IMG/VR virus record: IMGVR_UViG_3300043218_000040
Coordinates: 1 to 33,558 of that record
Reading direction: 5' to 3' (one strand)
Source of the DNA: a virus
Lineage: Duplodnaviria > Caudoviricetes
DNA: 33,558 nucleotides
This document shows positions 1 through 33,558 of this stretch, piece after piece. Each line of letters starts with the position of its first letter. Positions within the stretch are counted from its first letter, which is position 1. The position numbers and the translations under genes were made by a program. Below the pieces are notes generated by a model, which was given only the letters and a program-made list of their open reading frames with translations, searched no databases and had not been told where the DNA came from.

Positions 1-505
1 GAATACCGCCGATTGGGACGTTACCAACCGTATGAACCTCCAGCGGAGTAAGGAAGGGCGAACCCCCACCTCCTCCACCAGGAATGGTGATAGTTTTAAT
101 ACCTCCCACACCAGTCGCCGTCACACCAGCTCCAACAAAATCCAGGGTGTCTGCTATCGTGGCAAGAGGTGCGCCCTCATCCTCTACAGTAAGAGTGCCA
201 TCTCCTATACTGACGTAAAGAGCGTCACCTTCCGTTTGTGTAAGGAAGAAAGAATCGTAATCTGCCAAGATAGGAACAACTATTCCTACCCTACTATTGA
301 AAGAGGTGACCCCTCCGCCACCTCCTCCAGCAGCAAGTCTGACAAGGCTAGTACCATCAGGCGAAAAGTAAAGTCCTATGCCAGCCCCAGGATCGTACTG
401 CAAATTGTAGAGTGTCCACTGGCTCAATTCCTGCGGCAAATCATCCGCTGTCTTAATTACGTAGACATTGTCCAGCGGAAGTTGTTTATTGAACGCATCG
501 CCCAC
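1..505 (-). CDS. Fibre/virion structural protein-like, 3' end outside window (absent from ORF track)
   Basis: GTG at 505 overlaps upstream TAG (TAGTG); open to the edge: MGDAFNKQLPLD...GGGGGGVTSFNSRVGIVVP...LTVEDEGAPLATIADTLDFVGAGVTATG...; poly-Gly linkers and VTSxNxRxG motif typical of fibres. Confidence 0.6.
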   Translation of the reverse strand, partial: MGDAFNKQLPLDNVYVIKTADDLPQELSQWTLYNLQYDPGAGIGLYFSPDGTSLVRLAAGGGGGGVTSFNSRVGIVVPILADYDSFFLTQTEGDALYVSIGDGTLTVEDEGAPLATIADTLDFVGAGVTATGVGGIKTITIPGGGGGGSPFLTPLEVHTVGNVPIGGI

Positions 506-828
506 TACTGTGTCCCTAGTTCCCTCTCCGCCATGTCTAGCTGCCTCTTACGATTATACCGGGAGATCTCCTCTGTAGCCTCGGCCTCAGCCGCTGCCGC
601 TGGAACCATGTAGTTCTCTGGGGAAGCCTCCATATCTCGTAGGAGCTTATTGTAGGCACGGAGCTCACGTTTTTTACGCAAGCCGAAATCCATACTTGAT
701 TCTCCTTCACCCCGTACGAATGTTGGGGAAGGAGGGGTCGGGGCGCGGACCATTTCTCGTTCTCGTGGAGTTGCATCATCGTCCCCGCTAAATAACTCGG
801 CAAACCAGCCTCTGTCTTCGTCAGCCAT
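505..828 (-). CDS. Hypothetical protein
   Basis: 107 aa ORF tightly packed in the operon, GAGG upstream. Confidence 0.7.
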   Translation of the reverse strand: MADEDRGWFAELFSGDDDATPREREMVRAPTPPSPTFVRGEGESSMDFGLRKKRELRAYNKLLRDMEASPENYMVPAAAAEAEATEEISRYNRKRQLDMAERELGTQ

Positions 829-829
829 G

Positions 830-1093
830 TCAGTACCTCATATCCCCGTTGCGACGCAAACCTTTTGTCAAAGCTCTTTGCTTTGACCCTCGCGTGGTCG
901 GGTTACGCTTTTTCTTTACCTTGTCATGCCGGTACTCTGCGTTACTCCCAACGGCTGCACTCACCGTTCCACCCGTTGACACCTTCGGCTTACCCATGAA
1001 CTCTCTCCCAACACTCTGGGGTATCCCCAAAGTTGATTTCCCGGCTGCTGCCGCCGCCATCGCTCTTCCTTGCTTTGCTGTCTTAGCTGGCAT
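830..1093 (-). CDS. Small basic phage protein
   Basis: MPAKTAKQGRAMAAAAAGKSTLGIPQSVGREF resembles small proteins often seen near phage packaging genes; GGAGG upstream; overlaps terS stop. Confidence 0.65.
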   Translation of the reverse strand: MPAKTAKQGRAMAAAAAGKSTLGIPQSVGREFMGKPKVSTGGTVSAAVGSNAEYRHDKVKKKRNPTTRGSKQRALTKGLRRNGDMRY

Positions 1094-1494
1094 CAATCCT
1101 CCGTATCCAGAGGGCCACGCGGAAGTACGTGCTTAACGATTATCTCCCCACTATGCTCAAGCTGTTGCTGAGCGGTCGTGGGGAGTAACCGAGCATAGAG
1201 CTTATAGAATGCTGACGGGGACTGATCGGCCCAGTGAGCAAGGCGGGGGACACCTCCGATAAGCTCAAACGCATCCTGGAAGGCGTTGACCACTCTTTTT
1301 CGTTGTAGCTCGCGCGGTACACTAATCCGTGATACACCATTCCCGCTCTCTGCTAGGCCGGTCAGCTCCTGACCCATCTTAGCAGCATCACTGTAAGGTT
1401 GTTCATCATCGTAGACGCGCTCGGTAGCTGCCTGCTCTACCTCTTGGTAGTCTTCTGCTGGAATGAACTGCTGAACAGTTTGTTCCTTACTCAT
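1093..1494 (-). CDS. terS: Terminase small subunit (putative)
   Basis: AFELIGGVPRLAHWA..PSAFYKLYARLLP..LEHSGEI pattern typical of small terminases; first gene of late operon. Confidence 0.7.
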   Translation of the reverse strand: MSKEQTVQQFIPAEDYQEVEQAATERVYDDEQPYSDAAKMGQELTGLAESGNGVSRISVPRELQRKRVVNAFQDAFELIGGVPRLAHWADQSPSAFYKLYARLLPTTAQQQLEHSGEIIVKHVLPRGPLDTED

Positions 1495-1502
1495 GGGTCA
1501 GA

Positions 1503-1532
1503 ATTATACGCCCTCCATGCCCCGAATTGCAA
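1503..1532 (-). promoter_or_regulatory. sigma70-type promoter for terS/late operon
   Basis: minus strand TTGCAA-18 nt-TATAAT. Confidence 0.65.
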
Positions 1533-1618
1533 GCTATCTGTGAGGAGCTCACAGCCTCATTTTGTACCTATGGGTCGAGTCATAGTTATTGTGATTGTTG
1601 GGGTAAATGACCGGGGGG

Positions 1619-1783
1619 ACTTAACATAATAGAGTACTTACCATAATCCACTCCTTTAACATAATCCAGGATTTAACATAACGATCTCGGCTTAACATAA
1701 TCCAGCAGATTATTATGTAAAGGAAATCGTGCGTTATGTTAAGGAACATCCACTTAACATAATACATCTACATTATGTAAAAA
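1619..1783. repeat. Left array of 9 XerD-arm-like motifs (TTAACATAAT/ATTATGTTAA and variants)
   Basis: cores at 1621, 1638, 1656, 1673, 1692, 1712(rc), 1733(rc), 1754, 1772(rc); spacing 17-21 bp. Confidence 0.9.
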
Positions 1784-1811
1784 GAAGGGCCACCCAAAAT
1801 CTGGGTGGCCC
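1779..1811 (-). terminator. Rho-independent terminator of the 1827-2096 gene
   Basis: minus strand GGGCCACCCA-gattt-TGGGTGGCCC followed by TTCTTTTT. Confidence 0.85.
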
Positions 1812-1826
1812 CGCGCCCGGCGAATT

Positions 1827-2096
1827 TTACTTAATAACAAACGCCGGAGTTTGCCCATTTTTCGGGCTGGCCACCGTTAGGAACGTGACCCAGCCAGCCA
1901 CAGGTTCTGGCTTACCGGCGAACTTGCCGGATTTGGGCATGGACGGGCAGTTGCCCTTGGACGCCACGTGAGCGGCGAATGCGGAAACCGGCTTGCCCAC
2001 GAAACTGGACATGGCACCCTGCCAAGCCGAACGTGCGCCCCGGTACGTGCCCTTGAACTTGGGATTTACCGCAATTACTGGATTTTTAGTAGACAT
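1827..2096 (-). CDS. Small basic protein, putative DNA-binding; paralog of 13821-14144
   Basis: GC-rich ORF between AT-rich arrays; AAGG upstream; own terminator; shares RGARxxW, GKPVxxFA and GWxxF with 13821-14144. Confidence 0.8.
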   Translation of the reverse strand: MSTKNPVIAVNPKFKGTYRGARSAWQGAMSSFVGKPVSAFAAHVASKGNCPSMPKSGKFAGKPEPVAGWVTFLTVASPKNGQTPAFVIK

Positions 2097-2178
2097 AAGA
2101 TTTTACCTTAGCTAGTTGCGATGGCCAATTTGCCACCGTAAATTCATGGTAACACGGGTAATTTTCCAAATGGGCCTG

Positions 2179-2349
2179 TCTTTACATAATACGCAAATTA
2201 GATATTATGTTAAATGGCACGGATATTGCCCAGACGGAGTTTTACATAATATAAATCCATTTAACATAATATTGATGTTCAATAGATTTTATTATGTTAA
2301 ATGGACAAAATATTATGTTAAGAGTTCAATAGATTTCATTATGTTAAAT
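2179..2349. repeat. Right array of 7 XerD-arm-like motifs
   Basis: cores at 2181, 2204(rc), 2241, 2261, 2291(rc), 2312(rc), 2338(rc); includes a 27-bp direct repeat 2277-2303/2324-2350 with one mismatch. Confidence 0.9.
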
Positions 2350-2524
2350 GACGAGAGAGATTGACCGAGATCGACCGATTTTCCAGGAGCTTCGCTTCAT
2401 TCTTCAATGAAAATCTAGGATTTCGCTTCATTACGACCCGAAGTCGGAGATTTGATGGGAGGCGAGGGCCTCTGCCAGCTTCGTGTGTCGGTGGAGGATC
2501 CCTCGATGGTTGGAATATGACCTA

Positions 2525-2835
2525 GGTAGCCGGGTTGCCAGAGTAGCCAGCAGATTTAACGGGGCCATATATCACATATAGAGTCTAGCGTACACACGTA
2601 AGGGTGGGAATATACTGGCTACTCTGGCTACCTTGGCTACCTTCATATATGACCTGTTGTTTTTGTTAGTATTTCTTACTACCTTCGGGGTAGCCAGTAC
2701 CTTCTGTCTGGCTACCATTTCCCTGCTCGCTGGCTACCAACCTCTGCCAAAACACCCTATCGTTCACTAATGGTGCCCAACTTATGATATTTGGAGGGGT
2801 AGGCCGGATAATAAAATAACGAGCAGGGTAGCCAG
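2525..2835. repeat. GGTAGCCAG/CTGGCTACC iteron-like repeats, candidate replication origin
   Basis: triplet 2525-2550 inverted against triplet 2615-2641; more copies at 2689, 2708, 2730, 2827 inside the primase 3' end. Confidence 0.6.
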
Positions 2836-4759
2836 CAACCTTGATTTTGTTCCCACTATTAGCCAGTTCAACCCTAGCATTCTTTAATGCTCTATTCATA
2901 CCATTAACTTCGCCACGCTCTAAATCGCATAGACGTGTATGACCTTCCTTGTACAACCACAGGAGCTCTTTCGCGGTGGCCACGTATCCATCAACTTCAC
3001 TATGGCCAGCGACCAGCACAGTTTCAGGGTCATGTAGCAACTGCTGAACCCAGAGATCGAGTGTAGTGTGCGTCAATTCAATCATATCCTTTTTAGCACC
3101 TGTCATTGGTGCCATTCCCTTCGGGTTAAACTGCGCGAGATTACGCGCTAGAAGGTAGCCATATATCGCCTCTGCACCACCAGCATCCAGCCACTCCCAT
3201 CGGTGCTCCCAAAAGCTCTGGCTATTGGCCACGGCGATGTTACTGTCAGGCTCCACACATTCGGCCACATAGAACCTACGGTCATTGGCGTCCAGCTTAA
3301 ATATCCCCACTTGGTTCCCAGTTAGAAATACATTTAGTCTATTATCAATAAATATGGCGTCCACACCCTTCTTTTCCAACCGCAGTATGGGGTTCGTTAT
3401 CATGTCCTTTAGCTTGTTGTAGACCATCTGGTTGTTGCCACCGACCTCGTCAGTCTCTTCCACAACGAATAACTGCCGGGTCGCTACTTCCGCGTTAAAG
3501 TTCTTTTCAAGCACCGTAAGGGGGACACTGGCAACATTCTTATTCCCAAATATGCGCGTGAATATAGCAGTCACCCAGCCCTTCCCAATGCCCGGTGGTC
3601 CGACCATCACCAGCCCTGTGGTGAGCTTACCACCTAGATTCTGGAGCTGCCATGCCCACCAATCTAAGATATAATCTATTTCCTTTTCAGTAAATACAAG
3701 TTCCAGCCATTCGGTAAACAGGCTAACATCAGCAGCCAGTGGTTCACAGCCCATACCTTCCCACGCATTGTAAGACCCCCTTCCATCTGGAATGAGCCGG
3801 GGCTGGCCGGGAAGGTACACATAATCGTTGACCACTGTGCGCTCGGGCCATTTCATATATGTCTTAGCAACAGGAACAGGCTTACCGTCTTCATTCCATA
3901 CCTGCCTGTCAGCGTAGTGGCCTGATTCAAAATTACCGCGTGACATTAGCAGGCCATCAGATATCCTTATGCACATGGCGAGTTGGTCGCACCAACATAC
4001 TTCCTGTGCCATTATCTTTAGGTGGTCAGACATTGCGCTTGGCAGCGGTTCCGGCTCCCCATGGAGATAGTCTTGTGTAGCATCACGTCCATTCTTAGCA
4101 TAGTAATCATCTAGTCCCCACTGACCCTCCTTGGGTGGGGGAAGGACCAAAATGCTGGCGTGGACTTGATATTCAACCTCTATACTCGCCGATAGCTTAC
4201 GAGCTGCCAGCCAGAGTTTAGGGTTGGCTTCACATACATTTGAATCCATACATATGATAGGCTGAAGGCGTAGGTCGTGCCACGGCAGTAGCTTGAAGTC
4301 CCAGTTTAGCTTATTCGTATATGACCAGCCCCAGCATCCGCTCACCCCTACGGCATGGAAGCCAAGCATGGCACAGATATCTGCCTTCAAGTAGGACTCG
4401 CAAATGTAAACTTTATCGTTGTATTCCAGCTTGCCCCAAGGACTTAGTGGGCTGAAATATAGGCCAGGAACTTGGCCCTTCGGAGGTAGGAACTTAGGCT
4501 TGTCTTTATTAGATATGATACCTTGCTGGTAGAATACGCGAGCCCCGAGCTTGCCCGTGGCGACGCCCTCGGGGTCACGTAGCCTCCACACTATACCACG
4601 ACTAAGTCCTGGTACTTTTGGGAACCCCTGCTCATGCAGCCATGTGGAGGTCTTTACTTCCAAACCAAGCCGCTTCACAGTTATTTCATCAATTCCCCTT
4701 TCCGTTAAGTACTCTAGTTGCTCATTGAAGTCCGTAAAGGAAAAGGGAGTCGTTGCCAC
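2666..4759 (-). CDS. Primase-helicase (TOPRIM/DUF3854-like N-terminus, P-loop/DUF5906-like C-terminus)
   Basis: ICESYLKAD, GVSGCWGW, CMDSN, GLDDY Toprim-type motifs; Walker A GPPGIGKG; FVVEE; DRRF. Confidence 0.85.
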   Translation of the reverse strand: MATTPFSFTDFNEQLEYLTERGIDEITVKRLGLEVKTSTWLHEQGFPKVPGLSRGIVWRLRDPEGVATGKLGARVFYQQGIISNKDKPKFLPPKGQVPGLYFSPLSPWGKLEYNDKVYICESYLKADICAMLGFHAVGVSGCWGWSYTNKLNWDFKLLPWHDLRLQPIICMDSNVCEANPKLWLAARKLSASIEVEYQVHASILVLPPPKEGQWGLDDYYAKNGRDATQDYLHGEPEPLPSAMSDHLKIMAQEVCWCDQLAMCIRISDGLLMSRGNFESGHYADRQVWNEDGKPVPVAKTYMKWPERTVVNDYVYLPGQPRLIPDGRGSYNAWEGMGCEPLAADVSLFTEWLELVFTEKEIDYILDWWAWQLQNLGGKLTTGLVMVGPPGIGKGWVTAIFTRIFGNKNVASVPLTVLEKNFNAEVATRQLFVVEETDEVGGNNQMVYNKLKDMITNPILRLEKKGVDAIFIDNRLNVFLTGNQVGIFKLDANDRRFYVAECVEPDSNIAVANSQSFWEHRWEWLDAGGAEAIYGYLLARNLAQFNPKGMAPMTGAKKDMIELTHTTLDLWVQQLLHDPETVLVAGHSEVDGYVATAKELLWLYKEGHTRLCDLERGEVNGMNRALKNARVELANSGNKIKVAGYPARYFIIRPTPPNIISWAPLVNDRVFWQRLVASEQGNGSQTEGTGYPEGSKKY

Positions 4760-4840
4760 GTCATGCTCCTGGAGGGATTATAGTTAGTCTTTGTACTTAC
4801 CATAATACGCCCACGGTGCGCGAATAGCTAAACTCTTTAA

Positions 4841-5200
4841 TCAGTATCCTTCTATTTCCACTTTCATAAAGTGGGCGATATGTACCAGACTGTCGGGGTG
4901 GCCGCTTTCGGCCATAGCCAGACACCAAATGGCTATGAGCAGTTGGCATTCGTCGTCTTCGTTTCCATTCTCCGGAATATATCTACTTATGTAGTATGAT
5001 TCTTGAGGCAATACGTCCCACAAGCCATCGTGGTAAAAGTACGGTTCATCCTTCAAGCAACAGTCTGGGGTTGGTTCATGCAGTTGCACCAGAATATTCT
5101 GGCGTATTGTTTTCTGCTGTTGCTCATCCTTCCACAAGTCCATAAGCAATTCGTACTGCCTGCTTTGACCTTGTTCCCTATGATATTCTAATTTACCCAT
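4841..5200 (-). CDS. Hypothetical protein
   Basis: ATG 5200 with AAGGA, coupled to SprT stop. Confidence 0.6.
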   Translation of the reverse strand: MGKLEYHREQGQSRQYELLMDLWKDEQQQKTIRQNILVQLHEPTPDCCLKDEPYFYHDGLWDVLPQESYYISRYIPENGNEDDECQLLIAIWCLAMAESGHPDSLVHIAHFMKVEIEGY

Positions 5201-5678
5201 TTCCTTGGTACTCCAATCCGCTGCCGCATTTGCGACAAGTAAATTCAACGCCATAAATGATATGCTTGTTATGACGGCCTGTTTTCAGGTGGTGGTCGCC
5301 ACAGCCACACCGATAGTGATGCTTGTTGTGACGCTTACGAACTAGGTTGGGTTGTTCCATGCGGTGGCAGCGGGAAGGTTGTACACCGAGCCGGTACATC
5401 ATGTCTTGCCATTCCTGTCCGTGGGGCTTGCACCGACGTCCATAGTTAAGGTGAACAAGGCAATGGGCGATTTCGTGTATAACTGTATCGCGTAAGTTTT
5501 CTGGGTGCTGTTCGGCTAGGTCAGCATTGATTTCCAACTTGCTTATGCCGATGGCCCTGCCTGCCGTCGGGCTATTACGAAATAACCGTAAGTCAAATGC
5601 ACAGGGAAACTGCGTATTGTCCGGAGCATTCATTACCACTTCGGCAATAATTGTTTCTACCTTAATTTGGGTTGACAT
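5193..5678 (-). CDS. SprT-like zinc metalloprotease
   Basis: DTVIHEIAH (HExxH), PHGQEWQ, C-terminal YRCGC...CRKC zinc ribbon. Confidence 0.9.
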   Translation of the reverse strand: MSTQIKVETIIAEVVMNAPDNTQFPCAFDLRLFRNSPTAGRAIGISKLEINADLAEQHPENLRDTVIHEIAHCLVHLNYGRRCKPHGQEWQDMMYRLGVQPSRCHRMEQPNLVRKRHNKHHYRCGCGDHHLKTGRHNKHIIYGVEFTCRKCGSGLEYQGNG

Positions 5679-5871
5679 GGCCACGCTCCCGTATTTTTAT
5701 ATCGTAAACCATGTCGCCTAGCTGCACCCCAATTTCAGCTTCTGGGGTTTCCAGTTCCATACCGGCGTCCACAATGGTTGCTCCATTATGCTCCAGTATG
5801 CCGACTATCACATTTCTTAATTCCAATACGTTCATTAGTTAGTTTCCTTCCTTTAGTTAGCTTACATATAA

Positions 5872-5900
5872 ATTATATAAAATGGGGCCGTCAATTGCAA
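5872..5900 (-). promoter_or_regulatory. Near-consensus sigma70 promoter
   Basis: minus strand TTGCAA-17 nt-TATAAT. Confidence 0.75.
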
Positions 5901-5903
5901 TAC

Positions 5904-6503
5904 TTAGACCAAGTTTTTATTCCGCTTAGTTATGCGAGCATCCCGAGCAGCCAGCCATTCGGCTGCATTAGGAAGGGGGAGAGACATAAACCCATGACAC
6001 CATGCTGCACAGAGCTCAGGGATTTGGGGCCACGGCATTCTAGAAAGACCATATTGTTGAGCTGATAGGAACCCCCGCCGAGTAAGTGCTAGGTCATTAC
6101 GGCCCCAAGACATTGGGCAACTAAGTGCTCGCTTCGCTGACCGTGTGCCCATTTCGTAGGCATCTTGAACACTGACCATTTTGCTGTAGATTTCTACAGG
6201 AACATAGCCCCATTCTTTGTGCCAGGAATTACGATGGGTTTGCACTTCCACAAGGGCTTCGTGCCTGCCCTTATTCTTACCCCATTCCATAGTGTACCTG
6301 TGAATATGGCCAGTGCGGACGTACAGCTTAGATGTAAACTTGATGTTACCGTAAGTCACCCGCCCGTAAGATTCTACGGTGCATGTTTCAGGACCAGTAA
6401 TTTCACGTACCCTAATCAGCTTACTGCCGTCACCAGTTGACCGGAGAAGAGTGCCTGCCTTAATTTCGCCATAGTAGGCTCGCGTTTTTATAATATCGTA
6501 CAT
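5904..6503 (-). CDS. Hypothetical early protein
   Basis: 199 aa ORF, AGGA upstream, first gene of leftward early unit. Confidence 0.7.
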   Translation of the reverse strand: MYDIIKTRAYYGEIKAGTLLRSTGDGSKLIRVREITGPETCTVESYGRVTYGNIKFTSKLYVRTGHIHRYTMEWGKNKGRHEALVEVQTHRNSWHKEWGYVPVEIYSKMVSVQDAYEMGTRSAKRALSCPMSWGRNDLALTRRGFLSAQQYGLSRMPWPQIPELCAAWCHGFMSLPLPNAAEWLAARDARITKRNKNLV

Positions 6504-6655
6504 AAGGTTTTCCTAGTTAACTACACCTTTATATAATACCACCTAGCGGCCCGATTTACATAAGTCTTTGTTCATCAAACAGGGAATAAAGATACCTTGC
6601 ACATCGGCCCAGCTTATGTAATTATGTAAATACAGGCTAACTTAGGAAATCAATT
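6504..6655. promoter_or_regulatory. Divergent promoter region
   Basis: AT-rich gap between divergent ORFs; minus-strand extended -10 GTGGTATTAT at 6533-6542; TTGCAC at 6597 on plus. Confidence 0.5.
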
Positions 6656-6922
6656 ATGGGTAATCTAGTATTTATCGGCAACATAGAAGATCAAGTGGGT
6701 GGCCACATGGTTCAAGTAACTCTTGAAGAATATCAACCCAGCAACCCCGAACCTGGGGAAATGCAGCTTCACTGCCGGGTACACCAGACTTTAATGCCAG
6801 CCGACCACCCCTTCACCCTGCGAGTCATTGCAATGTACCACGAATGGCAGGACCATTTCGCAGGTAGCACTGACTTGGACACTCACCTTTACAACTTATC
6901 ACAGGCCACGCACAGACCATGA
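6656..6922 (+). CDS. Hypothetical early protein
   Basis: AGGA RBS; ATGA coupling to next gene. Confidence 0.65.
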   Translation: MGNLVFIGNIEDQVGGHMVQVTLEEYQPSNPEPGEMQLHCRVHQTLMPADHPFTLRVIAMYHEWQDHFAGSTDLDTHLYNLSQATHRP

Positions 6923-7107
6923 GCAAACAAAGATTACAACGCTTCCTTATTATCCACAAAATACCTTCCAAGGGGGTTCGGGTTATTGGTACGAATGGAG
7001 GCCTCCCCTTTGTTGAAGCTGCGGCAGATAAACATGCGAACCGTCTAAACAAGCGGGATGGGGAAACTTACAGAGTGGTGGAAATCACCAAGTTGACCAA
7101 AGCATGA
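6919..7107 (+). CDS. Hypothetical early protein
   Basis: ATGA overlaps on both sides. Confidence 0.6.
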   Translation: MSKQRLQRFLIIHKIPSKGVRVIGTNGGLPFVEAAADKHANRLNKRDGETYRVVEITKLTKA

Positions 7108-7334
7108 TTGATGATAAACTCAAATTAATCGCCATGCTGACCCGCAGGTCAGCATTAAAGTTAGAGCTGCTTGGTATGAAGCGTAGCCGTTCACCTTCGG
7201 CATACATAATAATCAAGCGCGCATACGGGATGACTGGCAATAGAACTCATGTGCTGGAGCAGTTGGAAATCCTTATTACCCAAGAAAAAGAGGCACAAGA
7301 GAGGAATTACGCAAATGTCCAACTTATTAAATGA
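7104..7334 (+). CDS. Hypothetical early protein
   Basis: ATGA overlap; basic helical 76 aa. Confidence 0.65.
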   Translation: MIDDKLKLIAMLTRRSALKLELLGMKRSRSPSAYIIIKRAYGMTGNRTHVLEQLEILITQEKEAQERNYANVQLIK

Positions 7335-7722
7335 TATAAAGGCAGAAATCCGTAAGTCTAAACAATTATGGAAGCAGCAGCGGAGGCTATTTAAGGAGCA
7401 TGAAGCTGATATTACTGAAATAATAAACGAGCTTGACCTCTCCGGGGCTAGTTCCGCACGTATGGACTGTGATTCGGAAGATATCAACTTTTATGCTTCA
7501 GGTAAAACGGATGTAATCAAGGAAATATTCCGTGCCTTCCGTAAGCTAGGCTACGAACCAAGTAGCCGACCAGAGGCCAAGCCCCAATCTAGCTTCACTT
7601 GCTACTTCCACCAAGATGGGAAACCCACCTTCTACCTTAGCTTCGCTTCTACACTCTGTAAGCGTGTCAAAGTGGGTACTAAGATGCAGGAAGTTGACAT
7701 TTACGAAACGGTGTGTGAATAA
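7315..7722 (+). CDS. Hypothetical early protein
   Basis: ATG 7315 with GAGGA upstream, preferred over track start 7249. Confidence 0.7.
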   Translation: MSNLLNDIKAEIRKSKQLWKQQRRLFKEHEADITEIINELDLSGASSARMDCDSEDINFYASGKTDVIKEIFRAFRKLGYEPSSRPEAKPQSSFTCYFHQDGKPTFYLSFASTLCKRVKVGTKMQEVDIYETVCE

Positions 7723-7788
7723 TACCAATTGAAAACCACCTGTGGTATTATGTAATGGCAGGCCACCATAGAATAAGGAGCACGATAA

Positions 7789-8163
7789 ATGGACCTAGCA
7801 GACCTCAAAGCCACAGCCCGAAAATATGAATACGCTAAGGCTGAACGCCTTGCCGCCGACCGTGCAGCAAGGGAACTCAAGACTCTGGAAGAAGGGCTCT
7901 ATGCTCAACTAGTCCTGCATTGCCATGAACATGGTGAGGCTGGAGTAGACATGGGCGACGTACTTGTGGAATATATGGCCACCCAAGAACCTGTTGGAGA
8001 GGATTGGGCAGCAATTCACACGTACATAGTCGCCAATGATGCTATGGATCTCGTACATAAGCGTCTTACAGCCACGGCAGTCAAATTGCGCTGGGATGAT
8101 GATATTGAAATACCCGGCATAGGGCGGAAAACTGTTGAAAAAATAAAGGTGATACTAAAATGA
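7789..8163 (+). CDS. Conserved phage replication-module protein
   Basis: AAGGAG RBS; DW..I..YI..ND..DL..KR....A......IPG pattern of proteins found upstream of SSB/PolA. Confidence 0.65.
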   Translation: MDLADLKATARKYEYAKAERLAADRAARELKTLEEGLYAQLVLHCHEHGEAGVDMGDVLVEYMATQEPVGEDWAAIHTYIVANDAMDLVHKRLTATAVKLRWDDDIEIPGIGRKTVEKIKVILK

Positions 8164-8900
8164 CCAAAAAGAAAGCAAGTAGCGAAACAGGGATTGTCTC
8201 ATGGGAAGAGATGATGAAGGACGAGGCTAAGGATGTAGCCAAAACCGAACGGCCTAGCGTCACACGTATATCATTGCAGTCAGGGGTTATGACATTTAAT
8301 GACACCCCTGTGCCTGATAATGAGTTGACCTGCATTGTGGCCGACGTAGTACATGAGCAGGTATATTACGACCAGCCTTACGAGCCGGGCGTAGTCAACC
8401 CTCCCGCTTGCTTCGCTTATGGCGATGTAGGCCAGGACCTTCAAGCACACGAAGCTGTGCCTGAGCGTGACTGGGAAGGATGGGGGACGTGTGCCACCTG
8501 TATTATGAACGCATGGCGGAAGCCACCCGGAAAGGGGAAACCCTGTGGGGAACGTCGCAAGCTGGCAATTCTGCCGTGGCTTGACAACGTAGAGGAATAC
8601 GGTAACGCTGAAATTGCTGTGTTGAGCTTGCCAGTTATGTCGGTTAAGAATTGGGCCAACTATGTCAATGGGCTGTCGGCTAACTTCCAACGCCCTTCGT
8701 GGGGTATGCTCACTAAGATAATGGTGAAGCCAGACCCTAAGTCGCAATTCCGGGTGCATTTTGAACCAGTTGAACCACTAAGCGACGAGTATATCGCCGC
8801 AACCCATGCTCGTAAAGACGTATGCCGCAGCACGTTGATGGTCCCCTATGACCTTAGCCCCAAGAGCGAGGAGGCCCCGGCAGACAGCGGTAAATATTGA
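8160..8900 (+). CDS. Putative ssDNA-binding/recombination protein
   Basis: position before PolA; PACF, CATC..N, GKGKPC..RRKLA, LSLPVMSVKNW..Y pattern; acidic tail. Confidence 0.55.
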   Translation: MTKKKASSETGIVSWEEMMKDEAKDVAKTERPSVTRISLQSGVMTFNDTPVPDNELTCIVADVVHEQVYYDQPYEPGVVNPPACFAYGDVGQDLQAHEAVPERDWEGWGTCATCIMNAWRKPPGKGKPCGERRKLAILPWLDNVEEYGNAEIAVLSLPVMSVKNWANYVNGLSANFQRPSWGMLTKIMVKPDPKSQFRVHFEPVEPLSDEYIAATHARKDVCRSTLMVPYDLSPKSEEAPADSGKY

Positions 8901-8915
8901 AACAGGGAGAATAGA

Positions 8916-9137
8916 ATGAAGCATTGCAGTTTGTGCGACCGTACGGAAAAGACCCATAAGATATCATCGGTAGGCATATGCTCTACTTGTGATGTTGCGT
9001 TAATCTACTGGAATACCAAGACTACAACCCAGAAGGTTAAGCGAGCAAGGGCGCTTGACAGCTTCCAAGCCCGCATGGAACTTACGCTGGGGAATATTCG
9101 TACTGCCCGAAAACGTAAACGTCGCCGTACAGCGTGA
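8916..9137 (+). CDS. Small zinc-finger protein
   Basis: CSLC...CSTC, very basic C-terminus; GGGAG RBS. Confidence 0.65.
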   Translation: MKHCSLCDRTEKTHKISSVGICSTCDVALIYWNTKTTTQKVKRARALDSFQARMELTLGNIRTARKRKRRRTA

Positions 9138-10945
9138 TGCTACAAGATCCCATAACGCTTGACTGGGAAACTGAAGCTATTGTCGGAAACCCATTAGTCA
9201 AGCCCCCGATGCCCTGTGGTCTCGCTTCCATAGGTATCATAGATGCTTCCAGCCCGGTCTACACGACGGGCTGGGACTCTATGCGGGTGATGTGGAAGCA
9301 AGCTATAGATTCTAAACGTCCACTTATATTCCACCACGCACAGTTTGACCTAGCAGTAGGAACCCATTGGTTCAAAACTGAACGACCACATTGGGAGCGA
9401 GTACATGATACAATGTTCTTACTGTTTTTGGATGATCCCTACAGCAATACTCTTAGTCTTAAGCCTGCTGCTGATAGGTATTTGGATATGCCGCCGGAAG
9501 AACAGGATAGGCTTACTGAATGGATCCTCGCTAACATCCCGGAGGCGACAAAAAAGACAGCAGGAGCTTATATCTCACGTGCTCCTAGCACTCTTGTCGC
9601 CCCATACGCACAAGGTGATGTACTTCGTACCTTCGGACTGTTCAATCTTCTCTATACTCCAGAAATTAAAGAACCTTATGATAGAGAACGTAGGCTCGCC
9701 CCCATCATGGCGGAGAGTAGCCGAAATGGAATACGTGTTGATGTGGAAAGACTCGCAGCTGACGTTGACATTTGCACTGTTGGCCTCGCACAAGCGGAAC
9801 AACGGATTTATAAAAGGCTTGGATGCGACGAATTTAACATCGGATCAGGAACTGTTCTTGCGGACAGACTTGATACAGCAGGAGTTATGCGAGAATGGAA
9901 GTACACCCCAACAGGACGACGAAGCACCGCCAAAGACAACTTAATTCAAGGAATCGATCCAGAGTACAAAGACCTGTTAGACCTACTGGCCTATCGGTCT
10001 ACTATGAGTACATGCATCGGTACGTTTATGACCCCGTGGCTCGCTTTTGCCGAAGCCGATGGGCGCGTTCACACAGAGTGGAATCAGGTAAAGAATAATG
10101 AAAAAGGGATTGCAGGCGCAAGAACTGGTCGATTGTCTAGCGCACGACCCAACTTCCAAAACCCTCCTAATCCGTTTGATTGGATCATACCGGGGGGTCT
10201 TCCAGCGTTGCCCAATATGCGGGAGTACCTATTACCTGAAACTTACCACATATGGATTAAAAGGGATTTTAGTTCCCAAGAAATCCGTATCTTGGCTCAT
10301 TTTGAAGATGGCACCCTCATGGTGGCGTATTGCAATGACCCCTTTCTTGACCCGCACACGATGGCACAAGATCTCATTAGACAAATTACGGGGAAGCTGT
10401 ATGCCCGCCCCGACGTAAAGATCACAGGCTTTAGTATTATCTACGGTAGTGGGGTGCCGGGCCTAAGTCAACAGCTTAAGAAGCCCCCTGCTGTGGCCTT
10501 CGAGCTACGGAACGCCTACTTTAAGGCTATGCCAGCGGCGGCACAACTCGCTGCGTCTACGCGCAGTCGAGGGCGTTCTGGGGGTACAATCCGCACATGG
10601 GGCGGACGGCACTACCCGGTAGAGCCAGCGAAGCTAATCAAAGGTAAGATGCGTAGCTTTGAGTATAAGTTACTCAACTATTTAATCCAAGGCAGCGCAG
10701 GTGACCAAACTAAAGAGGTTATTTGTAATTGGCATGATATAAAGGATTTGGACACTATGTTCCTGGCCACCATACATGATGAAATTAACGCTTCCGTACC
10801 CACCGAAATATGGGAGGAAGAAATGGCGCACCTTCGCTATGCTATGGATGCAGATTTGTTTGATGTGCCTATGCGTAGCGAGGGCTTCCATGGGCCTAAT
10901 TGGGGTTCACTTACAAAAATGACAAGGAAAGAAGATTATGGCTAA
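9134..10945 (+). CDS. Family A DNA polymerase with 3'-5' exonuclease
   Basis: ExoI DWET, ExoII HHAQFD, ExoIII YAQGD; TGRLSSARPNFQN; motif A DFSSQEIRILAH; motif B RPDVKITGFSIIYG; motif C IHDE. Confidence 0.97.
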   Translation: MMLQDPITLDWETEAIVGNPLVKPPMPCGLASIGIIDASSPVYTTGWDSMRVMWKQAIDSKRPLIFHHAQFDLAVGTHWFKTERPHWERVHDTMFLLFLDDPYSNTLSLKPAADRYLDMPPEEQDRLTEWILANIPEATKKTAGAYISRAPSTLVAPYAQGDVLRTFGLFNLLYTPEIKEPYDRERRLAPIMAESSRNGIRVDVERLAADVDICTVGLAQAEQRIYKRLGCDEFNIGSGTVLADRLDTAGVMREWKYTPTGRRSTAKDNLIQGIDPEYKDLLDLLAYRSTMSTCIGTFMTPWLAFAEADGRVHTEWNQVKNNEKGIAGARTGRLSSARPNFQNPPNPFDWIIPGGLPALPNMREYLLPETYHIWIKRDFSSQEIRILAHFEDGTLMVAYCNDPFLDPHTMAQDLIRQITGKLYARPDVKITGFSIIYGSGVPGLSQQLKKPPAVAFELRNAYFKAMPAAAQLAASTRSRGRSGGTIRTWGGRHYPVEPAKLIKGKMRSFEYKLLNYLIQGSAGDQTKEVICNWHDIKDLDTMFLATIHDEINASVPTEIWEEEMAHLRYAMDADLFDVPMRSEGFHGPNWGSLTKMTRKEDYG

Positions 10946-11237
10946 TGAAACAGGGCTAGATCAAGCAGTACCGAGCCAAGAACCTACTCTTGAAGTAGCG
11001 AATAACAATGGTCAAAGTATACGAGACAGTCTTACAGATTGTGAAGGTACGATACAGCGTATGGAAGATTTCCTACAAGGCCCAAGGCCAGAAAAAGAAC
11101 GTGGGGGTACTGTAGAAGGCTGCCCTTCTGGAATACTGGCACAGCTCTGCCAAATAGGTGCAAACAATCATGATCGACTTATGGATATCCACCGGCGGAT
11201 AACTCGTATATCTAATACTCTGGGCGTACCACAATGA
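10938..11237 (+). CDS. Hypothetical protein
   Basis: coupled ORF in operon. Confidence 0.65.
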   Translation: MANETGLDQAVPSQEPTLEVANNNGQSIRDSLTDCEGTIQRMEDFLQGPRPEKERGGTVEGCPSGILAQLCQIGANNHDRLMDIHRRITRISNTLGVPQ

Positions 11238-11470
11238 GCGGCGAACTTGGTGGCCCTCCTAATGACCCTATTACAGGACCGGAAGAAACTGCAATGATAC
11301 GGGCTATGGCTGAAGCTATAGCGATTAGAGTGGGGCTGGATATGGCGGATGGTAAACTTCTAGACCGTCCGTTCCTGTTGCTTCTCTTCCTATGTGAAAA
11401 CATACTAGACCGCTTAGAGCTTCTTGAGAGAGTCCATGAAATCAAACATGAAAAGGGAAATGGCAAATGA
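11234..11470 (+). CDS. Hypothetical protein
   Basis: ATGA overlaps on both sides. Confidence 0.6.
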   Translation: MSGELGGPPNDPITGPEETAMIRAMAEAIAIRVGLDMADGKLLDRPFLLLLFLCENILDRLELLERVHEIKHEKGNGK

Positions 11471-12135
11471 ACTACGGCCCTTACTCGTATTCACGGATGG
11501 CTACTTTCAATAAGTGTCCAGCTAAATTCAAATTTAATTACATAGATAAGGTGAAGGTAGAGTTTATCGTATCACCAGCTATGGAGCGAGGCACTGAAAT
11601 CCATAACTCGCTTGAAGCCTTTATGAATGGCCATAGTGAACACCTACACCCGGATATACATAGTCATTACGGGCAATTTTTCTTTAGCCTTCGGGAAACT
11701 TACGAATGTCAGCCTGAGTATAAGTGGGGCATAGATGAAGACTTGGCCCCCTGTGGGTATGACCACCCTGACGTTATGGTGCGGGGCTTCATGGACCTAC
11801 GCTTTGTGCCAAAGGACGAACGGGTTCAGGTATTTGAGTATAAGACAGGGAAAATATACCCTGAGCATACTCAGCAGCAATGGCTCTATGGCGTGGTAAC
11901 TCTCCTAGAATTACCAGACCAAGAAGGAGTGGATGTTACAGCCGTCTACTTAGACCAAAAGCAGAACAAAAAGATTTACTACCCAGCTTCAATGATGTTT
12001 GAGTACAAGCCAGCCCTTCTACGAGAAATTGAAACAATTGAAAATACCCCACTGGAAGAGTTCATACCTAAGCCCCAATGGACTTGCAAGTGGTGTCAGT
12101 TTAGCAAGGCGAATGGAGGCCCCTGTAAATTTTAG
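11467..12135 (+). CDS. PD-(D/E)XK exonuclease, Cas4/RecB-like
   Basis: SYSR...CP, RGTEIH, RGFMD, EYKTG, Q..LY, CKWC..C (1+3 Cys). Confidence 0.9.
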   Translation: MNYGPYSYSRMATFNKCPAKFKFNYIDKVKVEFIVSPAMERGTEIHNSLEAFMNGHSEHLHPDIHSHYGQFFFSLRETYECQPEYKWGIDEDLAPCGYDHPDVMVRGFMDLRFVPKDERVQVFEYKTGKIYPEHTQQQWLYGVVTLLELPDQEGVDVTAVYLDQKQNKKIYYPASMMFEYKPALLREIETIENTPLEEFIPKPQWTCKWCQFSKANGGPCKF

Positions 12136-12416
12136 AAAGTAAACTAGAAAAGAAGGCCAGCAACTATGCTGAAACTCTCAATTACATATCACTTAAAATT
12201 AACGTCGTGGGGCAACGAGGTTGGCCTGATCATCTCTTCGTTAATACTAACGGATATCACGTATGGATTGAGTTTAAGAAGCTCGGGGAGAAGCCTTCTA
12301 AAATACAAGATTACCGACTCAAGCAACTTATTGAGCAAGGCGCTTCAGCGTATTGGACGGACAACTATGAAAGAGCTAAGACCATACTAGATGAGCATTC
12401 CCTGGACACCCCATGA
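12129..12416 (+). CDS. VRR-NUC domain nuclease (probable ATT start)
   Basis: LESKLEK...GQRGWPD...WIEFK..GEKPSKIQ; frame opens at ATT 12129 after in-frame TAA, GGAGG 9 nt upstream. Confidence 0.85.
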   Translation: MLESKLEKKASNYAETLNYISLKINVVGQRGWPDHLFVNTNGYHVWIEFKKLGEKPSKIQDYRLKQLIEQGASAYWTDNYERAKTILDEHSLDTP

Positions 12417-13752
12417 GTACCAGCTTCGCGCCTTAAAGTTCATACTATCGCAGGGGAGCGGAGGGCTCTTCCTTGACCCCGGCCTCGGAAAAACTGCTGT
12501 GTGTCTTGCTGCTTACAAGATACTCAAGAGCAAGGGTCTAGCCCCCAAAGGAATGCTAGTTATCGCTCCCCTGCGTCCCTGTTATAAAGTCTGGCCTGAC
12601 GAAATAGAAAAGTGGTTGGACTTTAATGAGATCAGCTATGCGGTAGTGCATGGTAATGATAAGCGGCAGATGCTAGAGCTAGATGTAGACATACACATCA
12701 TTAACCCTGAGGGGCTGGCGTGGCTCTTTAACATCAAGTCTTCCCACCGTAAGGAATGGACTATTGTATGCGTAGACGAGAGTACCAAGTTCAAAAACTC
12801 AACAACTAAAAGATTTAAGTTAATGAGGCCCCACTTCCCCCGGTTTGATCGCAGGTGGATACTCACAGGAACCCCTATGCCCCTCGGCCTAGAGGATTTA
12901 TTCGGCCAAATGTTTATCCTGGACGAAGGAAACGCATTGGGCCGATATGTTACTCACTACCGAAATAAGTTTTTCCACAGCAATGCTTGGGAACCTTACA
13001 AGTTCTACCCCAATATGGGAGCATGGGAACTTATAATGGCGAGAGTAGACCCTCTGGTAATTCGGCTGGCTGCGGAGGATTATCTGGAGATGCCTGCTGT
13101 ACTGCAAGAGCGTATTTATGTAGACTTGCCCTCAGAGGCTAGGGAGAAATATAATGACATCGAAAATGAGTTCATCACCCAAATCAACGAAGGAGTCGTG
13201 GTCGCAGCTAACGCTGCCGTTGCAGGAGGGAAGTGTCGGCAAATTTGCAACGGAGCTATATATACCAGTAAAGAACATGACTGGAGTCAAATCCACAACG
13301 CCAAACTTGATGCAGTGGAAGAGCTTATTGAGCAACTTGGAGGGGCTCCAGTATTACTTATGTATGAATTCAATCATGACAAAGAGCGATTACTTGGACG
13401 CTTTGGCTCTGCAACACCTGTTCTTGGCGGAGGCACGTCGATTGGAAAGTCTAACGAGTACATACGTGCTTTCAACGAGGGGGCTTATCCTATAATGATC
13501 TGCCACCCGGCTTCCATGGCGCACGGACTTAACTTGCAAGAAGCCTGCCATCATATAGTGTGGTTCGGCATAACGTGGAACCTTGAATACTACGACCAAG
13601 CCAATGCGCGTGTGAATAGGCAAGGTCAGAAATTCCCAGTATTTATTTATCACATATTAGCTTCCGACACATTGGATGATACAGTAATGGATACTCTAGC
13701 TTTTAAGGATCATAACCAGAAAATGCTATTTACGAGCTTGACAACTAAGTAG
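12391..13752 (+). CDS. SNF2-like superfamily 2 helicase
   Basis: DPGLGKT, VDES, LTGTP, HGLNLQ, QANARVNRQGQ. Confidence 0.95.
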   Translation: MSIPWTPHEYQLRALKFILSQGSGGLFLDPGLGKTAVCLAAYKILKSKGLAPKGMLVIAPLRPCYKVWPDEIEKWLDFNEISYAVVHGNDKRQMLELDVDIHIINPEGLAWLFNIKSSHRKEWTIVCVDESTKFKNSTTKRFKLMRPHFPRFDRRWILTGTPMPLGLEDLFGQMFILDEGNALGRYVTHYRNKFFHSNAWEPYKFYPNMGAWELIMARVDPLVIRLAAEDYLEMPAVLQERIYVDLPSEAREKYNDIENEFITQINEGVVVAANAAVAGGKCRQICNGAIYTSKEHDWSQIHNAKLDAVEELIEQLGGAPVLLMYEFNHDKERLLGRFGSATPVLGGGTSIGKSNEYIRAFNEGAYPIMICHPASMAHGLNLQEACHHIVWFGITWNLEYYDQANARVNRQGQKFPVFIYHILASDTLDDTVMDTLAFKDHNQKMLFTSLTTK

Positions 13753-13781
13753 TTGCACGAAGACGCTCTTTGTGGTACACT
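13753..13781 (+). promoter_or_regulatory. sigma70 promoter with extended -10
   Basis: TTGCAC-17 nt-TACACT preceded by TGG. Confidence 0.7.
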
Positions 13782-13820
13782 CACAATGCACCCATATAAC
13801 CCCAAAGAAGGAGAACGAAA

Positions 13821-14144
13821 ATGGGCAAGTCAAATGTTACGCCGCCGACCGGAGCAAAAGCCAAAGACAAAAAAGAAGCTTCCGGTGATAAGAAGCCCCG
13901 CGCCCCGAGGAAGGATTACGGGTATGCCAAAGGAGCTACCATCGCTCTCACCGATGGTGAACAAAAGTTCCGTGGCGCTCGTGCCCGTTGGTATGAGTAC
14001 CTTACGAAGAGCGACGGTAAGCCTGTTGAGCATTTCGCTAAACTGGCTGAAAAGGCCGAAGAGAAAGAGCAGCCTCGTGGCTGGCTTCGTTTCTTTGTTG
14101 AAGCTGAAGCTTGTACACTGACGCCACCTCCGGCTGAAGCGTAA
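13821..14144 (+). CDS. Small basic protein, putative DNA-binding; paralog of 1827-2096
   Basis: AAGGAG RBS; Lys-rich N-terminal arm; FRGARARW..GKPVEHFA..GWLRFF. Confidence 0.8.
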   Translation: MGKSNVTPPTGAKAKDKKEASGDKKPRAPRKDYGYAKGATIALTDGEQKFRGARARWYEYLTKSDGKPVEHFAKLAEKAEEKEQPRGWLRFFVEAEACTLTPPPAEA

Positions 14145-14150
14145 GCCCTA

Positions 14151-14189
14151 GAGCTCCGGTTACATTTGTGATCGGAGCTCGTTTTGTTT
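14151..14189 (+). terminator. Rho-independent terminator
   Basis: GAGCTCCGGTTAC-attt-GTGATCGGAGCTC followed by GTTTTGTTT. Confidence 0.75.
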
Positions 14190-14202
14190 GTGGGGAAAGA
14201 TT

Positions 14203-15033
14203 ATGAACTTATACATAATGACCAGAGGGCGCATAGGGGCGCAACGAACTTATACTTCAATTCCTTTTAGTTGGCGGGATAAATGCTTCCTTGTAGTGCC
14301 GCAAGAAGAACATGGGCAGCACTTCACGCTAGGAGGGGATGATGACTTCGGTAAGCGCATAGAAACTATTCCTGTCCCATACACTGTCACCAACTATAGC
14401 CAGAAAATGCAATGGATCTTGCAAGATGGGATGAATGACGGCAATGAATGCTGTGTTATTCTTGATGATGATTTAGTATTCAGCCACAAGATTATGAAGG
14501 AAAATACAAAGACTGGCTTCACATTAAAAACCTTAGAGGGGGCAGAAACAGAACGCCTGCTAACCCTCTTTGGTTTTATGGAGATATTACTTGAAGACAC
14601 AGCACTCGTCGGAGTACACCCTAGACAAATGGGCCACGTTCAAAAACCGCCTTACAACGAGAACGGAAAAGTTATCTGCGTACAAGGAATCAATAGGCGA
14701 ATGGTTGGTGATATTCCTGATATCGCTAAGTTCCCTATTCTTTCTGATGTGGTACTCAATGCCACCCTATTAGCGAGGGGGCAGGGGAATAAAATAATCA
14801 CTACCTTCTTTCAGGACTGGGGGAGTTGCAACGCGCCCGGAGGATGCAGTTTATACCGAACACCTGAAATGCAAGCTGAAGCCTGCTACTGGCTAGAAGA
14901 ACGCTTCGGCCCTTACATCAAAGCAGTAGAAAAGGAGTCAAAAGATGGATGGTTGGGAGGTAAGCGAGTTGACTTTAGAGGTCAATGGAAGGCACTATAC
15001 AAGGCCGGAACTGCTGGCCTATTGGATATCTGA
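14203..15033 (+). CDS. GT-A fold glycosyltransferase, GREB1/TAGT/J-glucosyltransferase-like
   Basis: YIMTRGR, FLVVPQEE, VILDDDL (DxD), SDVVLN, PGGCSLYR motifs; next to nucleotide-modification genes. Confidence 0.75.
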   Translation: MNLYIMTRGRIGAQRTYTSIPFSWRDKCFLVVPQEEHGQHFTLGGDDDFGKRIETIPVPYTVTNYSQKMQWILQDGMNDGNECCVILDDDLVFSHKIMKENTKTGFTLKTLEGAETERLLTLFGFMEILLEDTALVGVHPRQMGHVQKPPYNENGKVICVQGINRRMVGDIPDIAKFPILSDVVLNATLLARGQGNKIITTFFQDWGSCNAPGGCSLYRTPEMQAEACYWLEERFGPYIKAVEKESKDGWLGGKRVDFRGQWKALYKAGTAGLLDI

Positions 15034-15790
15034 ACGGGAGAGGATACGTGTTAAAAAGGAACGTGGTGATCAGCGACCATGGAGCCAAGATCTGGTATTC
15101 CAACGGACATATTTCTGCAACGTTCACAGGGAGGACGATCGTGTTACGCGATGGCTCAGGGAAAACTATACTCCGAATACGTTCGGAGACTTCTATGAAG
15201 TTGCGGTTGTCGCGGGGCGTCTCTTTAACTGGCCCGAAACCCTTGAAGAAATAAAATTCAGCCTAGTCCCTTCCCCCCATATGAAGCTATGGGACGTACT
15301 GACTAAACGGCAGGAACGTGGGGATAAAGTCTGGGGAGGGGCATACCTCATTACTACCCACGGGCGCAAAATGTCTAAAGTAGACTATTGCGTAGAGGTA
15401 CTGCAAAAGGTGATAGACATCACCCCAGCTTCTTGCCAGCCTAATTGCGAAGACTACTGGCATTGGTTCAAACGTGTTGATGGTCTAGGTAGCTTCCTCT
15501 GTGCTCAAATTGTGGCTGATCTAAAGAATACAATAGGTCACCCGCTGGCAGGATCCCCTGATTGGCTGACCTTCTCAGCACCGGGGCCAGGATCCCTTCG
15601 GGGGTTATCATGGTATCACCACAGAAAAATTACAGAAGCCTTATACACAGAAGCTATAGAGGAGGTTGCAGCGGACTTAGGATGGGAATTTTGTATGCAA
15701 GACCTACAGAATTGCATGTGCGAGTTTGACAAGTATTGTCGCGTTCTAACTGGCACTGGCAGGAGTAAGCGGGGCTATGCGGCCTATTGA
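14969..15790 (+). CDS. aGPT-Pplase clade 1 / 5-hmdU DNA kinase helical domain (HhH glycosylase-like fold), stand-alone
   Basis: ERERIR...PWSQD..F....FCNVHREDDR; LFNWPET; HhH-like VDGLGSFLCAQIVADL; GPGSLRGL; DLQNCMCEFDKY; TTG start with GGAGG 8 nt upstream. Confidence 0.85.
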   Translation: MTLEVNGRHYTRPELLAYWISERERIRVKKERGDQRPWSQDLVFQRTYFCNVHREDDRVTRWLRENYTPNTFGDFYEVAVVAGRLFNWPETLEEIKFSLVPSPHMKLWDVLTKRQERGDKVWGGAYLITTHGRKMSKVDYCVEVLQKVIDITPASCQPNCEDYWHWFKRVDGLGSFLCAQIVADLKNTIGHPLAGSPDWLTFSAPGPGSLRGLSWYHHRKITEALYTEAIEEVAADLGWEFCMQDLQNCMCEFDKYCRVLTGTGRSKRGYAAY

Positions 15791-15919
15791 GCTAATATGG
15801 CCCCACCAGATGCCACTCGACGGTAGATCGCATACCGGGCAATGCCTAGCTATTGCCTAGTTATTCAGCCAGTAGACAGGCTTACACTAAAATGCTATAT
15901 AAAACAAGGGGTTACACGC

Positions 15920-16888
15920 GTGATTATAGAAATAACAGGGCGAAACGCGCCTCAAGCATACGTAGAAGGGTTACAGATATTCCGGGTATGCTCTATAATG
16001 GAGCATACTAGGAACGGACCAGCGATGGTACTGCCAGCCCCGGTATTCCTAACCATACAATTTCCTGAGGAGCGTCTACTCAATTGCCCTGTTAGAAGGG
16101 TTAACCCGTTTTTCCATTGTATGGAGTTTGTATGGATGATGGCGGGCAGTAACGATGCTGAGTGGATAGCAAAATTTAACAAACGAATGATGGAGTATGC
16201 AGATGACAAAATTTTACGTGGAGCATACGGATGGCGATGGGCCAATCCGATTTTCCAAATCCCACAAATCATTGACCTTTTGCGTAAAGACCCCGGCAGT
16301 CGCCAAGCTGTCTTGTCCATGTGGGACACAGTATATGATGGACCTAATGCTAGAACCAGTGACAGGCCGTGTAATACTCACATTTACTTTAGAGTAGATG
16401 AAACCGACAACTTAAATATGACAGTATGCAACCGAAGTAATGATTTTATCTGGGGTATGCTGGGAACTAATGTAGTCCATATGACAATGCTACAGGAACT
16501 CATAGCTTCCGCTGCTGGGTTCAAGCTAGGTATGTATCATGTGTTCAGTAATAACTGCCATATCTACACCACCGTCCCCCGGTATGAGGATATTATCAAA
16601 ACAACGCTGGACGTAGACATGTACAAGGGGAAGGGGATGGTTGAAACGCATATGTCCTTGCTGGAACAATGCACTCACATTGAATTTATAGAAGACTGTG
16701 TTCGCTTTGTTGATGGGGAAAGTACCTTCCGCTGCCCGTGGGTACAGCATGTCGCATGGCCTATTAAGATGGCCTACCTGGACCGTTCCAATAGGTTTGA
16801 TTATATTGAAGAAATTGTAGCTTCTGACTGGCATAGAGCCTGTTGGGATTGGGAAACTAGGCGGGTTGAAAGGAAAAAATTAAACTAG
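15920..16888 (+). CDS. Thymidylate synthase-fold enzyme, probable dUMP hydroxymethylase
   Basis: TRNG, NPFFH..E..W, GAYG.R, SRQAVL, catalytic PCN, RSNDFIWGMLGTNVVH, NNCHIY; GTG start with AAGGGG; TAGACA-17-TATATA upstream. Confidence 0.85.
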   Translation: MIIEITGRNAPQAYVEGLQIFRVCSIMEHTRNGPAMVLPAPVFLTIQFPEERLLNCPVRRVNPFFHCMEFVWMMAGSNDAEWIAKFNKRMMEYADDKILRGAYGWRWANPIFQIPQIIDLLRKDPGSRQAVLSMWDTVYDGPNARTSDRPCNTHIYFRVDETDNLNMTVCNRSNDFIWGMLGTNVVHMTMLQELIASAAGFKLGMYHVFSNNCHIYTTVPRYEDIIKTTLDVDMYKGKGMVETHMSLLEQCTHIEFIEDCVRFVDGESTFRCPWVQHVAWPIKMAYLDRSNRFDYIEEIVASDWHRACWDWETRRVERKKLN

Positions 16889-16946
16889 GTCGGGAACCGT
16901 CCTTGTGGTATTATATAAAAGTAGCCTAGCTAAAAGGAATATAGAT

Positions 16947-17096
16947 ATGTCAAACAAGGAAACAGCAGTGAAAGGGTACACGGATGAGATGGAAATGGGC
17001 GAGTTCCTGGGCGATGTTTACCGTGGTGTAAGTCACATAAGGGTAGGGATTTGGTGCCTCGTAGTATTAGAGCTAGCCAAGTTCGTACTATGGTGA
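16947..17096 (+). CDS. Small protein with C-terminal hydrophobic segment
   Basis: AAGGA RBS; VGIWCLVVLELAKFVLW. Confidence 0.5.
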   Translation: MSNKETAVKGYTDEMEMGEFLGDVYRGVSHIRVGIWCLVVLELAKFVLW

Positions 17097-17440
17097 GGGC
17101 AAATGAAAAACAAGTCGGCGGGGCGCACTACAAGGACACCGCAGCTCCCTGCCCTCACTGTGGTAATCTTCTTGAGCATTGGGATGTTACTTGGGCCTTT
17201 CGTTTTAATCAGTTCCAGTATTGTATATCAAAGTATATTTGGAGGAAGAAAGGTCCGGAGGGTCGTCCTTTACTAGATGATTTAGAAAAGGCGAAGCACC
17301 ATCTTGAAAAGTATATTGAATGTGTGCAAGCAGAAGAGAGCATTGCAGCCGGGTATGGCCCCGACGAAAACATGGCAGCGTTGAAGTTAGATGAGAGTGG
17401 CGAACCAGGACGAGAATATATAGACCAGGACAGAACCTGA
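17090..17440 (+). CDS. DUF3310/SaV-like protein (T7 gp1.7-like nucleotide kinase family)
   Basis: QVGGAHYK, KYIWR, DLEKAKHHLE motifs; CPHC insertion. Confidence 0.8.
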   Translation: MVRANEKQVGGAHYKDTAAPCPHCGNLLEHWDVTWAFRFNQFQYCISKYIWRKKGPEGRPLLDDLEKAKHHLEKYIECVQAEESIAAGYGPDENMAALKLDESGEPGREYIDQDRT

Positions 17441-17530
17441 ACTCAGACAGACCTGTTTCAGAATGTCCGCCCGAGGTGGCCGATGGGTACTAGTTAGCTC
17501 TGGGTGCGGCCGGAGTCAGCCATCACCGCA

Positions 17531-17938
17531 CTACTTAGTCTTACCCTTTATTTTCTCAACGGTACGCATCGTACCTAGAAGTCCGAGCATACCCAGAGTT
17601 AATTGCATGATAGTTTGCTGAGGAAGCTCCGGTCCCGCCGCCCCCGTGATCCATTGTAGCCATGGATTTAAGAGCATCATATTGAGAATCCCCAAGCCGC
17701 AAACCCAACCGATGAACGGCCTCCAGCCAGCTACGAAACGTGATCGGTGCGAGGCTTCAATCTTATTGATCTCAGTCTGCACCAAATGAGGTTCCATAGC
17801 GATACGCATACGGATTTCCTCATGGGTTAGCTTTTCGTCCTTGCTGGTGAATAAATTGTCCAGCACATTGCCGACTGCTGTAACTCCAGCAATAGCTTCG
17901 CCCCCACCAAAGATTTTACTTAGAATTCCCAAGGACAT
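17531..17938 (-). CDS. Holin-like protein (3TM/DUF3154 GTA-type)
   Basis: EINKIEA.H.S.FVAGWRPFIGWVCG...GMLGL...RTVEKIKG signature. Confidence 0.85.
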   Translation of the reverse strand: MSLGILSKIFGGGEAIAGVTAVGNVLDNLFTSKDEKLTHEEIRMRIAMEPHLVQTEINKIEASHRSRFVAGWRPFIGWVCGLGILNMMLLNPWLQWITGAAGPELPQQTIMQLTLGMLGLLGTMRTVEKIKGKTK

Positions 17939-18113
17939 TCTCCTTCTTAAAGTAACCCCCGATCGTAGCGGCAGCGAGGACTAGGCTTTCACCTCCACCT
18001 GGAGGTATCCTGTCATATAGCTCAGGGTAGACAACAGCAAGAGCAATTAGTAAAATCGTAGCAATCGCTCCATAAACTCCTGTTGCTTGAATTGTACTTG
18101 ATGGTGCGTTCAT
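17916..18113 (-). CDS. Small two-TM membrane protein (holin/antiholin-like)
   Basis: two hydrophobic segments, GYFKKE tail, lysis context. Confidence 0.55.
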   Translation of the reverse strand: MNAPSSTIQATGVYGAIATILLIALAVVYPELYDRIPPGGGESLVLAAATIGGYFKKENVLGNSK

Positions 18114-18122
18114 ATTATCCCC

Positions 18123-18518
18123 CTATTGAACACCCAGAGCGTTTGGGGGGAGTGGCTTCCCCGTGTATTTCTTATCCGCAGGGTTGCTTGCATCAGAACT
18201 GATGTCATCCACAGTGACCGTATAAGCGAGGAATGTATAAGTCCCCGGCTGTGGAATAGCTCCCACTAAAGTCTGGCATTGAACAGCCCCCGGTAGGACA
18301 GTCATTGCAGAGGTAGTGTCAATTATAGTTTCACCACTGTGCCGAACACCTGTAAGTCGGGTGTGGGCAATGTCCCCATCTTGAATAGTTGTACTGTCCT
18401 CGTACAAAGTCGGATGTGTCCAACATAGCGACACATCACGAGGATAGCTGGGGGACTGGGCAAATGTGATAGACCCAAGGAGCAGGAATGTTATGAAGCC
18501 TTGCAGTAATCGTTTCAT
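18123..18518 (-). CDS. Secreted beta-sandwich (FN3/Ig-like) protein
   Basis: signal peptide MKRLLQGFITFLLLGSITFA; LCWTHP...GTYTFLAYTVT..SDASN..P.PP. Confidence 0.55.
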   Translation of the reverse strand: MKRLLQGFITFLLLGSITFAQSPSYPRDVSLCWTHPTLYEDSTTIQDGDIAHTRLTGVRHSGETIIDTTSAMTVLPGAVQCQTLVGAIPQPGTYTFLAYTVTVDDISSDASNPADKKYTGKPLPPNALGVQ

Positions 18519-18979
18519 GCTACATCCTCTATTGTTATCCATACAGTATCTTTCATTATTGCTGCATGGATCATTTCATACAAACGCCTGTAGGCTGTGA
18601 CACTATTAGTCACTTGCCCACGCTCAACTACATTGGATATCTGGCCGTCGCCAACAAGAATGCAGCCTTCTGAATCGTCATCTTTGTTGCCAACGTGAAT
18701 GTATATAAATGTGAAACCCGGTACGTCTTGTAGCCAGAGCATCCCCCCATGCCAAGGAAGGAACCTTTCAGTGTACCTCTTGTGCATTCCTCCCTCGGTA
18801 CGCAACTTGATCTCGTACCTTCCCGGTGGTATTCTAGTTTCACCTGGAACCTTTGGCTCATTGTACTGATCTTCCAAAGTGTAGCAACGAAAGTTAAGAT
18901 CGTCCGTACCCACTACTTCAAACAGGTTGCCGAGAGTAGCTTCTTCCCCACTGGATATCCTACTTAGATGGAGCTCCAT
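18515..18979 (-). CDS. DUF5675-like protein, candidate endolysin
   Basis: TLGNL, CYTLED, IPPGRY, VPGF..IYIHVGN..DDSEGCILVG (His/Cys). Confidence 0.8.
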   Translation of the reverse strand: MELHLSRISSGEEATLGNLFEVVGTDDLNFRCYTLEDQYNEPKVPGETRIPPGRYEIKLRTEGGMHKRYTERFLPWHGGMLWLQDVPGFTFIYIHVGNKDDDSEGCILVGDGQISNVVERGQVTNSVTAYRRLYEMIHAAIMKDTVWITIEDVA

Positions 18980-19187
18980 TACCGTCTCCTGGTGGGGGGA
19001 CTATTGGCTTCCCGGTGTCAACAATCTTAAGTTGACCATTAGCAATGGCCGCGAGCCATAGCTTCATCTCTACTACCCGTTCCGCATGAGCTGAGGATAC
19101 TGGCACTCCTTGGCCCTGTGAAAAAATTTGGTGGATAGAAAGGGCCATCTGCTGATGACCATCTGGCTGCTGTTTAACTTCTGGCAT
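18960..19187 (-). CDS. Hypothetical protein
   Basis: AAGGAG RBS, in operon. Confidence 0.6.
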   Translation of the reverse strand: MPEVKQQPDGHQQMALSIHQIFSQGQGVPVSSAHAERVVEMKLWLAAIANGQLKIVDTGKPIVPPPGDGNGAPSK

Positions 19188-19225
19188 TTCATTCTCCTTA
19201 TTATGGTGTACTTCATTGTACCACG

Positions 19226-19576
19226 TTAACTAGTCGCTTGCAATGCTGATTTAGCTTCCTCTAATGCTGCCAATTCTATTTCTAAATCAGCTAGGTACAA
19301 AGCATCTTCTTCATCCCACGTATCATCATTACGTTGGCGGAATTCCAACGCTGCTATTTCTTTTCTTGTAGCATTGATGTCTCGCTGCAACAGGGCGACG
19401 AAAGCATTGTTAATCGGTTCTGCTTCTTCTGCTACGATTGCTTTGATATCCTCAGCCATTGAGTTGAGGATAAGAGGCTGCAAAATAAACCAGAAGATAG
19501 GTATGAGGGTAACGTAAGTCACCAACTGGTTGATACCTATACGAATCCCTTGTTCCTTAGCTGTTGCATTAGTCAT
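19226..19576 (-). CDS. Single-TM coiled-coil protein
   Basis: N-terminal TM LVTYVTLIPIFWFIL followed by heptad-rich helix. Confidence 0.6.
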   Translation of the reverse strand: MTNATAKEQGIRIGINQLVTYVTLIPIFWFILQPLILNSMAEDIKAIVAEEAEPINNAFVALLQRDINATRKEIAALEFRQRNDDTWDEEDALYLADLEIELAALEEAKSALQATS

Positions 19577-19935
19577 GTTACTTTATTCCGTATTGCTGTC
19601 CGTAGTTGAGCAAACGTGCGGGGAGGTAAGCCCTCAATAGCTCGCAGTATGTTGAATTCATCCACCACCATTTCAGCAAAGGCTTTAAGGATTTTCTCAC
19701 TGTCGAGTTTATCCCGTTCCTCATCTAGCCCTGCATCAACTTCTGTTTGTGTGAATGCCGCATCTATATTTGCTTGGTCGGCAACGTAACCAATAAGAGC
19801 TGCATCAAGAGCAGCTTGAGTAACATCCGGTACTTCAAATTCATCATCCGTTAATGATAATTCCTGGAGATTACTACCTGCAAGATCAGCAAGTGCTCTT
19901 AAATTGTGACTTACTAAGACTGTGACTTTAGCCAT
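19573..19935 (-). CDS. Fibre-associated chaperone-like protein; paralog of 29888-30262
   Basis: directly after fibre gene; shared PDVxQxALDxALIxYVADQxNIDAA and DExNxLRxIEGLPxRTxAQxRTAI. Confidence 0.65.
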   Translation of the reverse strand: MAKVTVLVSHNLRALADLAGSNLQELSLTDDEFEVPDVTQAALDAALIGYVADQANIDAAFTQTEVDAGLDEERDKLDSEKILKAFAEMVVDEFNILRAIEGLPPRTFAQLRTAIRNKVT

Positions 19936-21641
19936 TATTGTATGATCTCCATTTCAAACCACGGGGCGCTTGCGACCGTTAACAACGAAATTAAACTTCC
20001 TTGATAACATTGCAGTTCAAACCAGTCACCGGCTACGACTTCAATAATGCCAGTCATAATAATAGTGCCTTGATTCCATAAACTTTGAATATGTGGACTG
20101 AATGTTACAAAAGGTCTGAAAGCACTACGGCCATCATCAACGGAAAGATTCGCACCGTCCTTGCGAATACGAAGTAGCCTAGTGCCAGTGACATTTGCAG
20201 AAAATTGAAGACCACCTTTTAGACGTATTCTTGTCACACCCGTTGGAACTGTTAAACGATTTGTATTAGACACATTGTTATGAATAGTGCCAGTGGTATC
20301 ATATGTTTCATTAGGGAAATTTACCGAAGTCCACACAGCATTAGGGATTAATTGAGTAGTGGGTCTGTAGGCAAGACAACCATTAAAGTTCCCAGCTCCG
20401 CCACCACCACCGAGATCCGATGTAGTCAATACTCGTTCAAACCCTAAGCCAGTATCTTGGTTGTCAACTTCAAGCCCACCATTCGCTGCGGTTAGAGTAC
20501 GTGCTCGTTCATTATTGTTATGGTACATCGCGGACTTACCATTCGCTGTGCCGTAGAATGCTATTTCACCAGCAGCAACTTGAAGTCGTAGATCACCCGT
20601 ACCTCGTACAGTTGTTAGGCCATCAGGATCACCTTCAAGAATTTGTCGTAGTACGCCACCAGTATCTTCAGCTTGAATTTTTACGTTCCCGCCATGAATT
20701 TCATTTCTGAGTATCAGAATATCATCGCCTATATATCCTAACCGGGCACGACACGTAGCGTCTTGCCAATCAAATACTATAAGCCGATCTTCGGTGTCGG
20801 TATTACCATCACTTCTTAAAGCAACCATCCCAGCCGTCTGTGTTTCCCAACGGCAAAGACCATCATGAAAAAGACTAACCCCCTCATTAACAGCATCAAG
20901 AATAAGAGGTTCACCACTAGTCAGCATCCGAATTATAGCACTCGTACCATCCATTAGGATGCGTAGGGTATCCGCCCCCGCTACGTCAAGGAAATCCCAC
21001 TGACCACCACGAAGTGTCCATGGCCCGATGGCTGTGCCAACACGAGTAATCGCTATAGCATTTTCAACATCAGTTAGTGGCGCACCGTCCGTAGCTGAAG
21101 CGAGGACTAATTGGTCACCATTAGCTCGCCAGTTCCACACCCCTTCGTCGGCTGTGCTTCCTGTTTCCCTTAAAGTAAAGAGAACATCAGCACCAGTAAT
21201 GATAAAAGGATTAGGAAAAGGTGCGTAGATGAATGATGCTGCTCCTGAGAAATCCCAGTTACCTGTAGGTGAGTAATCCCCAGCTTCGTGCATAACGGGA
21301 ACCCACATACTAGATATAAACATTTCAAAAGGATCACTCCCGCTGCTAGTCCAACGAGACTTGTCCACTCCCGCCACACTGACCCGCATTTCGTCAAGGC
21401 CAGGACGCCAGATGCCCATGTTCTGTTGGTTAGCCCATGATATACCGGGGAGGGCAACCGACCCATCTGCATTGAGAAATGGTGAAATCATACCCCCTGA
21501 TCCTGTGCGAGAAAGGGAGTCGGTGAGCGCAGCAGCAATGTCGTCCATCGTGGGGTTCGCCCACGTTGTTTCAATAATCGTACCCGGAATTACCGGGTTT
21601 CCTGCTGGAAGTGTATAAGTACCTCCGCCGTCACGTGGCAT
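19935..21641 (-). CDS. Tail fibre / receptor-binding protein
   Basis: podovirus-type anchor MPRDGGGTYTLPAGNPV.PGT.I...WAN.T..DIA.ALT.S; beta-rich body; C1q/TNF-like tip. Confidence 0.8.
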   Translation of the reverse strand: MPRDGGGTYTLPAGNPVIPGTIIETTWANPTMDDIAAALTDSLSRTGSGGMISPFLNADGSVALPGISWANQQNMGIWRPGLDEMRVSVAGVDKSRWTSSGSDPFEMFISSMWVPVMHEAGDYSPTGNWDFSGAASFIYAPFPNPFIITGADVLFTLRETGSTADEGVWNWRANGDQLVLASATDGAPLTDVENAIAITRVGTAIGPWTLRGGQWDFLDVAGADTLRILMDGTSAIIRMLTSGEPLILDAVNEGVSLFHDGLCRWETQTAGMVALRSDGNTDTEDRLIVFDWQDATCRARLGYIGDDILILRNEIHGGNVKIQAEDTGGVLRQILEGDPDGLTTVRGTGDLRLQVAAGEIAFYGTANGKSAMYHNNNERARTLTAANGGLEVDNQDTGLGFERVLTTSDLGGGGGAGNFNGCLAYRPTTQLIPNAVWTSVNFPNETYDTTGTIHNNVSNTNRLTVPTGVTRIRLKGGLQFSANVTGTRLLRIRKDGANLSVDDGRSAFRPFVTFSPHIQSLWNQGTIIMTGIIEVVAGDWFELQCYQGSLISLLTVASAPWFEMEIIQ

Positions 21642-23311
21642 TACTGTTCTCCCTGAGCTATGATTCCAGATTCAATCGCTGCAATTTGTCGGCCAGTCAA
21701 ACCAGCCTGCTTCAAACTATGGACGAACCATGGATGATGTTTGGGGTCAAGCAACCTTCGCATATTGTGCTGACCTGTGATAACCTGTTGGAATTTCTTG
21801 CTTGCCATCCATCGGCCAACCCCGACAATCGCTGCTAGTCCTACACCAGCACTAGCGAGCCCTGCTGTCATAGTAGTTGCGACAGCACCACCAACTTGAG
21901 TTGCTGCAATAAGCTGATAAATTCCTGGCCTACTTGGGAACTCTGGCAATGCTTTCGCAGCATTGCGAGCTACTGCAAGGTAAGAATCTTCAACAGGAGT
22001 ACTCCTAGATGCACCTTTTGCAGACCTACTTAGAAGTTGCTTGGCTGTGAATTCCCCACCTTCCTTGGCAGCATCATCAAATGCCTTGCCAAGAATTTGA
22101 TAATGCTTGTAAGGTTCAGACAGTTGCTCGTAACGAGCAAATACTTCGTCATCAACTTCTCGTTTAAGGACATCATCAACGCTTTCAATAGCTTCGTCAA
22201 TCTTTTTGTTAATGCCTGAACGAAGAGGCCCCTTACCAGATTGAGATCGGAGGTTATTAAGAGCATTACGATGGTTCAATAAGTTAGCGCCACGCTGCCC
22301 CGGACCCTTCGGTATCTTGTACAGACCTTCACTAGCAGACTCTAATAAAGATCTTACTTCTTTGGGTACTTTCAAACGGGCAGCATTCACAACCGCACCG
22401 TTGATATCATCATAAGCTCCAGCCCAAAAATCATCCAGCTTACTCATCATTGCTACGATGTTATCGTCCCCCCGAAGGGCAACTTCCGCCCACTCAGTGT
22501 CAGGGTGTGCTTTCGTTGCTGCCCAATGACGTAGGTCATTAACCGCAGTCTGGTACTGTCCCCGAATTTTACCAGAAACACCAGGAAGATTTGCCAATAC
22601 TCCGTTGTACCACATCTTAGTGATACCTTGCCCAGATTGGGAAAGAGGAATAAATTGTCCAGTTTGCTTCTGCAAAGCAATAGCTTCCGGGGTCTGATTA
22701 GTGAGTTTGAAGTTGCGCCAGCTATTCCCAATCTTCTGGCCTAACCATCCTCCCCCAGCTCCAAATGCTGCTCCCCCGGCTGCACCTGCGACCCGATGCT
22801 CTGGGCCACCAAAGATCGCACCTATGCCAGCGCCCTCCACAGCCCCTCGAGCCACCGGACTTTGTAGTACCCTGCCTGCCCTACTAAACCCCTTGCGACT
22901 AAGCGTACCGGCGCTTCGAGCGGCTCTCAGCCCTGTTCCTGCGGCCTTGCCTGCCAGCCCTACGCCCCCACTAAGCGGCAGCGTCGCTGCGATCTCTCCG
23001 ACTACACTTCCGAACTGCCCCATGCCCGTAGCCATGAGGTCTTCATCTATTTTCTTAGCATCAGCAAGTTCATCGTCACTAATGAAGCCAAAGATATTAC
23101 CAATTTGTCTGCCAGTTTCAACAGCACCCCGACCCATGCCTTCCACGAATCGGTCCATCTTAGTTTCACCGGCTGCACTAGGGGCAGTTTCATACCCAAA
23201 GTCTGCATTAGTAGCTAGACCCTCACCAATTGCTCGTTGTGCAATCTGGTGTTTCTTCATATCATCAGGTACATTCCTGATGATCGTACCATTTGGAAGT
23301 CTGTAGTCCAT
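21641..23311 (-). CDS. Putative DNA ejection/internal virion protein
   Basis: Gly/Ala-rich amphipathic segments; YRLPNGT...VPD N-terminus; position. Confidence 0.6.
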   Translation of the reverse strand: MDYRLPNGTIIRNVPDDMKKHQIAQRAIGEGLATNADFGYETAPSAAGETKMDRFVEGMGRGAVETGRQIGNIFGFISDDELADAKKIDEDLMATGMGQFGSVVGEIAATLPLSGGVGLAGKAAGTGLRAARSAGTLSRKGFSRAGRVLQSPVARGAVEGAGIGAIFGGPEHRVAGAAGGAAFGAGGGWLGQKIGNSWRNFKLTNQTPEAIALQKQTGQFIPLSQSGQGITKMWYNGVLANLPGVSGKIRGQYQTAVNDLRHWAATKAHPDTEWAEVALRGDDNIVAMMSKLDDFWAGAYDDINGAVVNAARLKVPKEVRSLLESASEGLYKIPKGPGQRGANLLNHRNALNNLRSQSGKGPLRSGINKKIDEAIESVDDVLKREVDDEVFARYEQLSEPYKHYQILGKAFDDAAKEGGEFTAKQLLSRSAKGASRSTPVEDSYLAVARNAAKALPEFPSRPGIYQLIAATQVGGAVATTMTAGLASAGVGLAAIVGVGRWMASKKFQQVITGQHNMRRLLDPKHHPWFVHSLKQAGLTGRQIAAIESGIIAQGEQ

Positions 23312-24231
23312 TAGTTTGCCTCAGCAGTTCCCCAGTCAGCCACAACTACTCCCTCATCTGGGTTCGGCGGGGGAGGAACAGCTCCCACGCCAGTTGCTCT
23401 GGGATCAGTTCCCTGTACATCATGGAAGCGTTGCGTCCATGTAGCTATAACCTCAGGAGGATAGCCTGCCCCAATACCAGCCTCAATATTGGCAACTCCC
23501 GCTGCAATCTCTGGGAAGGCTATTAGTATTTCTCTGTCAGTAGACATACCGTCAAGGGTTTCCAGTAGCTCTTCAGCAAACCGAGCCATTTCTGGGTCAG
23601 TCACCGCTGCACCAGACCTTAATTTGAGTAGCTTGTTACGAACAGAAGCTATGCCCTGCCGGAGCCTGACTGCTTCGTCCCCAACTATTCGGTTAGGCTT
23701 CCAACCTCCGCCACCAACACCTTCAATGCCTTGCCCGTACTTCGTCCCACCTTCACGATACTGATCAAGTATTTCACTGACGCGTACCATATCACCTTTA
23801 AGCTCAGGTATATTCATACGTGTCATTGTTTCACTGTACTTGCGAACCTTATCGTCAAAGTTCTTCTGCATAGTCATGGCCAACCGACGCTCTGCCGGAG
23901 AACCTACTTCACGAAGATAAGCATTATGTTTTTCAGCTTCCTCTTGTTTGCGAATAGCCAGAGCATGTTGCTTGCCGAACTGGTCAGACAGTTGGTCGTA
24001 ATAGGTCTGGGTTAAGTCCCGCTGAGCCTTCCGCTGCAAATTCATTGCTTCTGCCTGGACAGATACTTGAGTACTCTTGCTCAACGCTACCCCGAAAGGC
24101 TGGAGTACTTCATCCCCCGTTAGCTGAGCAAGCGCACCGATTTCTGACTTACGACGTAGACCTTGCGCCAGAGCTTTCTGCATCTCCGGGGAACGGTCTG
24201 CCATAAGCATAAGTTCAATTGGATCAGGCAT
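23311..24231 (-). CDS. Putative ejection protein
   Basis: helical; LRSGAAVTDPEMARF motif; position. Confidence 0.55.
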   Translation of the reverse strand: MPDPIELMLMADRSPEMQKALAQGLRRKSEIGALAQLTGDEVLQPFGVALSKSTQVSVQAEAMNLQRKAQRDLTQTYYDQLSDQFGKQHALAIRKQEEAEKHNAYLREVGSPAERRLAMTMQKNFDDKVRKYSETMTRMNIPELKGDMVRVSEILDQYREGGTKYGQGIEGVGGGGWKPNRIVGDEAVRLRQGIASVRNKLLKLRSGAAVTDPEMARFAEELLETLDGMSTDREILIAFPEIAAGVANIEAGIGAGYPPEVIATWTQRFHDVQGTDPRATGVGAVPPPPNPDEGVVVADWGTAEAN

Positions 24232-24232
24232 A

Positions 24233-24790
24233 TCAGTATCCTAATTCTTCCAAGTCTTCCTCGGTTACAGCATCCTTGTCACGTAAAAGATCAATAAGGC
24301 TCTTACGCCCTGCTGTCTGTTTTTCACCGATCACATCTGATTTCTTCTTACCTTTATATCTGCGTAACCCCACAGACAAATGCTCCAGTGGGGAGGCTGC
24401 GACAAACGTGCGCCCTTGATTCAGATACCGACCCTCAGCATCCGCAGTATCCCGCAGGGCTTCAGCACGTTCCCTTTGCTTCCGAAGTTCTCCCATGCCA
24501 GCATACTTTTCAGCATCCTCTTCACTCATATCAGCAAAGACCCCTGTGCTTGCTGATGTTCCTGCACCTGCTTGTGGAGGTTGCCCCTGCACCGTCATAG
24601 TGGGGAGTTCCATGGGGTTTTCCATTGTTCCTGAAGGCATACCCCCTAAAGGAGCTGCTCCCGGTGGAAGTGGCCCCGTACCAACTGAAGCATTTGGGTC
24701 GGTTGCTACGAACCACTCAGGGATTGGGTCTCCCTGCTTCCAGCCAGAAGCGAGGAGCTTTTGCATCGCCGCCTGCGAACCATTGCTCAT
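24233..24790 (-). CDS. Putative ejection/virion protein
   Basis: coupled ORF in ejection cluster; GRTFVAASPLEHL. Confidence 0.5.
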   Translation of the reverse strand: MSNGSQAAMQKLLASGWKQGDPIPEWFVATDPNASVGTGPLPPGAAPLGGMPSGTMENPMELPTMTVQGQPPQAGAGTSASTGVFADMSEEDAEKYAGMGELRKQRERAEALRDTADAEGRYLNQGRTFVAASPLEHLSVGLRRYKGKKKSDVIGEKQTAGRKSLIDLLRDKDAVTEEDLEELGY

Positions 24791-25185
24791 CTGTAACCTC
24801 CTCGACCCCCAAAGCGTCCTCCCCCACCCATACGATTACCTGTCGGGTTAGGAGGTCGTCTGCCCATCATTCCTGGTCCTGGCCTCGGCTTACCTCCGCC
24901 TCGCATTTGCTGTGCCATAGCTCGTTGATTCGCCATTACACGTCCAGGCATCCCACCTTGTGGAGGAGGAGCTACTCCACCTGCATCAATCGGGCCACCT
25001 CCGAGTTGATTGTACTGTTGCTGAGCTTGTCCAACCATACCTCCGGGGCCAGCCCGAGGGGGTCGTTGTGGGGGAGCCACAGGGCCACGAGTTCCCCGGC
25101 CTCGCATATCTTGCTGTTGCTGGAAGCCTCTGATTCTATCAGCGATACCACCTCCGCCGCCACCACCTCTGAAATTACCCATCAT
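24787..25185 (-). CDS. Low-complexity Gly/Pro/Met/Arg/Gln-rich protein
   Basis: ATGA overlaps with both neighbours; RGG-like C-terminus. Confidence 0.6.
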   Translation of the reverse strand: MMGNFRGGGGGGGIADRIRGFQQQQDMRGRGTRGPVAPPQRPPRAGPGGMVGQAQQQYNQLGGGPIDAGGVAPPPQGGMPGRVMANQRAMAQQMRGGGKPRPGPGMMGRRPPNPTGNRMGGGGRFGGRGGYR

Positions 25186-26219
25186 AGTCTCCCGTAATCA
25201 ACCATCGCGTAGCCAGCCGGAGCAGCCACGACCATATCTGGATTCTCATGTGCCAGTACACCGAAACCTTTTTCACCCCAGATATATGTCCACTTGTAGA
25301 ACTTACGATCAGCCCAGCGTCCGACATACTCAACGCTGCGTTTCAATCGTACGTCACTAAAGGACATCATACCTGCACCTGCATTCATAACACTCTGCCA
25401 GCCTGCCTGATCTGCACTGAACTGATCCATGTCAGCAGCATAGCCAGCCGCAGCAGCCCCTGAGTAATCAGCACCTTCTGTGACCCCAGCAGTATTAAAT
25501 CCCGGCATACTCGGCATACCGACTTGCTGACCATGTAGTATAGCATTGATCTCGTTGAGGCTAAATCCTCGGGCTTGCATGGCCTCAGCAATTTCTTGCT
25601 GCCTGAGCTGAGTATTGTATCCGCCAGCTCCAATGTCCATGCCTTGCATACGAGCACCCTCTTGCGCTGCCGCCATGTCAGCACCGAAGCCAGCCTGCTG
25701 ATAAGCATCAGTCCGCTGTTGCTCCATCGTCTGCATAGCATTATCGTAAGCTTCATCTCCTGGGCGTAAACCTTGATTTCGTAGAGCTGACTCTTGCTGC
25801 TCAGCTCGCTGCTCCCACTGTGGGTCAAGACGGGAAGTAGCTCTGCCATACATGGCTTCGCCTGCTCTATCCCCATAGTAGTCCCCACCTTCAACACGAG
25901 CACCACCTTCTGCGAATTGATCCCAGTCCATGGCTTCGCCAAATTCTCCTTCTACTCTTCCCATCATACCAGCAGCAAGATTACTTCTAGCAGTCCCCAT
26001 ACCGAGTTGTGCATCAAGAGATTCTTGTTGCTCAGGGCTTAAAGTGATATTCTGGGTCCAGTCGCCTGTATCTCCTTCAGTCCACTCAACGGTTCCCCAC
26101 GGAGTAATCTGTGTCGGGCGGTTTGCCCGAGTCTGCAACTCCATCATTTCAAGATTGCCCGCCGCAGTCTGTTCCGCCGCTGCCTCGTAGTCAGGCGCTT
26201 CTGGCGTAGATTTGCCCAT
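25182..26219 (-). CDS. DNA pilot/ejection-type protein with C-terminal peptidase S74-like domain
   Basis: MGKSTPEAPDY..AA..TA..N, NRPTQITPWG, LSPEQQ; C-terminal SDVRLK..Y.W.Y..GVLAHE..GYAMVDY. Confidence 0.7.
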   Translation of the reverse strand: MGKSTPEAPDYEAAAEQTAAGNLEMMELQTRANRPTQITPWGTVEWTEGDTGDWTQNITLSPEQQESLDAQLGMGTARSNLAAGMMGRVEGEFGEAMDWDQFAEGGARVEGGDYYGDRAGEAMYGRATSRLDPQWEQRAEQQESALRNQGLRPGDEAYDNAMQTMEQQRTDAYQQAGFGADMAAAQEGARMQGMDIGAGGYNTQLRQQEIAEAMQARGFSLNEINAILHGQQVGMPSMPGFNTAGVTEGADYSGAAAAGYAADMDQFSADQAGWQSVMNAGAGMMSFSDVRLKRSVEYVGRWADRKFYKWTYIWGEKGFGVLAHENPDMVVAAPAGYAMVDYGRL

Positions 26220-26634
26220 CTTCCTTCCTTATGTATTTGCAGTTCTCTTTGCGGTACTCTGTCACCACAAAATCAATACCTACTTCGTAGCCATCTTTAA
26301 CTCTGAATATCTCTTCAAAGCCAATGTGTTCATTAAATCGCAATGCCTTCTTATTACAAGCTGGAGTAACCCCAATGATTACCCCCTTGTCACAAGTGAC
26401 AAAGGCATACCCGAAGACAGCCTCTGGCCAGCCATGCTTGAATATTAACAAATTTTCAAAAGCGATGTGGATATGTACGCTATTGTGAGCCCATGTATCA
26501 AAGGCCACCATCCCTACAATTTTCCCATCCTTATATGCGACGATACCTTTAGTGTCAGCACACCTGACACACTCAGCCCTAGCATGGATCCAGTCCCATT
26601 CTTCATTGCGTGACATGGGAAGGTAGTCAATCAT
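26191..26634 (-). CDS. GNAT-fold acetyltransferase-like tail-module protein
   Basis: VFGYAF..C...IIGVTPACNKKALRFNEHIGF; usual position after stabilization protein. Confidence 0.75.
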   Translation of the reverse strand: MIDYLPMSRNEEWDWIHARAECVRCADTKGIVAYKDGKIVGMVAFDTWAHNSVHIHIAFENLLIFKHGWPEAVFGYAFVTCDKGVIIGVTPACNKKALRFNEHIGFEEIFRVKDGYEVGIDFVVTEYRKENCKYIRKEDGQIYARSA

Positions 26635-28226
26635 AGCAAGCCACCTTCGTCCCACATGATGCCAATGGCGATCAATGTAGTTTCCACTTGTGACTTACCA
26701 CGTAGAGCAATGGCCATTGTCCTACCTATGCCCCAAGCCCCACGAGCAGGCTGAAACGCGGCTGATCCACCACCCCAGATATCTATATCCCACAAGCCTG
26801 TATCCCAGATGCCAACACCGAAAGCACTGGCGTTAGGAGGTACAGGTAGCTCTGATAAATCATAATCATAAAGTGCTTTCACAGTATATGAGGGAAACGA
26901 CTGTGCTATGAAGATAGGCCTGATAAATTGCATACGTTTGAATTGCTCAGGTGTATCTACATCTTGGTAGCTAGTGAGTAACTGCCAATCAATCTGTATG
27001 GGGTTCGGCGCTGATAGTTCAACATTATCAATTGTACCTTGGAGCTTCCACACATTAATCGTGCCTGCACCAAAATAGAACTCTGACTGGTACTGTTCTG
27101 ATGTGAGGATAGGTACATCATGCCAAAGAGACCATGCTTTCAAGTTAAGGTCATACACATACTGAGTATGAGGTATGTTATTTTCCTTAGGGGAGGAGAT
27201 CACCAACCGCGATATACTTGGATGAATTCTTATCTCCCACCCGAAAGTATTCTTACTACGAGCCATCGCTTGGTTGATGAATGATTGTATCTTCCATGTC
27301 AGGCTGGCTTCTAAACTAAAAGGATCTTTGCCCTGTAATAGAGCGCCCATGCTTATAAGACCATAGGTAGACAGTAGGAGCATATCACCGCCATACAACG
27401 ATATTACTCTTCGCCCAAAGGGAACAGCTCCAACAAACCAGAGTCCAATAATCCCAAAGGTTGCTGAACTGCTAGGATCTGTGCCTGCGTAGACAACAAC
27501 GTCCCCCGCAGAGGATACCGCAACGATGTAATCATCTGGGCCTTCACCGCTGTCAAGTGTCCAATCGGCAAGGACTGCAAGAATGCCACCATAACGGAAT
27601 CTACTGCCGAAATTAAACTCGGTGAGAGTGCCGCCAAAGACTCCAACGTCACTATACCATGCTGAAGTACTGTTCTTTTCAATATACCACATCCTATTTT
27701 TCCAGGACATGACAAAGGCGATGTCCGCTGCACCTCCAGCCGGGCCTACGATAGCAGGCACTGACCACAAGTCTGTTGATTCAGTATATAGCTGGAGACC
27801 ATTTTCTTCATCTGCCACTAGCATGAAGTGTGCGCCACCGTCATTAGTAAATTGGCTGAAACTACACCGGCCTGAAGGACTAGCTTTGATCCCCCAGTTC
27901 ACTACCTTCGTAGGTGTGGTCGTACTGGCAGTAATATCATAAATGCCATCACTGTTAGCCCCATATAATCTATCAGTGGTACGGTCATCCATACTCCCTG
28001 TATAGGGTATGATAGTTTGGATGCCCCCACCGAGAAATCCATTAGCATACTCTTGGTATCCGGGGCGTACCTTGAGGCCATAGGTCGTAGCATCAATGTT
28101 AATGGTGACAATAGCATCCCGAGGCTCCATACCATAGAGATTCGATATAGAGTTAATCCCAGCGGTCGGCGCAGGGAACGTAGCCGGTTTGGTGATTTGC
28201 TCTTGTGGGGCAATGCCAAACATCAC
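26631..28226 (-). CDS. Tail tubular/DNA stabilization protein (P22 gp10-like)
   Basis: PAPTAGIN, VRPGY, KNRMW, GDVVVYAGTDP, WDTGLWD..W; beta-propeller-like; position. Confidence 0.75.
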   Translation of the reverse strand: MMFGIAPQEQITKPATFPAPTAGINSISNLYGMEPRDAIVTINIDATTYGLKVRPGYQEYANGFLGGGIQTIIPYTGSMDDRTTDRLYGANSDGIYDITASTTTPTKVVNWGIKASPSGRCSFSQFTNDGGAHFMLVADEENGLQLYTESTDLWSVPAIVGPAGGAADIAFVMSWKNRMWYIEKNSTSAWYSDVGVFGGTLTEFNFGSRFRYGGILAVLADWTLDSGEGPDDYIVAVSSAGDVVVYAGTDPSSSATFGIIGLWFVGAVPFGRRVISLYGGDMLLLSTYGLISMGALLQGKDPFSLEASLTWKIQSFINQAMARSKNTFGWEIRIHPSISRLVISSPKENNIPHTQYVYDLNLKAWSLWHDVPILTSEQYQSEFYFGAGTINVWKLQGTIDNVELSAPNPIQIDWQLLTSYQDVDTPEQFKRMQFIRPIFIAQSFPSYTVKALYDYDLSELPVPPNASAFGVGIWDTGLWDIDIWGGGSAAFQPARGAWGIGRTMAIALRGKSQVETTLIAIGIMWDEGGLL

Positions 28227-28966
28227 GGTCCGCCGTAGTTAGTGTTCGGGATATTCCTAAAGTCAAGGTAGTGGATGCCAGCAGCACGAGCACCTGCGTT
28301 CAACATAGGTGCGCTCTTATTGCCGCCTGTTGCATCTTCATATGCTTTCGCAAATGCTGCGGCAGCGGTAGCTGAATTAAACCCCTTCGCATCAAGGAAT
28401 TTGAAACGTAGATATTGCACCATCATTACTGGCTTGAACAAGACGACATTATCATTGGTCGTGACAGTGTCTGAATAAGTAGCTGACCCACCAGTGTCTT
28501 CCACCCACCCCCGACTGATATATTCAAAGTTAATATCCAGCCCATCCGGGGGAGGCTGTGGGAAAATTTGGAACTTATTCTCCATGATTCGGAAGCTGGC
28601 GTAAATCGTAAAGCTAACCAGATCACGGCCTATTAGATAAGCCCATTGTTGAGGTGACAGCGGTCCCCCCAGAGGGACATTTTCTGCACGTTCCCAACCG
28701 GTCTGTGGGATCATGTAGCCAAAGTCTGTTGGAAGGTCATAGACCCCCGTATCCGGGGGAACCGCCGTCAAAATTTGGTGTTCTCTACGGAGGATTTCCC
28801 ACGGGTAAGCTTCCACGAGGTCCTGGCCACACGTTGTGATTAAATTACGGAGTTGGATGAAGGAAGGATTGCTATCAGCAAATACATCCGCAGAAGGCTC
28901 AATACCACATTCAACCGCTGCACGATTAATGATATCTGACGCTGGGATATATCTGCTGATCGCCAT
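28223..28966 (-). CDS. Head-tail adaptor / tail tubular protein
   Basis: YPWEIL, YDLPTDF, GPLSPQQW, FEYIS..W, RFKFLDAKGF; position. Confidence 0.7.
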   Translation of the reverse strand: MAISRYIPASDIINRAAVECGIEPSADVFADSNPSFIQLRNLITTCGQDLVEAYPWEILRREHQILTAVPPDTGVYDLPTDFGYMIPQTGWERAENVPLGGPLSPQQWAYLIGRDLVSFTIYASFRIMENKFQIFPQPPPDGLDINFEYISRGWVEDTGGSATYSDTVTTNDNVVLFKPVMMVQYLRFKFLDAKGFNSATAAAAFAKAYEDATGGNKSAPMLNAGARAAGIHYLDFRNIPNTNYGGP

Positions 28967-29578
28967 TTACTTATCCTTAGCTTTGCTCTTCTTGGGCTTC
29001 TGAAGCTCAGCAACCATCTCCTTGAGTTCGTCAATAGCCTGCTGCTGAGCTGCTAGCTCTGCATCCTTTACATCAATGGCAGCATTGAGTTGCTCAAGCG
29101 GAGCAGCTTCTTTCGCTGCCTGAATGTATGCTTTCGCCTTTGTTTTCAGCGCGCCCACACCCATGAATTTCTGAACATGCACGTCGGCAAGATCTGCCAG
29201 TTGTTCAACGGTGTACACACCGAAAAACTTGAGCTCCTCCACCTGTGCGCGTGTGACCATAGGCCACGCCTTGAGGGGAGTACCTTCATGCAGTTCACCT
29301 TCACCAGCTTGAAAAGCGGCGAATTGTTTGGCGAACCGTTGCTTGTCCATATCACGGGCTGGGCGGATAACAATGCTGTCCTTATCCCCAGGAACCATAA
29401 TGCGAACATAGGCCTCATCCTTGAACATGGGCCTCCCCTCTGCCAGCGTAGCTTCCTCATCCCTACGAGGATGATTAAAGAACACGACAAAGAGTTTAGA
29501 GTCCCCCGCAAATCGGGCGTTCTGTTCACTACCTAGCATCGCTGCTTCGGTAATATCGTAATCGGCTTCTTGTAACAC
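28967..29578 (-). CDS. Conserved phage virion-module protein
   Basis: EGRPMFKD..YVRIMVPGD, GTPL..WP, TVEQLA motifs; C-terminal coiled coil; AAGGAG RBS. Confidence 0.7.
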   Translation of the reverse strand: MLQEADYDITEAAMLGSEQNARFAGDSKLFVVFFNHPRRDEEATLAEGRPMFKDEAYVRIMVPGDKDSIVIRPARDMDKQRFAKQFAAFQAGEGELHEGTPLKAWPMVTRAQVEELKFFGVYTVEQLADLADVHVQKFMGVGALKTKAKAYIQAAKEAAPLEQLNAAIDVKDAELAAQQQAIDELKEMVAELQKPKKSKAKDK

Positions 29579-29591
29579 TTCTTTCTCCTTA

Positions 29592-29891
29592 TTATGGGAT
29601 CAACCAGTACATCTGTCTTTGAAAAAGATACCCGTGGCCTTTAGTCTTCAGGTGTTTGCACCAGATATCGTAAGAAATTATCGCAGCATTGTTGTTGAGC
29701 CTACGCAAATGTTCTGCATACACATCCGAACACTCTTGCTCTGATAATTTATCCTCATTAAACAGAACAAACCGCTTCTGTCCTCCCGGTGCTTCTGGGG
29801 TCTGTATAGCTTCGTACACCATACTCCAATGATCATCGTGCGCCGTACACGCGCATAAAATAAGAGTGACTGCCAAGAGTAAGTATTTCAC
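29592..29891 (-). CDS. Putative lipoprotein
   Basis: MKYLLLAVTLILCAC: basic N-terminus, hydrophobic core, lipobox-like LCAC. Confidence 0.6.
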   Translation of the reverse strand: MKYLLLAVTLILCACTAHDDHWSMVYEAIQTPEAPGGQKRFVLFNEDKLSEQECSDVYAEHLRRLNNNAAIISYDIWCKHLKTKGHGYLFQRQMYWLIP

Positions 29892-30262
29892 AGGGTATCA
29901 ATCTTTCCTTGAATAGCTGTACGAGCTTGTGCTATCGTACGGTCAGGCAATCCTTCAATGGTGCGTAGGGCATTGATTTCATCAAGCAGTACCTCTACCA
30001 ACGCCCTGAATAGCCGCTTGTTATCGTACCAACTTTTATCTCCATCCCTAGAAGTAGTCTCCTTGGATGCCGCAGTCGCAGCATCAATATTTACTTGGTC
30101 AGCAACGTAATCAATGAGCGCCTGATCAAGCGCAGGCTGAGCTACATCTGGACACTCCAACTCATTGGTAGCTGGATCATGCATTATTATGAGAGGATCA
30201 CCCCCTGCTAATTCAGCAATTTTGCGCCAGTCTTGTAAATTCGTTACGACTACCTTAGCCAT
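29888..30262 (-). CDS. Fibre-associated chaperone-like protein; paralog of 19573-19935
   Basis: directly after fibre gene; see paralog motifs. Confidence 0.65.
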   Translation of the reverse strand: MAKVVVTNLQDWRKIAELAGGDPLIIMHDPATNELECPDVAQPALDQALIDYVADQVNIDAATAASKETTSRDGDKSWYDNKRLFRALVEVLLDEINALRTIEGLPDRTIAQARTAIQGKIDTL

Positions 30263-32493
30263 CAGAGACACCTTTCAATTGTTAACAGAGTACGAGTTGC
30301 TTCGTAGGTTTCACTACTGGCAATTTCAATTTTCTGCAACTGTAGAGTTATAAAATCATCGACAGCAAGTGTCGCATAAAATGCTTGCCCTAGATGTTGT
30401 GGAACAATATCACCATCAATTGAACCATCCTCAAATATACCAGTCATTCCTTGGGAGCCGGCAAGAACACTTGTATCATTTACGCGCACCTGTCCTTCAA
30501 GCTCAGCATTGCTGTCGCCAGTTGTCGTTGCTTCTGCATCAACCTCCCAGCCAATCTTGTACGTCCCTGCTACTTTCGCAACTATTCTGTCCGTAAGTGC
30601 ATCATGTTCAATAACCGCAGAGTCTGATTCAACATCAGTTGTATCCAATGTTATATCAACAAACGCAGTTGTCAATATATAGTTCGTTGTGCGACGGGCT
30701 TGCACCACATCATTCGGTAGCAAATCAGATTCAGTTAGTACTCGTTCCAGACCACCGCCGGTATCTTGGTTATTAGCTTGAAGCCCACCAGCCGAAGCCG
30801 CTACAGTACGGGTAGATTCCTCCCCATCGCTAATTTGAGACATTGAACCAGCAGCATTAGAACCAATGCCTGTGTCAATATCATTTTGCCTTGGGAGCAA
30901 AGTTGGGTTTGTAGCAGAAGGAGTCTCGCTGAGCATTCTTGGGCCAGCCGCAAGCCCAACTCCGATGCTACCGAATTGCGTAAGTCCTGAACTACCAAAG
31001 AATTGGACGCGACTGCCACCGATACTTGCGTTAATCTGGGCGACACCAGCCGAATAAAATCCACGATCAAGAGCGCCGATGGCTAAAGCTGGAGTTCCCT
31101 CTGCACCATCACGGGGGAGGAAGACTTGATCTGTATCACTATCCCCGGATTCAATAAAGCGAGCCAGTTCAATACCATCCCCAATAATAGACAGTTCGCC
31201 GTTTGCATTCCATCCTATACCAGTAAGCGCATTCGCCTTGTTAGGTATCAGGGTCGGTACAGTGCTTGAAGCAGCAATATTACGAAGTTCTGGGCTCCCA
31301 TTAGCGAACCCAACGATCACTGAGCCAAATGATATGACGACTGCGCCTTCTGATTCAGCAAGCCGGATACCTTCGGTAGCACCAGCAATCAATGACATTG
31401 CATCAGCACCGAACCAACCGACCCCCGTATCAAGGTCTGCCCGATTCGGTATAAGCGTCGGGTTTGTTGCACTCGCTACTTCATCCAGTAATGTGGGGCC
31501 AGCTTCATCTTCCGTTTGTACAGGACCGCCGAAGGTAGTGGTAATGGCGTCCCCCACTCCTACGAGAAGTTCCTGTACGCCTGCACCAACTCCTATACGG
31601 GCAACATCGCCATCCATAAATAGCGTCATGTCTTCAGTACCCAAACCAGAACTAACAGTCAGGGATGCACCGCTATCTAGGAACAGATTAGTGCCAGACC
31701 ATAGGAGATCAGCATCACCTTCAATCGTGCCATCACCAGTCCAGACACCGATCTGGTTATTAGCTGGAGTGCCTACCTTAAAGACATCACCTCCACCTCC
31801 GGCTGCTCCACCAATCTGTAGAACAGTAAATAGGTTTTCTCCATCACCAGGAAGATTGCCACTAGCTTCAACCGTACCTGTAATGGTGAACCAACCCGTA
31901 TTATCCGTGATAGGTGCAGTTACATTGAATACCAAAAATTCAGATGAATCCTTATCGGTCTGTAGGTATATCCTATCATTTGTAGTAATAAGACCCAAAA
32001 GATTGGAAACATCTATACCGTCTTCATCGAAATCATCGATGTAAATGGCTGTGACACTAGCCGGAGTCGCACTATTATACCGGACAAGCCCCGGCCCAGG
32101 ATCTGCGGCTACCGTAGAAGTACTAAATTTGTAGGGAGCACTGAGCAACCCGCCCCCTCTAGTCACATCCTTAAAAGATACGACCCCCAACCCATCAGTG
32201 GATAGGACTTGGTCCGCTGAACCATCCGCTGCGGGGAAGGAATAATTGGGGAGAAGTAGCTGTGACCCATCAAACTTGAAGCCTGGAAAACCTTTGATGG
32301 TCCCATCGCCAGTCCACACTCCGATTTGATCAACAAGCGGAGTACCTACTTTGAATACATCACCAGCAGCAACCGCAGCGATTATCTGAGCAAGTGTGGT
32401 TCTAAAATCAACACCAGCCTTGTCTGTCGCAAAGTTATCAGTCCCTGCTGGAGCGGGGTTAAGAGTTGCTGCTGAAATTTTAAGATCGGCCAT
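30262..32493 (-). CDS. Long fibre-like protein with internal repeats (head or tail fibre)
   Basis: MADLKISA N-terminus; repeated GDVFKVGTP..QIGVWTGDGTI and SAT.PTL.P...DTG.G units; C1q-like tip. Confidence 0.75.
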   Translation of the reverse strand: MADLKISAATLNPAPAGTDNFATDKAGVDFRTTLAQIIAAVAAGDVFKVGTPLVDQIGVWTGDGTIKGFPGFKFDGSQLLLPNYSFPAADGSADQVLSTDGLGVVSFKDVTRGGGLLSAPYKFSTSTVAADPGPGLVRYNSATPASVTAIYIDDFDEDGIDVSNLLGLITTNDRIYLQTDKDSSEFLVFNVTAPITDNTGWFTITGTVEASGNLPGDGENLFTVLQIGGAAGGGGDVFKVGTPANNQIGVWTGDGTIEGDADLLWSGTNLFLDSGASLTVSSGLGTEDMTLFMDGDVARIGVGAGVQELLVGVGDAITTTFGGPVQTEDEAGPTLLDEVASATNPTLIPNRADLDTGVGWFGADAMSLIAGATEGIRLAESEGAVVISFGSVIVGFANGSPELRNIAASSTVPTLIPNKANALTGIGWNANGELSIIGDGIELARFIESGDSDTDQVFLPRDGAEGTPALAIGALDRGFYSAGVAQINASIGGSRVQFFGSSGLTQFGSIGVGLAAGPRMLSETPSATNPTLLPRQNDIDTGIGSNAAGSMSQISDGEESTRTVAASAGGLQANNQDTGGGLERVLTESDLLPNDVVQARRTTNYILTTAFVDITLDTTDVESDSAVIEHDALTDRIVAKVAGTYKIGWEVDAEATTTGDSNAELEGQVRVNDTSVLAGSQGMTGIFEDGSIDGDIVPQHLGQAFYATLAVDDFITLQLQKIEIASSETYEATRTLLTIERCL

Positions 32494-32495
32494 AA

Positions 32496-32948
32496 TTATG
32501 CCTCTGTTAACCAAACGCCACCGCTCTCAGTTCCCCAAGCATCGGTTGACCCTTCTAATTGCCAATTACTCACACCAGGACCACCAGGAAGGTTTTCAAC
32601 TGACATGGCTCCACCCCCTGTAACAGCAATCCCGCGAATAACATTCACTTGTGGACCTGAAACAGCACTTTGACGACCATCAATCGTAACACTAAAGCCT
32701 TCAGGCCACGATATAAAGGGGCCAAATTGGTCAAGATACCTAATACCAGAATTAGTGTGTCTTATACCGTTAATGAATACATCAGTGGAACCTAAATTCG
32801 CATCAACAGTCGTGTACATACGACCATCAACGTCATGCAAAGTTCCATTGATACTAACATTAGTCGGAAGTGGATTGAAAGTTGCAGCAACAAGATTGTT
32901 TTGGACTTCTCCAAAACCATTGACTAGAGTACCGTTAATATGAGGCAT
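32496..32948 (-). CDS. Hypothetical virion protein (start uncertain)
   Basis: repeated INGT/INGI units; WQLEGSTDAWGTESGGVWLTE C-terminus. Confidence 0.6.
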   Translation of the reverse strand: MPHINGTLVNGFGEVQNNLVAATFNPLPTNVSINGTLHDVDGRMYTTVDANLGSTDVFINGIRHTNSGIRYLDQFGPFISWPEGFSVTIDGRQSAVSGPQVNVIRGIAVTGGGAMSVENLPGGPGVSNWQLEGSTDAWGTESGGVWLTEA

Positions 32949-32955
32949 AGGAAAT

Positions 32956-32976
32956 GGGGGAGGAAAGGCCTCCCCC
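32956..32976 (-). terminator. GC hairpin, possible weak terminator
   Basis: minus strand GGGGGAGG-ccttt-CCTCCCCC followed by a poor U tract (ATTTCCT). Confidence 0.4.
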
Positions 32977-32983
32977 GTATCCG

Positions 32984-33391
32984 TTATACTGGAACTGCGC
33001 CAGCGAGCCAATCACCGACTTGTGCCGTTTCCAAGCCGAGGTTTACAGCACCTGAGACGGTGTCAAAGACAACGCCTGGAGCTGCAATTTGATCAGCTTC
33101 CGCAAACACAACCGGAGTATCGTCAAAGTCCGCAGTTGCGTAATCCACCGCAATGGCGTCTACGATATCCGCGGTCTCCTGGCCAGACTCAACGCTATCC
33201 CCACCCCAACCGAGGTATTGCATCTGGACTGGATTCCGGGTTATCTGGGGAAAATCGGTGACTTTAGGATTGATCACATCCGTAGCAAGTCCGATCATAA
33301 CCTGACAACTGCCGCCCTCCATACCAGAGCCTACGCCCTCTACGTTGGGATCCGCAGGGACCTCAATATCCGAGAGTGGAAAGTTTGACAT
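32984..33391 (-). CDS. Acidic protein after capsid gene, possible decoration protein
   Basis: AAGGAG RBS; position. Confidence 0.55.
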   Translation of the reverse strand: MSNFPLSDIEVPADPNVEGVGSGMEGGSCQVMIGLATDVINPKVTDFPQITRNPVQMQYLGWGGDSVESGQETADIVDAIAVDYATADFDDTPVVFAEADQIAAPGVVFDTVSGAVNLGLETAQVGDWLAGAVPV

Positions 33392-33405
33392 GCTTCAATC
33401 TCCTT

Positions 33406-33430
33406 AAAAAGAGCCGGGGCCGAAGCCCCG
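33406..33430 (-). terminator. Rho-independent terminator after major capsid gene
   Basis: minus strand CGGGGC-TTCG-GCCCCG-GCTC-TTTTT. Confidence 0.85.
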
Positions 33431-33446
33431 ACTGAAGCGTGAGCCC

Positions 33447-33558
33447 TTACGCGCCGTTAATACGACCCTGATACCGAGCGCCACTGGTCGTCAGGTTGCC
33501 AGCCCATGCCAGGATCTGCACTTCTGCGTCCTGGTTCGTGCTGTACCGACGGTTCGGG
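33447..33558 (-). CDS. Major capsid protein C-terminus (partial)
   Basis: ...PNRRYSTNQDAEVQILAWAGNLTTSGARYQGRINGA*; NQDA....I.WAGNLT.S pattern; UUCG terminator follows. Confidence 0.7.
   Translation of the reverse strand, partial: PNRRYSTNQDAEVQILAWAGNLTTSGARYQGRINGA

Follow-up and report, generated by a model that had tools for sequence, protein, structure and literature searches.

Why should a phage that seems to encode no recombinase carry, next to its packaging genes, two dense arrays of XerD-type half-sites? The window (the whole stretch of DNA that was analysed, 33,558 bases) is a partial phage genome of 33.6 kb and about 48% GC, which lacks TerL, portal and capsid start. Sixteen XerD-type arms lie within positions 1619-2349, nine to the left and seven to the right of a small gene (1827-2096), and the density in the arrays is about one arm per 19 bp:

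1619-1783: left array, nine XerD-type arms starting at 1619, 1636, 1654, 1671 and 1690 (minus strand), 1713 and 1734 (plus), 1752 (minus) and 1773 (plus); outer faces outward at both edges.
2179-2349: right array, seven XerD-type arms starting at 2179 (minus), 2205 (plus), 2239 and 2259 (minus), 2292, 2313 and 2339 (plus); outer faces outward at both edges.
2179-2215: head-to-head arm pair with a 15-bp spacer that is conserved in the alignment, directly upstream of the inferred promoter of the small gene.

Judging from the sequence, the arrays are likely a platform for host XerD, and the reading that we prefer is that XerD monomers on them form a polar barrier to FtsK, with an overall probability of about 0.45.

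The initial annotation had reported nine and seven arms on the two sides of the small gene, five perfect 11-mers, and inverted pairs 10, 12, 15 and 22 bp apart. A recount agrees on all three points. Fifteen of the arms are exact copies of TTATGT(T/A)AA (the exception, at 1636, has G at position 6); the 11/11 copies are at 1671-1681, 2205-2215, 2259-2269, 2292-2302 and 2339-2349, with no others in the 33,558 bases; and the spacers of the head-to-head arms, in order, are 12, 10, 15 and 22 bp. The comparison with shuffled sequence that had been proposed gives a mean of 0.15 arms and a maximum of 3 in this interval over 2000 dinucleotide shuffles, against the 16 observed. The rest of the window holds three arms in 32.8 kb. 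These isolated arms are at 4795-4805, just upstream of the primase gene and kept in the related locus L001, and at 6555-6563 and 6622-6630, both in a divergent promoter gap (6503-6656). The region 1506-3410 is one identical unitig in sequencing run X1 and in run X2, so the arrays are not an assembly artefact.

The identity of the motif was examined on 232 distinct arm contexts from 19 family loci, the family having been collected through the small gene or terS. At the positions left free by the search, A occupies position -1 in 84% of the arms, T or C position -2 in 84%, A or G position 10 in 92% and T or C position 11 in 86%; past position 11 no base exceeds 43%, and the information stops there. 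The XerD arms of 30 gammaproteobacterial dif sites have the same limits and preferences, which bears out the identification as an XerD-type arm made in the initial annotation. A matrix built from these 30 sites finds 19 matches of at least 9 bits in the window, 16 of which fall within 1619-2349; on this matrix, 15 of the 16 arms score 11.8-23.7 bits and the arm at 1734 less than 9. The dif pattern was matched in 107 of 201 genomes, a tally that includes G052 and G130, neither of which is among the 30 sites. Integron attC sites, whose core contains GTT, were rejected as an identity, since the T/A variant of the arm breaks that core. Table 1 of PMC2731167 shows the same arm variants in natural dif sites.

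The arm variant also bears on the host. Desulfobacterota dif sites mostly end in AACT, and their commonest form occurs in none of the 232 family arms, which weakly favours a gammaproteobacterial host; we infer that the host would be a gammaproteobacterium. The four sequencing runs that hold at least half of the window's sampled words are all from marine sediment, and one of the runs, X1, may be where the window comes from. Members of the TerL cluster fall into conflicting bins (Nitrosomonadaceae and Bathyarchaeia), and the dif pattern was matched in 5 of 81 Dehalococcoidia genomes.

The arms do not have the geometry of a recombination site. The best XerC arm 6-8 bp upstream of an XerD-type arm scores 0.2 bits in the window and 6.2 bits among 304 arms, when genuine XerC arms score 10.8-17.6 bits on the same matrix (self-scores). 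Head-to-head pairs separated by 6-8 bp are absent from the window and account for 2 of 69 pairs in the family, both in L201 (6 and 8 bp); the commonest head-to-head spacer is 15 bp (15/69). No integrase is found among the window's 54 ORFs in a PHROGs scan, in agreement with the earlier statement that the window encodes no recombinase. As the window is partial, a recombinase was also sought in fuller relatives: the tyrosine recombinase domain PF00589 is found in none of 10 array-bearing phage records, six of which are at least 90% complete, while all 14 controls were positive. Host XerD would therefore be the simplest binder of the arms.

This arm is not specific to XerD, because three-recombinase elements use the same one at their ends; it appears from the sequences to mark Xer-type tyrosine recombinases generally. 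Scanning 185,579 genomes yielded 69 loci, many of which, by inspection, are mobile-element ends with a symmetric pair of arms 6 bp apart. The one that was examined further, L155, encodes three proteins with tyrosine-recombinase motifs, read by eye; we take such elements to be recombinase-in-trio (RIT) elements. The ends of this element (L155:5001-8512) are built of XerD-like arms, with a perfect 20-bp arm palindrome at one end. Similar ends occur in several phyla (L150, L161, L140, L191), with a short gene-free version in L172. Another arrangement was seen in a Dehalococcoidia bin (L135:4965-5265), where nine tandem XerD arms with a 30-bp period border a dif-like site, tail to tail with the XerD arm of the dif-like site itself. 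The proposal of a non-recombining platform for host XerD stands as regards the type of the arms, the missing XerC partner, the conservation in relatives and the need for a binder from the host; it is weakened by the sharing of the arm with three-recombinase elements and by the 6- and 8-bp pairs of one relative.

The arrays sit among the following features:

1093-1494, minus strand: probable terminase small subunit (terS), which opens the late operon; 39% to Xylella phage Xfas53 gp30/DUF5681, E 2e-7.
1503-1532, minus strand: predicted sigma70-type terS promoter, 10/12 consensus match.
1786-1812, minus strand: predicted intrinsic terminator of the small gene, a 12-pair stem and a T run.
1827-2096, minus strand: small gene, 89-aa protein with a predicted winged-helix-like DNA-binding domain.
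2215-2230, plus strand: sigma54-type -24/-12 box, TGGCACG-N4-TTGC, the only match in the window.
2278 and 2325: further motif TCTATTGAA, found nowhere else in the window, 5 bp from an arm.
2523-2740: iterons of the GGTAGCCA type, in inverted clusters around a central gap.
2666-4759, minus strand: primase-helicase gene, ending at the iterons; PHROG 1156 DNA primase, E 6e-31; DUF5906.

On the minus strand the order is thus primase, iterons, right array with the sigma54 box, small gene, terminator, left array and terS promoter. Neither the sigma54-type box nor the iterons had been noticed in the initial annotation. The arrays had been placed next to the packaging operon, and this is confirmed by the 32% identity (E 6e-13) of gene 1093-1494 to the gene directly before TerL in G006. 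In G001, TerL lies 2.2 kb downstream of the terS-like gene, and in fuller relatives of about 41 kb the terS-like gene is followed by TerL, portal and capsid. The terS promoter is kept in 9 of 10 aligned loci. The late terS transcript is probably leaderless, because the start codon comes only 8 nt after the -10 box, as it does in most relatives.

The iteron region is probably the replication origin, an assignment by inference; the interval from rep to terS in Rhodoferax phage P26218 contains a comparable cluster of iterons. Genes for a primase-helicase, a DNA polymerase, a helicase, a thymidylate-synthase-like protein and a 5-hmdU kinase are present in the window. Between 14188 and 17440 lie genes for a glycosyltransferase-like protein, a 5-hmdU kinase helical domain, a thymidylate-synthase-like protein and a kinase-like protein, a probable thymine hypermodification cluster distantly like that of YuA/M6. 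From this gene content the phage probably modifies its thymine, which may count against XerD binding.

Related phages keep both arrays in place, while spacers and copy number diverge. Arrays of at least three arms are found upstream in 17 of 23 family loci and downstream in 16 of 23. The array-poor relatives have no arms (L007, L212, L214), one (L210, L215) or two (L208). The armless and the one-arm loci have the same gene order as the array-bearing ones; the arrays are therefore dispensable, and the small gene and the arrays are separable.

Arrays also occur in unrelated phages, where they are confined to one region: 13 arms in G007, 12 in G008 and, in G009, 11 of 16 arms in a cluster. The loci of an earlier pattern scan, 109 in number, were sorted by eye. 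A wider viral scan gave 75 loci, of which 49 were dropped because they failed a GC threshold of 0.38 or a minimum of three distinct contexts; the 26 others have moderate GC and varied flanks, and 17 of them are new. AT-rich viral contigs matched the pattern mostly through simple tandem repeats, and such matches were discarded. A terminase gene lies within 3.5 kb of the array in 5 of 13 new contigs and was not seen in the other 8, in a scan of the one to three largest ORFs per locus (L441 and L483 left out). The arrays of L085, L300, L302 and G009 also adjoin terminase genes. As to the search for arrays near terS in related phages that had been suggested, relatives keep the two arrays; those of unrelated phages are often beside terminase genes. 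In an unrelated 66-kb phage (L466/L467), 22 arms are gathered in 7 kb, where they surround terS and stand immediately upstream of terL. No arrays were found in the cultured look-alikes P26218, Mvi-Yong1342-1, PW916 and Venkman, nor any arm in positions 1-12 kb of phage YuA. When the right array and the L086 array were compared by BLASTN with 50,697 phage records, only short AT-rich chance matches came back.

The enclosed ORF (1827-2096) is a real gene, with 22 close homologues, and its domain is found in 220 clusters. The AF2 model of the 89-aa protein (pLDDT 76.8) has helices at residues 21-30, 37-45 and 66-74 together with strands, and matches wHTH/RRE structures weakly (best Z 5.1, rmsd 3.3, 68 aligned). 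Nothing significant was obtained with Foldseek, PDB sequences or Pfam, and the Atlas gave only unnamed viral clusters; the searched cultured phages encode no homologue. The domain is fused to HNH, NOV_C, MrcB_N or AAA_5 in 5 of 16 proteins scanned, most of the others having unrelated domains or none. As such it is an N-terminal module of restriction-type nucleases (proteins P0089, P0091, P0103, P0129 and P0149), and in the same set of proteins it is found attached to ribosomal protein S2, PhaE and lumazine synthase as well. Rows with and without arrays are intermingled in the tree of the small protein, in which good support is limited to 3 of 15 branches.

The small gene is probably a stand-alone early unit with its own predicted terminator and inferred promoter. 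The position of the terminator hairpin is kept in relatives and its sequence is changed; arm 1773-1783 overlaps the U-tract. The product would be an early DNA-binding protein independent of the arrays, which possibly shields modified DNA from restriction. The motif TCTATTGAA is also present upstream of the small gene in relatives without arrays (L007, L210) and is a candidate operator of the small protein. A Sulfurimonas-type XerC arm within this motif was rejected, since it would leave a spacer of 4 bp. In L210 and L213 the small-gene cassette is duplicated in tandem, and every copy has promoter-like and terminator-like signals of its own; other repeat arrays lie between the copies in L213. 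No structured RNA came near the Rfam gathering score.

The sigma54-type box at 2215-2230 overlaps arm 2205-2215 by one base, a T that ends the arm and begins the box. It has the TGGCAC-N5-TTGC spacing of the -24/-12 consensus (PMC12316311) and points away from the small gene, toward the iterons and non-coding DNA. Of 23 family loci, 19 have a box between -125 and -188, and in 14 it is fused to an arm; L007 retains it without any arms. The fused pattern occurs at 12 viral loci from five phage lineages; a search of 401 gammaproteobacterial genomes, G052 and G130 among them, found it in none. Eight loci, four of which were found through a fused pattern, have 24 boxes, 12 of them fused, compared with 0.18 expected. 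The use of sigma54 by a phage has a precedent in Pseudomonas phage YuA (PMC5053324; bioRxiv 10.1101/2023.10.13.562163). Viral contigs also contain face-to-face sigma54 pairs (TGGCAY-N5-TTGC, 2-6 bp apart, in mirror orientation) at no fewer than 124 loci (L311-L434), with about 620 estimated. Their two N5 stretches do not pair; as the boxes overlap, both should not fire. Among the matches listed, 8 of 124 such loci have any arm, versus 9 for the reversed control, which is no enrichment.

How would XerD act on such arrays? In vitro, XerD alone binds a half-site with 2 bp of the centre with a KD of about 10 nM, compared with more than 100 nM for XerC, and it stops FtsK about 5-fold better from its outer face, neither synapsis nor cleavage being needed (PMC2800217). 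That the orphan arms are of the D type and keep positions -1 and -2 fits this mode of binding. We propose that host XerD monomers would load on the orphan half-sites without recombination, the many copies offsetting the short half-life of single monomers. The loaded arrays would be two outward-facing blocks that arrest the FtsK DNA pump and may halt it before proteins are stripped from the phage origin, the early gene and the packaging start. Outer faces are outward at both edges in 15 of 17 upstream and 14 of 16 downstream family arrays. This polarity favours FtsK over SMC unloading or titration and is suggestive only, because the family loci share ancestry and the arrays of unrelated phages are mostly one-directional. 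The window contains only 8 KOPS-like words, which counts against FtsK, and FtsK acts at the septum late in the cell cycle, which makes a benefit for a lytic phage less obvious.

It is likely, from the match of the arms to dif, that host XerD binds the arrays; given binding, the odds that FtsK arrest is the selected function are somewhat better than even. The barrier alone does not explain the sigma54 fusion. At one arm, the fused box might bring in another host complex, a silent one, in competition or cooperation with XerD. A wider proposal, which we hold only tentatively, is that unrelated lytic phages independently evolved a landing pad at origin and packaging sites, made of orphan XerD arms and, in five lineages, in-phase sigma54 boxes, as a polar XerD shield against FtsK, and perhaps SMC-type defences, that needs no phage protein.

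Several other explanations share part of this evidence. Host XerD could be an architectural or regulatory cofactor: much like IHF at lambda cos, it would bend or shield the DNA of the origin, of the pac site and of both divergent promoters (sigma70 and sigma54), and at the fused arm sigma54 would be its competitor. Arms directly adjoin both the promoter and the terminator of the small gene, and one base is common to an arm and the sigma54 box. Fusion is seen in 8 of 14 boxes, compared with 0.12 expected, at the four loci not found through a fused pattern; terminase genes are close to arrays in the contigs named above. However, the free variation in arm copy number and arm spacing does not fit a fixed architecture, the sigma54 box survives without arms in L007 and the face-to-face pairs are mostly armless; this explanation is unlikely. 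It is improbable that the arms form runs of sigma70 promoter elements or decoys, the opposite strand reading as a near -35 overlapping a near -10, with the 19-bp spacing giving a 17-bp spacer. There are 15 promoter-like matches, most of them made of arms, against 2.9 expected, 46 of 98 direct arm spacings in the family are 18-20 bp, and sigma70 elements would be natural partners for sigma54 boxes. But none of the 232 family arms has the perfect -35 variant, the bases at positions 10, 11 and -2 agree with dif, spacings in unrelated phages range from 14 to 54 bp, and the promoter-like reading of the arms near terS points away from terS. Equally improbable, and argued by analogy, is that XerD on the arrays would unload SMC-type complexes, either Smc-ScpAB or SMCs with a defence role such as Wadjet, in the manner of the XDS of Bacillus: an artificial XDS array blocks Smc-ScpAB, but the passages that cite this work (PMC11840125, PMC11894783) cover Bacillus only, and no link between XerD sites and Wadjet was found in the literature searched.

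The next readings have still less in their favour. Replicated phage genomes could titrate host XerD off dif and thereby block dimer resolution and division, and the 16 sites per genome (up to 22 in L466) suit this; titration, which we regard as very improbable, predicts neither clustering by terminase genes nor conserved polarity nor sigma54 fusion. Binding of a dif-mimicking motif by TerS, the 89-aa protein or another phage protein had been put forward as the alternative to XerD. The 89-aa protein does lie between the arrays and has a predicted DNA-binding winged helix, but its gene occurs without arrays, and a search with its profile in G007, G008, G009 and five other array loci detects no homologue. 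The unrelated array-bearing phages, for their part, have different TerS/TerL families and no candidate binding protein in common. Binding by TerS through convergence is unlikely because of these differences, and the earlier alternative is not upheld; a phage protein as the binder is hardly probable. Least probable of all are XerD-XerD recombination sites that would resolve or circularise phage DNA. The L201 pairs, and the symmetric 6-bp pairs and direct arms at the ends of three-recombinase elements, speak for them; against them, 67 of 69 pairs fall outside 6-8 bp, none in the window falls inside, and every proteobacterial dif site in PMC2731167 has a 6-bp centre.

If the polar barrier of XerD monomers is right, phages make recurrent, non-recombining use of XerD and borrow its barrier role, a counter-measure made of DNA only and taken from terminus biology. 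To our knowledge, the phage uses of Xer known so far are all recombinational (integration at dif, multimer resolution). The arrays would be a natural substrate of high density on which to ask if XerD blocks FtsK or SMC in organisms other than Bacillus, the arm variant could serve as a host-prediction signal for uncultured phages, and the in-phase XerD-sigma54 composite suggests that a recombinase and the sigma54 polymerase are linked in a way so far unreported. Neither a phage array of orphan XerD arms nor an XerD-sigma54 composite was found in the titles and abstract openings searched, which included few subscription papers.

Among known systems, mobile DNA that exploits host Xer proteins includes IMEX attP and the plasmid sites cer, psi and pdif. 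These sites carry complete C+D cores for integration or resolution, whereas the phage has D arms only and no sign of integration. RIT element ends (L155) use the same arm family, in several copies, with one head-to-head pair and direct repeats, but each element brings three recombinases of its own and retains a 6-bp pair and a 17-bp repeat, while the phage encodes none and its spacing is free. Chromosomal dif, as described with XerCD and FtsK (PMC2731167, PMC2800217), has the identical XerD arm and the two adjoining central bases; the phage arrays differ by having no XerC arm or 6-bp centre, many copies and a location off the chromosome. Phage YuA shares sigma54-type promoter use and a 5-hmdU kinase-type gene (PMC5053324; bioRxiv 10.1101/2023.10.13.562163), but its first 12 kb hold no arms, and the box in the window faces non-coding DNA and is fused to an XerD arm. 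The XDS, non-dif XerD-binding sites in the terminus of Bacillus subtilis (Karaboja et al. 2021, as cited in PMC11840125 and PMC11894783), are likewise XerD-type sites without recombination geometry, and an XDS array is a barrier to a DNA-tracking motor. They differ from the phage arrays in lying in the chromosome terminus, whereas the arrays are beside a probable origin and terS on a phage contig, belong to a lytic phage, are dense (about 19 bp per arm), of gammaproteobacterial type, outward-facing and fused to sigma54. What is new here is the outward orientation of XerD outer faces at the array edges, the in-phase fusion of arm and sigma54 box in five phage lineages, and the adjacent iterons of a probable origin.
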